The notes under the pieces: model-generated | Seen by the model: only the letters and a program-made list of their open reading frames with translations | Told to the model about the DNA's origin: nothing | The model's database searches: none | Part shown: one piece after another, positions 1 to 64,000 of the stretch | Layout: each line of letters opens with the position of its first letter | How positions within the stretch are numbered: position 1 is the stretch's first letter | NCBI GenBank assembly: GCA_039795895.1 | Contig: JBDKKW010000002.1 | Coordinates: 7,347-71,346 of the forward strand | Direction of reading: 5' to 3' | DNA from: Candidatus Parcubacteria bacterium | GTDB taxonomy: Bacteria > Patescibacteriota > Minisyncoccia > Phycocordibacterales > JBAYGS01 | DNA: 64,000 nt | Translations under genes and position numbers: made by a program

Positions 1-84
1 AAGTGTGCCATCAAGCACAGATTCACCTGGATGAATATCTAAACCCGCTATTACTTCGTGTAAAAGAACTGGGATGTGAGTCAT
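1..84 (-). CDS. rsmH: 16S rRNA (cytosine1402-N4)-methyltransferase RsmH, N-terminal fragment (gene runs off the window edge)
   Basis: Reverse complement of 1-84 translates MTHIPVLLHEVIAGLDIHPGESVLDGTL, a typical RsmH/MraW N-terminus. It lies directly downstream of mraZ, as in the dcw cluster. Confidence 0.55.
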   Translation of the reverse strand, partial: MTHIPVLLHEVIAGLDIHPGESVLDGTL

Positions 85-151
85 AAAAGAAGTGGGGAAA
101 ATATCTAAGTCCTAAATTATAATTTCTAATTACTTATCCCCAAGAATCAAT

Positions 152-258
152 TAAATTGCTTTAGATGCGCGAAGCCGATGAGCACCGCGACCAAGCTGTA
201 GATGGAGCTACTGCGCGGGAGCGGGCGGAGTCGGCGACAAAGCAGATGAAGTAATTTT
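152..258. repeat. GC-rich intergenic repeat of about 105 bp, copy 1 (inverted relative to copy 3)
   Basis: About 95% identical to the reverse complement of 32852-32958. A diverged copy lies at 20836-20905. Confidence 0.8.
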
Positions 259-267
259 ATTGATTCC

Positions 268-702
268 CTAGAATACACCGATGCCACCGAGCTTCTGAGC
301 AAGTACGTCGCCTTGTTTCTCAATCTTGCTCTTGTACTCAATCCATACTGCTTCGTTCCACATTTCTACTCGGTCGTGGACACCTGCAAACACCACTTTT
401 TCTGACAAACTAGCAAACTGCTTCAAAAACTCTGGGATCAAGACGCGACCAATACTATCGACTTCAGCTTCCACTGCTCCCGCAAACATAAATCGGTTGA
501 ATCCACGTGTATCCGCCTGACCCATGCCGAGCGTACCGATTTTTTCTGCAATTTTTTTCCACGCGAGTACTGGGTACACAAAGAGACAATTGTCGAGACC
601 GCGAGTGATGACCACTTTCTTCCCCATCTCCTTTCGAAATTTTGAAGGAAGTGAAATACGACTCTTGTCGTCGATACTGTGTGTGTACTCGCCGATAAAC
701 AT
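268..702 (-). CDS. mraZ: Transcriptional regulator MraZ
   Basis: 144 aa with duplicated MraZ-type halves (DDKSRISLP ... DSIGRVLIP). It sits upstream of rsmH in the conserved dcw arrangement. Confidence 0.88.
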   Translation of the reverse strand: MFIGEYTHSIDDKSRISLPSKFRKEMGKKVVITRGLDNCLFVYPVLAWKKIAEKIGTLGMGQADTRGFNRFMFAGAVEAEVDSIGRVLIPEFLKQFASLSEKVVFAGVHDRVEMWNEAVWIEYKSKIEKQGDVLAQKLGGIGVF

Positions 703-965
703 TATCTTTGAGAATTAGGATTGCGAAGTACTTTTACCAATGGCCGGAATTTAACACCAGTCATCTGCAGACGAACGACATTTACTTTCACGCCGTCGAT
801 AGAAACACGAGAGATCTTTTGTATGATTTTCATAGTGTTTTTTGTATTAGTTGCTGAGAAAAAAATAATTCCCCAATTACTTTTTTCCCACTTCATCCCA
901 CTTGGGTATAAGTATATAACACTTCATACCACTAGCAAACAGGGTTATCCCCAGATACTCACTCC

Positions 966-1054
966 TTCGTGGGTTTTAAAAACACGATAAAATCCTGCTG
1001 GATTTTTCTCTACTCGACCTCAACGGCCTCCGTAAAGTTTTTAAAACCCACGAA
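966..1054. repeat. Hairpin-in-hairpin inverted-repeat element A (18-bp perfect inverted repeat ttcgtgggttttaaaaac, 52-nt spacer with internal hairpin) in the mraZ upstream region
   Basis: Arms at 966-983 and 1037-1054 are exact reverse complements. The spacer contains aaaatcctgctggatttt. Confidence 0.7.
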
Positions 1055-1118
1055 CTCGTTCGTTCAAGAAGGGATTCGCGGTTTCAGTATTTATCTCTAT
1101 TATTTTGCACTTACGATA

Positions 1119-1156
1119 TAAAATAAAAAACCGCTCCGAGGAGCCTCGGGGCGGTT
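1119..1156 (-). terminator. Rho-independent terminator (hairpin ccgctccgagg/cctcggggcgg flanked by A and T runs) downstream of ORF 1202-1501
   Basis: GC-rich stem-loop followed by a T-run on the minus strand. Confidence 0.55.
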
Positions 1157-1201
1157 TGGAAAGATGTTATTACCAAGCTATGCCTTGTGCGAAACAAGAT
1201 C

Positions 1202-1501
1202 CTACTCAGCCAAATCTCCTGTAAGCATTTTTTGATATGCTCTGCGAAATTCAATTTCCCGTAACGAGTCATATGGGTATTCATTCCGCGAGTCTCTCGG
1301 TTGCCCATCAATGTACTGGGCGCGACTCGGAGAACCAGGGCACACAACCTCTCCGTTAGGTCCAATTACCGGAAGAAAATGCCGACTTTGCATAAGAACT
1401 GCCGTAACCAGCCCCTCATCCATAAGAGCAAGGAGTACGGCAACATCGTTTGTGGGTGGCACAGTACAACCGCACTTATCACAGGTGAGTATCAATTTCA
1501 T
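1202..1501 (-). CDS. Hypothetical small protein with CxxC pair (zinc-ribbon-like)
   Basis: 99-aa ORF (LTCDKCGC ... VVCPGS) with terminator hairpins on both flanks. Confidence 0.4.
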   Translation of the reverse strand: MKLILTCDKCGCTVPPTNDVAVLLALMDEGLVTAVLMQSRHFLPVIGPNGEVVCPGSPSRAQYIDGQPRDSRNEYPYDSLREIEFRRAYQKMLTGDLAE

Positions 1502-1610
1502 AAAGAACCTTTCTTTGGGACGATGGATCCGCGTGAGCGGTTTGTATGTTTATCCATCTTTCTGGTATAGATTATACATATGTTGATACCAAAGTCAATA
1601 GTATACCCCT

Positions 1611-1642
1611 AAATAAAAACCGCTCTCCGAAGAGGGCGGTTT
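1611..1642 (-). terminator. Rho-independent terminator downstream of ORF 1649-2275
   Basis: aaaaaccgctctccgaagagggcggttt; hairpin with a T-run on the minus strand. Confidence 0.55.
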
Positions 1643-1648
1643 GCGAGA

Positions 1649-2275
1649 TTATTGTTCTTCCAAAAGAGCCTTGGAAACAAGAAACCTAAATTGGCCACAG
1701 AACTCTTGTAGTTTACGAGCGCGTTCGACGCGTCCGTATTCGTCGATAGCATAGGCTCGGTACGCACCAATCACTTGTCGAAACAAGGTCTTCATCACAC
1801 CACGACAAGCAACAAACTCTGTCAGACGATTATCAGTCATAACCGATACCGCAACTTCAAGTGGGGTGGTGTTGCAAATCAAAGCACCATGTATTTCTGA
1901 TGTCCGATTCACCTCAAGCAGACAACCATCACTTCTCAAACAAACGCCACGTTCGATCCATCTATGCAAAGACCGATCGCAATCACCAATTTGGTTACTG
2001 CACTTCAGGGGAATCAAGCACCGCACATGATCAGCCCATGTGATGTCTGGCCCGAGCTTTGTCACGGAATCAAACTGCCGCAGACCTTTGTCATACAACT
2101 CATGAGGCTCACCCAGAGGTATCTTCACAAAGGACGGGAGACTAGAGGCAATAAACTCAATCACCCCTCGCAAGACCTTAACCTGCCCCAAAGGCGAGAG
2201 CTTATCAAAACTAGCTTCGATATTCTTATCACCGGAAAGTAACGATTCATCGGACCGTAAAGCAACATCATTCAT
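1649..2275 (-). CDS. Hypothetical protein
   Basis: 208-aa ORF with no recognisable motifs. It is bounded by terminator hairpins. Confidence 0.45.
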   Translation of the reverse strand: MNDVALRSDESLLSGDKNIEASFDKLSPLGQVKVLRGVIEFIASSLPSFVKIPLGEPHELYDKGLRQFDSVTKLGPDITWADHVRCLIPLKCSNQIGDCDRSLHRWIERGVCLRSDGCLLEVNRTSEIHGALICNTTPLEVAVSVMTDNRLTEFVACRGVMKTLFRQVIGAYRAYAIDEYGRVERARKLQEFCGQFRFLVSKALLEEQ

Positions 2276-2415
2276 GCCAATTCCTTTTTTTATAGAACCC
2301 TTCTATTTCAAAAGATACAGGCGACTGTTAGATTTGTCAATGATCGCCTCCCCGACTTGCTTTTTGGAAGCATGATTGCTAGATTGGCTACGGAATTAAC
2401 AGAAAGGTTCTTTAT

Positions 2416-2766
2416 ATGAATGTCAGACTTCAAGCTAGCTTGTTTATGCCCAACGCCCTCCAGTGGGTTGGTGGAGCAAACCCCGCCATCGCTACTTTCG
2501 AGGGAGAATACGACTTACGAGTCGAAAATACCAAGGCTCTTGCGAATCTGTTTGCAAGAAAGCAATTCTTCTGTGGGTGTGATTTTGAAATCGTGACGTA
2601 TCGCGAGGACGAGAATCGACTCATTTTCAGAAGTAATGTCCCGGCCAAGAACATGACTGGTGTCAGGGACTTTTTGAAAACCAACATTATCAACCACCTC
2701 GGCTGGACCATAAACCAGAAGGAACTGGAGCGCTACGCCAGGGCTTTAGAAGAAGCCATCTTTTAA
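2416..2766 (+). CDS. Hypothetical protein
   Basis: 116-aa ORF followed by a plus-strand hairpin and T-run terminator at 2771-2800. Confidence 0.5.
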   Translation: MNVRLQASLFMPNALQWVGGANPAIATFEGEYDLRVENTKALANLFARKQFFCGCDFEIVTYREDENRLIFRSNVPAKNMTGVRDFLKTNIINHLGWTINQKELERYARALEEAIF

Positions 2767-2770
2767 CAAA

Positions 2771-2800
2771 AATCCCACCATACTCTGGTGGGATTTTCTA
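2771..2800 (+). terminator. Rho-independent terminator
   Basis: aatcccaccatactctggtgggatttt stem-loop followed by a T-run. Confidence 0.6.
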
Positions 2801-2807
2801 TTTCAAA

Positions 2808-4394
2808 TTAACCAATCACCTCTTTCAGTCTTTGTATTAAAAACTCCTTATCAAGCACGCTCAAAAACCAACCAGCTTTAGGTCCTGAAGTCTTACCTAA
2901 GACACTCATATAGATAGCCTCAAATAGTTCCTTTGGTGAGATATTGCATCGAGTTTTCATTTCATGAAGTTCGGTATGCAGAAGCTGACCATCGAGTACG
3001 GTCTGTTTTTCGACATACATTAAAAGCGATTTGAGAGCTTCTTTTTGGACAACACTGAAAGATTTTGTGCCTTCTGGGAGAGTCTTTTGAATTTCAAACT
3101 TATAATTCTCTGGCGCATAGCCTGAGAGCCATCGCGAAGCACACTTAGCACGACGCTCAAGCTCTTCCCTGTCTCGTTTGTCTAATTTCACTTCTTCGAG
3201 CTTCTCGATCTCATCTCCGAGGGTCAAATGTGGCATCTGCACCAAAAAAGCCACATTTGAAAAACGTGCGAGCACTCTCTTTTCTAAGAAGTCTTTTCGA
3301 AGTGTTGGGGGCTGAAGAAATGGAAACAGTCGAGCGAAGTCGTCGGTGTTACCCGTCCAGAAATTCTTGGCAAAACGATCGTAGCTATCGTAGAGAATCG
3401 GCACGGTATCACCATCTGGTTTAAATTCTACCGTACGCTGTGGCTCCTTTTGCAAAAGTAGCGTGCGTACCATTTCCGGAGGCAACAGATCTGCCACTTC
3501 TCGTGACGAAGCACCTGCACCCTTTGATGAAGACATTTTTGCACCACCTACTTGCACAAATTCGTATGGAATATTGATCGGCGGTTCACGCTTAAAGACT
3601 TCACGAGAAATAGTATCCGCTATATCTCGCGATCCTCCGCGAGTACTGTGATCCTTGCCTCCGCCTTCGACATCTACATCAAGTACAGTGAATTTTGCCG
3701 CCCATTCTACCTTCCAGGGAAGCTTGGCGTTGCCATCAAACGGAGACACTCGGCCAGTCTTTCCACAACCCTTTGCCCATTCAACAAAATCACCACAGAT
3801 GTACTCTACAGTCTTGCCATCCCAATCTCGTGCTTTGGTAGAACCAATCTTGCCACAATTCTCGCATTTGACTGCAAGTGGAAGCCAGTCAGGATTTTTG
3901 ACCGCACCAGAGACACGCTGATAGATTTCACGAATCAAGCCCGCTTTTTCGAGACTCGTCTTGATCACCTCATTGTATTTTCCACTACGATACAAATCAC
4001 TCGAGCGATAGTGTGTCGGGGTGTAGCCGATTTCCTTTATCACTCCCGTAAATTCATCACCAAAATATTCAGCGTAGTTTTTTGCCTTGTTGTCAGGAGA
4101 CGACACATCACACAAAGGCTTACCCATGTGGGGCAAAAAAGTCTTCTGGTCGAGATACACCGGCAAACCATCCATCGGATCAAAATCATTGAGCTCAAAG
4201 AGGAAGGTGTGTGGTAGTTTCTTTTCAGCTAGGATTTCGGCGATCATACCATGTATCGCCACCCCTCGAAGCGAGCCAATATGTACTCGTCCAGACAAGG
4301 TCTTCTCATCACGAATAATAACCGGCTTTCCGGCTTTTATTTTGTCCGCACAACGAATCTTGATTTGTTCGACGATAGAGTCAGCCCAGAGCAT
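2808..4394 (-). CDS. lysK: Lysyl-tRNA synthetase, class I (archaeal/CPR type)
   Basis: Class I aaRS HIGH-like motif (VHIGSLRG) and KMSKS-like motif (KMSSSKG); about 528 aa if the start is MLWADS at 4394. The ORF track extends to 4526, but that extension is probably untranslated. Confidence 0.85.
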   Translation of the reverse strand: MLWADSIVEQIKIRCADKIKAGKPVIIRDEKTLSGRVHIGSLRGVAIHGMIAEILAEKKLPHTFLFELNDFDPMDGLPVYLDQKTFLPHMGKPLCDVSSPDNKAKNYAEYFGDEFTGVIKEIGYTPTHYRSSDLYRSGKYNEVIKTSLEKAGLIREIYQRVSGAVKNPDWLPLAVKCENCGKIGSTKARDWDGKTVEYICGDFVEWAKGCGKTGRVSPFDGNAKLPWKVEWAAKFTVLDVDVEGGGKDHSTRGGSRDIADTISREVFKREPPINIPYEFVQVGGAKMSSSKGAGASSREVADLLPPEMVRTLLLQKEPQRTVEFKPDGDTVPILYDSYDRFAKNFWTGNTDDFARLFPFLQPPTLRKDFLEKRVLARFSNVAFLVQMPHLTLGDEIEKLEEVKLDKRDREELERRAKCASRWLSGYAPENYKFEIQKTLPEGTKSFSVVQKEALKSLLMYVEKQTVLDGQLLHTELHEMKTRCNISPKELFEAIYMSVLGKTSGPKAGWFLSVLDKEFLIQRLKEVIG

Positions 4395-4623
4395 GAGAGA
4401 AGTATATAGTAAAGAGTAAAGAGTTGCCACTCTTTGATTCAACTTCGACTCGAACACTGTGTACAATAAGAATTGTCCACGTGCTTCTCGCTCGTTGAAA
4501 TAAAAAGTATGAAGACTAAGATACACTCAAAAATCCCTCCCCGGTATCAGAATACCGGTGTGCTCCCTTTTGCAAAGGGAGAATATGAATAGAGGAAAAA
4601 TAAGGAATCCCTTCTTGAACGAG

Positions 4624-4716
4624 CGAGGGTGTCCATTTTAAAACATTGCGCAGGCGGGTAGCCGAGCATAGCAAATTTTCAGCAGAAAATTATGCGCGTT
4701 TTAAAATGGACACCCG
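4624..4716. repeat. Hairpin-in-hairpin inverted-repeat element B (19-bp inverted repeat ggtgtccattttaaaac, 53-nt spacer with internal hairpin) in the lysK leader
   Basis: Arms at 4624-4644 and 4698-4716. It has the same architecture as element A and shares the ttttaaaac inner ends. Confidence 0.7.
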
Positions 4717-4725
4717 AGCGAGTCT

Positions 4726-5193
4726 TTATTCGATGGAAACGACAGTATACTGCATCACCCCCGATGGAGATTTGAAAGAAACTTCATCACCCTTCTTCTT
4801 GCCCATAAGTGCCTGACCAAATGGAGATCGATTTGAGAGCTTGCCTTGGAGCATATTCGTCTCCTCAGAACCCACAATCTTCCACACTTTGGTTGCCTTA
4901 TCACTATTCTTTCGCACTGTTACAGTTGAACCGATTTCCACCTTGTCAGTGTGATGGAACGAGACAATTTTTGCATCCTGAAGAATCGTTTCGATTTTGC
5001 GAATACGCTCTTCAATAGTAGCTTGCATCTCACGAGCCTCCTGGTACTCTGCGTTTTCAGAAAGATCGCCGAGTGATTTTGCAGACTCCAAATTTTCAGC
5101 AACCTGCTTGCGCTTGGTGTGCTTCAATTCAGTGAGCTCGAGAGTCAATTCATCAAATTTTTCTTTGGTTAAATATTCAGTTTGAGCATTCAT
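4726..5193 (-). CDS. greA: Transcription elongation factor GreA
   Basis: 155 aa with an N-terminal coiled-coil (LTKEKFDELTLELTELK ... AENLESAKSLGDLSENAEY) and a C-terminal FKBP-like domain, typical of GreA. Confidence 0.88.
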   Translation of the reverse strand: MNAQTEYLTKEKFDELTLELTELKHTKRKQVAENLESAKSLGDLSENAEYQEAREMQATIEERIRKIETILQDAKIVSFHHTDKVEIGSTVTVRKNSDKATKVWKIVGSEETNMLQGKLSNRSPFGQALMGKKKGDEVSFKSPSGVMQYTVVSIE

Positions 5194-5274
5194 ATATTGT
5201 ATAACTATGGAGGAAGTATAATCGTTTCCTGTCTAATGTCAATGGTATACACCTCAATACCTCGTTAAAAATGG

Positions 5275-6987
5275 CTATTCTGCTAGGTATTCTGGCGTAT
5301 TGACCGACATCCACTCGATAAATTGACGGACCACGAAGAGCGCTCCGATCACATTATGCCGTGAACCCTTCTCCATCGTTACAGCAAAGGCGTAGCGAGG
5401 ATTTTTGTATGGGAAAAAGCCGATTACCCACGAGTTCACTTTCTCTTTCGATACCCCGAGTTCTGCGGTACCGGTCTTTGCCGCAATTTCTACTTGAGGA
5501 ATATTCAAACCTTTTGCAGTACCCATAAGGACGCCTTTTCGCATCCCCTCCTTCACCACAAGAATCGCATCTTTATCGATTGGCAACACTTCAGCCGAGG
5601 TTGCCTCGTCTTGTCCAAGTCGAGTAATAACCGGGGTGAGCAATGTGCCGTCATTCGCAATCGCCGACACCGCACGAGCGGCCTGAAGTGGTGTCGCCTG
5701 AAATCCATACTGACCAATTGAGGTGTAGTACGTGTCTCCAAGTCGCCACTCTTCACCTTTAAAATTTTTCTTTTTCCATTCCGGATCTGGAATAATACCC
5801 GATGTACCCGCAAAAAAGTCTCCTGGTACCACTTCACCAAAACCAAACATTCGATAATACTTTTCGAGCTTGGTAATACCCAAACCTCGCTGACCCTCAA
5901 ACCCTCCTCCTACTTCATAAAAATAAACGTTTGAAGAAACGGCGAGTGCTGTGCGCATATCTACCCAGCCGTGCGCTTTCCAGTCGGTAAACACTGATTT
6001 TACGTCGGGATTATAGGGACTCTGAATTGAAATTGAGCCAGTACTCAAGATTTCCTTTGCTGGGTCAATGATTGATTCAGTGAGCGCACCCAGAGCCACA
6101 AACGGCTTCACAATCGAACCTGGAGTATAGAGTCCATTGACCGCACGATTCAGGAAAGGACGATTAGGGTCGGTCGTGTACGAATTGATTTTTGCACTAT
6201 CAGTGCCGTCGGTGAGCACTTTTGAGTTATATTCTGGATAGGTAGCGAGCGCCAACACCTCCCCACTGTGCACATCCATAAACACACCAGCGCCACCAGA
6301 GAATCCCACTTCGTGAGCAGTGGCCTGGATAAAATCATGTAGGGCACTTTGCAATCGCACATCAACCGACAGATACAGCGGTGCGCCATCTTTCGGAGGT
6401 TGTGATTGACTCTCACCAGTGATGTGTCCCAAGGCATCTGTCTCAGTGAGCTTCACACCATTTTTACCCACAAGCGAATCGTTGAAGACTTTTTCTACCC
6501 CATCGAGACCGACGAAATCTTCACGAAAATAAAATCCCGTCTTATCTTTGGTTGGATATTTTACATACCCAAGCAAGTTCCCCACTCCAGATACATCAAT
6601 ATATTCTCGGTTGGAAACATCGGGATTTTTAGGATTCACACTGTTCCATGCAAGCAAGGTGTTGTTGCGATCATAGACCACCCCTCGAGAAGCAAAGATG
6701 AGCGAAGGTCGTAACCGATTCTTTTCACTCTTTTCGGCATAGAGAGGGCCGTTGGTCACCTGCAAGCTCCAAATACGGTAGGCAAACATACCGATAATCA
6801 GCACAAAAAAGATACCAACCGACCAAATCGAAATACGCGAGATTGGTCGCTCGATTCTCCCCTCAAACTGATGCACATCAAACTCGGGCAAATTGCTCGA
6901 GTCAAGCATCACCTCATCGGGATCAATTTCCAAATCTTTATATGTGCGTCGAGTCAATCGACGAATAATTCGAGAAAAAGAAAACAT
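5275..6987 (-). CDS. mrdA: Penicillin-binding protein 2 / peptidoglycan D,D-transpeptidase
   Basis: 570 aa with an N-terminal membrane anchor, an SxN motif (SSN) and a KTG motif (AAKTGTAE). It lies immediately after mreBCD. Confidence 0.82.
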   Translation of the reverse strand: MFSFSRIIRRLTRRTYKDLEIDPDEVMLDSSNLPEFDVHQFEGRIERPISRISIWSVGIFFVLIIGMFAYRIWSLQVTNGPLYAEKSEKNRLRPSLIFASRGVVYDRNNTLLAWNSVNPKNPDVSNREYIDVSGVGNLLGYVKYPTKDKTGFYFREDFVGLDGVEKVFNDSLVGKNGVKLTETDALGHITGESQSQPPKDGAPLYLSVDVRLQSALHDFIQATAHEVGFSGGAGVFMDVHSGEVLALATYPEYNSKVLTDGTDSAKINSYTTDPNRPFLNRAVNGLYTPGSIVKPFVALGALTESIIDPAKEILSTGSISIQSPYNPDVKSVFTDWKAHGWVDMRTALAVSSNVYFYEVGGGFEGQRGLGITKLEKYYRMFGFGEVVPGDFFAGTSGIIPDPEWKKKNFKGEEWRLGDTYYTSIGQYGFQATPLQAARAVSAIANDGTLLTPVITRLGQDEATSAEVLPIDKDAILVVKEGMRKGVLMGTAKGLNIPQVEIAAKTGTAELGVSKEKVNSWVIGFFPYKNPRYAFAVTMEKGSRHNVIGALFVVRQFIEWMSVNTPEYLAE

Positions 6988-7022
6988 ACGGCGTTATATC
7001 AATGGAACGTTGCCCCAGTATA

Positions 7023-7304
7023 CTACATTCTGATTCGCAATCGAGCGCGCAACCGTGTCGCTCCAAAGACCAAAAAAGCAACACCAGCTACCACTCCCGC
7101 AATCAGGGTAAAACTCTCTGTATGCCCATACAAGACAGCGTACAAAGCCACAAGCACAATCGCCTCACCATAGGTTTCCACGTACCACATCGCAATCAAG
7201 AGGAGTATACCGAGCACTCGCCAATCGACCACAAACATAGCGCAAAAGAAGAGGACAAAAAGTCCCACCCGAATCACCACTCTGTTTTCTATCTTTTCAC
7301 GCAT
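7023..7304 (-). CDS. mreD: Rod shape-determining protein MreD (putative)
   Basis: 93-aa polytopic membrane protein between mreC and the PBP2 gene; the call rests on synteny. Confidence 0.5.
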   Translation of the reverse strand: MREKIENRVVIRVGLFVLFFCAMFVVDWRVLGILLLIAMWYVETYGEAIVLVALYAVLYGHTESFTLIAGVVAGVAFLVFGATRLRARLRIRM

Positions 7305-7306
7305 AC

Positions 7307-8119
7307 CTAGTGTACCGGTCCGAGATCAACCTCAACAAAACGAGTCTCGGCGAGATTGATCGGACTCTTAAACAAAATTCGCTGGAAAGAATCGTTGGCA
7401 CTCACCACAATCGTCTCGACAACACCGACCGGACGCTTATCGAGCTCAGGAAAGACAACCGTGTCTCCTGATACTACATCGAGTTCGCGAGGGATTCGAG
7501 CATCAAAATTGCCCGCGCCAAGACCAGTCGCGAGCGCAGAAATTCGTGTCTTACCGATAATCACCTGATGCTCTTCGCCTGGTGATGAGAACAACTTCAC
7601 CTTCGACCACGTCGGAGCTACTTCCATAATCGATCCCACTACAGTCCCTTGCACTGACACCTGAGCACCCAAGATTACTCCAAGATTTTTCCCCGCATCA
7701 ATGACTAGTGTGTCGTACGGAGTCTGTGTTGGATTATTGAGAACCGCAGTGAGTAGTGCTCGCTTAAAGGGTGCCCGGCCAAGCATCTCCTTGAGACTGG
7801 CATTTTCATCTCGCAACACACTCAATTGCAAAGCATCTTGATACGAAGCATCTATGCGCGATTGCAATGCTTTTTGATTCTCAATGAGACTTTCTTTGGT
7901 GTGTACCAATGACACAAGGGATGCGAATTTTTCACTGACTGACTGCGATACTCCCCACAGTGGCGCACCCATAAAGACGAGCATTCGTGAAATCGGATTG
8001 AATCCAAACAATCGCACAACAAGCAAGACAAGCAACGCACCCACACCAACTACAAGCAGTGTTCGATTTCCCGAATCTTTTTGTCGTTTAGTTTTTAAGA
8101 GGTAAATCATGATCGTCAT
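7307..8119 (-). CDS. mreC: Rod shape-determining protein MreC
   Basis: 270 aa with an N-terminal transmembrane segment, a coiled-coil (LQSRIDASYQDALQLSVLRDENASLKEML) and a beta-rich C-terminus. It overlaps mreB by 32 nt. Confidence 0.82.
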   Translation of the reverse strand: MTIMIYLLKTKRQKDSGNRTLLVVGVGALLVLLVVRLFGFNPISRMLVFMGAPLWGVSQSVSEKFASLVSLVHTKESLIENQKALQSRIDASYQDALQLSVLRDENASLKEMLGRAPFKRALLTAVLNNPTQTPYDTLVIDAGKNLGVILGAQVSVQGTVVGSIMEVAPTWSKVKLFSSPGEEHQVIIGKTRISALATGLGAGNFDARIPRELDVVSGDTVVFPELDKRPVGVVETIVVSANDSFQRILFKSPINLAETRFVEVDLGPVH

Positions 8120-9188
8120 CCTCGATTAAGACTTCACGGAACGTACGCAAATCTTCAAGAATAATACCTGTCCCTCGGGCAATCGCCGTTAGCGGATCAT
8201 CAGCGACATGCACGGGAATCTTCAAAAATTCTTGAAGGAGCGCATCAAGACCCTTGATCAAAGCTCCCCCACCCACCATATAAATACCTCTTTGCATCAC
8301 ATCGGCGAGGATTTCAGGTGGGGTGGTTTCGAGCACCTGCTTGACCGACTCGACGAGGGTATCGATCGACTGTGCCATCGCTTCTCGAATATCAGCATCA
8401 GTGATCACCACTTCGCGAGGAAGCCCGGTCACGAGGTCTCGTCCACGAATCGTCATCTCGAGTGCTGGTCGATCAGGCATCACCACACCGATAGCAATTT
8501 TGACCTCCTCGGCAGTCTTTTCACCAATCAAAATTTTAAACTCACTGCGGATGTACGAGATGATGTCGTTGTTGAGCTTGTCACCGGCGATTTTGAGATT
8601 TTTTGAACGAACAATACCGCCAAGTGAGATCACTGCGATATCAGTCGTCCCGCCACCAATATCAATCACCATATTTCCCACCGGCTCCATCACCGGCAGA
8701 CGAATACCGATCGCTCCCGCCATTGGTTGCTCCACCACAAACACCTCTCGTGCGCCGGCATTACGAGTGGCATCGCGTACTGCGCGAGTCTCTACGTTGG
8801 TCACACCAGATGGCACACCCACCACTACGCGCGGACCAAACATCTTTTTGTGTTCACGCTGGCACTTGTTCATCAAATACAAAATCATCTCTTCGGTCAC
8901 CTCGAAATCAGAAATCACTCCGTCGACAAGTGGTCGTACCGCCGTGATGTGTGCAGGTGTGCGTCCGAGCATTTGCTTGGCTTCCTTTCCTACTGCCACC
9001 ACTCGACCGGTCTTGCCATTCACCGCCACCACCGACGGCTCATTGATCACAATCCCCTTGCCACGCAAATACAAGAGCGTATTCGCCGTACCCAAATCAA
9101 TCCCAATATCATGACTAAGTAGGGAGTATAATTTTTCGAGATGTTTTTGTATCATAAAAGTATTAAGCAGTATTTTCTGAATCCTCAC
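8088..9188 (-). CDS. mreB: Rod shape-determining protein MreB (actin-like ATPase)
   Basis: IGIDLGTANTLLY ... NEPSVVAV ... DIGGGTTDIAVIS actin-fold motifs; 366 aa. Confidence 0.9.
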   Translation of the reverse strand: MRIQKILLNTFMIQKHLEKLYSLLSHDIGIDLGTANTLLYLRGKGIVINEPSVVAVNGKTGRVVAVGKEAKQMLGRTPAHITAVRPLVDGVISDFEVTEEMILYLMNKCQREHKKMFGPRVVVGVPSGVTNVETRAVRDATRNAGAREVFVVEQPMAGAIGIRLPVMEPVGNMVIDIGGGTTDIAVISLGGIVRSKNLKIAGDKLNNDIISYIRSEFKILIGEKTAEEVKIAIGVVMPDRPALEMTIRGRDLVTGLPREVVITDADIREAMAQSIDTLVESVKQVLETTPPEILADVMQRGIYMVGGGALIKGLDALLQEFLKIPVHVADDPLTAIARGTGIILEDLRTFREVLIEDDDHDLPLKN

Positions 9189-10440
9189 CGGTCGACAGTG
9201 AAATATCCACTACCTGATGATGTGGCACTCTGCGCACCTCGCCAGTCTTGCGATTTTTGAGCTCCACCACCCCTTCATTCATCGTCTTTTCAGAGACCAC
9301 GATGCGAAGTGGAATACCGAGTAAATCTGAGTCATTGAATTTCTCTCCTGCACGAGCATCTCGGTCGTCGAGCAAAACACTGGCACCGTTGGCAGTGAGA
9401 TCAGCATAAAAGCGATCAACAGTTTCTTTTACCGGCACCTTGCCGTTGTCGAGCGACACCAAATGAATATCAAACGGAGCCACTTCTTCAGGCCAAATAA
9501 TACCGTTGTCATCTGAAAGTGTCTCCACAATAGTACCGAGCAATCGCCCTGGACCAATACCGTACGAACCCATCACCACCGACTGCTTTGCACCAGCACT
9601 ATCGAGATACGAGAGTTCGAGCGCATCAGAGAATCGTGTGCCGAGATTAAAGATATTTCCCACTTCCACCGCCTTTTCCACTTTGAGTTCGGTCGCGCCA
9701 CACTCAGGACACTTTTTCATTTCAGCAAAGATTTCATCGTTGACCGCAACATGGCATTTTTCACACACATGAATCGTGTCTTCACCCGCAGAGGTAATCG
9801 TCTGAAATTCGTGTGAGTATTTACTAAAACTCCCACCAGAAGCGTAGGTCAAGTAGGTCTTCTCGCCCAATCCTACGCGTGCAAAGATATTTTTGTATGC
9901 GATTTTTACTTTTTCGTAAAACGTTTCGTGTTCAGCTACATCTTTTGAAAACGAATACAAATCTTTCATCAAAAATTCTCGGCCACGCATAATACCACTC
10001 TTGGCGCGAGTCTCATTTCTAAACTTGGTCTGAATTTGGTATGGATAGACTGGCAAATCACGGAACGAGCGGATATGGTCACGCATCAGATTGGTCAACG
10101 GTTCTTCGTGCGTAAAACCAAGTCCAAGCTCGGTATTGTTTTTGAGCGAGGTCTTAAACCAATTGTCTACTTCCTTGTCACTCCACCGGCCAGATTTCTC
10201 CCACACCGCCTTGTCTTGAAGCGCAGTCAAAAAGACTTCCTGACCACCAATCTTATTCATCTCCTCGCGAATAATCACCGTGATCTTGTTCATCACAAGC
10301 ACTCCGAGCGGTAGCAGTGAATATACTCCTGCCATTTCTTTATGAATAAATCCACCGCGAATCAAAAGCTGAGCATTCTTCGACACCTCATCCTTTGGTG
10401 CCTCCCGTCGAGTTTTGGTAAATAGATTTGATTGCTTCAT
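9163..10440 (-). CDS. proS: Prolyl-tRNA synthetase (short form without editing insertion)
   Basis: 425 aa with class II aaRS motifs and a C-terminal anticodon-binding domain. The N-terminus (MKQSNLFTKTRREAPKDEVSKNAQLLIRGGFI) is ProRS-like, and there is an archaeal-type zinc-binding CxxC...CxxC segment. Confidence 0.82.
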   Translation of the reverse strand: MKQSNLFTKTRREAPKDEVSKNAQLLIRGGFIHKEMAGVYSLLPLGVLVMNKITVIIREEMNKIGGQEVFLTALQDKAVWEKSGRWSDKEVDNWFKTSLKNNTELGLGFTHEEPLTNLMRDHIRSFRDLPVYPYQIQTKFRNETRAKSGIMRGREFLMKDLYSFSKDVAEHETFYEKVKIAYKNIFARVGLGEKTYLTYASGGSFSKYSHEFQTITSAGEDTIHVCEKCHVAVNDEIFAEMKKCPECGATELKVEKAVEVGNIFNLGTRFSDALELSYLDSAGAKQSVVMGSYGIGPGRLLGTIVETLSDDNGIIWPEEVAPFDIHLVSLDNGKVPVKETVDRFYADLTANGASVLLDDRDARAGEKFNDSDLLGIPLRIVVSEKTMNEGVVELKNRKTGEVRRVPHHQVVDISLSTGEDSENTA

Positions 10441-10573
10441 GATAGATTTTGAATTAAACGTATGCCAATACTACCTGAAATGCGCGCAAAATACGATACT
10501 TGATTTTTATTGTACAAGAAGGTATGGTTATATCGGACCGTAGGCACACGCCTACTCAAACGAAAGTTGTTCT

Positions 10574-11260
10574 ATGGAAACTCTAACCTTGACCTCGACC
10601 CGCCTGGACAAACCCTCGCTCAAGCACAAACTCAGGAATCTAAGACACTGCTTTGGCAGTGCCACACTCTTTGGATGTTGCTTGTGGTTGCTCACGTGTT
10701 ATATCTTCACTGGTAAACCACTCGAGTACAACTGGTTTTCCCTCATACTCATTGGGCTTTCGACCACATTCCTCTGTCTCAATATTTTCTTCCTCAAGTC
10801 ACCCCCTCAAAACCATGCAATGGTGGCCGAGGACGGAAGAATCGTCATTGATATCAAACGTGGGAATTATGTGCTCTGGCGGTGGGAATATGCTGACCTA
10901 TTGCGCAAAGGCAAACTGATCGGATACACACCCACATTCCAGACGATTGAGACGAAGGTTGGCGGACTCCGATACACAATCGACATCTGGACGAATCAGT
11001 CACTCGAAGAGAGTCTCGCTCTTGAGAAGATACTCAGCTCGCTCAAAGAAGCACGGGTGAGCACCGCACAGGAACTTGTGTTGTGTCACCTGTATGACAT
11101 TCTTGATGAGCACAAGACGGTCATTACTAGCCTCACCAATCCCCTGCGGACCGAGCAACAAGAAGTATTTCGAGCGCTTCTGGCTAGACATCTCAAACCA
11201 CTCCTTGTTGGTACAGGGATATTAGTGGCAACCCAACATGCAAAATTTGATTGGGCGTAG
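10574..11260 (+). CDS. Hypothetical membrane protein
   Basis: 228 aa with hydrophobic segments; followed by a bidirectional terminator. Confidence 0.5.
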   Translation: METLTLTSTRLDKPSLKHKLRNLRHCFGSATLFGCCLWLLTCYIFTGKPLEYNWFSLILIGLSTTFLCLNIFFLKSPPQNHAMVAEDGRIVIDIKRGNYVLWRWEYADLLRKGKLIGYTPTFQTIETKVGGLRYTIDIWTNQSLEESLALEKILSSLKEARVSTAQELVLCHLYDILDEHKTVITSLTNPLRTEQQEVFRALLARHLKPLLVGTGILVATQHAKFDWA

Positions 11261-11307
11261 CCTGATCTCACGCCACTTGAAGCGTTTGCTTCGAGTGGTT
11301 TTCTTTT

Positions 11308-11347
11308 TAAAAGCCCTAGATTTTGCTCTCGCAAAATCTAGGGCTTT
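11308..11347. terminator. Bidirectional rho-independent terminator between convergent genes
   Basis: aaagccctagattttgctctcgcaaaatctagggcttt; perfect 14-bp stem with an A-run and a T-run on either side. Confidence 0.7.
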
Positions 11348-11382
11348 CTTGTCTAGTGTCTGTTGTCTGTGTTCTTTTATCT

Positions 11383-12483
11383 TTATTTAAAAAACTTCAA
11401 GACGTCCTGATACGTAATCACCGCCATAAACACCAGCAGTAAGACAAACCCTGCACCATTGACCCAATTAACCGCCTGAATTGGAAGTCGGCGTCGAATA
11501 ATCGCTTCAATACCGACAAACAAAATCCGTCCGCCATCGAGTGCGGGGAACGGCACGAGATTAAGCAGTGCGAGATTGATAGAAATCATCGCCGTAAAGG
11601 TGAGTAAATGCGTAAAGCCTGCATGTGTGGCTTCTGCTACCAATTTTGCAATACCAACTGGACCTGAGACCGTATTGAAGTCTGCTTTACCCACAAATAG
11701 CGTTTTAAAAAAGTCAGCGAGACCAATCGCGGTATGCTCGACGACCAATCCAGTGTAGATAAACCCCTCAATCGGCGCGCGATACCACGGCACAGTCAGC
11801 TTCCCCACTTCTTCCATCGAAATCCCGAGCGCAAAGCGATCCGGCACAATCCCTTGCACCGCTTTAGTAAGACCCATTTTCAAATCACCTCCGTGCTCAT
11901 ACCACACAGTTATTTCTTTCCCCTTCGACTGTGCGACAGCGTCTCGAATAGCAGACATTCCCTTTTCAGCCAACGTCACCACCTTATTCTGTGTAATCGA
12001 GACCAGTGTGTCACCAGCCACCATCCCGGCTTCACTCGCAGGACTTTTTGGAGCCACTTCAGTGACGAGTATCTTTCGATCAGAAATCATACCTGGACCT
12101 GCATAGTCGGACACCACCATGGTCATCCCGATGCCGAGTGCGGTCGAAAAGAGTACCCAAGCTAAAATAATATTACAGACAATTCCAGCGATCAAAACGC
12201 CGGCCTGAATCCCTCGATTTTTATTTGCAAAACTTCTTGCGCTATCAGGACCGGTGAGTGATTCCTCCTCAGGATTTTCACCAAATATTTTTACATAACC
12301 CCCAAGTGGCAATAGATTAAGAGCGTAAGTTGTCTCTCCGCGCTTCCAACTGAATACTTTTGGTGGAAAACCAATTGCGAACTCGTCCACTCGAATACCA
12401 AAGAATTTGGCAACGGAGAAATGTCCGAACTCATGGACAAAGACCAGCAGTGACAAAACCAATAGAAAAATAATGATGGACAT
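11383..12483 (-). CDS. rseP: Site-2 zinc metalloprotease RseP (M50 family) with PDZ domain
   Basis: HEFGHF zinc-binding motif in the first transmembrane segment; 366 aa polytopic protein. Confidence 0.85.
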   Translation of the reverse strand: MSIIIFLLVLSLLVFVHEFGHFSVAKFFGIRVDEFAIGFPPKVFSWKRGETTYALNLLPLGGYVKIFGENPEEESLTGPDSARSFANKNRGIQAGVLIAGIVCNIILAWVLFSTALGIGMTMVVSDYAGPGMISDRKILVTEVAPKSPASEAGMVAGDTLVSITQNKVVTLAEKGMSAIRDAVAQSKGKEITVWYEHGGDLKMGLTKAVQGIVPDRFALGISMEEVGKLTVPWYRAPIEGFIYTGLVVEHTAIGLADFFKTLFVGKADFNTVSGPVGIAKLVAEATHAGFTHLLTFTAMISINLALLNLVPFPALDGGRILFVGIEAIIRRRLPIQAVNWVNGAGFVLLLVFMAVITYQDVLKFFK

Positions 12484-12553
12484 TGGGGAAGATATTAGTA
12501 GTTAGATGTTAGACATTAGACCCGAAGAAAAACTACAGAAATACACCGCAAAA

Positions 12554-13106
12554 CTAACTCATAATATCCTTCTCTTTTTTCTCGGCGATACCAAGAAGGC
12601 GTGCGTTGGTCTCATCAACCAACTTCTGCATATCATTTTTGAGACGGAACTTTTCATCCTCTCCCATCCCACCTTCCTTTTCCTTTGCTTGAATATCAGT
12701 CCAAGTCTTGTCGCGTTCTTTGCGGACGGTCACCTTACCATCTTCGAGTTTACCTTTGACCACTTTTACAAAATCGCCTTTGCGCTCAGTCGTGAGCTCA
12801 GGGAAAATGACGCGCAAGCCTTTGTCATCAGAAGATACAGACACACCAAGGTTTGAGGTGGTTAGTGCTTTTTCGATTGCCTTCACCTGAGACATATCCC
12901 ACGGGGTGATACGAATAGTACGAGGGTCCTCAACAGACACTCCAGCGACTTGTGGAATCGAAAGCATTGAGCCGTATGACTCGACTGAGACTTGGTCGAG
13001 AAGTGTAGGAGAAGCGCGAGAAGTACGAATTTGCTGGCACTCCTTTTTGAGCCACTCTTCTACATTTTTTAAACTATCTTTAAATGGGGTGAAATTATAG
13101 GGCATA
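12554..13106 (-). CDS. frr: Ribosome recycling factor
   Basis: 184 aa from MPYNF (start at 13106). The ORF-track extension to 13240 is unlikely to be translated. Confidence 0.88.
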
Positions 13107-13146
13107 CATATGTAATTACCTAGTAAGCATAACAGAAAATATTCAT

Positions 13147-14595
13147 TTAACAACCAACTCCCTCCGCACTCGAACCCTTTTTGTACACAACAATTGGAAG
13201 TTTTGAAAGTTCTGCTCGGGCTTTTTCGACAAACTGCCAACTTGCGAGTACTTCTTTGATACTCACAAAGCGTGTCTGGTCGCCGAGAATTGCATCAAAA
13301 TAAATTCGTTCGTACGCATCACGAATCGGGTGCGTAGTGTCCTCACTATAATTAAACGCAAGTTTTTTGGGCAACACGTCGTGCGTAAATCCTGGGCGCT
13401 TTACCCAAAACACTGTCGAGATACCTTCGTTTGGCTGAATCCGAAACGTAAGCACATTTTGACAATACGATTCTCCCGACTCATCAATCACGCAAAACTT
13501 TTGATCCTCAGTTTTAAAATACAATTTAATATCCACCACCGACTCAGCCACAGCCTTCCCTGCTTCAAGAATCAATGGAACATTTTTGAATCGGCCAGAG
13601 TCCATTTTGGCGATTACCCGCACAAATGTTTCGGTGGTCGAAAGTGAGGCGACGCCAGGAGTAGCGAGATACCCTTCGTATTGAGCTCGCACCATCTGTT
13701 TGCCGTGCGTATCAGCACGACGATTGCCGAGCGCGAGCGAAAGCGCCCCGAGCGCTTTCGCTCGCGCCTCCCGCACCGCCTTCGCCGTCGTCTTTTTTGG
13801 CTCATCCATGACAATATGTGCCAGCATTTGCAAGACATGGTTTTGCACCACATCAGACAGCGCCCCCACTCCATCATAAAACGCACCGCGAGTACTCACG
13901 TCGGTCTTCTCAAGTAGTCGACACTCAATCCGCTCGATATGAGTATGATTCCACAAAGACTCAAACAAACTATTAGCGAAACGAAAGGCGACAATATTTT
14001 GCAAAGCTTCTTTCCCTAAATAGTGGTCAATTAAAAACAAATCAGCATCTTCTCGTACTGCCGTCGCTGTGCGGTACAAATCTTTTGCGGTACCCACATT
14101 TGCCCCAAACGGCTTCTCGATCATAAAGCGTACAGTTCCAGAAATCGGAGTACTCTTTGCCGAAAAGCCCGCAAGCTGATACTGCTTCAAAATGGTTGGG
14201 TAGAGCGCTGGTGGCACCGAAAGATTGATCAGGGTGACCGCAGATACATCGCCGATCTGAGCAAAATTGATTCTGTCCGCAAGTGTCCTGTATGACGCTG
14301 TATCATCAAACTGCCCTTGGTAATACCACGCACTTTTTACAAACTGAGAAACTTTCTCAGCTGGTTCATTGGGAAACTTTTTAACGACAGCATTTCGCAC
14401 CAATTCAGCAAACTGTGCTTCGGAGTATTCTTTCCGTGAAAAACCGATCAACGAAAAAGTCTTGGGTAATTCTCCTGCTCGATACAACCCATAAAGTGCT
14501 GGCACCAACTTCGCTTGTGCCAAATCTCCGGTAATTCCCATAATCACGACCGTAAGACGGGTTGGTTTTTGAGCTATGATTTTTGAAAGTGACAT
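13147..14595 (-). CDS. zwf: Glucose-6-phosphate 1-dehydrogenase
   Basis: N-terminal GITGDLA dinucleotide-binding motif, EKPFG, and the G6PD signature IDHYLGKE. Likely start is MSLSK at 14595. Confidence 0.85.
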   Translation of the reverse strand: MSLSKIIAQKPTRLTVVIMGITGDLAQAKLVPALYGLYRAGELPKTFSLIGFSRKEYSEAQFAELVRNAVVKKFPNEPAEKVSQFVKSAWYYQGQFDDTASYRTLADRINFAQIGDVSAVTLINLSVPPALYPTILKQYQLAGFSAKSTPISGTVRFMIEKPFGANVGTAKDLYRTATAVREDADLFLIDHYLGKEALQNIVAFRFANSLFESLWNHTHIERIECRLLEKTDVSTRGAFYDGVGALSDVVQNHVLQMLAHIVMDEPKKTTAKAVREARAKALGALSLALGNRRADTHGKQMVRAQYEGYLATPGVASLSTTETFVRVIAKMDSGRFKNVPLILEAGKAVAESVVDIKLYFKTEDQKFCVIDESGESYCQNVLTFRIQPNEGISTVFWVKRPGFTHDVLPKKLAFNYSEDTTHPIRDAYERIYFDAILGDQTRFVSIKEVLASWQFVEKARAELSKLPIVVYKKGSSAEGVGC

Positions 14596-14702
14596 ACCAG
14601 AAAGTATATAGTAAAAAGTGTTAAGTAAAAAGCTTAAAGAATCCAAAGAAAAAACCGCGAAGTCTCGAAAGACTTCGCGGCGAGAATGATTCAACACTCG
14701 AA

Positions 14703-15422
14703 TCATTCGCCGACACCTGTCAGCCACCCGGCAGACACTGTGCCCTGCGACTTGATCGACTTGATCAGGGCAGGACTGAGCAAGCCACGCGCAAGACCCT
14801 GATCAAACTCGGCATCTGTGATGCGAGCCGAGACGATACCCGAAGCAGTGATCAATTTGACCTCCACCTCGCGAGCCTTCAGAGCGCGAATCTTGACCGC
14901 CACACACGAATCAGGCTGGTGGCGATTGAAACCGATTGCCAACAACACTCCGGAAGGAATGGCGGGTTTGACCGTGCCATTACTCGCCGTAGATACCACC
15001 TTGCACGCCTCATGTGACTTAAAAAGGCCGAGGATGGTCCCAGGGTCACCCATGATGGTCGCAAACACAATGTGTTCGCAATCACCATTTGACGCCGAGA
15101 TCAGTGACAATGCTTGAGGATGATGTCCATCCAGACGGACACCACCACGAGCCAACGGCACCTGCTGAACCACAAACTGATCCGGAGAGACACTTCCCTC
15201 TTCCGGCTGAGTTTTGCGCTTGGGCTGAGCATTCACAACTTGTCTGAATGCCCGCGACAACCCGTCGAAACCGGCAGTCACCATCATGGTGCGAGCCGTG
15301 GGTTTGATTTTTCCCGAGACCACCAGCTCACCCTCACTCATCCCCACCATCAGCGGAGAAATGTCGTTGTGGGAGAACCGCCTTGGAGCAACTAGCGTTA
15401 TCATAACTGTGCACTCTACCAA
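14703..15422 (-). CDS. Hypothetical protein in a GC-rich segment
   Basis: 239-aa ORF whose GC content is clearly higher than its neighbours. No motif identified. Confidence 0.5.
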   Translation of the reverse strand: MVECTVMITLVAPRRFSHNDISPLMVGMSEGELVVSGKIKPTARTMMVTAGFDGLSRAFRQVVNAQPKRKTQPEEGSVSPDQFVVQQVPLARGGVRLDGHHPQALSLISASNGDCEHIVFATIMGDPGTILGLFKSHEACKVVSTASNGTVKPAIPSGVLLAIGFNRHQPDSCVAVKIRALKAREVEVKLITASGIVSARITDAEFDQGLARGLLSPALIKSIKSQGTVSAGWLTGVGE

Positions 15423-15810
15423 CTATCAACATCCGAAAAGAAGTCTCAGAGCAAACACCTTCCTTGAGGCGTCTACTCACATCCTTCCGTGTCGATAGCC
15501 ACTTGGAATACAAGTAGCAGGCAGGAAACCTCGAGGACCGAGTCGTACTGCACGCTACTTGTATTGCCGATAACAAGTTCAGAACTTTCCCAATTGGATG
15601 CAACAAAATGACCCAGTAGGTGATTGTACTCAATCAAGTGCGCCGATTGGGAAAGTTATTTAAAAGAACGGTCCTGGTTACTCAGCTTACGCCGATGCCA
15701 AAATTTGTCAAACCGCCTATCTTGTGGGTTATACACAGCCCCCTATCAAAGCCTGCTACCGGAGAGTATACTTTGGGTAGTTATTAGTAATAGATAATTA
15801 AAATACATAT

Positions 15811-16206
15811 ATGCAAAAAACAGTGAGTATTGTGTTGGGAGTAGTGTTTGTAGTGGTGGCGATCTTGGGAATGATCGGTACACCGATCGTTGGTCATGCC
15901 GGAGCGTCATATTTTATGACCAACACTGCACATGACATTGTGCACCTCGTACTTGGTCTCGTGCTTCTTTTTGTGGCACTCAAGAAGACCAGTGCACTTG
16001 GAGTTACCTTGAAGACGGTTGGCATACTCTACCTTCTCGTGGCAGCGTTTGGCTTTGCTACAGTTGAGACCGTATCAAATACTGGCTCAATCCTCGGTTT
16101 GGTAGATGTAAATACCGCCGACAACTGGCTCCATGTGGTGCTTGGTGTGGTGATTTTGGGACTTGGCCTTTGCCACTGCTCAAAGAGCGAGTCTGCGACG
16201 ATGTAA
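15811..16206 (+). CDS. Small membrane protein (DUF4383-like, His-containing transmembrane repeats)
   Basis: 131 aa with 3-4 transmembrane helices; followed by a terminator at 16245-16280. Confidence 0.5.
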   Translation: MQKTVSIVLGVVFVVVAILGMIGTPIVGHAGASYFMTNTAHDIVHLVLGLVLLFVALKKTSALGVTLKTVGILYLLVAAFGFATVETVSNTGSILGLVDVNTADNWLHVVLGVVILGLGLCHCSKSESATM

Positions 16207-16244
16207 GTGAAAGAATAGAGTAGGAGAATAACAAAATAATAAAA

Positions 16245-16280
16245 GAGTAAAACAGCGCGCCGTACTCGGCGCGCTGTTTT
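16245..16280 (+). terminator. Rho-independent terminator
   Basis: aaaacagcgcgccgtactcggcgcgctgtttt. Confidence 0.65.
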
Positions 16281-16299
16281 CTTATCCCGTGTTTCAATA

Positions 16300-16335
16300 T
16301 AAAAACCGGCACCAAAAGATATTGGTGCCGGTGAA
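16300..16335 (-). terminator. Rho-independent terminator for the minus-strand gene 16337-16900
   Basis: aaaaaccggcaccaaaagatattggtgccggtg hairpin. Confidence 0.6.
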
Positions 16336-16336
16336 T

Positions 16337-16900
16337 TTAAGGATTCCACGGGTCCCTTCTCGGATCCTCACACATCTCCCATTTACCAGAGACATCCTGT
16401 CGCTGGAAATGGAACTTGTGAGTAATCTCTCCGTAAGTCATCTTTTTCGGAAACGGATCCTTCTCTTTGACCCACGGGATCGGATGCTTCGCCTGCAAAG
16501 CTTCGAGTCGCATTGGTTCACACACCACTTCGTCTGTCGTGGTACGACGCCCACCCTCAAACACAGACATCACGACGCGATAGAGTGTATCGGAAGAGAC
16601 TCCTGCGAGACCTAGAGCTTTGTCGTATTCGTCGGCAAATCCCCACGGCTGAGCAATTGGGCCCCGGTTATTGCGATTCATCCGAAACCGAATAGATTCT
16701 CCGAGAATCGGTATACGCCCAACAAGAGGCTTTCCAAAGACCACCACCCCGCTACGACACTCGATATGGTGTCCATCTCGCCCACTAAAATAAATATCGT
16801 AGGGCAACGCAATGTCCGGCTCATAGTGAGCAAAGCAGTAGAAATAGCCACTGCCAGACGGTGGCATTTTTGGCACCGCAACAACTTTTGCAATTTCCAT
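16337..16900 (-). CDS. Hypothetical protein (188 aa) downstream of tRNA-Ala
   Basis: The ORF-track N-terminus (to 17107) is a read-through of the tRNA gene. The likely start is MEIAKVV at 16900. No recognised motif. Confidence 0.5.
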   Translation of the reverse strand: MEIAKVVAVPKMPPSGSGYFYCFAHYEPDIALPYDIYFSGRDGHHIECRSGVVVFGKPLVGRIPILGESIRFRMNRNNRGPIAQPWGFADEYDKALGLAGVSSDTLYRVVMSVFEGGRRTTTDEVVCEPMRLEALQAKHPIPWVKEKDPFPKKMTYGEITHKFHFQRQDVSGKWEMCEDPRRDPWNP

Positions 16901-16997
16901 AAGAACAATCCCCCTTTCTGTCACAGCGTGACCTGGTTGGTTTCTGGCACTACTGTATAGGTTTTGGAGAGGAATGCAAGGAAAAAATTCAATCGGG

Positions 16998-17070
16998 TGG
17001 ACCATACCGGATTCGAACCGGTTGCCTCTTCCATGCCATGGAAGCGCTCTACCAAGTGAGCTAATGGCCC
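16998..17070 (-). tRNA. tRNA-Ala (anticodon GGC)
   Basis: Cloverleaf reconstructed by hand: acceptor GGGCCAT/ATGGTCC with the G3:U70 Ala identity pair, anticodon loop ATGGCAT, and T-arm GGTTCGAATCC. CCA is not encoded. Confidence 0.85.
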
Positions 17071-17150
17071 GTGTGACATATTGTACTTGAAAACAGTGAC
17101 CAAACAACTAGTTGCTTTTTAGTTTAAATCAGGTAAGATACTTTGGTATT

Positions 17151-17223
17151 GGGCCCTTAGCTCATCTGGTAGAGCACCTCATTTGCAATGAGGGGGTGGC
17201 AGGTTCGAGTCCTGTAGGGTCCA
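17151..17223 (+). tRNA. tRNA-Ala (anticodon TGC)
   Basis: GGGCCCTTAGCTCATCTGGTAGAGCACCTCATTTGCAATGAGG...GGTTCGAGTCC...AGGGTCCA; G3:U70 present; divergent from the GGC isoacceptor 80 nt away. Confidence 0.85.
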
Positions 17224-17231
17224 CCGAACAG

Positions 17232-17259
17232 AAAAAATCTCCACTGCTGGAGATTTTTT
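17232..17259. terminator. Bidirectional terminator after tRNA-Ala(TGC), also able to terminate the minus-strand RT operon
   Basis: aaaaaatctccactgctggagatttttt. Confidence 0.65.
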
Positions 17260-17490
17260 CGTATGTGTGGAAAGCGCAGGTATATTCTTTCAGCAGAAAA
17301 AATACCGAGCTGGGGTCGCGAGCACTTACGTATTTTGTCGGCTTTTGCGACAAAATACTTAGTGACTCGTGATACACGATAAATAGTAAAAGCGTACTCG
17401 CGGTTCCATATAAAAGTCGCGGGAGAGATTCCTGTAGTGTCTTGGATTTAAATCAAAGGCACCTGACCCCCTTGTCGAGGAAGTTCCGGA

Positions 17491-18453
17491 CTAAAGACCT
17501 GAAATTTCCCGGAGTTTACTCCATTCCTCGAATAGGCTTCTTTTGTCTGGCCGTAGTCCCACATAATGACTTATCTGTCCCGACACTCTATCAACAACCT
17601 GTCCAAGTGTAAGATTTGGGTAATGCTGTCTCCTAAAATCCCTAATACCGATAATTCCACAGATGTATACCGCCTTTTCTACCTCTTCTCTTTTTTGCTT
17701 GATGAGATTTGGCTTTTTATTTACGACAGTCTTTGTCACCGTCTGCCTTTCTGATTGATTGACGGGATTGTCTTCATCTTTATGCACAGTAAAACCATCT
17801 CTTTCAAAGAGTTTCTTTATGTAGTTACAGATTGAAGCATTGATGGTGCTATTACCAGACACAGTAAGATCGTCGATCCAAAAACTATGTTTGAATCCAA
17901 ACTTTTTCAAGAATCCCTGGAGCCTTCTGTCCGTTTTGCCCAAAACTAAAACTGAAACGAGTGGACTTGTTTTGAAACCTTGTGGCAAGTGACCTTCTGC
18001 AGTGACCAAATCTCTGATCATGTTCGCAACATCAGGCTGACATCCCAGATCTCGGAAAGTAAAGAATACTTTCTCTGGTTTTACAGAGGGAAAGAATCTC
18101 TTTATGTCGAATACGGCAATGTTCTTTTTATTACTATGGATTTGTGCGTGAGAAGACAGGGAACGACCTTTTATCGCACCTTGAAACTGAACCGGAATGT
18201 CGAGCCGATATAATAAATTCTTGAGAAGTTTAGCGTGTATAGCCTCAAGTTCCGGACTTGCTTGATAGAAGTCTCTCGACTTTCCTTTTTTATCCTGCCA
18301 TGTTCGCTTGGTGTAATGTTTATCTTTTTCTTTTAGTATTGCTTCGATAACGTCCAAAGGAACCCCGATCTGGTGGGCTAATTCTTTTGTTCTATTTATC
18401 TTCAATGATTCAAGCGTTTTTTTCATCAGCAAGAAGCATTGTTTCAAACTCAC
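17491..18453 (-). CDS. Reverse transcriptase, retron-type
   Basis: 320 aa. RT motifs run in the expected order: FDIKRFFPSV (motif 2/A), LPQGFKTSPLVS (QGxxxSP), and FWIDDLTVS (YxDD-like, close to the retron Ec86 YADDLTLS). The retron-specific block KGRSLSSHAQIH matches GxSxxxNAxxH, and a VTK(TVVN) stretch sits where the retron VTG motif lies. Confidence 0.85.
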   Translation of the reverse strand: MSLKQCFLLMKKTLESLKINRTKELAHQIGVPLDVIEAILKEKDKHYTKRTWQDKKGKSRDFYQASPELEAIHAKLLKNLLYRLDIPVQFQGAIKGRSLSSHAQIHSNKKNIAVFDIKRFFPSVKPEKVFFTFRDLGCQPDVANMIRDLVTAEGHLPQGFKTSPLVSVLVLGKTDRRLQGFLKKFGFKHSFWIDDLTVSGNSTINASICNYIKKLFERDGFTVHKDEDNPVNQSERQTVTKTVVNKKPNLIKQKREEVEKAVYICGIIGIRDFRRQHYPNLTLGQVVDRVSGQISHYVGLRPDKRSLFEEWSKLREISGL

Positions 18454-18736
18454 TCACAATATCATTCAACTTCTTGCGAACAATTTTGTCGTTTCTAGTT
18501 TTTCCATGAGGAATAAGAATATCTTTTGCCAAAATTAGGATAGGAAAATCGTACTCCTTTGATATTTTCTTGAGAAGAGGCATTCCTGGTTTCTTTGCTC
18601 CATTCTCAATAAGAGAAATGTAGTTAGCAGAAACACCAAGACTCTTCGCAATTTGTTCTTGCGACAAGCCTTGTTTAATTCTTATTTTTTTAATTGTGTT
18701 TCCGATTTCTTTCATAAACGTCTTGATAACTGGCAC
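18410..18736 (-). CDS. XRE-family helix-turn-helix protein, translationally coupled to the RT
   Basis: QGLSQEQIAKSLGVSANYISLIENG helix-turn-helix. The 3' end overlaps the RT start by 44 nt. Confidence 0.8.
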   Translation of the reverse strand: MPVIKTFMKEIGNTIKKIRIKQGLSQEQIAKSLGVSANYISLIENGAKKPGMPLLKKISKEYDFPILILAKDILIPHGKTRNDKIVRKKLNDIVSEFETMLLADEKNA

Positions 18737-18769
18737 CGAAAATTACCGATAATTCAGTTGCTTTCGGTG

Positions 18770-19015
18770 CTAGTTGGTCTTGGTCATGTGCCTGATTACT
18801 TCGGTGGCAAGTGAGAGGAGATATGGGAGAACCTTATCGACATAATGTCGAGTCAGACTCTTCTTTTTATCTTTCTCAATGGCCTCCTCGTAAAGAGCGC
18901 GTGTACGTACCAACAAGCCTGCGAGCGCCTTGCAGCGCTTGCAGTGTGGTGAAGGTTGCCATTTTTTGAGAGCAATGGTCAGCTCTTCGTACATCTTATT
19001 CTCGTAATGAGACAT
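18770..19015 (-). CDS. Small hypothetical protein (81 aa) at the head of the RT operon
   Basis: Same strand as the RT, 33 nt upstream of the helix-turn-helix gene, with a CKRCK motif. It could instead be non-coding. Confidence 0.35.
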   Translation of the reverse strand: MSHYENKMYEELTIALKKWQPSPHCKRCKALAGLLVRTRALYEEAIEKDKKKSLTRHYVDKVLPYLLSLATEVIRHMTKTN

Positions 19016-19189
19016 ATTTTTGAATGTTTAGGGACGTGCCGAGTTTCAGACATGACAGTCATTCAGACTTCCTAGCGGCTAATAATAATACCGGTACATT
19101 CAAGCGACAACAAAAACTAAACAGGCCGCGGGTTCCTAACCTTACACCTAAAATCATCCACGGCCTGCTAGCTTTCGCTGGGCCTGACT

Positions 19190-19330
19190 GCACCGATTGA
19201 CAGATGAGCAGTATGATGACTGATATGCATGCTGGATGCTTCGTCGTGTCTGTCGTCATGTGCTTAAGCACATTGCGACATGCACGAGACAGCTAGCAGC
19301 GTGCATCATGGTCATGTTGGTGGGTGGGAC
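19190..19330 (-). ncRNA. Candidate retron non-coding RNA (msr/msd-like long imperfect hairpin)
   Basis: About 95-nt imperfect palindrome centred on catgtgcttaagcacatg; the arms match at about 75% when folded by eye. It lies in a 540-bp non-coding region upstream of the RT operon. Confidence 0.4.
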
Positions 19331-19584
19331 TGACGTCCAAAGACGTTATGGAAAAATCCATAAAAAGGCATTTCTGCCTGTTGTTAGGGCGGCTTGTATT
19401 CAAACCTTCACTTTTTACGTTGATGACAAGGTGCTAGGAGAGTCAAAGACTTTCCAGAGGAGCGAACTCCTCCGCTATCCATTATTTCAAACTCTAACTT
19501 TTTGTCAATGCCCTAAAAGTGTATAAGGTACTAACAACCCCACGTCACTCCTGAAGCAAAAGGACTTCTGTACAATATAAATTC

Positions 19585-19611
19585 AAAACCCCGCCAACTT
19601 CGTTGGCGGGG
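19585..19611 (-). terminator. Rho-independent terminator for the ddl/small-ORF transcript
   Basis: ccccgccaacttcgttggcgggg with a T-run on the minus strand. Confidence 0.65.
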
Positions 19612-19616
19612 TGATC

Positions 19617-19793
19617 TTACAAACGCTTCTTCCGACGGATTTTCCAGGTAGGTCTCTTGGGGAGGGTCTGATCCCGAGCTGCCTCAATCCGATTAAACTT
19701 TTCCACCTGACACTGCTGGCAGGAACAATGGTACCCCACTGCATCCCCCGTCACACAGCCCGCATGATTCCCAGACCGACAAGCCTGACACAT
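19617..19793 (-). CDS. Small Cys-rich basic protein (58 aa), hypothetical
   Basis: Hand translation: MCQACRSGNHAGCVTGDAVGYHCSCQQCQVEKFNRIEAARDQTLPKRPTWKIRRKKRL. It lies between ddl and the terminator and falls below the ORF-track length cutoff. Confidence 0.3.
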   Translation of the reverse strand: MCQACRSGNHAGCVTGDAVGYHCSCQQCQVEKFNRIEAARDQTLPKRPTWKIRRKKRL

Positions 19794-19841
19794 CTTCTAT
19801 CCTTTCATTTTTAGAACATTTCTAAATGCAAACTATCAGAT

Positions 19842-20813
19842 TTACTTCTTCATCGCAAGCTTAAGCGTGTGCCCAATAAATTCAGACAAAGAGCTTCCTA
19901 CCGCACCCAATGCCTTTGGAAAAAGAGAGGTCTTGGTCAGTCCCGGTAAAGTGTTTACCTCCAAAAAATACACCCCCCGGCGCGGATGGACAATAAAATC
20001 AGAACGTGAGTAATGCTTGAGTCCGAGTATTTTGTGTACTGCCATCGCCGAATCCTGAATCAATTTTTTCTCAGCCGATGTAAATGTGCCCGGACACAAC
20101 TCGGTGACTTCCCCACTATATTTACTAGTATAATCAAAAAGCACTCCTTCTTTTTTTGGCAACACAATCTCCACCGGCATCAGCGCATACAAATCCTGCC
20201 CTCGGAATCGTTCAATCACGCCACAGGTCGCTTCTTTGCCCAGGATATATTCCTCAATCAACGCCTCAGGTGCGTATTCAAACGCGTGTACGAGCGCACG
20301 AGAGAGTTCAGGGAGTGTCTTTGCGACAGATACCCCGACCGACGAGCCCGACGAGACAGGCTTTACAATCGCAGGCATCGGAAAGGTTTTAAATAGCTCA
20401 ACTACTTTCGCATGCGTCAGCTCGGTGTGCTTGAGCGTGAGGTAATGTGGAGTCTTGATACCCTGCGCTTTGGATAATTTCTTGGTCAGGGCTTTATTCA
20501 TCCCAATCGCTGAAGCGAGCGCGCCCGATCCGGTATACGGGACACCAAAACTATCGAGTAGCTTTTGCAATTTCCCATCTTCGCCAAATTCGCCGTGAAG
20601 AGCATTGAAAACCACATCTACTTTTTTCAAAATATCTTTCGGCTCTCGACGCACACCTTCAAAATGCCAGTTGCCCGCTTTATCAATAAAAATATCATGA
20701 CCGGTGTATTCTTCCGGCAAGCTATCGAGCACGGTACGACCCGTCTTCAAAGAGACCTCAAATTCTGATGAGGGTCCGCCGGATAAAACCGCCACACGAG
20801 TCTTTCTAAACAT
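19842..20813 (-). CDS. ddl: D-alanine--D-alanine ligase
   Basis: ATP-grasp motifs. The N-terminus MFRKTRVAVLSGGPSSEFEVSL is typical of Ddl. The ORF-track extension to 20897 runs into an upstream repeat. Confidence 0.85.
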   Translation of the reverse strand: MFRKTRVAVLSGGPSSEFEVSLKTGRTVLDSLPEEYTGHDIFIDKAGNWHFEGVRREPKDILKKVDVVFNALHGEFGEDGKLQKLLDSFGVPYTGSGALASAIGMNKALTKKLSKAQGIKTPHYLTLKHTELTHAKVVELFKTFPMPAIVKPVSSGSSVGVSVAKTLPELSRALVHAFEYAPEALIEEYILGKEATCGVIERFRGQDLYALMPVEIVLPKKEGVLFDYTSKYSGEVTELCPGTFTSAEKKLIQDSAMAVHKILGLKHYSRSDFIVHPRRGVYFLEVNTLPGLTKTSLFPKALGAVGSSLSEFIGHTLKLAMKK

Positions 20814-20835
20814 ATAAGTAGGACTAAAATTAGCG

Positions 20836-20905
20836 CACTTCTTCGTTGCTTCACTCGTTTGCTCCCGCGCAGTAGGTCTTCTACAGCTTGGTTGCAAGCC
20901 TCGCT
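20836..20905. repeat. GC-rich intergenic repeat, diverged copy 2 (55-bp core)
   Basis: gctcccgcgcagtaggtcttctacagcttggtt...ctga matches the core of copies 1 and 3; it lies 23 nt upstream of the ddl start. Confidence 0.65.
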
Positions 20906-21194
20906 CGCACCTGATTCAGTAGAATCACCTACTGGGTCGAATTGCATCTAATTTTAATTCCTACTCAGTATACCACCTGACACAAATACAAAATCCCCAG
21001 AAAAGAAAAGGCCCATCTCGAAGGGATCGAGATGGGCCAAGCGGGGGAATTTTAGAAAAGTCTGTTATGTAAGTCGCACGACGGACTAGACTAACCTTCC
21101 CCCTGTGCCACTGTGAGAGCAGTGACCGTGCGTGCACTGTAGCACATATTATTAAAAAAGCAATACAAGCAAGCCTTAATCAAAAAATACCCTT

Positions 21195-22427
21195 TTAATC
21201 GGGCATTTTTCCACGAAGCTTGCGATGATAACCAATACCAAATCGGTGCGACTCGGCATTTGCCAAAAGGACGGCTTTTCGGTGTTTGACCCCAAGCGCA
21301 GTGTCTCCCAAAAGGTGACTCGGCCGATGCTTTTCATTTTTCACCACCGACACAATACCCGCTTCTGGGAACACCGGTGTGACTAGGGTGCGTGCCACAC
21401 GAAGCTGTGCTTTGCCACCATCCACCACCACCAAGTCTGGAGTGGACCACTCTGTGTGTGTGAGTCGTCGAGTCAAAATCTCTTTGAGTGCACCTACATC
21501 ATCATTTTTCTCCACCGACAATTTAAATTTTCGATATTCAGATTTTTCCACTTCCCCATTGATCACGACCGTCATTACCCCCACCACATCTTTCCCGCTG
21601 GTATGTGCCACGTCATAGCTTTCAATACGAAATGGTTTGCCGAGAGCGCCCGTGGTCACCGAATCATCTTCCCCAATCAACGCTACGTCCTGGATATGTT
21701 CGAGCGCAAAAAGAGTATTCTTAATCTTCCCCGCTTCTTCAAACTCCTGCTTCTTTGCAAGCGCATCCATCTCCCGTGTCAGTGTCTGCACGAGAGCTTT
21801 TTTCTTTCCAGATAAAAAGAGTTCGATGTGCTGTATCGTTTTTGCATATTCTTTTTCTGAAATCCGACCGATGCAGACCCCCGGGCAGAGACCAATGTGA
21901 TAGTTGAAGCACGCCTTGCCTTGATTTGACACACACTTTTCGTCTCGGTACGGGAAGATTTTGCGGATGATTTTGAGGGCGGTCTTAAGCTGAGAAGAAC
22001 GAGGATAGGGACCGAAGGAAGTTGATAGTTGATAGTTTTTAGTTGATAGCGGGGAAAGAAGATCTTTTTTACGGAAAGTGACAACACGTGGAAAAGCTTC
22101 GTCGGTGATGCCGACCAGCAGGAAACTCCGATTATCTTTTTCTTTAGTATTGAAATACGGCTGATGCTTTTTGATCAGCTCCACTTCGAGTAACATTGCC
22201 TCGAGCACCGAGTCTGTCTCCTGCCACTTGATCTCTTTTGCCTTAAACACCATATCTACCAACAGCGGTCCACGGGTAGCAATCAGATCTGGTCCAAAAT
22301 AGCTCTTCACTCGATCTTTGAGCGATGTCGCCTTACCGATATACAAAATCTCCTTCTTGTCTCCCAAGAAGAAGTACACGCCCGGGGTGTCAGGAATATG
22401 GAGTTTTTCGAAATCTTGAAGATGCAT
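21195..22427 (-). CDS. uvrC: UvrC-like excinuclease subunit (GIY-YIG plus RNase H-like endonuclease domains, no C-terminal HhH)
   Basis: N-terminal GIY-YIG motifs (PGVYFFLGDKKEILYIGKATSLKDRVKSYF), Cys cluster CFNYHIGLCPGVC, and a C-terminal endonuclease domain (DVAHTSGKDVVGVM). It is 410 aa, against about 600 for canonical UvrC. Confidence 0.78.
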   Translation of the reverse strand: MHLQDFEKLHIPDTPGVYFFLGDKKEILYIGKATSLKDRVKSYFGPDLIATRGPLLVDMVFKAKEIKWQETDSVLEAMLLEVELIKKHQPYFNTKEKDNRSFLLVGITDEAFPRVVTFRKKDLLSPLSTKNYQLSTSFGPYPRSSQLKTALKIIRKIFPYRDEKCVSNQGKACFNYHIGLCPGVCIGRISEKEYAKTIQHIELFLSGKKKALVQTLTREMDALAKKQEFEEAGKIKNTLFALEHIQDVALIGEDDSVTTGALGKPFRIESYDVAHTSGKDVVGVMTVVINGEVEKSEYRKFKLSVEKNDDVGALKEILTRRLTHTEWSTPDLVVVDGGKAQLRVARTLVTPVFPEAGIVSVVKNEKHRPSHLLGDTALGVKHRKAVLLANAESHRFGIGYHRKLRGKMPD

Positions 22428-22504
22428 ATGCTTGACAAATACGAGCCATTACTCTACCATAACATCGGAACAAAACAAAAACCAATACAAGGAAAGGCAC
22501 AGAA

Positions 22505-22828
22505 ATGCGGGCTACGCTAACTATTCATCAAGTGGATTTGAGACAGACCCACCTCCCGGAGATAATCGGAATGATCGAGTGTGCACTTGGTACATTCGAA
22601 AGTAAGCATCACTGTCTCGAGAACACGCTGTGGGGCATCACAATTATCGACCGGCCTGATGACGACCTCTTTTTCAATTTTCGCAGACACGCCGGACCCG
22701 AAAGGAAAGGCATTCTCTTCATCAGCGAAAAGTGCGAAACGGTCCCGCTCGGTGTTGTCGTCTGTACCCCCGAAGACACCTTCGAACGCACCACCGAGCT
22801 CCTGAACCAGATGTTCGGCAAGCAATAG
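22505..22828 (+). CDS. Hypothetical protein
   Basis: 107-aa ORF. The plus-strand terminator at 22840-22877 supports this strand over the overlapping minus-strand ORF. Confidence 0.4.
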   Translation: MRATLTIHQVDLRQTHLPEIIGMIECALGTFESKHHCLENTLWGITIIDRPDDDLFFNFRRHAGPERKGILFISEKCETVPLGVVVCTPEDTFERTTELLNQMFGKQ

Positions 22829-22839
22829 CTCTTCCACCC

Positions 22840-22877
22840 CGGCAAATCAGTCTCTGATTTGCCGGTTTTCTTTTGTT
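22840..22877 (+). terminator. Rho-independent terminator
   Basis: ccggcaaatcagtctctgatttgccgg followed by ttttctttt. Confidence 0.6.
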
Positions 22878-22933
22878 CTATTCTCTCTCCCCCGGTCTAA
22901 TGTCTAGTGTCTAACTACTAATATCTTCTCCTC

Positions 22934-25540
22934 CTACTTCTTCAGCATCTTCTTCAAATACTTCCCTGTATGTGACTCCTCCACCCTCGCCACATCTTCC
23001 GGCGTACCTTTCGCTACTACTTTTCCTCCACCAACCCCTCCCTCAGGTCCAATATCAATCACATAATCCGCGCACTTGATAATATCCAAGTTGTGTTCAA
23101 TCACCATCACCGTGTTGCCGTGATCAGTGAGCTTTTGCAAAATCTCGATCAATTTTTTCACATCTTCGTAGTGGAGACCGATCGTTGGCTCATCCAAAAG
23201 ATAAATCGTCTTTTGAATATGCGGACGATAGAGCTCTGAAGAAATCTTTACGCGCTGAGCCTCGCCTCCTGAGAGCGTGGTCGCTGACTGACCAAGCTCA
23301 AGATAGCCCAAGCCTACTTCATTGAGCGTGCGAATACGATCTGAAATCGAAGGAATGTCATCAAAAAAGGTTACCGCTTCTTCGACAGTCATTTTGAGCA
23401 CGTCATAAATACTTTTCTTTTTGTATTTAATTTCAAGCGTCTCTTTGGTAAAGCGTTTACCCTGACAGACATCACACGGCACGTACACCGTCGGCAAGAA
23501 GTGCATTTCCACTGCAATCTCACCGTTCCCCTGACAGGTCTCACATCGCCCACCTTTCACATTGAAAGAAAATCGGCTCGCTCCCCAACCACGCGCTTTC
23601 GCCTCAGCACTTTCAGCAAACATATCTCGAATAAAGGTCCACGCGCCGGTATAGGTCGCAGGATTTGACCGCGGAGTACGTCCGATCGCCGATTGATCGA
23701 TCAAAATCACTCGACTCACATATTCAGCACCCAAGAAAGAGGCACAGTTAAACGTCTGAGGACTACGATAGCGACGCTCCAGTCGTGCTTGAAGATTTTT
23801 GTGCACGATCTCGTACATAAACGAAGACTTGCCCGAGCCAGACACGCCGGTCACCGCTACTAATTTGCCGAGTGGAATATCGGCATTCAAGTTTTTAATA
23901 TTAAATACATTACCCCCGCGAATCAGAATTCGTCCACGATCCACATCGCGCCGCTTTTTTGGCACTTCGATTTGTGCATCGCCTCGCAAGTAGTCGAGGG
24001 TGAGCGAGCCAGACGTATTTTTCTTGGCAGTGAGTAATTCATCCAAATAGCCCGCCACCACCACTTCTCCGCCGTGAATCCCCGCTCCCGGACCAATGTC
24101 GACAATATAGTCGGATGAAAAAATGGTATCTTCGTCGTGCTCTACCACAATAATCGTGTTGCCGATGTCGCGAAGGTGGAGCAAGGTCTTAATCAAGCGA
24201 TCGTTGTCTCGAGAGTGGAGACCAATCGTCGGCTCATCGAGCACGTAGAGCGCACCAACCAAGCCACTCCCAAGCTGAGAAGCAAGACGAATACGCTGAG
24301 CCTCACCTCCTGAGAGCGTGTGCGCTCGTCGATCGAGGGTCAAATACTCAATCCCCACGTTGATCATAAAGGAAAGTCGAGCCTGGATTTCTTTGATCAC
24401 TACTTTTGAAATTTCCTGTTCGACTTTGTTGAGTTTGATTTCTTTAAAATATGTGTCGCAGGCGTCAATCGAAAGTCCCGTCACCTCCACAATATTTTTG
24501 CCTCCGATTCGCACAAACAACGCTTCTTTGCGGAGGCGCGAGCCATGACAGACTTCACACGCATCCTCAGTGTTGTCACCAAAAAGGTGCTTGGTTCCAA
24601 GACCTTTACACTCTTCGCAGGCACCATACGGCGAGTTGAAAGAAAATAGTCGTGGCTCGACTTCTGGATACGAGTAGCCATCGTACGGACACATAAATTT
24701 GACCGACATCAGTGTCTCACCCTCGGGAGTCTCGATTTTGAGCAAGCCACCAGATTTATCAATTGCTTTTTCGATAGCCTCACTCACACGCTCGCGAGCG
24801 TTGCCTGGAGCAGTTTTAAATTCACTGACAAATAGCTCATCTACCAGCACGTCGATATTGTGCTTTTTGTTTTTCGACAAGATGATTTGCTCGCGGAGCT
24901 TTTTGAGCTCACCATCGATTTTCACTTGCTCGTAGCCTTCACCGAGGAGATCGTAGAGCAACTGATAGTATTCCCCTTTTCGGCCCACCACGATTGGTGA
25001 GAAGATTTTGATTTTAGAGTTGGTCACATCGACTCCCATCACTTTTTTACTGGTCGTATCAAAACCACCACTAGTCACCTTTTTGATAATGGTTTCCAAA
25101 ATTTCTTCATTCGACAATTTTTTGATTTCTCGGTCACAGACGAGACAATGTGGCCGACCGATACGCGCATAGAGCACACGCAAGTAGTCGTAGATTTCGG
25201 TAATAGTCGCAACCGTTGATCGAGGATTGTTTGAACGAGATTTTTGATCAATCGAAATAGCTGGAGACAATCCGATGATTTCATCAACATCTGGCTTCTG
25301 CATCTGACGGAGAAATTGTCGGGCATACGAAGAAAGCGACTCCACATACTTTCGCTGACCCTCGGCAAAGATAGTATCAAAGGCAAGCGATGATTTCCCC
25401 GAACCAGACAGACCGGTAAACACCACCATCTTGTTGCGTGGCATTTCGACTGAAATATCTTTGAGATTGTGTGTGCGAGCTCCTCGAATAATAATCTTCT
25501 CCGCTTCGCCTTCGCCTTTTTTATGTGAGTCTTTGTTCAT
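22934..25540 (-). CDS. uvrA: Excinuclease ABC subunit A
   Basis: 868 aa with two ABC ATPase modules ([14 protein letters not shown] and [14 protein letters not shown] Walker A motifs, LSGGE signatures) and zinc-finger Cys clusters. Confidence 0.9.
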
Positions 25541-26177
25541 AGTTATATATATGTGTGGACGCCCCAGACGCGACGTCTAGGGGTATATAGCGACAATCCT
25601 ACACTGATATAGGCATTGTGGCAATCAACTTGACATCTGATCGAAACTGAGTACTCTGTACCTCAGAACTTGAGGTTGGTAGATAGCTTCCTGTCACACA
25701 GGAAGAACCTTGATGTAAAGAAGAGTGACACGAAAAAAATGGAGACCAGTGAACTGATCTTGGGGCTTTCGAGCCTCACTGGGAACCCTCTATCCGTGAC
25801 TTCTTTGCTCCGTGGTCAAGCACGCTACGCAAGTAGCTGGCAAGGCCTCTACCCTTGGGCGCGAAAACCTGGGGTGGTGGTTGGAGTGACATCGGTGTAT
25901 CAGTTCTGTTTACAAACGAACAAGAAAATCTCGACAACGTCCTGGACAGTTCTCGCATTCGAGATTGCCCTCATGGCAGTCTCACACGGATTGAACCCCG
26001 TGCAGTAATGGAGAAGGCTATCAGGTAACGACGGCGAGATTTTTTCATCTGAAGTGTACGCTCATGCGCACAATTGCACTATTGTTCGGAGGGAAACCAA
26101 TCGCAAGTACGAAGCTCCGCAGGCACCTGCGGAGCTTTTTTCACTCTTGACTCTTTGGAGAATATCCGGTAGTCTCA

Positions 26178-26489
26178 ATGGCGGAATACAGAACAAAAGC
26201 TACAAAAGAAAGAGAGAAAATTATGGATGCCCCAAACACAGATCTTGCTAGCCGAATTGCCGGGATTTTAAAAGAGGCACCGGTGGGAAGCGCGACCAGA
26301 CAATTGGTAAATTGGCATGGAAAGGAACTGGAAAAGGGTATGACTTCAATCAACGTTACCGGCACCAGTGGCGTAACCCACCCCGAACAACTGAGTGACA
26401 CTGAACTCGCTTCCGTCATCGAAGAACACGCGGCTGAATTCATGCGCATGGTCAATGCCCCCACAGTCCCCGATCGCGAACTCCTCTGA
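26178..26489 (+). CDS. Hypothetical protein
   Basis: 103 aa; followed by a plus-strand terminator at 26508-26544. Confidence 0.45.
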   Translation: MAEYRTKATKEREKIMDAPNTDLASRIAGILKEAPVGSATRQLVNWHGKELEKGMTSINVTGTSGVTHPEQLSDTELASVIEEHAAEFMRMVNAPTVPDRELL

Positions 26490-26507
26490 CTCACACCGAG
26501 TCATCAA

Positions 26508-26544
26508 CCTCATTTCAGCCATGGCTGAAATGGGGTTTTATTTT
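26508..26544 (+). terminator. Rho-independent terminator
   Basis: cctcatttcagccatggctgaaatgggg followed by ttttatttt. Confidence 0.65.
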
Positions 26545-26571
26545 GAACAATTCAAGACTTAAAAAGATATT

Positions 26572-26598
26572 AAAAAGCCCGCCATACGTGTGGCGGGC
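26572..26598 (-). terminator. Rho-independent terminator (minus strand)
   Basis: gcccgccatacgtgtggcgggc with a T-run on the minus strand. Confidence 0.5.
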
Positions 26599-26875
26599 TC
26601 GTTCGTCCATTTCTTCTTGCCGTAAGAACGATTCGGCAAGTATAGCCCGTGGCCTACTTTCCCGAAACCGGGCCAACCTCGGGAATCACTTATTCAGTGT
26701 GGCCTTATAGTACAGGACAAGAAAATCTTGTCAAATTATAACCACCGTATTCAGAGAATCAGTAAAACGGTACTAGATACGAGGCACGGGAGGATTTTCG
26801 ACTGAGCCATATTGGACATATGGTGAATAGAAAATCCGAACCGCAACAAAGTAGATGGCACCGTTTTGCTGATTC

Positions 26876-27889
26876 TTACCTTTTCGTGATGATGCTCTTT
26901 TTATAGGTATCGAGATGATCCAGTGCCACTCCCGTCCCCTTCACCACACAAAACAGCGCATCCTCCGCCAAAATCGCTTTTACTCCAGTACGTCGATAGA
27001 CAAGCTCCGGCAAATTGCGAAGCATAGAAGATCCGCCTGTCATAATAATTCCCTTATCAATAATATCCGCCGCGAGCTCGGGTGGAGTCTCTTGCAACAC
27101 ATCTTTGATTGCCTTAATCATATCGCGAAGCTCACGCGCAATCGCCTTCACGATTTCGTTGGTTTTAATTTCCGCGGTACGAGGCAGTCCCGAGAGAAAA
27201 TCTCGCCCCTTGATCACCATAGTCAACTCTTCATCGAGTGGTACCGCTGAGCCAACCTTAATTTTAATTTCTTCTGCTGTCTGATCACCAATCGCAAGGT
27301 TGAATGTCTTTTTAATATAGTCCGCAATCGCCGCATCAATACGATTACCCGCACACTTCACCGAAGTCGAAGCCACAATCCCGCCGAGCGAGATCACCGC
27401 CACATCGGTCGTCCCTCCTCCGATGTCTACCACCATGTGACCAATCGGCTCGTAAATCGGGATACCCGCACCAATTGCAGCCAAAATTGGCTCCTTCACC
27501 ACGTAGGCATTTTTTGCCCCCGCACGCATTGCTGCTTCGATCACCGCGCGACGCTCAGTCGAAGTCACTCCCGCTGGCACCGACACCATCACGTCTGGTT
27601 TAAAAATATTCCATCGTCCGAGTGCTTTGCCGATAAAATAGCGGAGCATTGCTTCGGTCACGCGATAATCGGCAATCACCCCATCTTTCATCGGTCGGTA
27701 GGCAATAATACTCTCGGGTGTTTTACCAATCATATTTTTGGCATCCACTCCCACCGCCAAAATTTTATTATCCTGCTCAGAGACCGCCACCACCGATGGC
27801 TCGTTGAGCACAATCCCCTTGCCCGGCAAAAAGACCAGCGTATTCGCCGTACCTAAATCAATCCCCAATCGTTTTGAGAACATTCCCAT
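26876..27889 (-). CDS. MreB-like actin homolog (second paralog)
   Basis: LGIDLGTANTLVFLPGKGIVLNEPSVVAV ... DIGGGTTDVAVIS; 337 aa; stand-alone, with no adjacent mreCD. Confidence 0.85.
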   Translation of the reverse strand: MGMFSKRLGIDLGTANTLVFLPGKGIVLNEPSVVAVSEQDNKILAVGVDAKNMIGKTPESIIAYRPMKDGVIADYRVTEAMLRYFIGKALGRWNIFKPDVMVSVPAGVTSTERRAVIEAAMRAGAKNAYVVKEPILAAIGAGIPIYEPIGHMVVDIGGGTTDVAVISLGGIVASTSVKCAGNRIDAAIADYIKKTFNLAIGDQTAEEIKIKVGSAVPLDEELTMVIKGRDFLSGLPRTAEIKTNEIVKAIARELRDMIKAIKDVLQETPPELAADIIDKGIIMTGGSSMLRNLPELVYRRTGVKAILAEDALFCVVKGTGVALDHLDTYKKSIITKR

Positions 27890-27929
27890 AGATACTCCTA
27901 TACTAAGCCTTTTTAAGTATTTGTGATAG

Positions 27930-28499
27930 TTGACAAATAGTCAGCAAAGTATAGTGTGTAAAGTAGAAAAGTTGTTTGAGAAAGATGTACGTATGAAAAG
28001 AAAACCGAAAGTTAGATCTCACCCAAGGTCCTATCCCCCAGAAACAAAAATGGGAGATATGCCAATCTGGTGTCACCACCATTGTTACAAAATGTCGATC
28101 AAAGGAATCGGTACTTGGGGGAAATCAGTGATCCTCGCAGGAAGTGCCGCGGAGCTACATATCGCCTATGAACCAAACATCGCTCGCGCAGATGCTCCTT
28201 GGACATTGATCTGGGAAATCAGACACTCGCCCAAGGAAAAAGTGACCGGAACAGTCATCTTCACAACCGAAGACGTGCGACAGGCTTTTGGGCTGACCGA
28301 CAATCGTCCCGATGAAGAGAACTGGCTTCTCGAAAGGTTTGGTGGACAAGTGGCAAGCCAAGGTCACTATATCCGCTATGGACCATACCTCAATATCCCT
28401 GCCCCCGGGACTGGTCATGATGGGGATCCGAACATCTCAATCAAGATTGACCAGAAAATCAGAAGAGCTGTTGCTCGACTAATTACTGGCAAACTTTGA
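27930..28499 (+). CDS. Hypothetical protein
   Basis: 189-aa ORF. The start may be internal (MKRKPKV or MGDMPIW). A terminator follows. Confidence 0.45.
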   Translation: MTNSQQSIVCKVEKLFEKDVRMKRKPKVRSHPRSYPPETKMGDMPIWCHHHCYKMSIKGIGTWGKSVILAGSAAELHIAYEPNIARADAPWTLIWEIRHSPKEKVTGTVIFTTEDVRQAFGLTDNRPDEENWLLERFGGQVASQGHYIRYGPYLNIPAPGTGHDGDPNISIKIDQKIRRAVARLITGKL

Positions 28500-28508
28500 A
28501 CACTCGCC

Positions 28509-28553
28509 CGCCCTGCACCTTTTACAAAAGGTGCAGGGCGCTTTTTTCTTTTT
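28509..28553 (+). terminator. Rho-independent terminator
   Basis: cgccctgcaccttttacaaaaggtgcagggcg followed by cttttttctttttt. Confidence 0.7.
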
Positions 28554-28656
28554 TAGAAATTAGGAATTAGGTATTAAAAATTACTTAGTTATCCCCAACA
28601 AACTGTTTTAATTATCACATATATGCTATATTTATACTATTATAAAATAAAAGGTA

Positions 28657-30192
28657 TTGAGTATGGCGTCGCAATCACACTTCGATAAGAAATTAAAAAT
28701 GGTCGGATCTTTAATCACCAAACTCCGCGAAGAGCGAGGTCTCACCCAGGAGGCACTAGCTGAAAAGATCGGCACCACCCAAAGTGGCCTGGCCCGTATC
28801 GAGTCTGGTGAACAAAACATCACAACAGAGACTCTTGCTAAAATTTCTGGTGCGCTTGAGAAAAATATTATCGAAGTATCAAAGGGCGGACTCAATATCG
28901 AAATTGAAGGTGGACATACTCTCTCAGGGACCATCGAGACCAAAACTTCCAAGAACGCCGCTGTGGGACTGCTCTGTGCTTCCCTGCTCAACCGCAACAC
29001 CACCCTCCTCAAACAAGTCCCAAGAATCGAAGAGGTAAATCGTATCATCGAAGTGCTCGAGAGTATTGGGGTCACTGTGACCTGGATTGGCAACGATCTT
29101 GAAATCAAACCACCAAAGACCTTCTCACTCGACAAGCTCAATATCGAATCTGCTATCAAAACTCGCAGTGTGATTATGCTCATCGGTCCACTGATCCACC
29201 ACTTAAAAAACTTTGCGATCCCCTACGCGGGAGGTTGTCGCTTGGGCTCTCGCACTATCAACCCGCACTTTTTTGCTCTCGAGAAACTTGGCCTGAAAAT
29301 TAAAACGGCATCAAAACAGTACGAGATATCGACCAAGAAATTAAAGGCGAACTATATTGTCCTCTACGAATCCGGCGACACCGTGACTGAAAATGTATTA
29401 ATGGCTTCAGCACTGATCCCTGGAAAAACAACTATCCGCTTTGCTTCGGCAAATTATCAGGTGCAAGATGTGTGCTTCTTCCTCGAAAGTCTCGGGGTGA
29501 AGATTGAGGGTATCGGTACCACCACCCTCGTCGTGCACGGTGTAGAAAATATTGATCGACCTATCACACATTTCTTGAGCGAAGATCCGATCGACTCAAT
29601 GTTTTTCATTGCTACCGCCATCCTCACCAAGTCGAGCCTCACCATCACTCGCTGTCCCATCGACTTTTTAGAAATTGAACTCTTGAAGCTCGAAAAAATG
29701 GGATTCAAATACAAAATCCTTAAGCGATACAAGTCGCGAAATGGTCAGACCAATCTCGTCGATATAAAAACATTCCCATCGACACTCAAGGCTCTTCAAG
29801 ACAAGATTGAATCTCGGCCGTATCCCGGGCTCAACATCGACAACCTCCCCTTCTTTGCCGTGATTGCCACGCAAGCGAAAGGTCAAACCTTGATCCACGA
29901 TTGGGTCTATGAAGAACGCGCCATCTACTACAAGGAGCTCGATAAGTTGCGCGCAGATACTATTCTTGCCGACCCACATCGACTCTATGTGAACGGTCCA
30001 ACCGAGCTCAAAGGTGCTGAAGTGGTCTCGCCTCCAGCGCTCCGTCCCGCAGCCATCATCCTCATCGGCATGCTCGGCGCCACAGGCAAATCTATCCTCC
30101 GCAATATCTATAGTATCAATCGTGGCTACGAAGATATTATCAAGCGACTACAGAGTTTGGGGGCGAAGATTAAGGTACTCCGAGATTTTTAA
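28657..30192 (+). CDS. murA: UDP-N-acetylglucosamine 1-carboxyvinyltransferase with N-terminal XRE-type helix-turn-helix extension
   Basis: Residues about 77-511 align with MurA (KNAAVGLLCASLL...; catalytic Cys loop AGGCRLGSR; C-terminal INRGYEDIIKRLQSLGAKIKVL). Residues about 15-70 form a helix-turn-helix (LREERGLTQEALAEKIGTTQSGLARIESGEQNITTETLAKISGAL) with no in-frame start codon between the two parts. Confidence 0.85.
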   Translation: MSMASQSHFDKKLKMVGSLITKLREERGLTQEALAEKIGTTQSGLARIESGEQNITTETLAKISGALEKNIIEVSKGGLNIEIEGGHTLSGTIETKTSKNAAVGLLCASLLNRNTTLLKQVPRIEEVNRIIEVLESIGVTVTWIGNDLEIKPPKTFSLDKLNIESAIKTRSVIMLIGPLIHHLKNFAIPYAGGCRLGSRTINPHFFALEKLGLKIKTASKQYEISTKKLKANYIVLYESGDTVTENVLMASALIPGKTTIRFASANYQVQDVCFFLESLGVKIEGIGTTTLVVHGVENIDRPITHFLSEDPIDSMFFIATAILTKSSLTITRCPIDFLEIELLKLEKMGFKYKILKRYKSRNGQTNLVDIKTFPSTLKALQDKIESRPYPGLNIDNLPFFAVIATQAKGQTLIHDWVYEERAIYYKELDKLRADTILADPHRLYVNGPTELKGAEVVSPPALRPAAIILIGMLGATGKSILRNIYSINRGYEDIIKRLQSLGAKIKVLRDF

Positions 30193-30236
30193 GGCAAAGA
30201 GTCAGACAAAAGACAACAGAACACAGATTACAGATC

Positions 30237-30273
30237 GGAAAATCGGGCGTCCACAACGGATGCCCGATTTTCC
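30237..30273 (+). terminator. Rho-independent terminator after murA
   Basis: ggaaaatcgggcgtccacaacggatgcccgattttcc. Confidence 0.6.
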
Positions 30274-30340
30274 TTGCGTTTCACTCAACATAGAGTTATT
30301 GTGCAAAGAGAATTGTTACTTTCAAAAAGAAAGGCTCGCT

Positions 30341-30811
30341 ATGTCCCGTCAACATTTTCGGTCATGGGAAGAAATATGGAAAATTATCGACCCAAACAGC
30401 CTCATCGGCACTACTGTCGAGGTGTGGTACACACCTCCCGAAGCAATGTCGTTTACCGCAGACGAAAAAGCAGAAGCTGAACTTACTGGATACTTTCGTT
30501 TCTGCATAATTGGAGTGCGTGTCGGCTCAGAGCACAATCCATTTGTAACGGGACAATGGTACGAGTATGACAAGACAAGTAATGCATGGAAAGCCTCGGG
30601 AGCCGAGATAGATTGTATGCATGTCAAAGAAAGAGGGGGTCTTTCAAGAATCACTGTATCAGATGGAAAAATTACAAGTGTACACCCCAAACTAAACATC
30701 CATGTGATATTTCACCCCAGAGAAAAACCAGTGCCCTTAAATCATGGTCGGGCAATAACGGTGGCCGAAATATTCGAACTTTTTCAAAAGAGGGCTGCCG
30801 CAAGAAATTAG
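30341..30811 (+). CDS. Hypothetical protein
   Basis: 156 aa from MSRQHF. The ORF-track upstream extension overlaps murA and the terminator. Confidence 0.5.
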   Translation: MSRQHFRSWEEIWKIIDPNSLIGTTVEVWYTPPEAMSFTADEKAEAELTGYFRFCIIGVRVGSEHNPFVTGQWYEYDKTSNAWKASGAEIDCMHVKERGGLSRITVSDGKITSVHPKLNIHVIFHPREKPVPLNHGRAITVAEIFELFQKRAAARN

Positions 30812-30818
30812 TGACTTC

Positions 30819-30858
30819 AAGACGGGCATTCGTTGCGAATGCCCGTCTTTTTCTTTTC
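30819..30858 (+). terminator. Rho-independent terminator
   Basis: agacgggcattcgttgcgaatgcccgtct followed by ttttcttttc. Confidence 0.7.
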
Positions 30859-30861
30859 TGG

Positions 30862-30915
30862 CCTAATGTCTAACTACTAATGTCTACTGTCTGTGTTCTG
30901 TTGTCTGTAATCTAA
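30862..30915. repeat. TGTCT-rich dispersed short repeat (related copies at 11348-11381, 12494-12521, 22895-22924, 30204-30235 and 36636-36673)
   Basis: cctaatgtctaactactaatgtctactgtctgtgttctgttgtctgtaatctaat. Its sub-motifs gtctaatgtcta..ctaactactaat and tgtctgtgttctgttgtct recur next to terminator hairpins. Confidence 0.75.
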
Positions 30916-30935
30916 TTCCATGCCACTATAGTCCT

Positions 30936-32843
30936 ATGAAAGTCATTCGCGTCATCCCCATTGCCAAAGGCATCGGTCGCGAAACCCTCTCGTATTTCAC
31001 CGGTGCAGACGTGACCGTCGGCAACATCGTCAAAGTCCCACTCCGAAATCGGATTATTTCTGGACTGATAGTAGCAGTAGAAAATGCCGAGGATCTCAAG
31101 GCCAATCTCAAAACGCTCGACTACGAAATCCGTCGTGTCGAAAAAGTCCACGCCGAAGCAGGCCTCCCCGAAAGCTTCATCACCACTTGTGCCAAGATTG
31201 CAGAGATTTCCTACACCACCACCGGAAGTATTCTGTCGGCAATGACCCCGAATTTTCTCTTTGATGGTACCGTCATCAAAAAACTCTCCCGCATTCACGA
31301 GATGAAAGTGGCTCCACACGTCATCTCCGAGAAATTATCGATTCAAGCCGACGACGAAGAACGCTTCTCACACTACAAGAGCCTCATCCGAGAAGATTTC
31401 GCCAAAAAGCGCTCAGTCTTTCTCTGCCTCCCATCAATTCAAGAAATCGAGACCGTCAAGGAAGCGCTCGAAAAGGGCATCGAGCCGTACACTTATGTAT
31501 TGACCAGCCAGATCGAAGCCAAAGAACTCAAAAAGATTTGGAAAGACATTGCTCAAAATCCACACTCACTCCTCATCATCGGCACTCCACACTTTCTCCC
31601 TGTCTTTCGAGATGATATCGGGACTATTATTATCGAGCGCGAAAATGCCAAAGGCTACTATCTCCGCGAGCGACCATACAGCGACACTCGACTCTTCACT
31701 GAGCTTTTTGCGGAAAGCTTGGGTGCGAGATTGATCGTCGGCGACGCACTACTCCGCACCGAGACTATCTGGCGTACCAAATCAGGAGATCTTCACGAAT
31801 ACGCACCCCTCAAATTTCGTTCACTTTCGACTGCGGTCGTCAGCAAAATCGATATGCGAGTGTACAGCGAAGCGGGAGGCAGAAAGTTTAGCCTCCTGTC
31901 AGATGAAGCCCATCATCTCATTTTAGAAAACAAACCAAAAAGTGAACACTGCTTCATCTTCTGTGCTCGACGAGGTCTCTCACCATCGACCGTTTGTAGC
32001 GACTGCGGAACGACCGTCGCCTGCTCGACCTGTGGCGCCCCGACCGTCCTCCATGGCATGACCGGCAAAGATGTCGACACCAACAATTTCTTCATGTGTC
32101 ACCGCTGTGGCGAAAAAAGGTCCGCTCGAGAAGTCTGTGTGCACTGTGGTGGCTGGAGATTGAAAGCTCTCGGGGTCGGCATCGACAGCGTTGAAGTCGA
32201 AATCAAACGACTCCATCCTGAAAGCACCGTCTTTATTCTCGACAAAGATCGCATCAAGACCCACGAAAAAGCCAAAGAGATTGTCCGAAAGTTTGGAGAG
32301 ACTCCGGGAAGTATCTTGCTCGGCACCGAAATGGCGCTCCCCTATCTCACCTTCAAAATCCAATCGACCATCATCGCCTCACTCGACTCATTTTTTTCTA
32401 TTCCCGATTTTCGAATTGGCGAGCGAATTATGCAAATCTTGATCAAGCTCCGCAGTATCACCACCGAGCAATTCCTCCTCCAAACCAGAAACCCCGACGC
32501 CAAGCTCCTCGAGTACGGCCTCAAAGGCAACCTGCTTGATTTTTATAAAGATGAAATCACTGAGCGTGAACAATTCCTCTATCCACCGTTTAAAACTATT
32601 ATCAAGCTAACTCTCGAGGGCACCAAGGACCGCGTGAGTGGACTCATCGCCGAAGCAAAACAAAAATTCGCCTCTTTTACTCCCGACGTCTTCCCGGCTT
32701 TCCTCTCCATGCGCAAAGGACAGGTGTCGATGAATATGTTGATCAAGACTGATCCCAAAAAGTCAGATCCAGCACTCAATGAGAAGATTAATTCGCTGAC
32801 GCAGGAGTGGAGCGTGAGCGTGAACCCAGAAAGTTTGCTGTAG
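30936..32843 (+). CDS. priA: Primosomal protein N' (PriA) homolog with degenerate helicase motifs
   Basis: PriA-like N-terminus (MKVIRVIPIAKGIGRETLSYF...VKVPLRNRIISGLI) and Cys-rich region (CSDCGTTVACSTCGAPTVLHG...CHRCGEKRSAREVCVHCGG). Where the Walker A motif should be the sequence reads KRSVFLCLPS, and DEEH is replaced by IIIERENAKGYY. Confidence 0.78.
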   Translation: MKVIRVIPIAKGIGRETLSYFTGADVTVGNIVKVPLRNRIISGLIVAVENAEDLKANLKTLDYEIRRVEKVHAEAGLPESFITTCAKIAEISYTTTGSILSAMTPNFLFDGTVIKKLSRIHEMKVAPHVISEKLSIQADDEERFSHYKSLIREDFAKKRSVFLCLPSIQEIETVKEALEKGIEPYTYVLTSQIEAKELKKIWKDIAQNPHSLLIIGTPHFLPVFRDDIGTIIIERENAKGYYLRERPYSDTRLFTELFAESLGARLIVGDALLRTETIWRTKSGDLHEYAPLKFRSLSTAVVSKIDMRVYSEAGGRKFSLLSDEAHHLILENKPKSEHCFIFCARRGLSPSTVCSDCGTTVACSTCGAPTVLHGMTGKDVDTNNFFMCHRCGEKRSAREVCVHCGGWRLKALGVGIDSVEVEIKRLHPESTVFILDKDRIKTHEKAKEIVRKFGETPGSILLGTEMALPYLTFKIQSTIIASLDSFFSIPDFRIGERIMQILIKLRSITTEQFLLQTRNPDAKLLEYGLKGNLLDFYKDEITEREQFLYPPFKTIIKLTLEGTKDRVSGLIAEAKQKFASFTPDVFPAFLSMRKGQVSMNMLIKTDPKKSDPALNEKINSLTQEWSVSVNPESLL

Positions 32844-32851
32844 AATCTCTA

Positions 32852-32958
32852 AAATCACCTCATCTGCTTTGTCGCCGACTCCGCCCGCTCCCGCGCAGTA
32901 GCTCCATCTACAGCTTGGTCACGGTACTCATCGGCTTCGCGCATCTGAGGCAATTTTA
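32852..32958. repeat. GC-rich intergenic repeat, copy 3
   Basis: tcatctgctttgtcgccgactccgcccgctcccgcgcagtagctccatctacagcttggtcacggtactcatcggcttcgcgcatctga, between priA and def. Confidence 0.8.
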
Positions 32959-33024
32959 GAGATTCTCTCTCGACCTCCACAGTGTACTTCCTACTTTATA
33001 CTTTTTACTTTATACTCTCTGTAT

Positions 33025-33552
33025 ATGCCCATCATCGACCGAGAAAACCCTATATTGCGCCAGACGGCAGTCGAAATTCCGCTTGAGAAAATCGGCTCAA
33101 AAGAGGTGCTCGGTATTATCGCCGAGATGAAAGCCGAGCTCGCAAAACAAAGCGACGGTGTAGCTATCGCTGCTCCTCAAATCGGCCACTCGGTCCGAAT
33201 CTTTGTCATCTCCGGACGAACCCTCGAGATGCTCGCCCACGAAGACGGTGATGCCGATTTTAAAGAAACCACCAAGACTCCCGACAAGGTATTCATCAAT
33301 CCTAAAATCACCAAATCATCTCGCAAGAAGACCGCCATGGAAGAAGGATGTCTTTCGGTCCGCTATTTGTATGGTAAGGTGAAGCGTAGTGAAAAAGCCA
33401 CGGTTGAAGCCTACGATGAGCATGGTAAAAAGTTTGTCTTGCCGGGCACCGGACTGCTCGCACAAATCTTCCAGCACGAAACCGACCACCTCAATGGCGC
33501 GCTTTTCATCGACACTGCGACAGATGTCATCGACCTGCCTCCAAAAAAGTAA
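33025..33552 (+). CDS. def: Peptide deformylase
   Basis: Motifs EGCLS and HETDHLNG; 175 aa. Confidence 0.9.
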   Translation: MPIIDRENPILRQTAVEIPLEKIGSKEVLGIIAEMKAELAKQSDGVAIAAPQIGHSVRIFVISGRTLEMLAHEDGDADFKETTKTPDKVFINPKITKSSRKKTAMEEGCLSVRYLYGKVKRSEKATVEAYDEHGKKFVLPGTGLLAQIFQHETDHLNGALFIDTATDVIDLPPKK

Positions 33553-33566
33553 TTTACACAAATACC

Positions 33567-34457
33567 ATGGTAATGTTTACTCAAAAATATAGTGGTCCCG
33601 CCTTTCGCTTTGTGTTTTTTGGCACCTCTTTTTTTGCTACCGAAATTTTAAACGCGCTCGAACAGTACGGACTCACTCCGAGCCTGCTTGTCGCCACTCC
33701 CGATGCCCCACAAGGCCGTCGATTGATTTTGACTTCTCCACCAACCAAGGTTTGGGCGGAAAGTCGAGGTATCCCCGTGTACCAGCCGACCACTCTCAAG
33801 GATGGTGAGGCGGTCAAACGGCTCGCGAGAGAAAATGCCGACATTTTTCTAGTAGCTTCATACGGCAAGATTATTCCGCAAGCAGTCTTTGAGTTACCAA
33901 AAAGAAAGACCCTCAATATTCATCCATCCCTTCTGCCAAAACTCCGCGGTGCTTCGCCTATTCAGACCGCTATTGTCTCTGACACTCGCGACACTGGAGT
34001 CACCATCATCCAAATCGATGAGAAGATGGACCACGGACCAATCGTCGCTCAAGAGAAATTAAATCTGAGTGAGTGGCCGGTAACGACCGCCGAGCTTAAG
34101 ACTATTTCGGCAAAGAAATCAATCGAGATGTTGGTCAAAGCACTTCCTGACTGGCTTTCAGGAAAGCTTATCCCAACTCCTCAAAATGAATCCGAAGTCA
34201 CCTTTACAAAGATGATCACCAAAGCCGAAGGCGAGATTGATCTCTCGGGCAACGCCTACCAAAATTTCCTCAAGATCAAAGCCTACACCCCGTGGCCAGG
34301 CACCTACTTTTTCGTCAAAAATGGCGACACACAAGTCCGCGTGATTATTAAAAGTGCAATTTACAAAAACAAGACTCTCGAAATTCTCCGTGTTATTCCC
34401 GAGGGCAAAAAAGAAATGAATTATTCGGATTTTTTGAAAGGTTTGCGAAAATCCTAA
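33567..34457 (+). CDS. fmt: Methionyl-tRNA formyltransferase
   Basis: Formyltransferase N-domain (FFGTSFFATEILNAL ... NIHPSLLPKLRGASPIQ) and C-terminal domain. It is adjacent to def. Confidence 0.85.
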   Translation: MVMFTQKYSGPAFRFVFFGTSFFATEILNALEQYGLTPSLLVATPDAPQGRRLILTSPPTKVWAESRGIPVYQPTTLKDGEAVKRLARENADIFLVASYGKIIPQAVFELPKRKTLNIHPSLLPKLRGASPIQTAIVSDTRDTGVTIIQIDEKMDHGPIVAQEKLNLSEWPVTTAELKTISAKKSIEMLVKALPDWLSGKLIPTPQNESEVTFTKMITKAEGEIDLSGNAYQNFLKIKAYTPWPGTYFFVKNGDTQVRVIIKSAIYKNKTLEILRVIPEGKKEMNYSDFLKGLRKS

Positions 34458-34516
34458 GCTCTATGCTACAGTGCTTTTAGCACGTTCTTCAACATCCCAA
34501 AAGAGAAAGGTTTCGT

Positions 34517-34900
34517 ATGAGTAAGCCTCGGAAAAGCAATAAACCACAGACAACCGGATTACCTCCAGCCATTCGTCCCAGCCAGGAAGTGATGGACCAA
34601 TTCTGGAACGGTGTATTCAAACGTCTAGATGAGGTAATACCTGCTCCAGCCTCTCGGGTAGTTAATCATCGATTCGCCGAAGCCCCTGTCGTCGAAAAGT
34701 TCCCGAAGTATCTCATGAAGATCAACGGGCAAAGGAAATTCCTCTCGTTTGAAAGAGCCTACGTAATGTTTGATAGTGGATCCGACCAGGTAGAATTTGG
34801 TCGATATGTACTCGAAGCTGACTTTTCGGTCAGAAAAATGACCGACGAAGATAGGGAGGCAATTTCAGAAGCCGCTGAAAGATACAGCGATTCAAAATAA
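34517..34900 (+). CDS. Hypothetical protein
   Basis: 127 aa; terminator at 34907-34937. Confidence 0.5.
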   Translation: MSKPRKSNKPQTTGLPPAIRPSQEVMDQFWNGVFKRLDEVIPAPASRVVNHRFAEAPVVEKFPKYLMKINGQRKFLSFERAYVMFDSGSDQVEFGRYVLEADFSVRKMTDEDREAISEAAERYSDSK

Positions 34901-34906
34901 CCTTCG

Positions 34907-34937
34907 CCCGTCGCGAGTATACGCGACGGGTTTTTTA
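34907..34937 (+). terminator. Rho-independent terminator
   Basis: cccgtcgcgagtatacgcgacggg followed by ttttttatt. Confidence 0.7.
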
Positions 34938-35007
34938 TTGCCAAAATTACAAAGCTCGTGGTAGAGTGATTTTGGCAACGTTCATTTAACAACACCCAGT
35001 AGTAGAA

Positions 35008-35520
35008 ATGAGAATTTCACTACGGGGTACACAAAGAGAAAGGCAACCTATGGGCAAGCCCCACATTCATGCTCAAAACTCGGTTAATCGCTGGGGAGGC
35101 AAAGTGGAAGACTATCTCCCCATCCACGAACTCTTGGATTCAAGCGCGGTCACCTTTGGTGACGTTCGACATCGGACACTGACTCACAACCAATGGTTTA
35201 TCAGAACCATCCTACCTAAAGTCTTGGGGATTACTATCACCAATTCTGACGGCAAGACTGTATCCACAATCGAAATCGCTGAGTGGCATGTGCTGGAGGA
35301 TTTTGGCAACAAATTCATCCCCGCGGTGAGCGATTATTTGGCTCAAATTCCACTCAAACCATGGATGGACAATGCCAGAGACGGTGAGACTCCACCAAGC
35401 AGAGACTGGGCTCCGAAAAGTAATGAGGAAGCCCTCGAGTTCCTGAGAAATGGTCCGAAAGACCCCGTGGAGGTGGAACGCAGTGCTTGTTGGGATGCTC
35501 CTCCGGGGACCATGGACTAA
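35008..35520 (+). CDS. Hypothetical protein
   Basis: 170-aa ORF; possible start MGKPHIH at 35050. Confidence 0.45.
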   Translation: MRISLRGTQRERQPMGKPHIHAQNSVNRWGGKVEDYLPIHELLDSSAVTFGDVRHRTLTHNQWFIRTILPKVLGITITNSDGKTVSTIEIAEWHVLEDFGNKFIPAVSDYLAQIPLKPWMDNARDGETPPSRDWAPKSNEEALEFLRNGPKDPVEVERSACWDAPPGTMD

Positions 35521-35558
35521 TCCGACTCTTTTGCTTATTCACAACCTCGCCTTGCTGG

Positions 35559-35617
35559 CGGGGTTTTTCTTTTGTCCGCACAAAAGAAAAACCCCGTACG
35601 GAAAATACCGTACGGGG
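35559..35617. terminator. Two overlapping strong hairpins between convergent genes; the second plus a T-run terminates the minus-strand gene
   Basis: A 16-bp stem (cggggtttttcttttg...caaaagaaaaaccccg) and a 10-bp stem (ccccgtacgg...ccgtacgggg) share the ccccg segment. Confidence 0.6.
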
Positions 35618-35637
35618 TGCGAGAGAACATCAATCAA

Positions 35638-36492
35638 TCAGTGGCGAGGAGGAATGGGAGGATTTTCTCGCAAATAAAGCCAGACTGAAAATACATACCA
35701 GTCCAGCCAGGCGAAGACTGCTCCACCTACCCCACCGACACACGTACCAAAGGCAAGCGACTCTGTCCGCACGCCGACATAAAAGCCAGCGAGCATCCCG
35801 AGTGCTACCGAGACACTGTATACCAGTCGCTCGTCGGTATGTGCCGACTTCAACAGCGCCACGAAGTGACCCCAGAACCAACTGATCACTTTCGGCACAG
35901 ATTCAAGAATCCACGCGAGGAGCCCGATCACTTTGAGCGCATAAAACACAACCCAACCGTGAGACAACAAAAGATTCGTGGCGAGCTTCAAATGCTTGAT
36001 ACTTCGCCAAACCTTTTCCCTGTCAGAGATCGTACCAATCGTACCTGAAAGGTCATTGGAGAGCACCCAAAGATAAGAAATAATCATGGATGCCATAATA
36101 AAAACACAGTGTGTGGTGGTCATATCGGCCTTACTACCTAACTCTAATATTCGACTATAAAGGACGTAATACCACAGAGTAGCAAATACAGCAGACTGTC
36201 CAAACCACACTCCAAAAAAGAGAATAAATAGGCGAATCTGATACCTCGTAAGCTTCTGCATGTGTTTCTCGTACCGAGTCTTCTTTTTCATCAACTCGGC
36301 CCTCATGATCGCAAGACGATCTTTGACCGCAAGAGCGAAGCCTTTGAGATCAGCCGAGACCCAAGCGCAGGCCGTGCCGAAGATGAAGGCAAGAACGACG
36401 AGAACGTGGTTGGCACGAAAAGCCAGAGCCAGCAGGGTGAAGATTGCACCGATTGAGGCACACGAGATGAGACGATGTCCAATTGAGTTCAT
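35638..36492 (-). CDS. Hypothetical polytopic membrane protein
   Basis: About 284 aa from MNSIGH, with multiple hydrophobic helices. Confidence 0.5.
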   Translation of the reverse strand: MNSIGHRLISCASIGAIFTLLALAFRANHVLVVLAFIFGTACAWVSADLKGFALAVKDRLAIMRAELMKKKTRYEKHMQKLTRYQIRLFILFFGVWFGQSAVFATLWYYVLYSRILELGSKADMTTTHCVFIMASMIISYLWVLSNDLSGTIGTISDREKVWRSIKHLKLATNLLLSHGWVVFYALKVIGLLAWILESVPKVISWFWGHFVALLKSAHTDERLVYSVSVALGMLAGFYVGVRTESLAFGTCVGGVGGAVFAWLDWYVFSVWLYLRENPPIPPRH

Positions 36493-36596
36493 TTGAGTTC
36501 CTTTCCAACTGATTTTGTTTTTGAGTAAAACACGGGGTTTTATCTCGACTGTTCCGCAGTAGAGATTACACATAAACTACTATATTGTCAATACGA

Positions 36597-36636
36597 AAAG
36601 CCCCGGAAAATCGTTGCGATTTTCCGGGGCTTTTTC
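36597..36636. terminator. Bidirectional rho-independent terminator
   Basis: aaaagccccggaaaatcgttgcgattttccggggcttttt. Confidence 0.7.
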
Positions 36637-36664
36637 CTGTCTTTTGTCTGTGTTCTGTTGTCTA

Positions 36665-37309
36665 TTATCTAACTTCGATCGACTTCACCACAATCGCCGT
36701 CTCAGGAATATCATTCTGTCCTGTTCGTACATTTTCTATTTTATCCACCACATCCATTCCCTTCACCACTTTACCGAAGACTGTATGATGTCCATCAAGC
36801 CATGGAGTCGAAGGCGCGGTCACAATGAAAAATTGTGAGCCGTTGGTATTTGGTCCTGAGTTTGCCATCGCGAGTACGCCACGTACCAGCTTCTCACTAT
36901 TGATTTCATCCGCAAATGCATAGCCCGGACCACCACGACCATACAATGTCTTATCATCACCCTTTGAAAGCGGATCACCACCTTGGATCATAAAGCCTTT
37001 GATCACGCGATGGAACTTGGTCAAATTGTAAAAATCCTTCTGTGCGAGAGCAACAAAATTTGCTACGGTCTTTGGCGCTTTGTCAGCAAAGAACGCAATT
37101 TCGATATCGCCCGATGTCGTGTGCAAAATCACTCCAGTTGGGTTTTTAATTTCAGTTGGTTTAGTTGGTTCGGTCATAGTTTCTTTTTTTATTTCATTAG
37201 TTGCGGTGGTACCTTGAGTTTCAATACGTGGTTTGTTGTAGATACCCACGATCAAGCCAAGTGCTAACACTACCACAACTGCCCAAACAATAGTCGCATT
37301 ATGTGACAT
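36665..37309 (-). CDS. ppiB: Peptidyl-prolyl cis-trans isomerase, cyclophilin type, with N-terminal membrane anchor and linker
   Basis: Cyclophilin core: FHRVIKGFMIQGGDP ... LAMANSGPNTNGSQFFIV ... LDGHHTVFGKV. Confidence 0.85.
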   Translation of the reverse strand: MSHNATIVWAVVVVLALGLIVGIYNKPRIETQGTTATNEIKKETMTEPTKPTEIKNPTGVILHTTSGDIEIAFFADKAPKTVANFVALAQKDFYNLTKFHRVIKGFMIQGGDPLSKGDDKTLYGRGGPGYAFADEINSEKLVRGVLAMANSGPNTNGSQFFIVTAPSTPWLDGHHTVFGKVVKGMDVVDKIENVRTGQNDIPETAIVVKSIEVR

Positions 37310-37339
37310 TACTTTTTAAAAATTACTACTAATTGAGTA

Positions 37340-37723
37340 TTATTCTGCATCACCCTCTCCTCCCGTCATACCCTTAAACATATTCTTAATCTTCTGCCCT
37401 CCTCGACGCAACAACGAAAGCTTTTTTGTCTTATTACTTCGAAGCTCAGCGAGCATTTGATCTTTTACCACATCAATCGCAGCATAGAGATCAGACTCCT
37501 CTGCTTCCGCTCGAAAACTTTTACCTCCCACATGGAGATTGATTTCCGCTCGAAAGACGTCGCCTGATTTATGATGTTTACTGACCTTCCCCAACTCGAC
37601 ATAGCACATCGCTGAGTCATCGGTTGAGGCAACAAATTTATCAAAAGCAGTCAGTCGCTTTGCCAAATACTCTGAGATGGCTGTCGTAAGCTCCATCTGC
37701 GTTGCTTTGACGTTTGTTTTCAT
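37340..37723 (-). CDS. hpf: Ribosome hibernation promoting factor / ribosome-associated inhibitor A family
   Basis: 127-aa S30AE/YfiA-like protein (MKTNVKATQMELTTAISEYLAKRL ... FRAEINLHVGG). Confidence 0.78.
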   Translation of the reverse strand: MKTNVKATQMELTTAISEYLAKRLTAFDKFVASTDDSAMCYVELGKVSKHHKSGDVFRAEINLHVGGKSFRAEAEESDLYAAIDVVKDQMLAELRSNKTKKLSLLRRGGQKIKNMFKGMTGGEGDAE

Positions 37724-37800
37724 AGGATTACTTTAATTAACTGTTAACCCTCTTACACTCTAAGTATACCAAATAAGTAGCCGAAAAAGAACACGTATTG

Positions 37801-38025
37801 TTACACAATATCCACCGAAATAATCTTTGATGGAGACTGATGCCCACTGACGATTCGTATCGCTTTTGCTCGCGGACCGAAATGTTCCCGCACAAGCGCA
37901 AGCACTCGCGTGTTCGCTCGATTTTGTTCCGCCGGCTCTTTTACCCGTATGTCAAAATGATCGTCCGCTATTTTGGTAAATTGCTCCTCTTTTGAGTCGG
38001 GAGTAACTTTGAGTTTGATATACAT
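37801..38025 (-). CDS. DUF167/YggU family protein
   Basis: 74 aa; the block IKLKVTPDSKEEQF ... DIRVKEPAEQNRANTRVLALVREHFG matches the YggU fold family. Confidence 0.6.
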   Translation of the reverse strand: MYIKLKVTPDSKEEQFTKIADDHFDIRVKEPAEQNRANTRVLALVREHFGPRAKAIRIVSGHQSPSKIISVDIV

Positions 38026-38067
38026 ATATGGAAGTATGCAGTAAAAAGTAAAATGTATAAAGGATAG

Positions 38068-38096
38068 AAAAAACCGCCCCTTTCGGAACGGTTTGT
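38068..38096 (-). terminator. Rho-independent terminator with GAAA tetraloop (minus strand)
   Basis: aaccgttccgaaaggggcggtt plus a T-run on the minus strand. Confidence 0.55.
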
Positions 38097-38109
38097 GAGC
38101 TGAAAAGTC

Positions 38110-38577
38110 TTACTGACTTTGCTGATACTCATTGAGGATCAGAATGAACGGGTATCGCCTACCCGTGTAGGCATAGCCTCGCAAAATATCCTTCATCCCG
38201 CGATGCTCTTCGTGATAGCCGAAGTTGAACGACAGTCGATTGGCCCACCAGTAATACCAGAAGCCTTCGGTTGCCACGAATTCTCGCCAGCCTCGCACAT
38301 TGAATTGCACCAGTTTGGCATTGTATCCGCGACCAGCCGATGAGACTTCGACTCTAATCGGTCGAGTGTCGATCTTTACCACTACCACCCACGGGGCAGT
38401 AATGTGCCATCCGCCAGTCTCCTGAAGCCACACATCACCCGTAATATAATTTCGGGCAATACCCGCTTGCGTGGGTTCGGTGTAGTTGAGGAGTGCACAG
38501 TAGCCAATGAGGATAAGCAGAGACGTTCCACCCCCGAGACCTACCCACTTTTGCCACTTGAGAAGAAAGTCTTTCAC
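38110..38577 (-). CDS. Membrane-anchored protein with truncated SPFH/band-7-like domain (paralog A)
   Basis: 155 aa with an N-terminal transmembrane segment. It shares blocks with the next gene: NAKLVQFN and LRGYAY. Confidence 0.5.
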   Translation of the reverse strand: MKDFLLKWQKWVGLGGGTSLLILIGYCALLNYTEPTQAGIARNYITGDVWLQETGGWHITAPWVVVVKIDTRPIRVEVSSAGRGYNAKLVQFNVRGWREFVATEGFWYYWWANRLSFNFGYHEEHRGMKDILRGYAYTGRRYPFILILNEYQQSQ

Positions 38578-39131
38578 TTCTTTCCTTGTGGTTGAGGGTG
38601 AGTCGCCGGTTGATTAGGAGTCGCAACCTGCACACGGATCGGCTGAACCGGCTGTGTCGGCAGTTGACCTTGATTGGGTTGAAGCACGCTGACCACCGTC
38701 AGAAACGGACAGTCGCGTCCCTCATCACGATCAAAGGCGTATGACTTGAGAATTTCAAGCATACCACTAGTGAGATCTCCCGCATCACGCCCATGCCAAT
38801 CAATAAAGGTTCTCAAACCTTCAGGATTAAACCTGACCAACTTCGCATTCAAGATGCGTGAATTTGCACTGATGGTCACCTGATGAGGACGGAGGTCGAT
38901 GGTGTGCACACTATTAATAACAGGTGTGCGAGTATACCATCCCGGCCGATCGATCGTCTCAATCTGGCCGGTGATACGGTTGTAGTTGAATCCGAGCTCG
39001 TGGACATCAACGTCAGTAACCCACCACATCCGCCAAGCCCCCACACCCAAGACACCGACCACAATAACCACACCCAGAAAAACCAGCAATTTGAAACCAA
39101 GGCTGGAGTCGGAGTTTGAATTTGAGTTCAT
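38574..39131 (-). CDS. Membrane-anchored protein with truncated SPFH/band-7-like domain (paralog B), Pro/Gln-rich C-terminus
   Basis: About 185 aa from MNSNSNS. It has HELGFNYNRITGQIETIDRPGWYTRTPVINSVHTIDLRP resembling the band-7 N-terminus, plus NAKLVRFNP and LKSYAF. Confidence 0.5.
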   Translation of the reverse strand: MNSNSNSDSSLGFKLLVFLGVVIVVGVLGVGAWRMWWVTDVDVHELGFNYNRITGQIETIDRPGWYTRTPVINSVHTIDLRPHQVTISANSRILNAKLVRFNPEGLRTFIDWHGRDAGDLTSGMLEILKSYAFDRDEGRDCPFLTVVSVLQPNQGQLPTQPVQPIRVQVATPNQPATHPQPQGKK

Positions 39132-39306
39132 TTTTTTCCTTTTCTTTCTTTGTTTGTTACAGTACCGCGCCAGAAAAAGCTCTAGCGTATTCCATTTACT
39201 ATTATACACATAAATACAAAGGTGTCAATAGATTCACTTTTCGCTTGCAATTACTCATAAAATATGCTATACTCTCCACAGATTCAAGCTCTGTCCCACG
39301 AAAATT

Positions 39307-39558
39307 ATGAAAAGATTCGCAAAGATCCTCGTGCTCACGATCATCCTGGCCTCGGTCGCAGTGGTCCACCACCATCACCGTAAGGAAATGGCACGGAAGC
39401 AGGCTATCGCGCAATTCCTCAAGTTCGTGAACGAGGAAATGCCGAAGCTCAACGAAGCAGACAAACGGCGAGGCTTCGTTGAATTCCCCGACATCCCCTT
39501 CCCGGTCATCACCGAAGAGGCCCCGAAGGTCCCCGCAAATGAGGCCTTCACCAAGTAG
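39307..39558 (+). CDS. Small secreted/membrane protein with His4 tract
   Basis: 83 aa with a signal-like N-terminus; terminator at 39573-39600. Confidence 0.5.
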   Translation: MKRFAKILVLTIILASVAVVHHHHRKEMARKQAIAQFLKFVNEEMPKLNEADKRRGFVEFPDIPFPVITEEAPKVPANEAFTK

Positions 39559-39572
39559 CACTCCTGCTACAC

Positions 39573-39600
39573 CCCACAGTCACTCTGTGGGTTTTCTTTT
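39573..39600 (+). terminator. Rho-independent terminator
   Basis: cccacagtcactctgtggg followed by ttttctttt. Confidence 0.65.
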
Positions 39601-39645
39601 TGAAAATTAAAACCGATCGATTTGGTCGAACGGTTTGTTGCAATC

Positions 39646-39903
39646 TCACTTCGCTTTCTTCTTTTTTTTCTTTGCCGGCACGACCACAAACTCACTGGGG
39701 TCATACCACGCCTCGTGTCCACCTTTGTGTTGCACCTTGTAGCACAAGCCGTGCGCATCACTGTGGGTAATGACGGTTCCCGTGATTTTCCACCGACGCT
39801 TTTCCCACGCTCCATCTGTCCACTCACTGCGCTTGTCGTGGTTGGGCTTGGTGGTTCGCACTGTGGTCCCGGGCGAAACGGGCGGATATTTCTTGGTGGC
39901 CAT
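39646..39903 (-). CDS. Small basic protein (85 aa), Lys-rich tail, hypothetical
   Basis: Likely start MATKKYPP at 39903; the C-terminus is AKKKKKKAK. Confidence 0.45.
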   Translation of the reverse strand: MATKKYPPVSPGTTVRTTKPNHDKRSEWTDGAWEKRRWKITGTVITHSDAHGLCYKVQHKGGHEAWYDPSEFVVVPAKKKKKKAK

Positions 39904-40135
39904 ACAGAATCCTTTCTTGTATTTATCTTGGTTGCAGAACAATTCAGACGAAAACGTAGCACACAATACCATACAAATCAAATGGGTCGACAGATGACTC
40001 TTGACAAACAATCTATAGTATGCTAGCTTGCAGACATCCGGAACTAATTTCGGAAAACTCAAGCGTAAGACGCATACTTAGGCGTTTTGGCATGGGAGCA
40101 CATCGAAAACAAAAAAGAAAGAAAAGGATAGTATT

Positions 40136-40615
40136 ATGAAAAAGCAAGCGTTCCTCGGCGGTTCATGCAACCCCACCGTCTGGCGTGCCGAGATCGCGAT
40201 CCCTGCCTTTTTGGCTGCGGGTGTCGCCTTCTACAACCCCCAGGTGGATGATTGGAACGAAAAGGACGCCGCCTACAAGGCCGCGGGCATTGTCGGAGGC
40301 ATCACGGAAGTCGAGGGCAACGAAAAGCGTGATTCGCAAGAACTGCTTTTCGTCATCGACAGTCAGACCCGGGCCATCGCCTCGATCCTCGAAGCGACCG
40401 AATATGCCGCGAGTGGTCGCCAGGTCACACTGGTGATCAACAACATCCCGGACGGCACAGTGGTCGAAAATCAGACCATCACCGGACGCGAGCTGAAGGA
40501 TCTGAATCGCGCTCGGTCGTATCTCCTGGATGTGGCCAAGCGCCACTCGGGAAACGTCAGCGTGTTTCCGGACGTCGAGAGCGCTGTCGCTCACCTCATC
40601 GAAAAACTCAAGTAA
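40136..40615 (+). CDS. Nucleoside 2-deoxyribosyltransferase-like (NDT-like) Rossmannoid protein, GC-rich
   Basis: N-terminal FLGGSCNPT (compare NDT YFGAGWFTD) and LLFVIDSQTRAIASILEATEYAASGRQV (compare GLGMELGYALSQGKYV, which carries the catalytic Glu). Its GC content is well above that of the flanks. Confidence 0.5.
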   Translation: MKKQAFLGGSCNPTVWRAEIAIPAFLAAGVAFYNPQVDDWNEKDAAYKAAGIVGGITEVEGNEKRDSQELLFVIDSQTRAIASILEATEYAASGRQVTLVINNIPDGTVVENQTITGRELKDLNRARSYLLDVAKRHSGNVSVFPDVESAVAHLIEKLK

Positions 40616-40740
40616 GCTTTTGTCTGCCTACGGGTAGACGAGAGCAAGTATGTTTCTGCCAAACTAGCTTTTGGTGGAAAGATACCGTCTGCCCTGCAGA
40701 CAAAACACCGTCGGCACATTTGTGCTGGCGGTTTTTTATT

Positions 40741-43587
40741 TTATCTTCCTTGAGAGAGTGTCGTTTCGAGTGTTTGTTCCAAACCTTGTAGGTCGGTGGC
40801 AATAATGTGCGACATCTTTTCTTTTGCTAACTTAAGAAAGGTAATAAAAAAGTCTCGATACACTTTATAGTCATCATTTTCTGCTAATTCTTGGCTTCCA
40901 AAATCTTTTTTCAAGAATTCTTGCAAAGTCTCAACTCCCATCTGACTCTTAAGAATCTCAAGAATCGCCTTATCGGGACTTGTCGCTGATAAGATTGAAT
41001 CAATATGAGGAACCAATGCACTTGCCACCTCAGCAAAACGTCCGGTGTCACTCACCAAAACCAACCCTGCGTTTCTTTTAAGCGCCTCATTGATTTCCAT
41101 AATACTATACAGACCTCCGTTGCCGACCACCAACACCTGCTTTTGTCCCACACTCATCCGGTGATACAGCGCCTCCATATACGCAATATGGGTAATATAT
41201 TTTGAAGTATATTTATCCAAACCCCTCTTATTCCACTCTGCTGGAATAGGTGTCACAAGAGTATCAACAGGGGTATTTGCATATACTGAACCATCACCTT
41301 CCGCAACAAACCTATTTCCTGGAAAGTAGACACTCCCTCCTGGATTGATGGCGAAAAAATGTGCGCGATCAGCGTGCGCCAAATGGCCATACTGCCTACC
41401 ATACTCGATGTTTAATTGCCCAAAGACCGTGCCTATTCCTGATTGTGTCCCTGGCACACCGACATTAGCCTTATGCGCATGAGCGACACGACCAACCGTG
41501 TCACCAAAGATTTGCAACGGATTCACGACCCCGTCCAAATGTTTACACCCACCAATAATATTAATCAGAGGCCTATCACGATCAATCCTCAATGCATCGA
41601 GACATGACTCCTCAATATGAAATGGAATAGTTTGACTAGGATCATTCAACCGATACTCAAGTGACACCATACGGGCAGTCACGCCTTGATTACTTACTGC
41701 CTCATCGAAACCAGTAGGACAGATCTTGCGAGCTCCTACGATAAATGCATCATCAAATACTACATCAGTGGTTTGCACCTCGGGAGAAAACTTTTCCTCA
41801 AAATGTCTCTGACTAAGAATATTTTTATAGAGGAAGGTTGAGTATTCCTCTTTTGCTTGTTCAAAAAGAGCAATCAGTGCGTTTGTAGAATCAGAGTCAG
41901 AAGGCGACTGTCTAACCTTATCATACAAACTGTTCGCGACCGCATATTTCTCAGAAACGTTATTCAATACAAAATGAAGACAATTTTCAATAGAATCAGA
42001 TACATACATGTCTTTCCGCAAGCTCTCTAGCGAGTTTGAAAAAGAGTGAAAAATTCGCAAAGCACTCTCGAGACCGTCGTACGATGCGCGATCAAACATC
42101 GGCATCCTCTCAAAAACACCTCTTACGTGTGGTGGTATATGCTTTTTCTCATTGATCAGTACTCGCGCAAGCACCGCATCATGCATAACCCCCACAAATG
42201 AATGTTGGTCGCCTTCCTTAGACTTTTTATATTGTCCGCGAAAGACCGCATATCGATCAGCCTCAGATGTTTGTCCGGTATGTGAGAGAAAATGGTGGAC
42301 CAATTTTACAATATTGTAATAATTAGGACTATTCAATATCTTCGATTCCACCTCATACGAATCAGTAGCGACTCGATTTGCCGAGTACCCAGATAATTCA
42401 ACCGACTCCTTTGTATAGATATAACCACTTATTAAGCTCGTCATCTCTTCTGCGAGTTGCATAATCAACACACACTCCTCTTTTGATTGAGCCTGTTCAA
42501 TGATACCGTCGGGAAGTATCCACCCGTTCTCAACAACACTACGCGCCACCGATGCGGGACCAGTTTTTTTTACATACTCAAAAAAAGTATTTTCGGCACA
42601 ACCTACTCGTGTCAAAAACTGCCCATCTTGATTCTGCTGTATTACACCAACAGTACCGCGTTCATTATTTGTTTTAGCCCGTTGAACTTTTAGTTCAGTG
42701 ACCGAATCAGCGTCGAGCCAATTTCCACGTTCAAATTCAGTAATTGTCGCATCATCAATCAAGCCATATGGTAGATGCGAATAAAAACCAGAAAAAGTGA
42801 TCGAGATACCGTTTGAATCCAACAAAATATGTGCTCGATCTTTGACGCGTAACGGCTCCGCTCTACGAGACATAAAAAGATGATTGATGATTCGGGCACG
42901 CTCACGACGAGCTTCGTGTATCAATTCCCCGCCCTCGAGTGTTCGAAGCGTATTAATACACTGTATAATCTTTTGTGGCTCAACACTTTTAAACTTTTTC
43001 TTAGTGAAAATTTCTTCGGGCACAAAACCCAGCTCACAAATAAGATCCTCAATTACTGTCGGATTATTGAACAGCGGATCAATCAAATCGATCCATTTAT
43101 TACTCTGGACATCGAGTATTCTTGCACACTCTTGTTGTAAATCGACTAGATATGTTTCTTGGGTGGTATTCGGGTTTTTATCCAAAAAAGAAAGTCTTTC
43201 GTATAATGCAACCGCACTTACTCCCTTGAGTGATTCTGGGGTCATTTGCGCAGGAACCTCCGTATCAACACCACTACCTGTACCTAGTGTCGACGACCAT
43301 TCCAACAACCCTCGCATAAACACTGCCTCAGCACTTTCCCCTTCAGCGACCAAATGGCGGAGATCTGCCCCTTTGTGTCCATTCAAGTGAGAAAGTAGTC
43401 TAATATTTTCCCCAACAACAGACTTTTGTTCTGGAGACAAAGCATCAAACCACGCATGGTCGACGGATTCGATGGTGACACCATCATCTCCCCGACTCAC
43501 ACCAAAAACAATATCATCTATTCGCGTATGCATATCCTGACTAACGGAATCATCAGCCGATGTTGTTGTAATTATCTTTTCAGGCAT
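40741..43587 (-). CDS. Large multidomain protein (948 aa) with C-terminal SLOG/LOG-like nucleotide-binding domain
   Basis: C-terminal motifs INIIGGCKHLDGVV (GGxxxG) and VVGNGGLYSIMEINEAL (PGGxGTxEE-like) suggest the LOG/SLOG/DprA Rossmannoid superfamily. The N-terminal 650 aa are unassigned. Confidence 0.6.
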   Translation of the reverse strand: MPEKIITTTSADDSVSQDMHTRIDDIVFGVSRGDDGVTIESVDHAWFDALSPEQKSVVGENIRLLSHLNGHKGADLRHLVAEGESAEAVFMRGLLEWSSTLGTGSGVDTEVPAQMTPESLKGVSAVALYERLSFLDKNPNTTQETYLVDLQQECARILDVQSNKWIDLIDPLFNNPTVIEDLICELGFVPEEIFTKKKFKSVEPQKIIQCINTLRTLEGGELIHEARRERARIINHLFMSRRAEPLRVKDRAHILLDSNGISITFSGFYSHLPYGLIDDATITEFERGNWLDADSVTELKVQRAKTNNERGTVGVIQQNQDGQFLTRVGCAENTFFEYVKKTGPASVARSVVENGWILPDGIIEQAQSKEECVLIMQLAEEMTSLISGYIYTKESVELSGYSANRVATDSYEVESKILNSPNYYNIVKLVHHFLSHTGQTSEADRYAVFRGQYKKSKEGDQHSFVGVMHDAVLARVLINEKKHIPPHVRGVFERMPMFDRASYDGLESALRIFHSFSNSLESLRKDMYVSDSIENCLHFVLNNVSEKYAVANSLYDKVRQSPSDSDSTNALIALFEQAKEEYSTFLYKNILSQRHFEEKFSPEVQTTDVVFDDAFIVGARKICPTGFDEAVSNQGVTARMVSLEYRLNDPSQTIPFHIEESCLDALRIDRDRPLINIIGGCKHLDGVVNPLQIFGDTVGRVAHAHKANVGVPGTQSGIGTVFGQLNIEYGRQYGHLAHADRAHFFAINPGGSVYFPGNRFVAEGDGSVYANTPVDTLVTPIPAEWNKRGLDKYTSKYITHIAYMEALYHRMSVGQKQVLVVGNGGLYSIMEINEALKRNAGLVLVSDTGRFAEVASALVPHIDSILSATSPDKAILEILKSQMGVETLQEFLKKDFGSQELAENDDYKVYRDFFITFLKLAKEKMSHIIATDLQGLEQTLETTLSQGR

Positions 43588-43726
43588 TATAAGGTTTATT
43601 CTATCAGCTCAACGTCTTTACGCCAATAATACCCGCACAGACAACCTAATGAAAAATCGACTTTGATTTTTTCTCCAAGTTTGATAGTATACGAGCGTTG
43701 CGTTGCAGAAGCATCACAACACCTAT

Positions 43727-43799
43727 TCCGTGGTAGCTCAGCTGGTAGAGCGCCTCGCTGTTAACGAGGATGTCCTTGGTTCGATCCCAAGCCACGGAG
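43727..43799 (+). tRNA. tRNA-Asn (anticodon GTT)
   Basis: TCCGTGGTAGCTCAGCTGGTAGAGCGCCTCGCTGTTAACGAGG...GGTTCGATCCCAAGCCACGGAG; 7-bp acceptor stem, anticodon loop CTGTTAA, discriminator G. Confidence 0.85.
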
Positions 43800-45503
43800 C
43801 AAAGTTGGACAGACCGAGGCAAAAACCTCGGTTTTGTCTTTATCTGCCTCACACAATCTAGGTTCGAACGCTTCATTTTGTGACTTTGCTGTAAGTAAGC
43901 CCTTAGAGATGATCGAGAACACATCTTTGTTGGTAATACTGAGTTTTTTAGTCTTTAGAATTAGGTTCGAACCGAGAGCCGACAATGCCTCTTGTTTCTC
44001 CTCAAAGGTGCCTGTACGGAAGATTTCACTCAGTCCGACGATCAACTTGAAGGCTTTCTTTGTTTCTTCAAAGTTCGCGGTATCAACTCCGCCAATGTCA
44101 GCGAGTACTTGCTTGATTCTACGCTTATCATTCTCAAGCGACTCTTTGTGTTTTAAGAATTCGTCGTCATTTTCAATAAGTCCCTTCATGCGCATGCGCA
44201 CCAATTCCTGAGACTCACGCTCTTTTTGTGCCAACTCTCGCTCCCATGTACCTTTACGCTCATATTCAGTTTGCCGATCTTGTGTAGCAAGGGTCTCAAG
44301 ATTTTGAATACACCACTGACTCAACGCTTCCGAAACCTCAAGTTTCTTTTGTAGCTCTTCAATCATTGTGTCGTCAATGTGTGACTCACTAACACTCCGC
44401 TCCGGACACGTTTCATCCCTTCGCTTGGTGCAGTGATAGAAAATATAATGAAGATAGGTCGGATGATCCATCTTTTCGATTTTAGTTTCGCACTTGGGGC
44501 ATACCTCACGATTTTTATACGCAAACTTAAATTTGCACTCAAAACAAATAAGTTGATGTTTATGCTCGGCGGTCACGGATCCACCGCAGGTACCACATTT
44601 CGTCCGGCCTCGGTACGGAAACATCTTGATGTTCACACTCGGACACGGCTGACCCTTTCGGCCCAGCATTGCTTGAATCTGCCAATATTGAGCCTCTGTG
44701 ATCATTCTCGGGACAGTCTCATCTACTTCATAGCGTTTAGATTCCCTGTTTTCATCCAATCCGTAAAAGAAACCTGCATAGTATGGGTCTTTAAGCATGG
44801 CATAAATTCGAGAGAGCTTGATAGCCGTGCCACCCTCTTTCTGCCGTCGAATTGTTTTTAATCCCATGACTTCATCAGAGTATTTGAGTAGTGACCGTAC
44901 AGAATATTTACCCGTTAGATACATCTCAAGAAGTTTCTTGACCAATGGAAAGCGATCGGGGTCAACCACGATGCGTCGCTCCCCTTTCTTTCCGTAATCG
45001 TTGATATAGCCAGGCTTTGCAATGCCACCAGGAATACCCATTTCATTTTTCTTGCGAAGGCCTCGCTGAACATCGATACCTTTTGAATCGTTTTCCATCT
45101 TTGCCTGGCTCGTAAGCATACTAAAGAAGAATTTATCTTGTGGTGTATTCCGATAAACCTGACTTGGTGTAACAATTTCGTGTAGGTGACCTTTATCCAT
45201 CTGCTCAATGAGTCGCGCAGCGTCGATGGCGTTTCGAGCAAAGCGATTTGGATGCCACCCGATAACTCCTTGTACTTTTTTCTGTTCAATGTCTCGGATC
45301 AATTGCTCAAAAACAGGACGCGTATAAGCCGTTTTTGCTGAGTGAGATTCGTGCAATATCTGATCATCAGAAAGGTGAATCTTTCTACTCTCAGCGAGCT
45401 TGCGTAGTTCATTGACTTGAGAATCAATCGACAGAACTTGTTTATCATCTGCCTCACTGGACTTGCGCGCATAAAGTCGATAGTTTATTTTTGTTGTTGT
45501 CAT
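43761..45503 (-). mobile_element. Large serine recombinase (resolvase/invertase N-domain, recombinase domain, zinc ribbon)
   Basis: YARKSS catalytic Ser region; recombinase domain; Cys cluster CGTCGG...CFECKFKF...CPKCETKI. The 3' end of the ORF overlaps the tRNA-Asn 3' half by about 39 nt. Confidence 0.85.
43812..43840 (+). terminator. Rho-independent terminator after tRNA-Asn
   Basis: ccgaggcaaaaacctcgg followed by ttttgtcttt. Confidence 0.6.
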
Positions 45504-45922
45504 AAATCAAAAAGTCTAAAATAATAAAGATAATATCCTCATACACTATCAAGATTTTCTTATGTAGTCTGCATTTTTGTGAAGAATTAATTAATAAATA
45601 CTGATACACGGCCGACCGCTCTTAGCCCCCACGAACCCACTCTCCCCCTACCCCCATGGTTGGTACCATTGGAGCTTCGCCGTGCCTTTGATCCGTTTTT
45701 TCTCGGAGGCGACTTGGTTTTAGTTGTGGTACCGCCTAGCGCAAGCGCTCCCGGCCCCGTACATAATTGCGTTAAAAACCTCTCGCTACACCGCAATTAG
45801 AGGTGGCTTAATGTTGTACCGATACCCGGCATCCCAATCTTGTGGGATCACAAAGCCTTCCTATGTCTATTTTATTTTTACAAGCCCCACATAGGTTCGC
45901 CCAGGGCTTGAATGGGCGTGCT

Positions 45923-46174
45923 CTATTGCACACTGGTATTTGCCACAAGAGAGTTTTCCTCTCTTGCTTGAACGAACGCCACCTTTGCATTCGCTCGAGC
46001 AAGAACAGAAAGTCCGACACGTGTCAGGCGCAACAAAGACATACCAAGCTCGACTGCTTGGTCATCAGAAATCGATACGCCGTTTTCGTTGAGTACGATT
46101 TCTTTTAATTCTTTTGTGGCTTTTTGTGACAACATAAAAAGACCCCTCAATCTTAAAGGGGGCTTTTCATTCAA
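45923..46174 (-). CDS. Small hypothetical protein (83 aa)
   Basis: ORF between the recombinase and the regulator; no motif identified. Confidence 0.3.
   Translation of the reverse strand: MNEKPPLRLRGLFMLSQKATKELKEIVLNENGVSISDDQAVELGMSLLRLTRVGLSVLARANAKVAFVQAREENSLVANTSVQ
46140..46172 (-). terminator. Rho-independent terminator for the regulator gene
   Basis: gccccctttaagattgaggggtc plus a T-run on the minus strand. Confidence 0.5.
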
Positions 46175-46194
46175 TATTCATTCATTAATATGAA

Positions 46195-46905
46195 TCAGAA
46201 TTTTTTATTCAACTCTAGCTTCCAGCCAGTCTTTGCTGAATTGAAAATAACCTTATGGCCAAAGGCTTCCTTCAGTCTTTTGTGTAATTCACTTACATAC
46301 TTTGCAACAGTTTGATTAGATATTCCCAACCGCTTATCTGAAGAGAAAATCTCATCTTTAATATCATCAATATTAACAACCTTCCCATGATTATTCATAA
46401 ATAATCGACAGAGGACAGTGAGTTGCCCCCTGAGGGAAACATCTTTTCCTTTATATTTAATTGAGCCATCGACACAAGCACTCAGATCGTAAATCTTTAT
46501 CTCATCTTTGATACGTGCTGTGCGTAATTGCCTTCTAACAATTTGTTCTTTAATCTCCTCAAAATAAAGATCTAACTTAGAAGAATCGTCCACATGTACT
46601 ACAAAGCCAAGTACAGACGGAGGTCGTGGTACAGGGAAAAAATTATCACGACTCGCCATGAGAGAACTACCTGGAGGTATACCCGCCTCAATAGAAGAAG
46701 TACACTCCCTAAAAGAAATGAGGTTTTTCGTCCCTTCACTAACCAACCCTAGAGTTTTTCTTAATCCGTCCCTATCTCTCAACAAAGGATCATCTTTAAT
46801 TCTATGGAAAATAAACTTAACTGATTCCTTGTCCGACCCTCTTAGTTCCATACGAAGAATCTCGTGCACTCTTTCTATCTTTAAAATTTGGAGGTCTTTT
46901 TCCAT
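46195..46905 (-). CDS. Transcriptional regulator with C-terminal OmpR/PhoB-type winged-helix DNA-binding domain
   Basis: C-terminal RLGISNQTVAKYVSELHKRLKEAFGHKVIFNSAKTGWKLE resembles the trans_reg_C pattern. The N-terminal domain is unknown. Confidence 0.6.
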   Translation of the reverse strand: MEKDLQILKIERVHEILRMELRGSDKESVKFIFHRIKDDPLLRDRDGLRKTLGLVSEGTKNLISFRECTSSIEAGIPPGSSLMASRDNFFPVPRPPSVLGFVVHVDDSSKLDLYFEEIKEQIVRRQLRTARIKDEIKIYDLSACVDGSIKYKGKDVSLRGQLTVLCRLFMNNHGKVVNIDDIKDEIFSSDKRLGISNQTVAKYVSELHKRLKEAFGHKVIFNSAKTGWKLELNKKF

Positions 46906-47036
46906 ATTTTTAATACTAATCTCTTTAGGCCCAAATATGCAAGCTTTCGCAAGAATTGATTGTACGAATTGCAGTTAAGATGTTAAACTTTACAATACAA
47001 CTGAATATGGCCTAACCCGTTGATTTTATCAACGGT

Positions 47037-47657
47037 ATGGCAATCAAAAGTCCTGGAAAGACACAAAAACCCCGTCATGGGTGTTGTCTTTCCAGGCCGT
47101 ATTGGGAAACTGGTACGCTCGGCGAAAGCCGAGGCCCCGTGGCGGGATTTTTGTGTACCTCACGGGTTTATCCATTAAAGATAAACCTCATGCAAGAACG
47201 CATTTTAAAAAAGGAGGACAAGCTCGTTTATTGGGCAGGCATCTTAAATCCTAAAAAAGGAAGTCTCGTATTAACGAATAATCGGCTTTATTTCACAGTA
47301 GATAACAAGGAGCTATTCTCTATTCTACTTAGCAATGTTTTGAGTGTGAATTGTCAAAAAGGAATTGGCACCAGTAATGAAAATATGTTCGTGATCTACA
47401 AAGATGGCGACAAAGAAAAGAAGGTCAAAATACAGCACAGTTCACTCATGTCTCTTGCCACTGTTGGTAATCTATCTCGAATTAGTGCTTCCTATTTCTC
47501 CTCATGGGAGCAGGCTATCAACTCAGCACGCTCAGGCAATCAGGACAACGAAAAAGGCTCGATAGATGATTTAGAGAGACTCTCAGAACTTAAAAAGAAA
47601 GGTATTTTAACTGAGGAAGAATTTTCTGCAAAAAAGAAGCAGATACTTGGCATATAA
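47037..47657 (+). CDS. SHOCT-domain protein with N-terminal PH/GRAM-like domain
   Basis: C-terminal LSELKKKGILTEEEFSAKKKQILGI matches the SHOCT motif. The likely true start is MQERIL at about 47190, since the upstream part of the ORF is a structured leader. Confidence 0.6.
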   Translation: MAIKSPGKTQKPRHGCCLSRPYWETGTLGESRGPVAGFLCTSRVYPLKINLMQERILKKEDKLVYWAGILNPKKGSLVLTNNRLYFTVDNKELFSILLSNVLSVNCQKGIGTSNENMFVIYKDGDKEKKVKIQHSSLMSLATVGNLSRISASYFSSWEQAINSARSGNQDNEKGSIDDLERLSELKKKGILTEEEFSAKKKQILGI

Positions 47658-47659
47658 AT

Positions 47660-48133
47660 ATGAAAAAGATTTATACATTCTTTCTGGCAATCCCCTTATT
47701 TCTCTCCACAACCCCCACCTTCGCCTCCACGCACTGTCTCTCCAACCAAGCACTGCCTGATCACACCTGTACCCCAGGAGCAATACTCACCACAGACGCT
47801 CTTATCGTCTGTGTCTCTGGCTACACTAAAACCGTCCGTAACGTTTCTACGGCAGTCAAAAAGATGGTATTCAAGGAATATGCTATTCCGTGGTCACTAC
47901 ATAGTAACTACGAAGTAGATCACTTGATTAGTCTTGAGCTGGGCGGAAGCAATGATGTTAGCAACCTATGGCCTGAATCGTACCTAATCAAGGATGGATC
48001 GCGTACCAAGGATACCTTTGAGAACTACCTCCATAGACAGGTGTGTGGAGGCAAATTGAGCCTTGTGGAGGCCCAGAAGGAGATCAAGGGAGGTTGGAGA
48101 GAGTATTATCGGGAGTGGAAGCACTTGAATTAG
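47660..48133 (+). CDS. Secreted HNH-family endonuclease
   Basis: Signal peptide followed by EVDHLISLELGGSNDVSNLWPE (HNH motif). Confidence 0.6.
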   Translation: MKKIYTFFLAIPLFLSTTPTFASTHCLSNQALPDHTCTPGAILTTDALIVCVSGYTKTVRNVSTAVKKMVFKEYAIPWSLHSNYEVDHLISLELGGSNDVSNLWPESYLIKDGSRTKDTFENYLHRQVCGGKLSLVEAQKEIKGGWREYYREWKHLN

Positions 48134-48807
48134 TTACAAGGATTTTTCTGTGTAAATTGCTTAACCAGAACTGAAAAATTACTCCACAGACTCGGATCAA
48201 CTTCTTGATCTCTCTTGATTAAACTCTGGATGTCTTTATTTTCCCATGTCTTTTGTATTTGATAACCAAAATCAGCGTTTATCATACTACACTCAACAAT
48301 ACCCTCCCGATAAAAGTTTCCCATTTCCTCAAAAACACCCAAATAATTTTCTACCTGACCCTTAGAAAATCCTGGGGCACCAGTCCGATTAAGAATTTTT
48401 GTACTTGGATCCGCCGAATCTAATTTATCTGAAATAGCTGAATAGGTTGGTTGGTTAAGCTGGGTATCAAAATTAAGCACAATATCGGAGGAATCCTTGA
48501 GATGATTCTCGTGTAGTTGATCCTTGGAAATCCAAACTGTCGCAAAACCAACAATTAATGCGATCATTACTCCTGCAATACTTATCCTATTGAGAGCCGT
48601 GGCCAATTTTCCAGCAGCATCACCACTCTCTTTTGCTTGTGCAGTAACAGCATCAAGAATCTTCTTGATCTCAACCATTGCGTTTTTTAATTCAAGTACT
48701 GACTTCGCAATGAGAACCGACTCGGATTTCTGAGCCCGAGTATCTCCACCTTCACTTACATACTCCGCCAATTGTTCAATGCTTTTACTAAAAAGATTTT
48801 CTGGCAT
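48130..48807 (-). CDS. Hypothetical membrane protein
   Basis: 225 aa with one transmembrane segment. Confidence 0.45.
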   Translation of the reverse strand: MPENLFSKSIEQLAEYVSEGGDTRAQKSESVLIAKSVLELKNAMVEIKKILDAVTAQAKESGDAAGKLATALNRISIAGVMIALIVGFATVWISKDQLHENHLKDSSDIVLNFDTQLNQPTYSAISDKLDSADPSTKILNRTGAPGFSKGQVENYLGVFEEMGNFYREGIVECSMINADFGYQIQKTWENKDIQSLIKRDQEVDPSLWSNFSVLVKQFTQKNPCN

Positions 48808-48982
48808 AAATATACTGGGTGAGTAAGGACTTGAATGAGACGTTGAAGATAAGTCATCATTTTATCATACCCCGCTCAGTTTCAGTTTCTTGCAAAAAGT
48901 GATTTGTGTCAAATTGCATCATCTAAATAAAAGCCTTAAGGACTTCTTGAGTACCCTAAATTTATTATGTAAATCAGCTATA

Positions 48983-49969
48983 TTAGTTGATCTTAAAATT
49001 AAATGGGTAAGGGATGTATTCTTTTACAAATTTCTCAAGTGACTTCATTTCCAAAGGCGAGAAGATAAAATTGAATGAATTGTGTGTTAAGTTATAATTA
49101 AAAATATCCACCATCTGTCTTGTGGAAGACGTGATCCTTTCCTCACACTCCTTTCGTCGATTTAGAGTTACCCCGAGATTTTTTGTTAAAGAAAAGAAAA
49201 CTTCTGTATGAGGGCTCAACAAACTTTTGGGGCTATTATAAAAATCAACCTTTTCCTTGGGTACAAAATAAACTACTGGATTATCGGAAGTTACAAAATA
49301 CCTAGAATCTGACTTTAAAATAGTGAGGTTCATCCTGCGTAATATTTCAGCAATGGGCTCAAGTTCCGTAAGGGCAGTTTTTAAAAAATACCCGTTTGGA
49401 TATTTTAGGTTATATCTTTTTTCAACGATATTCTTTTTTATCTTTTCGGCCTGTTCAAGAGATATCTCCTCCCCTGCCTCTTTTTTTGCCAAGCCAACAA
49501 TTTCTCCCGCAGACATTAGTTCAAATCTTTTGCTTGTATGATGCTTGGAAAGATTCGAGTCAATATCTTCAATTTGTGATTTAAAATGAGGAGTTCGTAC
49601 AAGCATGGCGGCCATAAACAAACACAATTCGTCCTTGATGTCTTCAGTAATCCTTGTATTTATAGCCAATGATTCAACCTTTCCAACCAGGGTGTTATAC
49701 GTATCTTCTCCACAATCTTTAAAAATATCTTCGACATCATCACTACTGAAACCTTCCATACCCGGATCATATAGATTATTCTCCAAACCTATGTTTTTTA
49801 AGCCTTCTTCACCGTTAATTAATAAAATTCGCTTTTCGAATGGAGAATTCTCTTTTAAAAACTTTTCACCCTTCTTGTACATAAAAAGATTACTCTCAAG
49901 TAAAAAATGTCTGAGATATGTTTGAGGAATATAATGATTTCGAATGGTTCTTTTCTTAATTTTAGACAT
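48983..49969 (-). CDS. DUF4238 family protein
   Basis: N-terminal HYIPQTYLRHF matches the DUF4238 signature (HYVPQFYLxxF); lies in an AT-rich segment. Confidence 0.6.
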   Translation of the reverse strand: MSKIKKRTIRNHYIPQTYLRHFLLESNLFMYKKGEKFLKENSPFEKRILLINGEEGLKNIGLENNLYDPGMEGFSSDDVEDIFKDCGEDTYNTLVGKVESLAINTRITEDIKDELCLFMAAMLVRTPHFKSQIEDIDSNLSKHHTSKRFELMSAGEIVGLAKKEAGEEISLEQAEKIKKNIVEKRYNLKYPNGYFLKTALTELEPIAEILRRMNLTILKSDSRYFVTSDNPVVYFVPKEKVDFYNSPKSLLSPHTEVFFSLTKNLGVTLNRRKECEERITSSTRQMVDIFNYNLTHNSFNFIFSPLEMKSLEKFVKEYIPYPFNFKIN

Positions 49970-50628
49970 AAATACAGTCTCTAACGTAGAAAAATCAATC
50001 GTACAACAATTCTTTTTAAAAAGACAGTTTTAGTGGATAGAGTTGCTATCCACAGGAAAATAAAGTAATATCTCGGACTCGAGATATAATAGAAAAACCA
50101 GCAGATCGTGCTTAAACAATAAGCTGGTTTTCCCTTTAGAAAAGGCTCAGGCTATGCTTGAGCTTTTTCGCTACCAATTTTCTTCCAAATTGGGAAACAT
50201 TTGGCCGACTTAGGTCGGATCACTTTGCCACTTTTCAATTTCTTGAAAGGTATGCAGGCGACCATGACGTAGCCCGCTCGAGTCTGTGTATTCACTGGAC
50301 TTTGTCCCTTTGATTTCAAGTAGCTTCTGCCAACCAAACATCGACCGGTATGGTTGCGACTATTATCCTACCCGACCTGCACAGGAACCAGCGCAGGCTT
50401 AGTGTGATAACACCACTTCAATCTCAAAAAGAAAAAGAACCCACTCCACAGGCCGATAAGATTTCTTATCAGCTGTGGATTAGGTTCTTTTCTTAAAAGG
50501 ACTTCTCTTTTAGCTAATAATGACTCCTGCCGGACTGTGCGTTCCATGTGGATTTTCCACTAGGAACACCTTGATTTTCTCTCGTTCTAGTAATAAAGTC
50601 AAGTGAAACAAAATGTATCTGAGGAAAC

Positions 50629-51240
50629 CTACCATCTCGATCCAAACTGACCACCTGCCACCGAGACCTTCCTACACAGCGCATCGTACCGCATCGCCCG
50701 CTTCGTTGGCTTTCCGGCATACTCCTGCCATCGAATCTCCATTGCAACATCTTCGAATTCCATGATCCTTTTAAACAAGGGCACAATACCGCGATAATTC
50801 ATCTTCTGAGACAAGTAGCATAGACCAAGACACGTCCTACATCTGAAATTATCACCATCCTGATACAGAATGCCTACTCGATGGTCACAAGATTGGCAAG
50901 CAAACCACTCACGCACACCCCCGTAGTGGCATTTGGTGGTCACGAGAGCAAATACATCACAGCTATTCTTGGGCCCGCGATTTATGAGCTTAAAATACCA
51001 ATCAAGCACGGCTGGATCCTTGACGAGCTTAAAACGGAGACCTTTATGATAAAAGCCTATCCGAGCAGTATAACCCGTTCTATCCAGAAATCCCTTCTTT
51101 TTGAACTCGGAGATATTGAGGGAAAGTCTCCCCTCCACCGTTCTGCGACCACCTCGAGGAACTGGTGCTAATCTTCGTGGTTCTATAGGGCCGAAATCAT
51201 TAAGGATTTCCTCTTCTTGATTTTCCATACATATTCTCAA
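50629..51240 (-). CDS. Hypothetical protein with zinc-ribbon Cys cluster
   Basis: CQSCDHRVGILYQDGDNFRCRTCLGLCY; likely start MENQ at about 51225. Confidence 0.45.
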   Translation of the reverse strand: MRICMENQEEEILNDFGPIEPRRLAPVPRGGRRTVEGRLSLNISEFKKKGFLDRTGYTARIGFYHKGLRFKLVKDPAVLDWYFKLINRGPKNSCDVFALVTTKCHYGGVREWFACQSCDHRVGILYQDGDNFRCRTCLGLCYLSQKMNYRGIVPLFKRIMEFEDVAMEIRWQEYAGKPTKRAMRYDALCRKVSVAGGQFGSRW

Positions 51241-51370
51241 TTAACCCCTAAATTAGGCCTATTTATCAAGCTTTTTTGAATGAGTCCTACTTCGCTTCGT
51301 AATAGGCTCCCGAAGTCAATTTTACACCATTTCTTTACATTCATTTGCTATGCAACAAAAGGCCTCACAT

Positions 51371-51390
51371 GGGCTGATTTTGACCCTTTT
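51371..51390. promoter_or_regulatory. Conserved 20-bp motif gggctgattttgaccctttt upstream of a minus-strand gene (second copy at 54531-54550)
   Basis: Exact 20-bp repeat with 4-5 further matching flank bases, in the 5' regions of genes 50629-51240 and 53955-54509. Confidence 0.5.
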
Positions 51391-51416
51391 AAACCTATCC
51401 TAAAACCCAACAAGGA

Positions 51417-51806
51417 CTACTCTTTCGGCAACTCTGGAAAGGTATTCTGATCCGGTTCAAATCCAGCTTCGACATCCAAAGCTTCGGTATCTACTCCTGA
51501 AGCCTCCAAAGAAGCTCGCATTCTGGTTCTCTCGGCACTCAGTGCAGTGAATTCTGCTTCAGTGAGCCAGCCTTGAGCCTTTGATGCAGTGCTGAGGGTT
51601 CGATTCTTTGCGGCCTCACTGAAAGCTCGAGTTGACTCAAGCCACTTTTTGCCAAGCCCGACATACGTCTTCTTAACACTCTCGAGTTGCTCTGGTGCAA
51701 TCGGCAAAACTGGAGGTTCTATAGTGTCATTAGCCTCTCCCATCTCCTGAGGAGGTAGTTCTGGCGCAGATGGTTCACCACCGAATTCAAATCCAAATAC
51801 TTTCAT
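51417..51806 (-). CDS. Hypothetical protein
   Basis: 129-aa acidic protein. Confidence 0.45.
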   Translation of the reverse strand: MKVFGFEFGGEPSAPELPPQEMGEANDTIEPPVLPIAPEQLESVKKTYVGLGKKWLESTRAFSEAAKNRTLSTASKAQGWLTEAEFTALSAERTRMRASLEASGVDTEALDVEAGFEPDQNTFPELPKE

Positions 51807-51924
51807 GGGGTTGGTATAGCTTTAACAATAAGGAATATTGTACACCCCGCAAGAGGGCGGAGCAAACACAGACCTGCACGCCAAACTGGACAACCTCCGG
51901 CATATTTCGTGCTACACTATTTTC

Positions 51925-52158
51925 ATGAAAAAAGTATCGATTGAAATATTCGGCTGGTACGGAACATGTGCGATCGTCCTTGCCTATATTTTGAGTAGCT
52001 TCTCGGTGCTCTCCCCAACTTCTCTTACCTATCAAATCTTCAACGTGACTGGCGCACTGGGCATTGTAACAATCTCACTTCACAAGAAAGCATATCAACC
52101 AGCGATCCTGAATATCATTTGGTGCACCATTGCACTCGTTGCGATTGTTCGAATGTAA
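51925..52158 (+). CDS. Small three-helix membrane protein
   Basis: About 77 aa from MKKVSIEIFGWYGTCAIVLAYIL. Confidence 0.4.
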   Translation: MKKVSIEIFGWYGTCAIVLAYILSSFSVLSPTSLTYQIFNVTGALGIVTISLHKKAYQPAILNIIWCTIALVAIVRM

Positions 52159-52219
52159 GCTAGGCGCCTGTAAATTAAAATCGGAGACCCTTACCGAGTC
52201 TCCGATTGAGTTCTTATAA

Positions 52220-52729
52220 CTACCGCCCCGGGATCCTGACCCTAAGACTCAAGGTCTCGCCACAACCAGCGTTCTCACCGTAATGTGGGTCATCGAATTC
52301 TACGAAGCCCATTGATTTGAAGTGCTCAATGATTCGCTTGGACTTAGGACGCCCAAGCGTGACACTTTCAGCAAGATACACATACTGCTTGGGCGCGGAG
52401 CAAGACAGATGTTCGAGAAACAGTCTCATGGCTTCTTCGCCATAACGCTTTCCTCTCCTGCTCGGCACGATGCCGTAGTAACGAAGACGAAGCACATCTG
52501 TAAATTCGCCGTATTCAAACCATCCAATGATACCAATCGGCATATCATCTTCATCGATCGAAAAAATCTCACCGAGAGACTCGCCTTCATACTCCTTCAC
52601 GCCCCATTGTTCGTAGCTTTCTCGAGCCTGATGTTGAAGCGCGGTAACTTCCCAGATTTTGTTTAGTTCAGGATGACGATCAAAAAGTGTCTGATTCTCT
52701 GGTAGTAACAGTTTTTTAATTGTGACCAT
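52220..52729 (-). CDS. GNAT family N-acetyltransferase
   Basis: GNAT motif A: VPSRRGKRYGEEAM. Confidence 0.78.
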   Translation of the reverse strand: MVTIKKLLLPENQTLFDRHPELNKIWEVTALQHQARESYEQWGVKEYEGESLGEIFSIDEDDMPIGIIGWFEYGEFTDVLRLRYYGIVPSRRGKRYGEEAMRLFLEHLSCSAPKQYVYLAESVTLGRPKSKRIIEHFKSMGFVEFDDPHYGENAGCGETLSLRVRIPGR

Positions 52730-52742
52730 AAGGTACTCCTTT

Positions 52743-53951
52743 CTAGTGTGAAATTACCATAATTTCATGAGTGTGCCTAGCCTTGTACCAAAAACACCCG
52801 ACTGCGGTTACCAGAGTTATCGTCCCTAAAGTGAGAAAGGTGCTATACGTGCCACCAATATCAGCGAGGAGACCTATGGTAATTGGCCCAACAATTGCTC
52901 CAATCTGTTCTGCACCAGCCATCAATCCCCCAACCTTTCCATAATTATCAGCACGCGAAGCTTTGGTCACAAGGGCCTGTAATGCAAGTGTCAAACAAAC
53001 AGTAAGGGTTCCCAAAATAAAGATACCGATAATCTGAAAAAGATACGTCTGAGCAAGCGACATTACTCCCAAGAGAACTGCGGTCACCAAAAGACTCACT
53101 GACACAAAAGTCCACTTCGATACCTTGTCGATATATGTTCCAAACCAAAATGCGAGAGTTGATGGAATAGCATAAATGACGGTGATGATGACGACATGAC
53201 TGAGATCATTTGATTTGGTATACACAAAAAGTGGTAAGAAAAAAGTACCTAGTGGATCGACGCAAGCGACAAAAAATGTGAGAAAAGTCAGTGTCCATAT
53301 TTCAGTTTTCCATTCGCGCATTCCACTGATTATTTTTAGCGGATTGAAAAAATATGTTGATGTCTTATTTTTTCTAATAGGCACCTCATCTTGTGGGGCT
53401 CGTGACATTACGAAGTACGCAATGATGGCCGTCACAGATATACCAAGGAAAAGCCAGTAGATGGGGATGCGGGTAAGAAATGGAATACTCACAAGTGCAG
53501 CAATCATCCACGTGAGATTTGGCAGTGAATGAAGGTATCCAAACGTTTTTGAAAGATGATACTCCGACGCAAAACGTCTGAGATAGGTATCACCACCGAT
53601 ACTGTCACAGCACCATACAACACCATTGATTGCTCGGGCTAATACTATGAAAAATGTCATTCCAAGCAAACCTGCTAGAAAATAACTGATACCAATGAGC
53701 GGATACAGAGCTAATGCAAAAAGAATAAGTTTCTTTGCGGGGATGCGATCACCGAGCATACTGACAAATGGCAATGCGAGTAGGAAGACGATGTCGTAAA
53801 TCGACCGAAGAAGTCCCGCTTCCGTATAGTTGTGTAATAAAGAAAAAAGAAGAACAGGAATCAGTGTCTCGCATAAGCCCCAGCCAAACCAACGGATACT
53901 GCGAGCGAGTGTAATCGTTTTGATACTTTTGGGAATGTGTGCTTGATCCAT
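52743..53951 (-). CDS. MFS transporter
   Basis: 402 aa with about 12 transmembrane segments and MFS-like loops. Confidence 0.75.
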   Translation of the reverse strand: MDQAHIPKSIKTITLARSIRWFGWGLCETLIPVLLFSLLHNYTEAGLLRSIYDIVFLLALPFVSMLGDRIPAKKLILFALALYPLIGISYFLAGLLGMTFFIVLARAINGVVWCCDSIGGDTYLRRFASEYHLSKTFGYLHSLPNLTWMIAALVSIPFLTRIPIYWLFLGISVTAIIAYFVMSRAPQDEVPIRKNKTSTYFFNPLKIISGMREWKTEIWTLTFLTFFVACVDPLGTFFLPLFVYTKSNDLSHVVIITVIYAIPSTLAFWFGTYIDKVSKWTFVSVSLLVTAVLLGVMSLAQTYLFQIIGIFILGTLTVCLTLALQALVTKASRADNYGKVGGLMAGAEQIGAIVGPITIGLLADIGGTYSTFLTLGTITLVTAVGCFWYKARHTHEIMVISH

Positions 53952-53954
53952 ATC

Positions 53955-54509
53955 TTAAAATGAATGATTGGTCATGCACAGTTCTCGAAGAATCTTTAAA
54001 GCTGCCTCTCGGTACGCTTCATTTTGACTTGAAGCTGTGCACTCTTCGAGAACGTAGGTAAAAAAGCCGAGGTCGAAAGATTCTTGTGCTGTAGCAAACA
54101 CACAATCATTTGTATCAATGCCAACGATGTGAACCTCCTCAATGTTGTTATCTTTCAAAATTTTAAACAAATCCTTTTCTCCTTTAAAGGCAGATTTTGT
54201 TTTCTTGGTTACGAGTACCGCCCTTTCATTAAGAAGCTGTTTAATATCGTGAGTAGTCGGCACCAACGGAAATGTCCAATGTGTCTGCCTGTCCCACAAG
54301 GAGCCTTTTTCTGCCGAAAATATAGTCTCAACAATGAGATCATAGCCTCCTTTTTCGATAACCTCTTTGATATTTGGAACAATCCATCGGCTTGTATCAT
54401 TCAAAAATCCTTCTTGTAAGTCGACAAGGATGAGAGATCTTCTCTTTTCTGGATGTGGGGTGACGATACTAGACATACCCAAAGTATACCAAAGATACGT
54501 GTGACACAA
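53955..54509 (-). CDS. Isochorismatase-family cysteine hydrolase
   Basis: LILVDLQEGF ... VHIVGIDTNDCVFATA pattern. Confidence 0.72.
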   Translation of the reverse strand: MCHTYLWYTLGMSSIVTPHPEKRRSLILVDLQEGFLNDTSRWIVPNIKEVIEKGGYDLIVETIFSAEKGSLWDRQTHWTFPLVPTTHDIKQLLNERAVLVTKKTKSAFKGEKDLFKILKDNNIEEVHIVGIDTNDCVFATAQESFDLGFFTYVLEECTASSQNEAYREAALKILRELCMTNHSF

Positions 54510-55013
54510 CTAACCTAAACAACCCCATCTGGGCTGATTTTGACCCTTTTGAGCACGTGTTTAGATCAAGATATGCCCAAGGAAATACCTGGGATGCTAC
54601 TGATTCTTGAGTTCAAAGCATACGTTCTGACCTCGTGAATCATTCGGAGCAACCCACATAAAACAGTGTCCTTTGGGGACGCTGTTTTTTGCTGATGTTG
54701 CTCCGCGGAGCAAGCCGACTAATCGGCTTGCGTCTTGGGATCGAACAGTGGAGCAATGTTTTCTACCAAGAAAAACGGGCGAGCTGATACCCAGACTTTG
54801 CTGAGTGACGACGAAGCAAAAGTCACGGGCGATACCAATAAAACATGGAGCACTATTTTAGTCCATGCTTCCCAACGAATTTTTAGAGGCAGTAGAACAG
54901 GTCACTTAATAATGTACGTAAATTAATAAACCTCACGTCACCATTGATAGACCTCTGGCGTTGTGCTACCGTTAAAACAGTAGTTCTTTAAACCGCATGG
55001 AGAAGTAATACCC

Positions 55014-55826
55014 GTGCACAATCCTGGAGAAAATATGCCAACTATTACGGACAGCCAAGTGGTGATTGATCAGATCAATGCAGATGGAATATTGTACCTA
55101 AAAAGCCGTCTGTCGTGGGAACCAGTAATACCCGATATCCGTCCCCGCAGTGACGACACTCCAGAGACAGCATTGATTGATGCATACCTGGAAAGCCGTA
55201 ATGATTTCAAAGAACGGTTGCGTACACTTATGCGAGAATTGCTCACAGAGCTGTGTCAAAGTAGGCATTCTGGTACCGAACCCTGGGCCGGACTTCTCTT
55301 TCCTCTCATCGCTGGAACACGGATGGAAGGAGTGGAAGACTTGCTCGTGGACCTGCTCGATCGAGAAATCTCACGCCTCCCAAGCAAAAATCGCTGGCTA
55401 CGCCGATTCCAAAAGCTTGCGCCTTGGCGTAAGTCTGACTGGTGGAGACTGCCTGGCCCATACAAGGACTCACTACTGTTGGAACTAACAGTAGCACTGC
55501 GGGCCGTAGAAAAAGTGCCCAAAGCCCGCTGGATTCCACTTCTCGAGGATCCCCATACAGCCGGGGCAGCGTTCGGAGCAATCACCGAGGCAGACACTAC
55601 AATAGGTCTAGTGCATTTCCACACCCTAATGGAGACAGCATTAAAGTGGCCCGAGGAAACTCCTTTGTGTATGTGTATTTGGTGCTTCATAAGCGCGTCG
55701 GGTCAACAAGGAAGAGGTGGCAATCCAGCCCTCGCACTCTTGGATCGGGCAGGTAGCGTAAAAGCCCGGACATTGGTAATGAAGGAGCTTCGGACAATAC
55801 CGTCAGCCGCCCATCTGATTCCCTAG
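55014..55826 (+). CDS. Hypothetical protein (moderately GC-rich)
   Basis: 270 aa; terminator at 55855-55890. Confidence 0.5.
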   Translation: MHNPGENMPTITDSQVVIDQINADGILYLKSRLSWEPVIPDIRPRSDDTPETALIDAYLESRNDFKERLRTLMRELLTELCQSRHSGTEPWAGLLFPLIAGTRMEGVEDLLVDLLDREISRLPSKNRWLRRFQKLAPWRKSDWWRLPGPYKDSLLLELTVALRAVEKVPKARWIPLLEDPHTAGAAFGAITEADTTIGLVHFHTLMETALKWPEETPLCMCIWCFISASGQQGRGGNPALALLDRAGSVKARTLVMKELRTIPSAAHLIP

Positions 55827-55854
55827 CCTTCTTAAAATTGACGGAAAGTAACAT

Positions 55855-55890
55855 CCCCGCCGTGCGCAAGCCGGCGGGGTCTTTATTTTA
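55855..55890 (+). terminator. Rho-independent terminator
   Basis: ccccgccgtgcgcaagccggcgggg followed by tctttatttt. Confidence 0.65.
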
Positions 55891-56012
55891 CAAAACACGT
55901 TCTGACGTCCTGGATTATTTAGAGCAGTTATTGACAGTATAATCAAACTGTGATAAATTATCTTCAGATATTAGTGGACCCTCAACAATCAGCAACGAAA
56001 GGAACCATACGT

Positions 56013-56195
56013 ATGAATCCCATTGTTCTTCACGCCATCAAGGTCATCCTCAGTCTTTTCACCCTTATTGGTGTCGCCAGCATCATTGTCGGTACCACCA
56101 ACTGGCTCCGCAAAGAGGGTGTTTTCGGAGGAGTCCCCCTTGGTTTGGCTGGACTCATAATCGGCCTTGGGGGGTTATTCCTGATCACTCGTTAG
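56013..56195 (+). CDS. Small membrane protein
   Basis: About 60 aa from MNPIVLHAIK, with two transmembrane helices. Confidence 0.4.
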   Translation: MNPIVLHAIKVILSLFTLIGVASIIVGTTNWLRKEGVFGGVPLGLAGLIIGLGGLFLITR

Positions 56196-56338
56196 TAGAC
56201 CCCACTGACTTAGAATGCCCGCTCAACAACCGCCTCTCGCAAGTGTCATCTTGTGGGGCGTTTTTTTATTACACAAAGCTCCAATAAGAAGTAGCTAAAT
56301 AAAAAAATACCACAGTTTGCACTGTAGTATTTGGGATA

Positions 56339-56581
56339 TTATCCCCTAAGCACTGCCCGCCAAAAGATAATCACGAGCGCAAGAACAGTGGCCAGGGCAC
56401 ATATCGTTGCCACAAAAGCAAAGATCTTCATCACAACAGACATCCATTTCTTGCGTAACTCCTCTGTCTTGCCACTCTTTTCCCACCGTATACCAAACAC
56501 CGCTGTGAGAATACCCGAAACCAAGGCGCCAATGAACCACCAATGAATATTACCGCTGACGAAGTTGACAAATGTGCTCAT
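56339..56581 (-). CDS. Small membrane protein
   Basis: 80 aa with two transmembrane helices. Confidence 0.45.
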   Translation of the reverse strand: MSTFVNFVSGNIHWWFIGALVSGILTAVFGIRWEKSGKTEELRKKWMSVVMKIFAFVATICALATVLALVIIFWRAVLRG

Positions 56582-56749
56582 TTTTTTCCTTTATTGCAGT
56601 TTTTTTTACCAAACATTTCCGTTTCAGATATTAATATTAAATATAATCTTTGTCAATGTTATCCACTGCACCCATCCTCACCCCTGCCACGTAAAACAAA
56701 TACACACCACCATTTGAAAGATCACTCAAAAAGGTAGATACTACACTCA

Positions 56750-57784
56750 ATGAAAAAAGGAACTGAAAAAGCCCTGCCGGCCAAACATATTCCCTACTCA
56801 CAATTACTCCTCTGTCTTGCGGTTGGTTTTGGTGCACATTGGCTACTTGCACACTATTCAGAGACAACCACATCTTCAGATACCCACAGCTTTAACGAAG
56901 CCGATAGCACCCTGCGTCTGCGTGGAAAATATAACCTCATTAATCCTCTCCTGGTCTGTGGAAATACGGACAGCAAAGATTTTGATGAGTATAACGACTT
57001 GAAGCTTAAAATTCAAAAAGTGATCAACGCAAAGATTACCGACGGATCAGCAAAAACTGTCTCTGTTTATTTTCGATCAAATGGAAAATGGTTAGGTATC
57101 AACGAAAACGAAAAATATTCCCCCGCAAGTCTCAATAAAGTACCCATCATGATGGCATACTACAAAAAGGCTGAAGAAAATCCAGGTATTTTGTCTCAAG
57201 AATTAATTTATGACGGATCCTTTGACCAAAATAAACAAGAAACATTTAGATCTGAATACGATATTACACCTGGAGCATACACCATCGAAAATCTCATCAA
57301 GGCAATGATTGTTAATTCTGACAACAATGCACTCATACTCCTCTACAACAACATCGACCATAATTCCCTCAAAGAAGTGTACACCGATCTTGGCTTGTCT
57401 GTAACAAGCGACTCAGGCCTCATCGATAGTATTTCCGCCAAAGAATATTCATACTTTTTTAGACTCCTCTATAACGCCACCTACCTCAACGATACCTACT
57501 CAGAAAGAGCGATGGAATTGCTTGCATCCGCAAGTTTCCCTCAAGGAATTCGCTCCGGAATCCCCAAAAACACCACTATTGCACAAAAATTTGGTGAGCG
57601 AAGCACTCCCAATAAAAATGGTATAGATATCGAGCGTGAATTACACGACTGTGGGATTGTCTTCAACCAGACACACCCCTACAACATATGTATCATGACT
57701 CGAGGTACCAACTTTGAACAACTATCGAACACCATCAAAGCCGTCAGTACAGTGGTCTACCAAGAGATTGAGAATTTAAAATGA
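56750..57784 (+). CDS. Class A beta-lactamase-like serine hydrolase (secreted)
   Basis: SxxK (SLNKV), SDN (NSDNNA) and KxG-like (QKFGERS) motifs. Confidence 0.68.
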   Translation: MKKGTEKALPAKHIPYSQLLLCLAVGFGAHWLLAHYSETTTSSDTHSFNEADSTLRLRGKYNLINPLLVCGNTDSKDFDEYNDLKLKIQKVINAKITDGSAKTVSVYFRSNGKWLGINENEKYSPASLNKVPIMMAYYKKAEENPGILSQELIYDGSFDQNKQETFRSEYDITPGAYTIENLIKAMIVNSDNNALILLYNNIDHNSLKEVYTDLGLSVTSDSGLIDSISAKEYSYFFRLLYNATYLNDTYSERAMELLASASFPQGIRSGIPKNTTIAQKFGERSTPNKNGIDIERELHDCGIVFNQTHPYNICIMTRGTNFEQLSNTIKAVSTVVYQEIENLK

Positions 57785-57871
57785 GGCACATATCCTATTT
57801 ACAAAGATTAGCAGTAATACAACAAAAAAGCCGAGCTTCTGCTCGGCTTTTTTAACGAAATCTAGGTATAT

Positions 57872-58492
57872 CTATTTCTTTGGACACGCAGTTCGAGCAG
57901 ACTTTGCCTGATCAGCTGAAGCCTTGATTGAAGCCGTAAACGTATCACGAGCAGTCTTGACTGAAGCGGTATACGCATCACGAGTAGTCTTTACTGTTGA
58001 AGCAAACGTAGTAAGTGCACCACTTCGAGCACTTGCGTACGCAGCATTTGCTGATTTGACGGCAGTACTATAATCCGCCCACGCTGCCTTCACTGCAGAT
58101 GCACGAGCGGTTTTGTCGGTCAATGCTTTTGCTGTCGCTAATGCAGTATCTCGAGCTACCACCGCAGCTGCCTTGGCGGTACTCAATGTTGTCTTTGCGG
58201 TTGCAAGAGCAGTGTCTCGTGCAGTCTTGGCACTTGCCACAGCGGTATCTCGCGCGGTCATTGCTGATAACTTTGCGGTATCACGTGCGGTCACAGCGGA
58301 AGCGTCTGCTGTCTTTCGAGCTTGTACTACAGCATTCAAACAATCCGCTCGAGAAGCTACTACTGCCGGAGCCGTAGAAGCGGTCGATGTTGATACTGAA
58401 GTATTCTGTCCTGCTGTTTGCGCAAAGGTTAATACAGGCAAAAGACTTGCCACAACCAATGCACCCGATACTACTTTTTGAAATGACTTCAT
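57872..58492 (-). CDS. Secreted Ala-rich tandem-repeat protein
   Basis: Signal peptide, then about eight 11-aa repeats of the form TARDTA[LV]A[ST]AKT, with Cys residues near both ends. Confidence 0.6.
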   Translation of the reverse strand: MKSFQKVVSGALVVASLLPVLTFAQTAGQNTSVSTSTASTAPAVVASRADCLNAVVQARKTADASAVTARDTAKLSAMTARDTAVASAKTARDTALATAKTTLSTAKAAAVVARDTALATAKALTDKTARASAVKAAWADYSTAVKSANAAYASARSGALTTFASTVKTTRDAYTASVKTARDTFTASIKASADQAKSARTACPKK

Positions 58493-58617
58493 AGATGATT
58501 AAGAATTAGAAAATAAATAATAATTACTCACGAAGAATTAAAACCACAGAGAATAGATACCCTGTAGTGCACCTTCATAGGTAAGTACGTCTACACTTGC
58601 TATAATGTTTCAACTCT

Positions 58618-59175
58618 ATGGACATAGCACCCAACACCTCACCACAAGCAGTACTCAAGCGTCTTATCGCTGGGGATCCAAAAGCATTTGAGGAAATACT
58701 CACTCAGTATGAAAAACCCATATTCAACCACCTCTTAAGACTTACCCAAGACTACGACGATGCGTCAGAATTACTACAGACTACGTTTATAAAAGTTTAT
58801 ACCAAACGATCTCACATTGATCCTGCGGGATCATTTAAAAATTGGCTCTACAAAATCGCCACCAATGTTGCCTATGATTTTTTTCGTAAAAAGAAACGAG
58901 AACAGCTGGTCTTTCTCGATGACGAATCTGTGTTTGAAACAATTGAGGGTGATACAGCGTACTCTACTATAGACACTGAAATCGCAGTGCACGACCTCAA
59001 AGAAGCCTTGGTCAAAATACGCCCCCACCACCGCACCATACTACTTTTGTACTACAAAGAAGAACTATCGTACGCTGAAATTGCAGACATCCTAGGGCTT
59101 CCAATCAATACCGTCAAAACCCACTTAAGACGCGCAAAAATCGAACTCGAAACTTTTCTAAAAAACAATGACTAA
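58618..59175 (+). CDS. ECF-type RNA polymerase sigma-70 factor
   Basis: Sigma region 2 (LLQTTFIKVYT ... FKNWLYKIATNVAYD) and region 4 helix-turn-helix (LSYAEIADILGLPINTVKTHLRRAK). Confidence 0.85.
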   Translation: MDIAPNTSPQAVLKRLIAGDPKAFEEILTQYEKPIFNHLLRLTQDYDDASELLQTTFIKVYTKRSHIDPAGSFKNWLYKIATNVAYDFFRKKKREQLVFLDDESVFETIEGDTAYSTIDTEIAVHDLKEALVKIRPHHRTILLLYYKEELSYAEIADILGLPINTVKTHLRRAKIELETFLKNND

Positions 59176-59563
59176 TTATCTACACAACGCATTCAAAAAA
59201 CTCCCCGATACTGCCGTACCGACAGCACTGCACAACGCAACATATCGCGCGGTTATGTTCTTGAAGTATCGACGGTACCTCAAGATCGCCATTGCACTTA
59301 CTGCAGTCACTTTTCTCTTTTCAATCTGGCACGTCTATACCAAACTGATCGAGACCGATGCACTCTCGGTGATACAGGCGATTGCAAACACAATCGATCT
59401 CACCTTTGATTCAATATACGACTCATTCTCGACCGCTTTTGAATTTCTACCGATACAAGCACTCATCCTCTCCACTCTAAACCTGCTCGCGCTCATCTGT
59501 GCCATCTTTTTTGCACAAACGTTTACCCGATTTCAACAGCAGTCTGAAATGAGATTAAAATAG
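59168..59563 (+). CDS. Putative anti-sigma factor (membrane protein)
   Basis: Overlaps the sigma gene by 8 nt and has two transmembrane helices. Confidence 0.45.
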   Translation: MTNYLHNAFKKLPDTAVPTALHNATYRAVMFLKYRRYLKIAIALTAVTFLFSIWHVYTKLIETDALSVIQAIANTIDLTFDSIYDSFSTAFEFLPIQALILSTLNLLALICAIFFAQTFTRFQQQSEMRLK

Positions 59564-59570
59564 GCGAAGA

Positions 59571-59614
59571 AAAAAGCCCGGCTTGGGATAGTAATCCCAA
59601 GCCGGGCTTTTTTG
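59571..59614 (+). terminator. Rho-independent terminator (family copy 1)
   Basis: aaaaaagcccggcttgggatagtaatcccaagccgggctttttt. Confidence 0.75.
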
Positions 59615-60304
59615 ACAATACAACATTCATTGTGCTATGGTTGTTTTAGAAAAAAGCTCCTTACACCTATGCATACCCCTGAATCACCCACCCAAGTACT
59701 TGTTGTTTTTTCTGATGACAATACTCACGAGCGTGTACGTGTAGCCTTGGAAAGGCACCAACGCACGAGAACCTACACATATCTTTTGATGCGTCATCTG
59801 GATGACGTACAAAAACACCTCGCCACGACACCTGCACGACAACTTTTTATCGCCGAGTGGTATCCCGGCTCGGACAGAGACGCAACAAGGATTTTAAAAG
59901 AATTGCGAAAGAAAAATTCACTCCTTGTCTGCGTCACAACCACCATCAAGGAGGGCGCTTCGCACACTAATATCCCCCAATTACTCCAAGCCATCGAGGA
60001 TTTCTTGGATCAGAAGCTTGATCGACAACCAGTGCTCACAAAAACACAGGTGATGTTTGGCGACGTGCTTCCCGGGGAAAAATTTGAATCTTGGAAAACC
60101 AAGCGGGGTTTTATCGGTCTCAAGATTCTCCCCACGACCATAGTGGTCCCTAAGCCCAATCGATGGGGTCCAACAACCGCCTCGAACCACAGTGTTAATG
60201 CGGTTATTCTTACGGATTTGAATGATGTTCCCGCATCAGACGCAGGTGCTCTTATACAATGCTCATTGACCGACATGGTCTTGGTATCCCGCCCTGCAAA
60301 ATAA
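59612..60304 (+). CDS. Hypothetical protein (possible receiver-like fold)
   Basis: Likely start MHTPESP at about 59669; VLVVFSDD at the N-terminus. Confidence 0.4.
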   Translation: MTIQHSLCYGCFRKKLLTPMHTPESPTQVLVVFSDDNTHERVRVALERHQRTRTYTYLLMRHLDDVQKHLATTPARQLFIAEWYPGSDRDATRILKELRKKNSLLVCVTTTIKEGASHTNIPQLLQAIEDFLDQKLDRQPVLTKTQVMFGDVLPGEKFESWKTKRGFIGLKILPTTIVVPKPNRWGPTTASNHSVNAVILTDLNDVPASDAGALIQCSLTDMVLVSRPAK

Positions 60305-60314
60305 ACACAACGAA

Positions 60315-60345
60315 CCCGCCGATATACTCGGCGGGTTTTCTTTTA
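60315..60345 (+). terminator. Rho-independent terminator
   Basis: cccgccgatatactcggcggg followed by ttttctttt. Confidence 0.7.
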
Positions 60346-60455
60346 CAGCAAACAATTATCAATTTATACCGCTTAATCAGCTTATTTGACACACCCACAG
60401 TCATCTGCTACCATCCCTTCCGGAACGAAAGAGGTTCTAAGACCTCTTTCGTTTT

Positions 60456-61322
60456 TTGTGTCTAATAGTTGGCATAAAAAACAGTACACCAAAAAACAAA
60501 ATGAAATCAGTGATCCGAACCCTCCTCGTCCTCATCGCCTACACCCTTTTTACTTTGAGTAAACAGGAGTGTTATGCTCAACCCGTGCCTCCCATCGACA
60601 GCTACTCTGGGGTTTCGTATCCCCTCAGTACCAGTGAATGGTTGTCCACGGACTTACCAGGTTCGTACTACCCGTGGACCACATCGGCTAATGGTCCCAT
60701 TAGTGGCAAAACCTACGCAACAAGTGGATACATACCGAACGCATATCAAAACGGACGTTCGCTTCTGAGGCTAATCCTACCAAATCCTTCACTCAGAGGA
60801 TATCCAGTTGGCTACGAACTTGATTTTTGGTATTGCATCGGTACTGTAAACCCGGGGAGTACATACACATTCAGCGTGAATGGACTCCAAAAGATGAGCT
60901 TTCCAACCACTGACGTCAATTGGCATCATACAAACATAGTTATGACACCCTTTTACGGTGGATCACCCACGATTGAGTTCCAGTGGTATGTTGGTCATGG
61001 GTCAGGTGTTTATTCGCCATCAATGTCCATCGATGCAGTTAAATTCTATTACTATTTGCCCGACCCGGGGGCGAACGACCTCAAAGTCGTGAGCACGAAT
61101 AGTAATCAAATCTTAATCAGTTGGCCGACGAATACGTATCCAACTTATATGTATGGTGGGTATTACGATCTATACTCGAATACCAACAACTTGGCGAAGA
61201 CTGGGTGGGTCAAGGTGACTAACAATATCACTCTTGGATCCAACGGTTTCGTGACCGCCACGATTACAAACTCTGGCTCGGCTCAGAGCGCACTGGTTTA
61301 TCGGCTTTCCACACAGCCATAG
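60456..61322 (+). CDS. Secreted hypothetical protein
   Basis: Signal peptide (MKSVIRTLLVLIAYTLF); the mature portion is rich in Tyr, Gly and Thr. Confidence 0.5.
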   Translation: MCLIVGIKNSTPKNKMKSVIRTLLVLIAYTLFTLSKQECYAQPVPPIDSYSGVSYPLSTSEWLSTDLPGSYYPWTTSANGPISGKTYATSGYIPNAYQNGRSLLRLILPNPSLRGYPVGYELDFWYCIGTVNPGSTYTFSVNGLQKMSFPTTDVNWHHTNIVMTPFYGGSPTIEFQWYVGHGSGVYSPSMSIDAVKFYYYLPDPGANDLKVVSTNSNQILISWPTNTYPTYMYGGYYDLYSNTNNLAKTGWVKVTNNITLGSNGFVTATITNSGSAQSALVYRLSTQP

Positions 61323-61388
61323 TAAATTTATGCAACCGTACAAACACTGTTTGTGCGGTTTTTATATACCTCATGCTAGAATTATATT

Positions 61389-61958
61389 ATGAAAGAAATT
61401 CTTGCTGTCGTTGCATCAATCATTGCCATTTTTGGAAACATTCCTTATTTGAAAGATGTTATTTCCAAAAGAGTACAGCCCCATCCGTACACATGGTTCG
61501 TCTGGACACTCGTCTCGGCCATCGCCTTTTTTGGTCAACTTGCAAAGGGGGCTGGTATCGGAGCACTCCCCACGGCGTCAGCCGAACTATTTACTGTCAT
61601 TATTTTTTTCTTTTCTCTTCGATATGGATTTAAACACATCAACAGAACAGATACATATTTTTTGATTATCGCACTACTCAGTCTCATCCCATGGATACTC
61701 ACCAAAGATCCCACTTTCTCGGTGGTAATTGTGGTCGGAATTGATCTTATTGCCTTTATCCCAACTCTTCGAAAGACTTGGCTAATTCCACATTCAGAGA
61801 CACCGACACTCTACCGTATGAATGTTCTGAGACACATCCTTACATTGTTTTCTTTGCAGGCATACAATATTGCCACCACCATACACTCAATCGCAATGAT
61901 CATCACCAACACTCTCATGACCAGCATCATTACTCTCAAAAAGCCAAAAAAGATTTAG
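61389..61958 (+). CDS. Hypothetical polytopic membrane protein
   Basis: 189 aa with 5-6 transmembrane helices. Confidence 0.5.
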   Translation: MKEILAVVASIIAIFGNIPYLKDVISKRVQPHPYTWFVWTLVSAIAFFGQLAKGAGIGALPTASAELFTVIIFFFSLRYGFKHINRTDTYFLIIALLSLIPWILTKDPTFSVVIVVGIDLIAFIPTLRKTWLIPHSETPTLYRMNVLRHILTLFSLQAYNIATTIHSIAMIITNTLMTSIITLKKPKKI

Positions 61959-61980
61959 CCGACTATAACGAACCAGAAGA

Positions 61981-62020
61981 AAAAGCCCGACTTGGGATTA
62001 CTATCCCAAGTCGGGCTTTT
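61981..62020. terminator. Bidirectional terminator (family copy 2, inverted relative to copy 1, with compensatory change)
   Basis: aaaagcccgacttgggattactatcccaagtcgggctttt. Confidence 0.7.
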
Positions 62021-62022
62021 GA

Positions 62023-62592
62023 CTACCCTACCACCCGTTTCAAAATCTCCTCTCTCCCCTCTTTGGTTTTTGCAGAACACACAATCATGTCGACTCCTTC
62101 GGGGACTTGTAGAGCAATGCGTTTGATTTGCTCGTGTCGCTCGCGCTGATTGAGTTTGTCTGATTTATTGAGGACTACCAGAGTATCGTTGTTACTCTCA
62201 GAAAGGATCCGGAGCATTTCAAGATCCATGTCGCTTGGACCGACTTTGATATCGAGCACCAGCACCACCGTCCGATCATACACTTCTTCAAGCAAAAACC
62301 ACTGGATCATTTTGGCGAGCTGTTCTCGACGATCGAGTGACATCTTGGCAAAACCGTAGCCAGGAAGATCGACAAAATAAAACGAGTTGTTTACCAAGAA
62401 GAAATTGATTTCTTGGGTCTTGCCCGGAGTTTTGCCTGAGCGTACCAAATCGGTGCGATTGAGTAAGCAATTCATCAAGCTGGACTTACCCGCATTTGAA
62501 CGGCCTACAAAAGCCACCTGACGCTTTCGCTCAGTAATGATCGGGTCCGTCCCGCGGATACTCTTGGTGAATTCAGCAGTCTTAATTTCCAT
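62023..62592 (-). CDS. engB: Ribosome biogenesis GTP-binding protein EngB/YsxC
   Basis: G1 motif GRSNAGKSS, G3 DLPGYG, G4 NKSDK. Start is MEIKTAEF at 62592. Confidence 0.85.
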   Translation of the reverse strand: MEIKTAEFTKSIRGTDPIITERKRQVAFVGRSNAGKSSLMNCLLNRTDLVRSGKTPGKTQEINFFLVNNSFYFVDLPGYGFAKMSLDRREQLAKMIQWFLLEEVYDRTVVLVLDIKVGPSDMDLEMLRILSESNNDTLVVLNKSDKLNQRERHEQIKRIALQVPEGVDMIVCSAKTKEGREEILKRVVG

Positions 62593-62741
62593 ATCAAACC
62601 ATCGTATAGGAAAGTGTGTCATTTGTCATTAGACAACACCAAGAAATCCTACCTAAACCCAAAACCAAAGTCTTGCTTTTTTATATAAAATCAGTAGATT
62701 GCATAGTGGAAACATGGTTCATTCTCAAATGCACAAGTCCT

Positions 62742-63041
62742 ATGGAAACTCATCCTCACTGCAAACCCGGTGAAATCTTCATTGGCTACCACAGCCATTC
62801 ACTCATGCGTGCAAGCGTCCTCCCAGGGATACGCCAACGCACGGAATCCGGCGAAAACGTCCCGATGTGTGGGGCATCCGACAGCAACTACTCACACAAA
62901 CTGGCAACCTTCGCACCGATCGGGATCGTCCGCGAACTCCAAGAGCGAGCTCTCGAAGCTGGCGGCTCCTTGTTTGATACTGATGCCATTACCGATCCGA
63001 GTACGATTGCAGCCAACAATCTACTGAAGAAACTGAAGTGA
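62742..63041 (+). CDS. Hypothetical small protein
   Basis: About 100 aa from METHPHC. A terminator follows at 63056-63097. Confidence 0.35.
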   Translation: METHPHCKPGEIFIGYHSHSLMRASVLPGIRQRTESGENVPMCGASDSNYSHKLATFAPIGIVRELQERALEAGGSLFDTDAITDPSTIAANNLLKKLK

Positions 63042-63055
63042 TCTGTCTTGGCTTT

Positions 63056-63097
63056 TGCCCCGCGCCTTTTCCGAAAGGCGCGGGGCTTCTTCTTTTC
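63056..63097 (+). terminator. Rho-independent terminator
   Basis: gccccgcgccttttccgaaaggcgcggggc followed by ttcttcttttcc. Confidence 0.7.
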
Positions 63098-63138
63098 CAT
63101 ACTTTATACTTCACACTTTTTCCTATATACTTTCCGCT

Positions 63139-63744
63139 ATGCCTCTCATCAACCCCGGCTTCGGTCAAAAAAGACAGTCGAGCGACAAATCTCGCATCCC
63201 TCCAGGCCAATACGAGACTCGCGACTTTCCCGTCCTCTCCCTCGGTCCCACTCCACATATCGCACTCGAACATTTTATGCTTCGTGTCACTGGTTTGGTA
63301 GAAAAACCTCAAAAATGGAATTGGAACGAGCTGGTGAAATTACCTCACGAAGATATTGTCAGAGACATCCACTGCGTCACCAAATGGAGCAAACTCGACT
63401 CACGCTGGAGTGGCGTATCACTCGACTATATTATGCAAGTAGCTGGCGTCTCTCCCGATGCTAATTTCCTGATTGCTCACAGCGATGACGGCTACACCAC
63501 AAACATCCCGCTCGACGATATTCGCGGTGGCAAGGCGTGGGTAGCCACCTCCTACGACGACAGCGCTATCCCCGACGAGCATGGCGGTCCGGTCCGTCTC
63601 ATCATTCCCCACCTCTACTTTTGGAAAAGTGCTAAGTGGCTTTCCAAGCTCGAATTCGTGGCCGATGATGCACCTGGATTCTGGGAAGTTCGTGGCTACC
63701 ACAATCACGGTGACCCTTGGAAAGAAGAGCGCTACTCTGAGTAA
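63139..63744 (+). CDS. Sulfite-oxidase-family molybdopterin oxidoreductase (MsrP/YedY-like catalytic subunit)
   Basis: HCVTKWS motif (compare MsrP HCVEGWS) and GGPVRLIIP. Start is MPLINPGF at 63139. The ORF-track extension to 63055 contains the terminator above. Confidence 0.72.
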   Translation: MPLINPGFGQKRQSSDKSRIPPGQYETRDFPVLSLGPTPHIALEHFMLRVTGLVEKPQKWNWNELVKLPHEDIVRDIHCVTKWSKLDSRWSGVSLDYIMQVAGVSPDANFLIAHSDDGYTTNIPLDDIRGGKAWVATSYDDSAIPDEHGGPVRLIIPHLYFWKSAKWLSKLEFVADDAPGFWEVRGYHNHGDPWKEERYSE

Positions 63745-63807
63745 TTTTGCATCCAAGAGTTTACTGTAGTAGACTGGGTGACAGAATCGCAACCCGCTCT
63801 TTATTAT

Positions 63808-64000
63808 GAATGAATCCCGATTTGAATGCCCAGATTGTGCAGTTCAATACGACGTCTTCGTACACCCCGCACTAGTCGGACAAAGTCCGGAAACCATAGC
63901 GTTTGACCGCGAAGTCGATGAAAAGCTCGCAGGTATGTTGCTCCAACATTACCTACACGAGAAAGCCCGAGCAAAACAGCAAGAGCCTTTTCGTGCAAAA
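63808..64000 (+). CDS. Partial ORF running off the window (Cys-containing N-terminus MNESRFECPDCAVQYD)
   Basis: Open frame from an ATG at 63808 to the window end. Confidence 0.3.

Follow-up and report, generated by a model that had tools for sequence, protein, structure and literature searches.

Type VI retrons have been defined by a reverse transcriptase (RT) of clade 3, a Cro/C1-type helix-turn-helix (HTH) protein of 91-110 aa whose gene lies upstream of the RT gene or overlaps it, and a small protein (SP) of about 75-79 aa with a three-helix fold, encoded upstream of the HTH gene (Mestre et al. 2020). Two published systems stand closest to the locus described here. In the type VI Retron-Vpa2 of Vibrio parahaemolyticus, RT catalysis is needed for defence and the SP is under translational control, its start being unmasked in an msDNA-dependent manner (Zhang et al., bioRxiv 10.1101/2025.10.22.683967). 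In Retron-Sen3, a type VI retron of Salmonella enterica belonging to the cl2075 lineage, control is instead post-translational; the HTH protein neutralises the SP, and the HTH-SP module functions without either the RT or the non-coding RNA (Garcia-Rodriguez et al., bioRxiv 10.64898/2026.04.27.721009). The published type VI set also includes, in its 'Large' lineage, entries from Candidatus Levybacteria (Mestre-729) and Candidatus Woykebacteria, and a census detected no msDNA for its six type VI retrons; the Levybacteria one among them, the only CPR member tested to date, was assayed in E. coli. The closest RT of solved structure belongs to Ec86 (Eco1), a type II retron whose RNA is a canonical msr-msd with terminal a1/a2 repeats and whose effector resembles a nucleoside deoxyribosyltransferase; Ec86 lacks both SP and HTH module, and its RNA contains no coding sequence.

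Within a window of 64,000 nucleotides from a Candidatus Parcubacteria bacterium (contig JBDKKW010000002.1), we find a locus that is very probably a complete type VI retron of about 2 kb, a self-contained RT-based anti-phage system. It is an added member of an already described family and no new kind of system. The novelty in a CPR-like genome suggested by the original prediction does not hold; the Levybacteria and Woykebacteria entries are likewise type VI retrons in Patescibacteria, although, compared by description, they belong to the Microgenomates group and the present one to Parcubacteria. The retron itself, read earlier as an RT with a small HTH protein plus, upstream, a small ORF and a structured RNA, is upheld by best matches to the RT_VI and HTH_VI profiles and by covariation in the RNA, and the 81-aa ORF and the neighbouring pair of tRNA-Ala genes are confirmed in place. 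The locus and its immediate surroundings are laid out as follows.

19508-17491, minus strand: whole cassette, comprising promoter, structured non-coding RNA of about 457 nt, SP, HTH and RT
19612-19588, minus strand: terminator of the upstream gene
19481-19508, minus strand: promoter, with -35 box TTGACA (19508-19503), -10 box AATAAT (19486-19481) and TG before the -10 box
19016-19474, minus strand: non-coding part of the hybrid RNA, about 457 nt between the predicted transcription start and the start codon of the SP
18770-19015, minus strand: SP (81 aa), putative toxin; CKxC motif present, C-terminal helix hydrophobic
18410-18715, minus strand: HTH protein, 101 aa, Cro/C1 (XRE) type, starting at Met8 of its ORF
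17491-18426, minus strand: RT, 311 aa, starting at Met10 as in database calls for the identical RT and its relatives
17151-17225, plus strand: tRNA-Ala(UGC)
16996-17070, minus strand: tRNA-Ala(GGC)

The gene order SP-HTH-RT, proteins of 81, 101 and 311 aa, and an SP made of three helices all fit the type VI definition, and comparison with relatives indicates purifying selection on each of the three genes. Profile matching places the RT in the type VI retron RT group (clade 3); its best PADLOC match is RT_VI (201 bits, E = 4.7e-60), top of 44 matching families, and the retron St85, TIR and Ec67 models match it as well. Among solved structures the nearest are the RTs of retrons Ec86, Kva2, Ec67 and Ec83, with Ec86 closest (PDB 7v9u and others; E = 2.7e-20 over residues 16-254) and sharing both palm and finger motifs. 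The sequence hallmarks that had been taken to mark a retron are indeed present (KGRSLSSHAQIH at residues 95-106, WIDDLTVS at 192-199 and VTKTVVN at 239-245, numbered on the 320-aa ORF), but two of them depart from the canonical form, with SHAQIH in place of SNAxxH and VTK in place of VTG. In the five closest relatives the first motif reads SHAxIH (SHTxIH in one) and the second VTK, VTN or VTR, and most of the more distant clade members retain canonical SNAxxH and VTG. The catalytic residues are kept, D116, LPQG and D194 D195 being invariant among relatives, and pN/pS between close locus pairs is 0.10-0.20. A 100% identical RT protein is present in a Candidatus Parcubacteria MAG.

The HTH protein matches Pfam HTH_3 (E = 3.7e-15), has HTH_VI as its best PADLOC match (E = 5.6e-19) and shows pN/pS of 0.11-0.29 against close relatives; it is presumed to be the antitoxin or repressor partner. 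Read as longest ORFs, both starting from GTG, the HTH gene (18410-18736, minus strand, 108 aa) and the RT gene (17491-18453, minus strand, 320 aa) overlap by 44 nt, the figure given originally. Databases, however, start the RT at Met10 and the HTH protein at Met8, calling the HTH genes of relatives as 101 aa, and so the overlap is real but its true length is 17 nt.

The effector logic of a retron with only an HTH partner had seemed unclear; the 81-aa ORF resolves this, since it corresponds to the type VI SP toxin of the 2025-2026 preprints, and by that analogy it is presumed to be the toxin of this retron. Its family comprises 22 proteins of 78-81 aa and one of 121 aa, without a match in Pfam, PADLOC or NCBIfam, or any meaningful one in the PDB by sequence or fold. 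An AlphaFold2 model (pLDDT 71.5) gives three helices at residues 3-18, 26-50 and 56-79, and the hydropathy maximum (residues 62-70) lies within the C-terminal helix. Although pN/pS for the SP (0.08-0.45, window against close relatives) indicates selection on the protein, its synonymous sites are also unusually conserved, diverging by 0.27-0.50 where the RT in the same locus pairs diverges by 0.77-0.85, which makes the SP coding sequence a part of the structured RNA in its own right.

Upstream of the SP there is, as predicted, a non-coding region of 540 bp, but it is composite, containing the terminator of the upstream gene, the promoter and the transcribed RNA. The promoter boxes agree with consensus at 11 of 12 positions. 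An 18-mer, TTGACAAAAAGTTAGAGT, which covers the -35 box and 12 nt of the spacer, hardly changes across 16 related loci, whereas the -10 box and the sequence upstream do vary; it occurs as a single copy and is restricted to the window's subclade, and such conservation over a promoter suggests an operator. The non-coding RNA is 65-94% identical to that of close relatives, against only 22-38% for the sequence upstream of it, and nhmmer also finds it in L081, L001 and L084. Relative to dinucleotide shuffles its fold has a z-score of -8.1, falling to -11.8 when the SP is included. No Rfam family matches it, either between 16 and 21 kb at permissive E-values (msr up to 10) or across the whole window at gathering thresholds, so the covariance-model search proposed at the outset yielded no known retron RNA. 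Its elements are these.

19456-19473, minus strand: extra 5' hairpin, GGAGGAG UUCG CUCCUCU, found only in the window's subclade (the window, L161, L165, L166 and L167)
19437-19455, minus strand: P1 hairpin, directly 5' of m1
19424-19434, minus strand: m1, invariant motif GCACCUUGUCA, complementary to the apical loop of H2
19379-19366, minus strand: P3, a small hairpin like an msr stem-loop
19361-19348, minus strand: P4, a small hairpin like an msr stem-loop
19346-19333, minus strand: P5, a small hairpin like an msr stem-loop
19216-19315, minus strand: long imperfect hairpin (palindrome) with 50-nt arms, 70% complementary, directly 5' of IR1
19190-19196, minus strand: IR1, UCGGUGC, 5' arm of a long-range helix around H2 and the SP coding sequence
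19100-19187, minus strand: H2, a conserved long hairpin with core CAGGCCGUG / CGCGGCCUG
18764-18770, minus strand: IR2, GCACCGA, 3' arm of the long-range helix, beginning at the last base of the SP stop UAG
18728-18775, minus strand: IR2:IR1' local hairpin with 14-nt arms, 93% complementary, just 5' of the HTH start

This architecture is common to 13-16 related loci. In the structure alignment 88.2% of cells are paired, compared with 35-42% when partners are slid; 15 pairs are changed on both sides, compared with 2-8 in slid controls, though this covariation is counted by sequences and not by events, and as few as one to three independent events may lie behind the key compensatory changes. None of 500 shuffles reaches the observed values. 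Arm tables built from per-sequence folding were used throughout the sub-domains, replacing MAFFT with RNAalifold, which had mis-registered H2 and the P3/P4 loops.

At the 5' end the extra hairpin is missing from distant members, but P1 forms in 13 of 13 loci with differing sequences, five of its seven pairs being changed on both sides. The adjacent m1 motif pairs with AGGUGU (19149-19144) in the large apical loop of H2; this contact comprises 5-7 bp in all 13 loci, with 98.7% of cells paired and a C:G pair replaced by U:A in L081, L171 and L172. The P3-P4-P5 layout is likewise kept in 13 of 13 loci with compensatory changes in the arms, P5 having three pairs changed on both sides. The H2 core of 9 bp is paired in 100% of cells, two pairs being changed on both sides; the sequence of the lower stem differs between subclades but the long hairpin is retained. 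The palindrome noticed in the original prediction coincides with the long imperfect hairpin, and is a plausible msd. It sits in a stretch, 94-167 nt long, whose sequence is not conserved but which keeps a long hairpin regardless (L166 has a different, near-perfect one), and we infer that it is the best candidate for the msd, that is, the template for reverse transcription.

The branching G and a1/a2 repeats expected of a canonical retron were less forthcoming; no conserved G next to IR1 or IR2 could be assigned as a branching G, nor could a terminal a1/a2 pair be assigned, and the equivalent here is the long-range IR1:IR2 helix. This helix, found independently by RNAalifold, has 7-10 bp in 16 loci, and its covarying position is G:C in eight loci, A:U in seven and G:U in one (L198). 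In distant members the duplex (8-10 bp) spans the entire SP stop codon. IR1', a downstream copy of IR1 (18741-18733), offers IR2 an alternative partner, and the resulting IR2:IR1' hairpin is conserved in five close loci of the window's subclade and absent from distant ones. A terminal stem resembling a1/a2 in the single-sequence fold of the window (about 19450-19432 with about 19076-19053) was considered and rejected, since neither L166 nor the distant loci conserve it and since P1, which covaries, competes with it. We also observed that GUGARGGU of the 5' domain might pair with SP codons 20-26 (ACCYUCAC) and that this putative pairing recurs at the homologous position in several lineages; equally long pairings occur in 18-37% of shuffles. 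In each of the 13 loci the start region of the SP (-18 to +6) has a higher predicted probability of being unpaired (0.47-0.77) than the remainder of the RNA (0.31-0.45). No conserved helix covers it and the start is not sequestered in the predicted ensembles of these 13 loci; no Shine-Dalgarno sequence is visible ahead of the SP.

Compared by description, Vpa2 and this locus have in common an operon of structured RNA, SP, HTH and RT, a single transcript that contains the reverse-transcription template as well as the SP coding sequence, an inverted repeat that follows the SP stop and pairs back to the upstream RNA, and a small helical SP with a hydrophobic C-terminal helix. The SP of Vpa2 is, however, 55 aa long against 81 aa with CKxC here, and the active-site box of its RT is YADD against WIDD. 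Vpa2 also has conserved 7-nt direct repeats in the msd loop and the riboregulator loop, which are not clearly present here; in 9 of 15 loci the m1 region and the variable hairpin region share repeats of 7-8 nt, but the words differ and each is only at about p = 0.1 against shuffles, with one at 0.01. Unlike in Vpa2, the H2 loop offers the invariant 5' motif m1 a complement within the RNA.

The likeness to Sen3 extends to an SP of similar size (79 aa, with its hydrophobic nucleus at 63-69, against 81 aa and 62-70 here), an HTH gene that precedes the RT gene (with a 17-nt overlap in our case), a hairpin at the RNA 5' end, a long internal stem-loop whose centre is not conserved, an IR1 beside that stem-loop which pairs with an IR2 just after the SP stop, and RNA-level constraint on the SP coding sequence. 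Nevertheless the SP belongs to a different family with no detectable sequence similarity, and the hosts are Beta- and Gammaproteobacteria for the Sen3 lineage and CPR here. The ribosome-binding site of the Sen3 SP is sequestered in the basal stem, which our predictions do not reproduce; sequestration of the SP start is thus a property of both published systems that is not predicted at this locus. The conserved promoter spacer and the m1:H2-loop contact seen here were not found described in the available part of the Sen3 report.

Related loci numbered 16, all from CPR wherever a host is named. Homology with them starts exactly at the -35 box and ends, in close relatives, at the RT stop, which indicates that no further accessory gene is conserved; each locus occupies a different genomic context, and the SP-HTH-RT order recurs in every one examined. 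The cassette is therefore a sharply bounded unit of 2 kb in varied contexts, with no mobility gene visible, and the earlier suggestion of horizontal acquisition is supported. That the neighbourhood is GC-shifted is true only in a modest sense, the cassette having a GC content of 0.414 against about 0.475 in the flanks; the shift arises because the HTH (0.34) and RT (0.40) genes are low, the non-coding RNA with the SP being at 0.47. The suggested defence island is not supported, since the flanking genes are housekeeping ones (class II aminoacyl-tRNA synthetase, RseP-like protease, RRF, G6PD, Ddl, UvrC, UvrA and MreB). The sequence downstream of the RT (17264-17490), once put forward as a second place to look for the RNA, is not conserved in relatives and falls outside the element. 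Viral contigs contain only distant relatives, at 35% identity or less. Distant CPR loci resembling type VI (L002-L010, L092, L104 and L108) have a different SP type, lack the window's RNA motifs and show no significant complement of the SP-stop region in their upstream RNA, so the RNA family is confined to the subclade with the CKxC-type SP. Proteobacterial and Bacteroidota loci recovered in the RT profile search were set aside as type VI comparators, being other retron types with no HTH gene.

Two readings would remove the locus from type VI altogether. It might be a retron of another type, III-A for instance, beside which an HTH gene lies by chance, and RT_III-A is indeed the runner-up PADLOC match of the RT at 175 bits, a modest margin below RT_VI; we consider this very improbable given that the best match of the HTH protein is the type-VI-specific HTH_VI, that the three genes keep their order in every related locus examined, and that no other accessory gene is conserved. 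Still harder to credit is some other RT element common in CPR, whether a DGR, a group II intron or an RT of Abi/DRT type. DGRs are frequent in Patescibacteria, and Pfam sees only the generic RVT_1 domain in the RT, but a template/variable repeat pair of DGR type is absent (direct repeats in 16900-19900 reach at most 26 nt, at 73% identity), the maturase model for group II introns, TIGR04416, scores a negligible 19.6 bits where the cut-off is 300, Drt3a an equally negligible 20 where it is 200, and Rfam detects no intron RNA around the RT (16-21 kb, permissive E-values). All 25 PADLOC matches listed for the RT, and all of its PDB matches, are retron RTs, in keeping with the original assignment.

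The sequence analysis shows one promoter driving a long structured RNA; the SP is encoded in its 3' half, and the HTH and RT genes, which overlap each other, come next. Accepting the type VI assignment, we propose a mechanism modelled on Vpa2 and Sen3. Both the RT and the HTH protein would bind the hybrid RNA, and the RT would copy the variable hairpin into single-stranded msDNA. The SP, a small helical toxin, would arrest growth through its hydrophobic C-terminal helix, and the HTH protein would hold the system silent until phage infection, perceived through phage recombination proteins or inhibition of RecBCD, released the SP and the infection was aborted. By analogy with these published systems, the only type VI retrons for which such activities are established, msDNA synthesis, SP toxicity, antitoxin action of the HTH protein and defence would all be expected of this locus. 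As to control, we lean weakly towards a Sen3-like arrangement, in which the SP would be neutralised post-translationally by the HTH protein, which probably also represses the promoter, because the SP start is predicted to be open and the invariant element overlaps the promoter. Control as in Vpa2, where the SP would be repressed in the hybrid RNA until msDNA made only on infection unmasks its start, is a genuine possibility, albeit one with the odds somewhat against it. The hybrid-RNA layout is identical to that of Vpa2, ACCUUGU(C) from the m1 region is repeated in the variable hairpin of L001, L168, L169 and L084, and a GUCAUCA repeat occurs in four of five loci of the window group; with such repeats, cDNA of the hairpin could pair with m1 and displace the m1:H2-loop contact. 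Yet the openness of the SP start in all 13 loci and the lack of a conserved helix there speak against it, as does the marginal significance of the individual repeats, which are missing in L166, L081, L170, L171, L197 and L198. We regard it as unlikely, but worth stating, that the hybrid RNA of this CPR subclade is a translation-coupled switch unlike either published system, coupling toxin translation, antitoxin translation and reverse transcription. The SP stop lies inside the IR1:IR2 helix, and a terminating ribosome would therefore have to open this connection between the template and coding domains; in the lineage of the window the freed IR2 may then pair with IR1' upstream of the HTH start, and the open SP start, the locking of m1 to the H2 loop and the invariant element over the promoter would contribute. 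Finally, the locus could be functionally just an SP/HTH toxin-antitoxin pair that makes no msDNA, with its RT and template degenerating or otherwise used. The independence of the Sen3 HTH-SP module, the altered NAxxH and VTG motifs of the window's subclade and the negative census of six type VI retrons would agree with this; but the selection on the RT and the invariance of its catalytic residues, the covarying conservation of the RNA upstream of the SP and the dependence of Vpa2 defence on RT catalysis make it improbable.

This study adds a well-defined, RNA-rich CPR subclade to the type VI retrons, a family whose mechanism is debated between translational control, as described for Vpa2, and post-translational control, as described for Sen3. 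The comparison of 16 loci yields elements that can be tested: the IR1:IR2 helix over the toxin stop, the m1:H2-loop contact, the promoter-spacer element and the variable hairpin. Because the genomes of CPR bacteria are small and few defence systems are recognised in them, a compact abortive-infection module maintained by selection would be of ecological interest.

Judged by its sequence, the cassette is a type VI retron from a Parcubacteria genome and belongs to a family that is already known. Retrons of this type combine a reverse transcriptase (RT) with a 91-110-aa Cro/C1 helix-turn-helix (HTH) protein, often together with a 75-79-aa three-helix auxiliary protein (Mestre et al. 2020), and the order of small protein (SP), HTH and RT in the window, the protein sizes and the organisation of SP fit this family. 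The features listed in the original prediction, namely the RT motifs, the HTH ORF, the small ORF, the palindrome and the tRNA-Ala pair, are all present at the locus, which is laid out as follows.

Features of the cassette and its edge
16996-17070 and 17151-17225: two tRNA-Ala genes
17491-18453, minus strand: RT ORF, 320 aa, with the predicted RT motifs
18410-18736, minus strand: HTH ORF, 108 aa, overlapping the RT ORF by 44 nt
18770-19015, minus strand: SP ORF, 81 aa
19216-19315, minus strand: imperfect palindrome with 50-nt arms, in the gene-free stretch upstream of the SP ORF
19508-19481, minus strand: promoter, TTGACA, a 16-nt spacer ending in TG, and AATAAT (11/12 consensus positions)

Since an identical RT is recorded as a 311-aa protein in a Candidatus Parcubacteria MAG, and the gene calls of close relatives give an RT of 311 aa (one of 312) and in every case an HTH protein of 101 aa, the genes themselves likely run from 18426 to 17491 (RT) and from 18715 to 18410 (HTH). 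The predicted overlap of 44 nt thus holds for the ORFs, but for the genes it is likely 17 nt. No Shine-Dalgarno sequence precedes SP, HTH or RT (0/3 genes). Near the tRNA genes, a 256-aa ORF without a Pfam match (16337-17107, minus) spans tRNA-Ala(GGC) and is probably no gene, and a GC-rich, terminator-like hairpin at ~16248-16281 (region 16219-16285) draws several weak Rfam matches.

The retron reading of the original prediction is borne out by both proteins. Among the 44 PADLOC RT families matched by the RT, RT_VI scores highest (E = 4.7e-60, 201 bits) and RT_III-A comes second (175 bits), and the top match of the HTH protein is HTH_VI (E = 5.6e-19), which makes a retron of another type unlikely. 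The solved structures nearest to the RT by sequence are all retron enzymes (Ec86, Kva2, Ec67 and Ec83). Among NCBIfam models, retron St85, TIR and Ec67 were matched, all below threshold, while Drt3a and the group II maturase reached ~20 bits each; the latter score argues against a group II intron, and it is unlikely that the RT is of the DGR, group II intron or Abi kind. It might also be supposed that the RT has decayed and left only a toxin-antitoxin pair, given that the window and the five relatives closest to it have two altered retron signature motifs (SHAxIH replaces SNAxxH, and VTK/N/R replaces VTG). However, the catalytic residues (D116, LPQG, and D194 D195 in WIDD) are unchanged in all 33 clade members, and despite the altered motifs a pN/pS of 0.10-0.20 indicates purifying selection on the RT, so that decay is an unlikely explanation. 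The HTH gene is also under purifying selection (pN/pS 0.11-0.29).

Related loci define the extent of the cassette. SP, HTH and RT genes are common to close relatives (L161-L167; RT 73-86% identical) and to more distant ones (L081, L001, L084, L106, L168-L172 and L197-L199; RT 36-49% identical), L106 being counted solely for the match of its RT and for its promoter element, and all relatives with a named organism are CPR bacteria (Moraniibacteriota, Patescibacteria group). Nucleotide homology among the close relatives starts exactly at the -35 hexamer and runs out no more than a few bases from the RT stop codon, while the flanking genes vary between loci; by this comparison the conserved unit is 19508-17491, ~2.02 kb, within which we found no recombinase or terminal repeats.

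A defence island with shifted GC content had been proposed, but the cassette is a solitary insertion among housekeeping genes, lying between the tRNA-Ala pair and ddl; the GC shift is present, though modest (0.414 in the cassette against ~0.475 in the flanks). In some relatives, unlike in the window, the cassette lies in a mobile or defence setting: an Mrr_cat restriction-endonuclease gene begins 12 nt past the RT stop in L168 (2127-3047), and GP3_package and Bro-N genes lie near the cassette in L166 (3996-4475) and L165 (4781-5107), respectively. In the window, a 26-nt sequence 50 nt past the RT stop (17416-17441) is 73% identical to the 3' end of tRNA-Ala(UGC) (17196-17221), and could be the remnant of an old attachment site or a chance match. 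On the other side, between ddl and the retron promoter and outside the conserved cassette, a 58-aa cysteine-rich ORF without a Pfam match (19617-19793, minus) is accompanied by a strong intrinsic terminator (19612-19588, minus). What is truly island-like in the window lies elsewhere: 43727-50000 looks like an integrated mobile element, in which a 580-aa large serine recombinase (43761-45503, minus) abuts tRNA-Asn (43727-43800) and a low-GC stretch at 46-50 kb (GC 0.34-0.39) encodes winged-helix regulator, SHOCT, DUF4760 and DUF4238 proteins. This stretch also holds a match to the Rfam LOOT RNA (RF03000; 47009-47133, plus; 84.4 bits against a gathering score of 46.4), which overlaps the start of the SHOCT-domain ORF.

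The promoter contains a conserved element of its own. The spacer sequence directly 3' of the -35 box, AAAAGTTAGAGT (19503-19491), is nearly invariant in the window, L001, L081, L084, L106, L161-L172 and L197-L199, as is the 18-mer TTGACAAAAAGTTAGAGT, comprising the -35 box and 12 nt of spacer, across 16 loci; the -10 box and the DNA upstream of the promoter are variable among the same loci. The 18-mer is single-copy and was found only in the window's subclade. From this pattern of conservation, the element is probably an operator to which the HTH protein may bind. The 15-mer TTGACWAAAAGTTAG is a possible seed for finding further members in metagenomes.

A structured non-coding RNA had been predicted upstream of the small ORF, and this is what we find: the fold z-score against shuffled sequence is -8.1 for the non-coding RNA alone and -11.8 with the SP gene, and the RNA is as conserved in nucleotide sequence as the coding part of the SP gene. 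When 13-16 loci were folded one by one and compared, the architecture proved constant.

Elements of the RNA, 5' to 3'
P1: hairpin
m1: invariant motif between P1 and P3, GCACCUUGUCA
P3, P4, P5: hairpins, each with compensatory arm changes
Variable region: between P5 and IR1, 94-167 nt, hairpin-rich, containing the palindrome
IR1: 5' of H2, UCGGUGC
H2: long conserved hairpin with core CAGGCCGUG / CGCGGCCUG and an apical loop motif, AGGUGU, complementary to m1
Linker and SP gene
IR2: overlapping the SP stop codon, GCACCGA

The long-range IR1:IR2 helix was recovered independently by RNAalifold, and the H2 core, IR1:IR2 and the contact between m1 and the H2 loop emerged when every column pair was scanned without bias. 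In six chosen helices 88.2% of cells were paired, against 35-42% with partners slid, and, counting sequences rather than independent events, both sides had changed at 15 pairs (2-8 in slid controls); no shuffle matched the observed values (0/500). One IR1:IR2 position covaries (G:C, 8 loci; A:U, 7; G:U, 1). The window's subclade has an additional 5' hairpin (19473-19456) and a local hairpin that pairs IR2 with a copy of IR1 right before the HTH start (18741-18733), as an alternative to IR1:IR2. The retron hallmarks that the original prediction had looked to are another matter: in the folds of the compared loci neither a branching G nor a canonical terminal a1/a2 pair was assignable, and no Rfam family matches the cassette RNA. 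We favour the variable hairpin over H2 as the msd, because it persists as a hairpin despite its varying sequence, sits immediately 5' of IR1, and fits what is described for SL3 of Retron-Sen3. Public gene calls within the conserved RNA of relatives, a 71-aa antisense ORF (L161-L164; ~2402-2617 in L161) and a 64-aa ORF (L170, 1985-2179), are probably spurious.

Searches of Pfam, PADLOC, NCBIfam and the PDB gave no match for SP, but its sequence evolution indicates a real gene, with pN/pS of 0.08-0.45 between the window and close relatives and a third-position bias. Of the 22 proteins in the family 21 are 78-81 aa long, and a CxxC motif is near-invariant; the AlphaFold2 model has three helices (pLDDT 71.5), and hydropathy peaks at residues 62-70 in the C-terminal helix. 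Synonymous divergence between the same locus pairs is 0.27-0.50 for SP (18770-19015) against 0.77-0.85 for RT (17491-18426), which points to RNA-level constraint on the coding sequence or to later exchange of the cassette's 5' half. The former would agree with the Sen3 lineage, for which such constraint was reported.

Gene content, family matches, selection on three genes, an autonomous bounded cassette and a conserved hybrid-RNA structure are observed here, and a type VI retron acting as an abortive-infection module is the best-supported reading of the locus. As described for Retron-Vpa2 (Zhang et al., bioRxiv 10.1101/2025.10.22.683967), a single 'hybrid RNA' comprises the upstream RNA and the SP coding sequence, SP acts as the toxin, RT, HTH and RNA are complexed, and msDNA builds up only upon triggering, after which SP translation is enabled. 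The work on Retron-Sen3 (Garcia-Rodriguez et al., bioRxiv 10.64898/2026.04.27.721009) describes constitutive SP neutralised by HTH, RecBCD inhibition as the trigger, and IR1-IR2 pairing that joins the non-coding RNA to sequence directly past the SP stop. By analogy with both, an RT-HTH-RNA complex would form in the window's host, msDNA would be synthesised from the variable hairpin, SP would be toxic via its hydrophobic C-terminal helix, HTH may act as antitoxin or repressor, and the trigger would be phage recombination functions or RecBCD inhibition. Translational unmasking of SP, as in Vpa2, is a live alternative for the control step, but the SP start region, in contrast to the published systems, is predicted to be open, and there is no convincing counterpart in the window's clade to the conserved 7-nt repeats in the loops of Vpa2. 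Given this predicted open start and the invariant promoter element, our weak preference is for control after translation, as in Sen3, combined with autoregulation of the promoter.

The original prediction found the effector logic of an HTH-only partner unclear and knew of no such system characterised in a CPR-like genome. Both points are out of date, because the small ORF corresponds to the SP effector known from characterised type VI retrons, and because the published type VI tree already includes CPR members from Woykebacteria and Levybacteria; an E. coli assay of the Levybacteria retron detected no msDNA. What is new here lies in four details, the stop-codon-spanning helix, the alternative IR2 hairpin, the contact between m1 and the H2 loop, and the conserved element in the promoter spacer; taken together, these fall short of a new kind of system.

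Follow-up and report, generated by a model that had tools for sequence, protein, structure and literature searches.

What is the function of a long imperfect hairpin located upstream of a reverse transcriptase (RT) operon in the genome of a Candidatus Parcubacteria bacterium? The hairpin lies in a contiguous stretch of 64,000 nucleotides (hereafter the window), where the first-pass annotation, made from the sequence without database searches, had noticed it within positions 19190-19330 and had proposed that it could be the msd stem of a retron, that is, the template of its msDNA. Two competing readings had been named at the same time, a promoter and the terminal inverted repeat of an insertion element.

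The question bears on a retron type that was for long the one without a recognised non-coding RNA. No ncRNA was found in the original classification of Type VI (Mestre et al., 2020), and the RNA has been described since late 2025, in two proteobacterial lineages only, the control logic of which is seemingly different. In Vpa2, the hybrid RNA comprises the msr-msd and the coding sequence of a small protein (SP), and its 3' end folds back to pair with the non-coding arm. The Vpa2 msDNA, 63-86 nt in length, was mapped to a long stem-loop; it is repressed by the HTH protein and is required to derepress the translation of SP (Zhang et al., 10.1101/2025.10.22.683967). In Sen3, a long stem-loop whose centre is not conserved is found in the ncRNA, upstream of SP, and is proposed to be the DNA stem-loop. 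A first inverted repeat (IR1) is found at the 3' end of this stem-loop, a second one (IR2) after the SP stop codon, and the ssDNA is constitutive (Garcia-Rodriguez et al., 10.64898/2026.04.27.721009). Under standard conditions, no msDNA could be detected in E. coli for the Type VI retrons tested so far, including one from Levybacteria (CPR).

A Type VI Retron Module in a CPR Bacterium

The hairpin belongs to a compact 2-kb module of the minus strand (19510..17491), in which a sigma-70 promoter and a structured leader of ~460 nt precede the genes of SP, of an HTH protein and of the RT (Table 1). The RT carries the Pfam domain RVT_1 and is 100% identical to a protein from a Candidatus Parcubacteria MAG. 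After RT_VI, its next PADLOC model is RT_III-A (3.4e-52); the assignment of the RT and of the HTH protein to Type VI is one by best profile scores (PADLOC). Among solved structures, its nearest relatives are all retron RTs, with that of Ec86 as the best one (2.7e-20). The catalytic DD is kept within a WIDD motif, which aligns with the YADD of Ec86.

Type VI retrons have been described as having, canonically, the order SP-HTH-RT and an overlapping HTH gene. The same gene order is observed here, and the end of the HTH gene (18410) overlaps the start of the RT gene (18426) by 17 nt. Homologues of the HTH protein are called at 101 aa. Two features of the type (Mestre et al., 2020) are found at the locus, namely an RT that scores as Type VI and a gene for a Cro/C1-type HTH protein that overlaps the RT gene. 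The SP shows a conserved P-x-x-x-C-K-x-C motif, has no match in Pfam, PADLOC or PDB, and is presumed to be the toxic effector of the retron. As judged from its sequence, the operon is a Type VI retron, an anti-phage reverse-transcriptase system. The locus is a CPR-borne example of the recently described Type VI retrons and not a new kind of element; from the viewpoint of annotation, it is an unremarkable, if well-preserved, component of a defence island.

Two features of the RT sequence can be mentioned aside. Residues 173-177 read F-W-I-D-D, as compared to Y-A-D-D in Ec86, with a W that is invariant in 20 aligned relatives (alignment A2), and the retron VTG motif is VTK in the window family.

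Table 1. Features of the retron module, in the order of the minus strand; positions are those of the window.
Feature	Position	Strand	Basis and remarks
ddl intrinsic terminator	19612..19588		11 bp + T-run
Retron promoter, TTGACA + 16 nt + AATAAT, TG extension	19481..19508	-	Scan, 11/12 matches; homology with all related loci starts here
SL1, 5' stem-loop at transcription start	19473..19457	-	Alifold consensus of close family
SL2, 5' stem-loop	19455..19437	-	Alifold consensus of close family; covaries in L013
P1 5' strand, candidate a1 + branching G	19418..19434	-	Helix I GCACCUU (19434..19428), G19427, helix II UCAUCAACG
SL3	19378..19367	-	MFE + alifold, all lineages
SL4	19361..19348	-	MFE + alifold, all lineages
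SL5	19346..19333	-	MFE + alifold, all lineages
Hairpin A, 100-nt imperfect stem-loop, candidate msd (msDNA template)	19216..19315	-	Folding, inverted repeat, compensatory pairs
IR1, 5' base of hairpin B, UCGGUGC	19196..19190	-	Complementary to IR2
Hairpin B, ~105-nt stem-loop, large apical loop, sequence conserved	19092..19196	-	27 consensus pairs
P1 3' strand, candidate a2, top and loop of hairpin B	19162..19144	-	CGUGGAUGAU-UUU-AGGUGU
SP (small protein) gene, 81 aa	18770..19015	-	78-81-aa ORF at the same place in 13/13 loci
IR2, CUAGCACCGA, includes SP stop codon UAG	18773..18764	-	Complementary to IR1
Terminal hairpin between SP and HTH	18728..18775	-	Arms 18728-18741 / 18762-18775, 93% complementary
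HTH protein gene, 101 aa from ATG at 18715	18410..18715	-	PADLOC HTH_VI 5.6e-19; Pfam HTH_3 3.7e-15
Retron reverse transcriptase gene, 311 aa	17491..18426	-	PADLOC RT_VI 4.7e-60 (201 bits)

The Leader Is Inherited With the Retron Genes

A protein search with the RT returned relatives at 86, 81, 78 and 73% identity, followed by a tail at 50% or less. Their contigs were retrieved, and metagenome and genome collections were scanned for further loci. Homologous SP, HTH and RT genes were found together in 12 further loci (L001, L011, L012, L013, L014, L015, L094, L147, L148, L149, L152, and L153), one of which is a Moraniibacteriota MAG. The flanking genes differ in all of them. In the alignment, the homology between loci starts exactly at the -35 hexamer (position 1-2 of the model with nhmmer) and stops at the stop codon of the RT gene. 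These borders show that the moving unit is made of the promoter, the ~460-nt leader, SP, HTH and RT (19510..17491). Some neighbouring genes are consistent with mobile or defence-island contexts: a serine recombinase (L153, 1-1180), an Mrr-type restriction endonuclease (L152, 2127-3047), and a gene resembling those of phage packaging proteins (L013, 3996-4475).

The large non-coding gap that had been described on the side of the RT operon is real, and so is the terminator said to insulate it from ddl (Table 1). Transcription of the retron is predicted to start near 19475. The -10 hexamer reads AATAAT, GATAAT, GAGAAT, TATAAT, or TAGAGT, depending on the locus, a variation as expected of a promoter. 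The -35 region and the spacer form an imperfect palindrome, CTTTGAC-AAAAA-GTTAGAG (19486-19510), which is near-invariant across loci whose RTs are 42-50% identical. This conservation exceeds what a promoter alone needs, and the retron HTH protein may have its operator in this palindrome.

Beyond these loci, nhmmer searches with the leader gave nothing significant, either against other HTH-RT loci (RTs of 37-42% identity, no SP homologue) or against the published Vpa2 and Levybacteria ncRNAs. In Rfam, the leader matched no family at the gathering thresholds, nor at E <= 5 on 18650-19560.

Hairpin A Is a Long Stem-Loop Maintained by Compensatory Changes

Folding of the minus-strand transcript, one of the checks proposed at the outset together with a search for compensatory changes in homologous loci, yields for 19170-19340 a single long hairpin (-59.6 kcal/mol, z = -3.64) that none of 200 dinucleotide shuffles matched. 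A long imperfect hairpin upstream of the RT operon does therefore exist. It is called hairpin A here, and its 100 nt are entirely enclosed in the span initially delimited. The repeat finder describes it as two arms of 50 nt (19216-19265 and 19266-19315), 70% complementary and without a spacer, which amends an earlier estimate of roughly 75% over about 45 nt per arm. Its centre is a perfect 16-nt palindrome, atgtgcttaagcacat; the central 18-mer quoted by the first-pass annotation has one end wrong by one base. The plus strand of the region also folds (-72.8 kcal/mol, z = -3.42). As DNA, both senses fold as well (z = -3.3 and -3.8), the cDNA sense reaching -27.2 kcal/mol (z = -3.3).

Strand asymmetry was considered as a clue to a function as RNA or as cDNA. 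In the window family, the RNA sense of hairpin A has no G-U pairs, as against 5-6 in the complement, which folds better. No asymmetry is seen in L013, and the opposite one is seen in L094; this clue, being inconsistent among relatives, gave no answer.

Could hairpin A be foreign to the retron, as the remnant of an IS or MITE inverted repeat, as part of a small plus-strand ORF (19236-19526, 96 aa), or as an antisense RNA? The even better fold of the plus strand would suit such an origin, and the gene calls of some metagenome contigs include an opposite-strand ORF (e.g., 71 aa at 1902-2117 of L001, minus strand). However, the folding advantage of the plus strand is due to the G-U pairs and does not hold across relatives. 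The best candidate for a plus-strand promoter scores 9/12, none being convincing. Moreover, the indels of L013 across the plus-strand ORF are not multiples of three, and the opposite-strand ORFs over the ncRNA are thus probably annotation artefacts. Finally, no transposase is present nearby, and the hairpin always accompanies the retron, at a constant place in the module across unrelated contexts, which speaks against the terminal repeat of an insertion element that had been envisaged. An origin outside the retron is therefore extremely improbable.

Hairpin A and the linker that follows it are the least conserved segments of the module. With respect to L013, whose RT is 73% identical, the identity is 55% in hairpin A (with 11 gap columns) and 26% in the linker, and it amounts to 94% in the 5' strand of the long-range helix P1 described below, 81% in hairpin B, and 72% in the SP coding sequence. 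At the same place, L013 has an even better hairpin (~95 nt, -44.5 kcal/mol). RNAalifold, run on a sequence-only alignment including L013, finds 35 pairs, 8 of which are changed on both sides. Such compensatory pairs number 2.2 +/- 1.2 in shuffles (0/500 reaching 8) and 0-1 in slid controls, and 95.3% of the alignment cells of hairpin A are paired. Sequence comparison thus indicates that hairpin A is maintained by compensatory change. It should be noted that all these changes come from one divergent lineage, L013, the four other close sequences being nearly identical, so that the evidence is good but of limited depth. Among the more distant loci, the region matching hairpin A is unalignable and covers 89-167 nt, with z from -0.8 to -5.0. 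It folds as a long hairpin in L147 and as a branched structure in L094, L149, and L152; the structure is weak in L015, L148, and L153 (z = -0.8 to -1.5).

This variability also bears on the idea that hairpin A is a terminator or attenuator, or part of a promoter or operator controlling the retron operon. Such a role could be thought of for an element placed between the promoter and the first gene, since RNA polymerase can pause or terminate at a big hairpin of a 5' leader, and the HTH protein presumably needs an operator somewhere. An operator or a terminator would, however, keep its sequence, whereas hairpin A is among the most variable segments of the module. Furthermore, the promoter is 165 nt upstream of hairpin A, which disposes of the promoter reading named at the outset. 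The hairpin is not followed by a T-run and was not called by the terminator scan, in line with the earlier remark that such a stem is unusual for a terminator. The invariant imperfect palindrome overlapping the -35 hexamer is a better candidate for the operator. A role of hairpin A in transcription control consequently appears very unlikely.

Architecture of the Leader RNA

Individual and consensus folds reveal a plan common to all lineages. Two 5' stem-loops, SL1 and SL2, are followed by a GCACYUUG element, three short stem-loops (SL3 to SL5), the variable region, hairpin B and, finally, SP. In L013, SL2 covaries (GUC/GAC to GCC/GGC). SL3, SL4, and SL5 occupy equivalent positions in all lineages with different sequences, and are in this respect msr-like. 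Hairpin A thus lies on the strand of the RT, within the ncRNA and 3' of three short msr-like stem-loops, where an msd is looked for. Taken together, these data make it very probable that hairpin A is an element of a Type VI retron leader RNA. They also support its candidacy as an msd stem, as first put forward: the operon is that of a Type VI retron, the hairpin is on the strand of the RT, the leader is inherited with the retron, and the hairpin covaries, with reverse transcription itself suggested by analogy. Of the checks proposed at the outset, folding and the comparison of homologous loci were both favourable.

Downstream of the variable region, hairpin B is closed by 27 consensus pairs, 13 of which show compensatory changes (10 sequences). 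Individual folds of this hairpin range from -48 to -58 kcal/mol, and ~70 nt separate it from the start of SP. A pairing of its 3' arm with the translation-initiation region of SP, which would have made it a riboswitch-like repressor, seemed persuasive on visual inspection of several lineages but was discarded as not above shuffled controls: the mean energy is -8.2 kcal/mol for cognate and -6.2 kcal/mol for non-cognate pairs, and most loci are inside the shuffle range. Likewise, a pairing of the SL2 region with the sequence that follows hairpin B, present in the MFE fold of the window, is not conserved in L013 and was rejected.

SL3 (GGCAGAAAUGCC, about 19366-19379) is followed by a U-run and was scored as terminator-like. 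The U-run is found in most distant relatives and is absent from L015 and L147. This may point to an attenuator, or to nothing more than a conserved single-stranded motif.

Long-Range Interactions Within the Hybrid RNA

Two long-range interactions are conserved. The first one, P1, associates the GCACYUUG element with the top and the loop of hairpin B, according to the consensus GCACYUU-G-NCAUYNGAC paired with GUCGNAUG-UUUU-AARGUGY. Helix I of P1 is paired in 13/13 loci, four of which have U-A instead of C-G. Helix II is shifted by one register in the window family, and G19427 is invariant in the 13 loci (alignment A4). The energies of the P1 duplexes range from -16 to -25 kcal/mol, with a mean of -21.1 kcal/mol for cognate as compared to -16.6 kcal/mol for non-cognate partners. 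The cognate partner is the best one in 7 of 11 rows; in 3 more, only one non-cognate loop is equal or better, the exception being L015. Together with the stem of hairpin B, P1 forms a pseudoknot. It encloses hairpin A, and its 3' strand is ~65 nt beyond this hairpin, in the loop of hairpin B.

From its sequence, P1 looks like an a1/a2 priming duplex with its branching G. The GCACCUU-G of P1 resembles the a1 of Ec86, which reads GCGCACCCUUA followed by the branching G.

The second interaction links the 5' base of hairpin B (IR1) to the end of SP (IR2). IR1 occurs as UCGGUGC or CGGUACUAGC, and IR2 as CUAGCACCGA or GCUAGUACCG. The two repeats are complementary in 13/13 loci and covary, CGGUGC/GCACCG in some loci corresponding to CGGUAC/GUACCG in others. 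Several elements of a Type VI hybrid RNA are thereby present: an ncRNA upstream of SP, a long internal stem-loop, and an inverted repeat to the region of the SP stop codon. By analogy, the RNA of the locus can be considered as a hybrid RNA of the kind described for Vpa2 and Sen3.

In the window family, IR2 is also engaged in a local hairpin (18728-18775), and IR1 (UCGGUGC) recurs in the 3' arm of the latter.

Comparison With Known Retrons

The ncRNA of Vpa2, as given in a retron census supplement, folds as a1, two short stem-loops, a long stem-loop, a short stem-loop, and a2. As in Vpa2, which is from Vibrio parahaemolyticus, the order is leader RNA, SP, HTH, RT; the leader and the SP coding sequence form one structured RNA, in which the region following SP pairs back to the non-coding part; and short stem-loops precede one long stem-loop inside a long-range helix. 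Unlike in Vpa2, hairpin B is an additional conserved hairpin, with an a2-like strand in its loop. The leader measures ~460 nt, compared to ~470 nt for the whole Vpa2 hybrid RNA, and hairpin A 100 nt, compared to 63 nt. The RT motif is WIDD instead of YADD, and the host is a CPR bacterium. There is no detectable RNA sequence homology to Vpa2, nor to the Levybacteria ncRNAs, and the correspondence is therefore positional. Direct repeats of 7 nt of the Vpa2 type were also looked for. No word shared by the hairpin B loop and the region upstream of SP exceeded the shuffle expectation, in a weak test run without the Vpa2 motif sequence.

The Sen3/cl2075 lineage also has its ncRNA upstream of SP and a 5' stem-loop ahead of the 5' repeat. 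The long stem-loop with a variable centre is of 92.6 +/- 23.6 nt in the Sen3 lineage, as compared to 89-167 nt here. As in Sen3, IR1 is just 3' of the long stem-loop and pairs with IR2 at the end of SP; unlike in Sen3, however, IR2 contains the stop codon itself. The SP family and the host phylum differ, and the ncRNA upstream of SP is ~460 nt long, compared to ~280 nt in Sen3.

With Retron-Eco1/Ec86, the locus shares an ncRNA located upstream of the RT gene on the same strand, with short stem-loops followed by a long imperfect hairpin within a long-range duplex. In contrast with Ec86, an effector gene is inserted between the ncRNA and the RT gene and is part of the same structured RNA. Moreover, the a2-like strand is not at the 3' end of the ncRNA; it is in the loop of another hairpin, forming a pseudoknot, and is separated from hairpin A by ~65 nt. 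The msDNA at rest is probably not abundant, also unlike that of Ec86.

The locus and its 12 relatives represent a third, deeply divergent lineage (CPR/Patescibacteria), with the same overall plan. The cleanly delimited parts and the candidate priming helix lead to testable predictions on the priming site and on the copied stretch.

As a side remark, the published Mestre-729 Levybacteria ncRNA (PMC10849725) ends with ...CUUCGGCACUAGCAAAAAGAAUUAA, which by eye resembles IR1 and the start of hairpin B. The Levybacteria construct that was tested may therefore have had a truncated hairpin B, a possible reason for the lack of RT-DNA.

Function of Hairpin A

Hairpin A can be regarded as a probable msd, since it follows the short stem-loops, is inside P1, is just 5' of IR1, is hypervariable, and matches the place of the long stem-loop of Vpa2. 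Its position and the analogy with Vpa2 and Sen3 lend this role good inferential support, and we judge it reasonably likely that hairpin A is the msd or the main part of the reverse-transcribed template. The promoter of the module (19508..19481) would then give rise to a single structured RNA, containing successively the two 5' stem-loops, GCACCUU-G, the three msr-like stem-loops, hairpin A, hairpin B, and the coding sequence of SP. The stop codon of SP is in an inverted repeat that can pair back to the base of hairpin B. From the homology with Type VI retrons, the RT, together with the HTH protein, would bind the leader RNA and would be primed from the conserved G beside the a1/a2-like duplex. 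Copying of hairpin A would give an ssDNA corresponding to the plus strand of 19216-19315, itself able to fold into a hairpin. If Vpa2 and Sen3 are a guide, little of this DNA would be present before phage infection, or the HTH protein would restrain it until then. The accumulation or state of the ssDNA, or its control by the HTH protein and host nucleases, would then govern the release of the toxic SP upon infection.

Alternatively, hairpin A may be part of the leader RNA without being copied, as a variable spacer or a protein-binding arm, the template being the top and the 5' arm of hairpin B. In P1, the a2-like strand is ~65 nt 3' of hairpin A, within the loop of hairpin B, so that a canonical retron RT would first copy this loop and the 5' arm. 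Hairpin B matches hairpin A in length, has the more stable fold, and is conserved, 13 of its pairs being compensatory; in three distant loci, the variable region shows weak structure. However, so conserved a sequence is what one typically sees in elements recognised by proteins or RNAs, and not in msd stems, and the 5' arm of hairpin B alone would not yield a hairpin DNA. In Vpa2 and Sen3, it is the variable long stem-loop that is implicated as the template. In addition, a long perfect stem has been kept in L013 despite a 45% change in sequence, a selection that would have to be explained. A template restricted to hairpin B is thus a possible but unlikely reading.

Within the preferred reading, where hairpin A is the msd, a less certain point is the site of priming. 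If helix I is a1/a2 and G19427 the branch, copying would start in the loop of hairpin B and reach hairpin A after ~65 nt. These ~65 nt, made of the linker and of the 5' arm of hairpin B, would come before hairpin A, and the RT might then stop short of it. One can go further and imagine, from the sequence, that in this Type VI lineage P1 is what really primes, that G19427 is the branching nucleotide, and that the template is composite, beginning in the loop of hairpin B and continuing along its 5' arm and the linker up into hairpin A, the whole behaving as a cis-acting RNA switch. This proposal is tentative and rather doubtful. If it were true, reverse transcription would have to unzip hairpin B, whose base, IR1, alternatively pairs with IR2, and the switch would physically tie the synthesis of DNA to a change in the fold of the effector mRNA. 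A 40-bp stem would lock the start of the template, which would explain why little Type VI msDNA is present at rest.

Surroundings of the Module

The module is flanked by the ddl terminator on one side and by two tRNA-Ala genes on the other. The latter are convergent (16996-17070, minus strand, and 17151-17225, plus strand), have the anticodons GGC and UGC, and are found ~270 nt past the stop codon of the RT gene. A 256-aa ORF (16337..17107) overlaps a tRNA gene and is probably spurious. Elsewhere in the window, a LOOT RNA (Rfam RF03000) is found at 47009-47133 on the plus strand, with 84.4 bits for a gathering score of 46.4.

Follow-up and report, generated by a model that had tools for sequence, protein, structure and literature searches.

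MurA catalyzes the first committed step of peptidoglycan synthesis and is the target of fosfomycin. To our knowledge, the known control of this enzyme is post-translational and consists of feedback by UDP-MurNAc and, in Firmicutes, of proteolysis by ClpCP/ReoM. Regulation at the level of transcription by a metabolic enzyme itself is exemplified by the enterobacterial protein NadR, in which a cro/C1-type helix-turn-helix (HTH) domain is joined to NMN adenylyltransferase and ribosylnicotinamide kinase, and which represses genes of its own pathway. An archaeal riboflavin kinase fused to a DNA-binding domain, RbkR, has also been described (PMC5397151). Here, we analyzed a 64-kb stretch of DNA (hereafter, the window) containing a gene in which MurA was predicted to be fused in frame to an N-terminal XRE-type HTH domain; we searched the literature and found no description of this HTH-MurA architecture or of the form of MurA control that is proposed below.

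The original prediction stated that neither a stop nor a start codon separates the HTH from MurA, and codon inspection bore this out. The open reading frame contains no in-frame stop before 30190, the upstream in-frame stop being located at 28648, and its in-frame start-type codons are TTG 28657, ATG 28663 and ATG 28699, the next being GTG 28963 (codon 103), which lies 3' of the codon for the essential lysine of the MurA SKN motif. Since these codons are located either 5' of the HTH or past the SKN lysine, every usable start includes the HTH, and MurA alone therefore cannot be made from this frame. The two computational checks that had been proposed, a domain search and a search for homologues with the same fusion, were both positive. 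Pfam matched HTH_3 at aa 22–71 (E = 5e-15, 55.6 bits against a cut-off of 23) and EPSP_synthase (PF00275) at aa 84–498 (E = 2e-42, covering profile positions 2–417 of 417). The features of the locus are summarized in Table 1.

Table 1. Positions of the features of the HTH-MurA locus within the window
Feature	Coordinates	Strand	Remarks
Intrinsic terminator of the upstream ORF	28509..28546	+	14-bp G+C-rich stem, then a T run
Candidate operator, 18-bp palindrome TATCACATA / TATGCTATA	28613..28630	.	7/9 arm positions complementary; family consensus TATAGCATATATGCTATA
Extended –10 element TGCTATATT (TG, one base, TATATT)	28624..28632	+	Formed by the right arm of the palindrome
Shine-Dalgarno-like AAAGG	28650..28654	+	8 nt 5' of ATG 28663; from sequence
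HTH-MurA fusion CDS, 509 aa	28663..30192	+	ATG start; alternative TTG 28657 gives 511 aa
XRE/Cro-C1-type HTH domain (Pfam HTH_3)	28720..28869	+	aa 22–71
Recognition helix, residues 38–48 (TTQSGLARIES)	28774..28806	+	Contains residue 39 (T or S), which varies in step with operator positions 5 and 14
Linker, least conserved stretch, residues ~67–77 (about 12 residues)	28861..28893	+	pLDDT <50 at residues 70–75
MurA (UDP-GlcNAc 1-carboxyvinyltransferase) domain, EPSP-synthase fold	28897..30177	+	Pfam, NCBIfam, structures
Cys192 codon, loop GGCRLGSR	29236..29238	+	Equivalent of the E. coli MurA catalytic / fosfomycin-target Cys115
Terminator-like hairpin after the stop codon	30237..30273	+	16-bp stem, weak T tract

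Both domains were present in all of the best 120 homologues (68–96% identity, 487–538 aa), the closest of which (P0001, 96% identity) likewise comprises 509 aa, and 78 of the 80 best GTDB species-representative loci (Patescibacteria/Paceibacteria) were fused. Relatives were encoded in at least 597 GTDB species genomes; accordingly, the architecture, which had been called unusual, is indeed so among bacteria as a whole, although in a large clade of Patescibacteria it is the rule. The fusion was also found in the cultured actinomycetes Nonomuraea and Streptomyces, including complete genomes, and RefSeq genomes of Nonomuraea already hold it as an uncharacterized protein. The recurrence of the same architecture in at least hundreds of independent assemblies, including the complete actinomycete genomes, and the lack of an available start codon for a separate MurA leave a practically negligible chance that the fusion is an artefact of misassembly; a frameshift or two wrongly merged genes were ruled out by the codon inspection and by the conservation of the fusion.

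The sequence and the predicted structure of the C-terminal part both resembled those of MurA. Its score against the NCBIfam MurA subfamily model NF006873 was 327.8 bits (cut-off, 297), the best solved structures by sequence were MurA enzymes (E = 1e-52), and the AlphaFold2 (AF2) model matched MurA crystal structures in Foldseek with target-normalised TM-scores of 0.88–0.93. Residues K97, N98, R168, C192, R197, D393, R419, R461 and R487 were all present and were invariant in our alignment (A1). These correspond to K22, N23, R91, C115, R120, D305, R331, R371 and R397 of E. coli MurA, the motifs of which are in agreement with the alignment to 5UJS. From the fold and the conservation of these catalytic residues, we infer that the C-terminal 430 residues constitute a catalytically competent MurA.

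A different reading is that the window protein is mainly a transcription factor in which a MurA-like domain serves as a sensor, and is not a housekeeping enzyme. Consistent with this, the score against the equivalog model TIGR01072 (318 bits) was below the cut-off of 392.7 bits, the equivalent of D369 is Ala in the window protein and throughout the HTH-MurA family, and 12 divergent fused relatives retained an intact 7-residue HTH signature together with a decayed active site, in which 2–9 of the 9 catalytic residues were missing. However, we consider this reading very unlikely for the window protein, given that all nine residues are present in it and in 258 fused relatives as well, that its NF006873 score exceeds the cut-off, that the fusion occupies the same syntenic slot as HTH-less orthologues, and that no second EPSP-synthase-like gene was noticed, in passing, within the window.

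The HTH is as conserved as the enzyme part (mean column conservation, 0.73 for the HTH versus 0.80 for the MurA part). The AF2 model placed helices at residues 2–24, 29–36, 40–47 and 55–65 of the N-terminal part, with pLDDT values of 81–89 over residues 11–50. Residues Q29, T38, Q40, S41, A44, R45, E47, G49, Q51 and N52 were invariant, and the canonical DNA-contact positions were among the invariant ones. When a profile of the HTH was compared with the PDB, the only matches were DNA-binding XRE proteins, including restriction-modification controller proteins, HipB, HigA, PezA, SinR and the 434 and P22 repressors, and translation cofactors of the MBF1/EDF1 type. The original prediction had also raised the possibility that the HTH serves as a protein-interaction module, which found no support in this comparison.

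One form of such a module would tether MurA to MreB, as in RodZ, with any palindrome near the gene being unrelated to the HTH. The XRE fold of RodZ is used for protein binding, and mreB is located directly and divergently upstream of the murA fusion in most relatives, both of which would fit a tether. The invariance of the canonical DNA-contact positions argues against it; moreover, the RodZ-type family HTH_25 (PF13413) had no match in the fusion protein at E < 0.01 in Pfam, and RodZ was not among the 60 best PDB profile matches. With neither a family nor a PDB match, a RodZ-like module was rejected as unlikely. Further evidence bearing on a tether was obtained from the DNA upstream of the gene, as described below.

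At this locus, an 18-bp palindrome reading TATCACATATATGCTATA is located upstream of the fusion gene. It was the single match in the window even when 2 mismatches were allowed (0.09 expected). The palindrome takes up the spacer of the fusion gene's promoter and reaches into its extended –10 element, and transcription was predicted to start at approximately 28639–28641. A promoter scanner proposed ATCACA-18-TATTAT at 28614–28643, which also overlaps the palindrome; the scanner misses the extended –10 because it requires a match at –35. The upstream ORF is followed by an intrinsic terminator, which makes murA a separate transcription unit. Neither of the neighboring ORFs (27993–28499 and 30341–30811) had a Pfam match, and no toxin gene adjoins the fusion gene in the window. 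We also considered an RNA hairpin and rejected it: the minimum free energy of the window palindrome was 0.0 (no stable fold), that of the perfect consensus was only –5.3 kcal/mol, and the palindrome lies upstream of the predicted transcription start.

We then scored the operator at 80 loci (79 GTDB loci and that of the window), scanning approximately 4 kb on each side of the gene in 80 genomes and, in addition, one 64-kb window. An operator was defined as a match to TATNNCATATATGNNATA with at least 13 of 14 fixed positions, or to a variant with a 2-nt shorter centre, located no more than 250 nt upstream. Of the 80 loci, 64 had such an operator, and no match was found elsewhere in approximately 650 kb of their flanks. 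A general promoter motif of these genomes was thereby ruled out (0 further matches in the flanks and one in the window). In the orthologues, the right arm is part of a TGnTATAAT-like element and runs into TATAAT (25 loci), TATACT (19) or TATATT (12). At approximately 29 of 73 loci the start codon is located 6–10 nt past the –10 element, which implies a leaderless mRNA.

The palindrome was associated with the presence of the HTH. Twelve HTH-less orthologue loci, nested among fused lineages, keep the synteny of holB-mreB and, divergently, murA-priA. In each of approximately 10 HTH-less groups, the MurA domain was closer, or about equally close, to that of a fused protein (77–93% identity) than to that of any other HTH-less group. 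Complementarity at 8 or more of the 9 arm positions was observed at 52 of 77 fused loci versus 0 of 12 HTH-less loci (Fisher's exact test, P = 8e-6; Mann-Whitney test, P = 7e-8; neither corrected for phylogeny). At the remaining 25 fused loci, fewer than 8 of 9 positions were complementary, and at 10 of these fewer than 7. In the HTH-less loci the arm that forms the –10 element was often kept, whereas the left arm was degenerate in all 12.

The operator also varied together with the HTH. Where residue 39 is threonine, operator positions 5 and 14 read G..C (36 loci), and where it is serine they read T..A (19 loci). On a tree of the MurA domain only, residue 39 switched 3 times by parsimony, twice with a switch of the operator and once with a half switch, so that this covariation rests on only 2–3 independent switches. 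The orthologues of Nonomuraea gerenzanensis and Streptomyces sp. BHT-5-2 are of the S39 type, and each of their loci contains exactly one ATCTCA-N4-TGAGAT, 13–16 nt before the start codon, which would be expected 0.00–0.01 times in that G+C-rich actinomycete DNA. The actinomycete loci represent two unrelated upstream contexts and have no adjacent mreB.

A tether to MreB would leave unexplained both the decay of the left half-site upon loss of the HTH and the covariation of the operator with residue 39, and the operator is kept in actinomycete loci where mreB is not adjacent; taking these results together with those from the HTH itself, we regard the tether as quite unlikely. The same observations bear on whether another factor, such as a free HigA-like antitoxin, binds the palindrome, or whether the palindrome is simply a feature of a promoter, possibly a bidirectional one, the fused HTH acting elsewhere or being vestigial. 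In favor of this, the right arm doubles as a –10 element, and two such elements in opposite orientation could be contained in the palindrome; furthermore, the same palindrome serves Gp49-HTH toxin-antitoxin operons, so free antitoxins of this specificity exist in nature. Nevertheless, this explanation appears unlikely, because none of the 12 HTH-less loci retains the left arm although mreB is still divergent there, the operator variant tracks residue 39 of the fused HTH, the site persists in two unrelated contexts in actinomycetes, and the one further XRE protein encoded in the window carries a recognition helix unlike that of the fusion. A bidirectional mreB/murA promoter in particular was rejected in view of the decay of the left arm where divergent mreB is kept and of the retention of the site in actinomycete loci that lack mreB.

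The connection with toxin-antitoxin operons suggests an origin for the fused module. Among 120 metagenome contigs containing the exact consensus palindrome, 77 had a gene for a homologous HTH that was no more than 800 nt from the palindrome and was read away from it: 8 were MurA fusions and 69 were small HTH proteins, of which those examined were antitoxins paired with a Gp49 toxin. The other 43 contigs, some of them incomplete, had no HTH within 800 nt. These HigA-type antitoxins share with HTH-MurA a homologous HTH_3 domain (hmmsearch E = 1e-8 to 1e-20), the same 18-bp palindrome and a similar recognition helix, T-[TK]-Q-S-[AV]-I-[AS]-R-[IL]-E. They differ in length (approximately 95–105 aa versus 509 aa), in their pairing with a Gp49 toxin and in an N-terminal extension before the HTH, which is missing from the fusion. 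In the HigB/Gp49-HTH operons, the palindrome is often located at the junction of toxin and antitoxin and not upstream of the operon, which counts against this model. On the basis of these sequence similarities, it is probable that the fusion owes both its HTH and its operator to the co-option of a HigA-type antitoxin from a Gp49/HigB-HTH operon.

We propose that HTH-MurA is a bifunctional MurA that represses its own promoter and that arose through the domestication of an antitoxin repressor together with the operator of that repressor, a reading to which, from the comparative evidence, we assign a probability of roughly 0.75. The N-terminal HTH would bind the 18-bp palindrome, most likely as a dimer, although MurA enzymes are usually described as monomers, which counts against a dimer. 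Also counting against the model, the palindrome of the window is imperfect (7/9), as are those at about a third of the fused loci. Since this site takes up the promoter spacer and the first bases of the extended –10 element, RNA polymerase would be expected to be shut out once the protein is bound, and murA would then be under negative autoregulation; the operator's position thus suggests repression rather than activation. The idea of autoregulation in the original prediction is supported to this extent: the palindromic operator is conserved and lies across the promoter of the fusion gene itself, it has decayed at every sampled locus that lost the HTH, and it accompanies the gene into actinomycetes.

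An extension of this model, which we offer only tentatively, is that, besides being an enzyme, the MurA body senses ligands, with the module again derived from a toxin-antitoxin repressor and operator. The trigger might be the binding of UDP-GlcNAc or PEP, with its open-to-closed transition, or the 'dormant' complex with tightly bound UDP-MurNAc, and either state might alter the geometry of the HTH dimer or its affinity for the operator. Under this scheme, the flux of cell-wall precursors would directly determine how much murA, and perhaps divergent mreB, is transcribed, and organisms with very few regulators would thereby possess a feedback loop made of a single protein. The relatives whose HTH is intact but whose active site is dead could represent the end point, namely dedicated transcription factors that sense UDP-sugars.

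If the proposed autoregulation is true, the joining of a repressor domain to MurA, behind an operator for that domain, would keep the enzyme level constant in a new and minimal way, and Paceibacteria, a very large clade that is uncultured and poor in regulators, would use this arrangement by default. It would also clearly exemplify the recruitment of a toxin-antitoxin repressor-operator pair to a housekeeping gene. Among the family members are natural intermediates of the kind expected between an enzyme and a regulator: an intact enzyme with the HTH, and forms in which the HTH is lost, the HTH is decayed or the enzyme is decayed. Since orthologues with the same operator occur in cultured Nonomuraea and Streptomyces, the idea of autoregulation is directly testable.

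In comparison with known systems, HTH-MurA matches the fold of canonical MurA (E. coli P0A749; PDB 1UAE and 5UJS; target-normalised TM-score, ~0.9), but differs from it by approximately 80 extra N-terminal residues (HTH and linker) and by the replacement of D369 with Ala, and is only 26% identical to E. coli MurA. RodZ, which binds MreB, shares the XRE-type HTH and the cell-wall/MreB context; however, a sequence-family match is absent, and the evidence presented here favors DNA as the ligand. With respect to regulatory enzymes, an enzyme and a DNA-binding domain are present in one polypeptide, and the candidate operator overlaps the –10 element and the spacer of the gene's own promoter. HTH-MurA thus appears to be an enzyme-repressor ('trigger enzyme') type of protein. 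Like HTH-MurA, NadR has an XRE-type HTH N-terminal to a metabolic enzyme, but its fold and pathway are different and it regulates other NAD genes in response to NAD/ATP, whereas the only target seen for HTH-MurA is its own promoter. BirA (biotin protein ligase and bio repressor) and PutA (proline dehydrogenase and put repressor) likewise combine an enzyme and an operator-binding repressor in one polypeptide, with an operator that overlaps the promoter; in contrast to the XRE domain of HTH-MurA, they use a winged HTH and a ribbon-helix-helix, respectively, and the binding of BirA is driven by a reaction intermediate. RbkR (PMC5397151) likewise joins an enzyme to a regulator, and its role was worked out through comparative genomics from conserved palindromic sites located upstream of pathway genes, although it is archaeal, has another fold and controls a multi-gene regulon.

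The window protein was examined by domain search, and Pfam found both HTH_3 (residues 22–71, E = 5e-15) and EPSP_synthase (residues 84–498, E = 2e-42), in agreement with the original prediction that murA is fused in frame to an N-terminal XRE-type helix-turn-helix (HTH). The protein scored above the cut-off of the NCBIfam MurA model NF006873 and below that of the stricter equivalog model TIGR01072, and MurA enzymes were the top solved structures by sequence (E = 1e-52). In the AF2 model (mean pLDDT 86.8), a confident four-helix HTH is followed by a low-confidence linker (residues 70–75) and a MurA body, which gave target-normalised TM-scores of about 0.9 against MurA crystal structures; NikO and EPSP synthases fitted worse. 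Alignment with an E. coli MurA sequence whose motifs agree with the 5UJS alignment matched K22, N23, R91, C115, R120, D305, R331, R371 and R397 to window residues K97, N98, R168, C192, R197, D393, R419, R461 and R487, respectively, and placed an Ala at the position of D369. We infer that the window protein is an active Cys-type MurA.

Codon inspection located in-frame start-type codons at 28657, 28663 and 28699, the next one being GTG 28963 (codon 103), which falls past the SKN-motif lysine, an essential residue, and the only in-frame stop at 30190. The earlier statement that neither a stop nor an in-frame start codon lies between the HTH and MurA was therefore exact, and because no usable start codon follows the HTH, MurA without the HTH cannot be translated in the window. 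Translation likely begins at ATG 28663 (509 aa), since AAAGG lies 8 nt upstream and the resulting length equals that of P0001, a 96%-identical homologue.

The same fusion was recovered in homologue searches: both Pfam domains were present in 120/120 best matches (487–538 aa) from a collection of 5.8 billion proteins, and among at least 597 relatives in GTDB species representatives, 78 of the best 80 loci were fused. The fusion is real and widespread. The best GTDB loci include Taylor-, Nomura-, Kaiser-, Harrison-, Lipton-, Kerfeld- and Doudnabacteria, and the nearest relative is a Patescibacteria MAG (96% identity). The HTH is nearly as conserved as the enzyme part (mean column conservation 0.73 and 0.80, respectively; linker, 0.54), with Q29, T38, Q40, S41, A44, R45, E47, G49, Q51 and N52 invariant. 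Database records label the fusion merely 'MurA' or 'helix-turn-helix domain-containing protein', and a full-text literature search found no paper describing it.

By lining up the upstream regions, we found an 18-bp palindrome (consensus TATAGCATA/TATGCTATA), a candidate operator, which was searched for as TATNNCATATATGNNATA (at least 13/14 fixed positions, or a variant with a 2-nt shorter centre) in 80 loci (79 GTDB loci and the window's own). It occurred within 250 nt of the start in 64 of these, and is specific to this place, with no further match in about 650 kb of local flanking sequence; the window's site is the sole match in 64 kb, even with two mismatches (0.09 expected). An extended –10 element, TGnTATAAT, forms the right arm, with 25 loci having the hexamer TATAAT, 19 TATACT and 12 TATATT, and a TTGCA-like –35 element often adjoins the left arm. 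A protein on the palindrome would cover the core promoter in classical repressor geometry. In about 29/73 loci, the start codon lies 6–10 nt past the hexamer, which implies leaderless transcripts; the window's murA has a 22–24-nt leader carrying a Shine-Dalgarno sequence, and the terminator and hairpin flanking it (see table) indicate that it is monocistronic. Two palindrome copies 15–1000 nt apart were seen in six loci (L017, L065, L075, L079, L158 and L160), and these may be cooperative or dual operators. Separately, the window has a tandem heptamer in the stretch separating the murA promoter from the terminator before it, and AATTCCTAA-like strings also occur upstream in two other loci (L046 and L055).

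The HTH and the palindrome are lost together. A search with an HTH-less orthologue as the query returned 19 HTH-less proteins (431–450 aa) in about 10 groups; the MurA domain of each group is nearer, or about as near, to a fused protein (77–93% identity) than to any other HTH-less group, which implies several independent losses of the HTH. The holB-mreB/murA-priA synteny was kept in all 12 HTH-less loci examined. At least 8/9 arm positions were complementary in 0/12 HTH-less loci versus 52/77 fused loci (Fisher test, P = 8e-6; Mann-Whitney test, P = 7e-8; kinship among loci ignored). About a third of the fused loci (25/77) fall below 8/9, 10 of them below 7/9, and the window's own site has 7/9. 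In HTH-less loci the left arm decays and the –10 arm usually survives; in one locus (L066), an insertion separates the two arms.

The operator also covaries with residue 39, located where the recognition helix begins, just ahead of the invariant pair Q40-S41. In 36 loci T39 is paired with an operator of the AGC...GCT class, and in 19 loci S39 is paired with one of the ATC/CTC...GAT/GAG class. A tree of only the MurA domain has three T/S changes; both operator arms change along with two of these, and a single arm changes along with the third. Thr27 of the 434 repressor, which aligns with residue 39, makes base contacts, which offers a lead.

The fusion gene and operator were also found together in cultured actinomycetes, and are therefore testable at once. 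P0122, a 50%-identity cluster representative from cultured Nonomuraea species, is 53% identical over residues 10–508, and in PLSDB the gene is present on replicons of N. gerenzanensis (11.85 Mb) and Streptomyces sp. BHT-5-2 (2.8 Mb). Each of the two loci has exactly one ATCTCA-N4-TGAGAT palindrome (ATCTCATATGTGAGAT and ATCTCATATCTGAGAT), 13–16 nt before the start (0.00–0.01 expected per 13.5 kb of this G+C-rich DNA), and both proteins carry S39, in agreement with the CTC/GAG class; the operator appears to have been transferred with its gene. The upstream genes differ between the loci, a phage-integrase-family gene directly follows the Nonomuraea fusion, and the N. gerenzanensis record contains two more MurA-like loci. 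These results suggest horizontal transfer between Patescibacteria and actinomycetes, and the Nonomuraea gene looks like an extra, accessory MurA copy acquired in this way.

We further sampled 120 metagenome contigs in which the consensus 18-mer occurs without mismatch. A homologous HTH lay within 800 nt, reading away from the palindrome, in 77 contigs (43 had none within this distance): as the MurA fusion in 8, as a small HTH gene directly downstream in 43, and as the second gene in 26, behind a toxin of about 110 aa where examined. Pairs tested by Pfam consisted of Gp49 (HigB/RelE-like) toxins and HTH_3 antitoxins, and the palindrome TATAGCATATATGCTATA marks many such operons. It either precedes the toxin gene by 8–45 nt or, in many loci, spans exactly the toxin stop codon (TAG within the palindrome) and the antitoxin ATG, an odd place for an operator. 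The same palindrome beside homologous antitoxin HTHs indicates that toxin-antitoxin operons already had this HTH-operator pair as a unit of autoregulation, which MurA appears to have taken over. Among its 60 best PDB matches, the HTH profile found only DNA-binding XRE proteins (restriction-modification controller proteins, HipB, HigA, PezA, SinR, PlcR, and the 434 and P22 repressors) and MBF1/EDF1; RodZ was absent from these matches.

Catalytic and HTH residues were tabulated for about 430 collected proteins. All 9 catalytic and 7 HTH signature residues were present in 258 fused proteins; 12 divergent fused proteins (P0130, P0132, P0141, P0157, P0160, P0223, P0264 and P0323–P0327; 32–43% identity to the window protein) retained 7/7 HTH residues and had lost 2–9 catalytic residues, including the Cys loop. 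The HTH is thus selected independently of catalysis. These forms also suggest that the MurA fold can act as a sensor or scaffold, and the 12 relatives may be pseudo-enzymes working as regulators. P0127 is the single converse case, with a decayed HTH and intact catalytic residues.

Nearly all relatives have mreB directly beside murA in divergent orientation, with priA close behind murA, so the two ORFs intervening in the window look like lineage-specific insertions. Elsewhere in the window, an XRE gene and a reverse transcriptase gene beside a tRNA pair may form a defence or mobile module resembling a retron or DRT.

Coordinates of the fusion gene, its surroundings and related loci
Feature	Record	Position	Strand	Remark
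tRNA-Ala	window	16996-17070	-	adjoins 17491-18736
tRNA-Ala	window	17151-17225	+	adjoins 17491-18736
Reverse transcriptase	window	within 17491-18736	-	320 aa; RVT_1, E 2.5e-12; start overlapped by XRE gene
Second XRE HTH_3 protein	window	18410-18736	-	108 aa; recognition helix VSANYISLIENG, unlike the fusion's
mreB	window	26876-27889	-	
ORF	window	27930-28499	+	168-189 aa; no Pfam hit; between mreB and murA
Strong terminator	window	28509-28540		upstream of murA
Tandem heptamer	window	28558-28571		AATTAGG AATTAGG
Palindrome	window	28613-28630		TATCACATATATGCTATA
HTH-MurA ORF	window	28657-30192	+	511 aa counted from TTG
Hairpin	window	30237-30273		downstream of murA
ORF	window	30341-30811	+	156 aa; no Pfam hit; between murA and priA
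priA	window	30936-32843		
HTH-MurA orthologue (L213)	Nonomuraea gerenzanensis NZ_LT559118.1	6001-7530		53% identical to window protein
Phage-integrase-family gene	Nonomuraea gerenzanensis NZ_LT559118.1	7573-8481		
HTH-MurA orthologue (L214)	Streptomyces sp. BHT-5-2 p1			53% identical to window protein
Gp49/HigB-HTH example	metagenome contig L099	4475-5149		
Gp49/HigB-HTH example	metagenome contig L142	3829-4478		
Gp49/HigB-HTH example	metagenome contig L153	620-1206		

We propose that HTH-MurA would be both an enzyme and a repressor of its own promoter: as the protein level rises, the operator would be filled and transcription would fall, giving homeostatic control. HTH-MurA probably dimerises, binds the operator and represses; more speculatively, the ligand state of MurA might modulate DNA binding. 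With its 509 aa and no partner toxin, HTH-MurA is not a HigA antitoxin. Functionally, it is akin to the enzyme-repressors NadR, BirA, PutA and the archaeal RbkR (PMC5397151), and NadR likewise carries an XRE-type HTH on an enzyme, although HTH-MurA is a member of none of these families.
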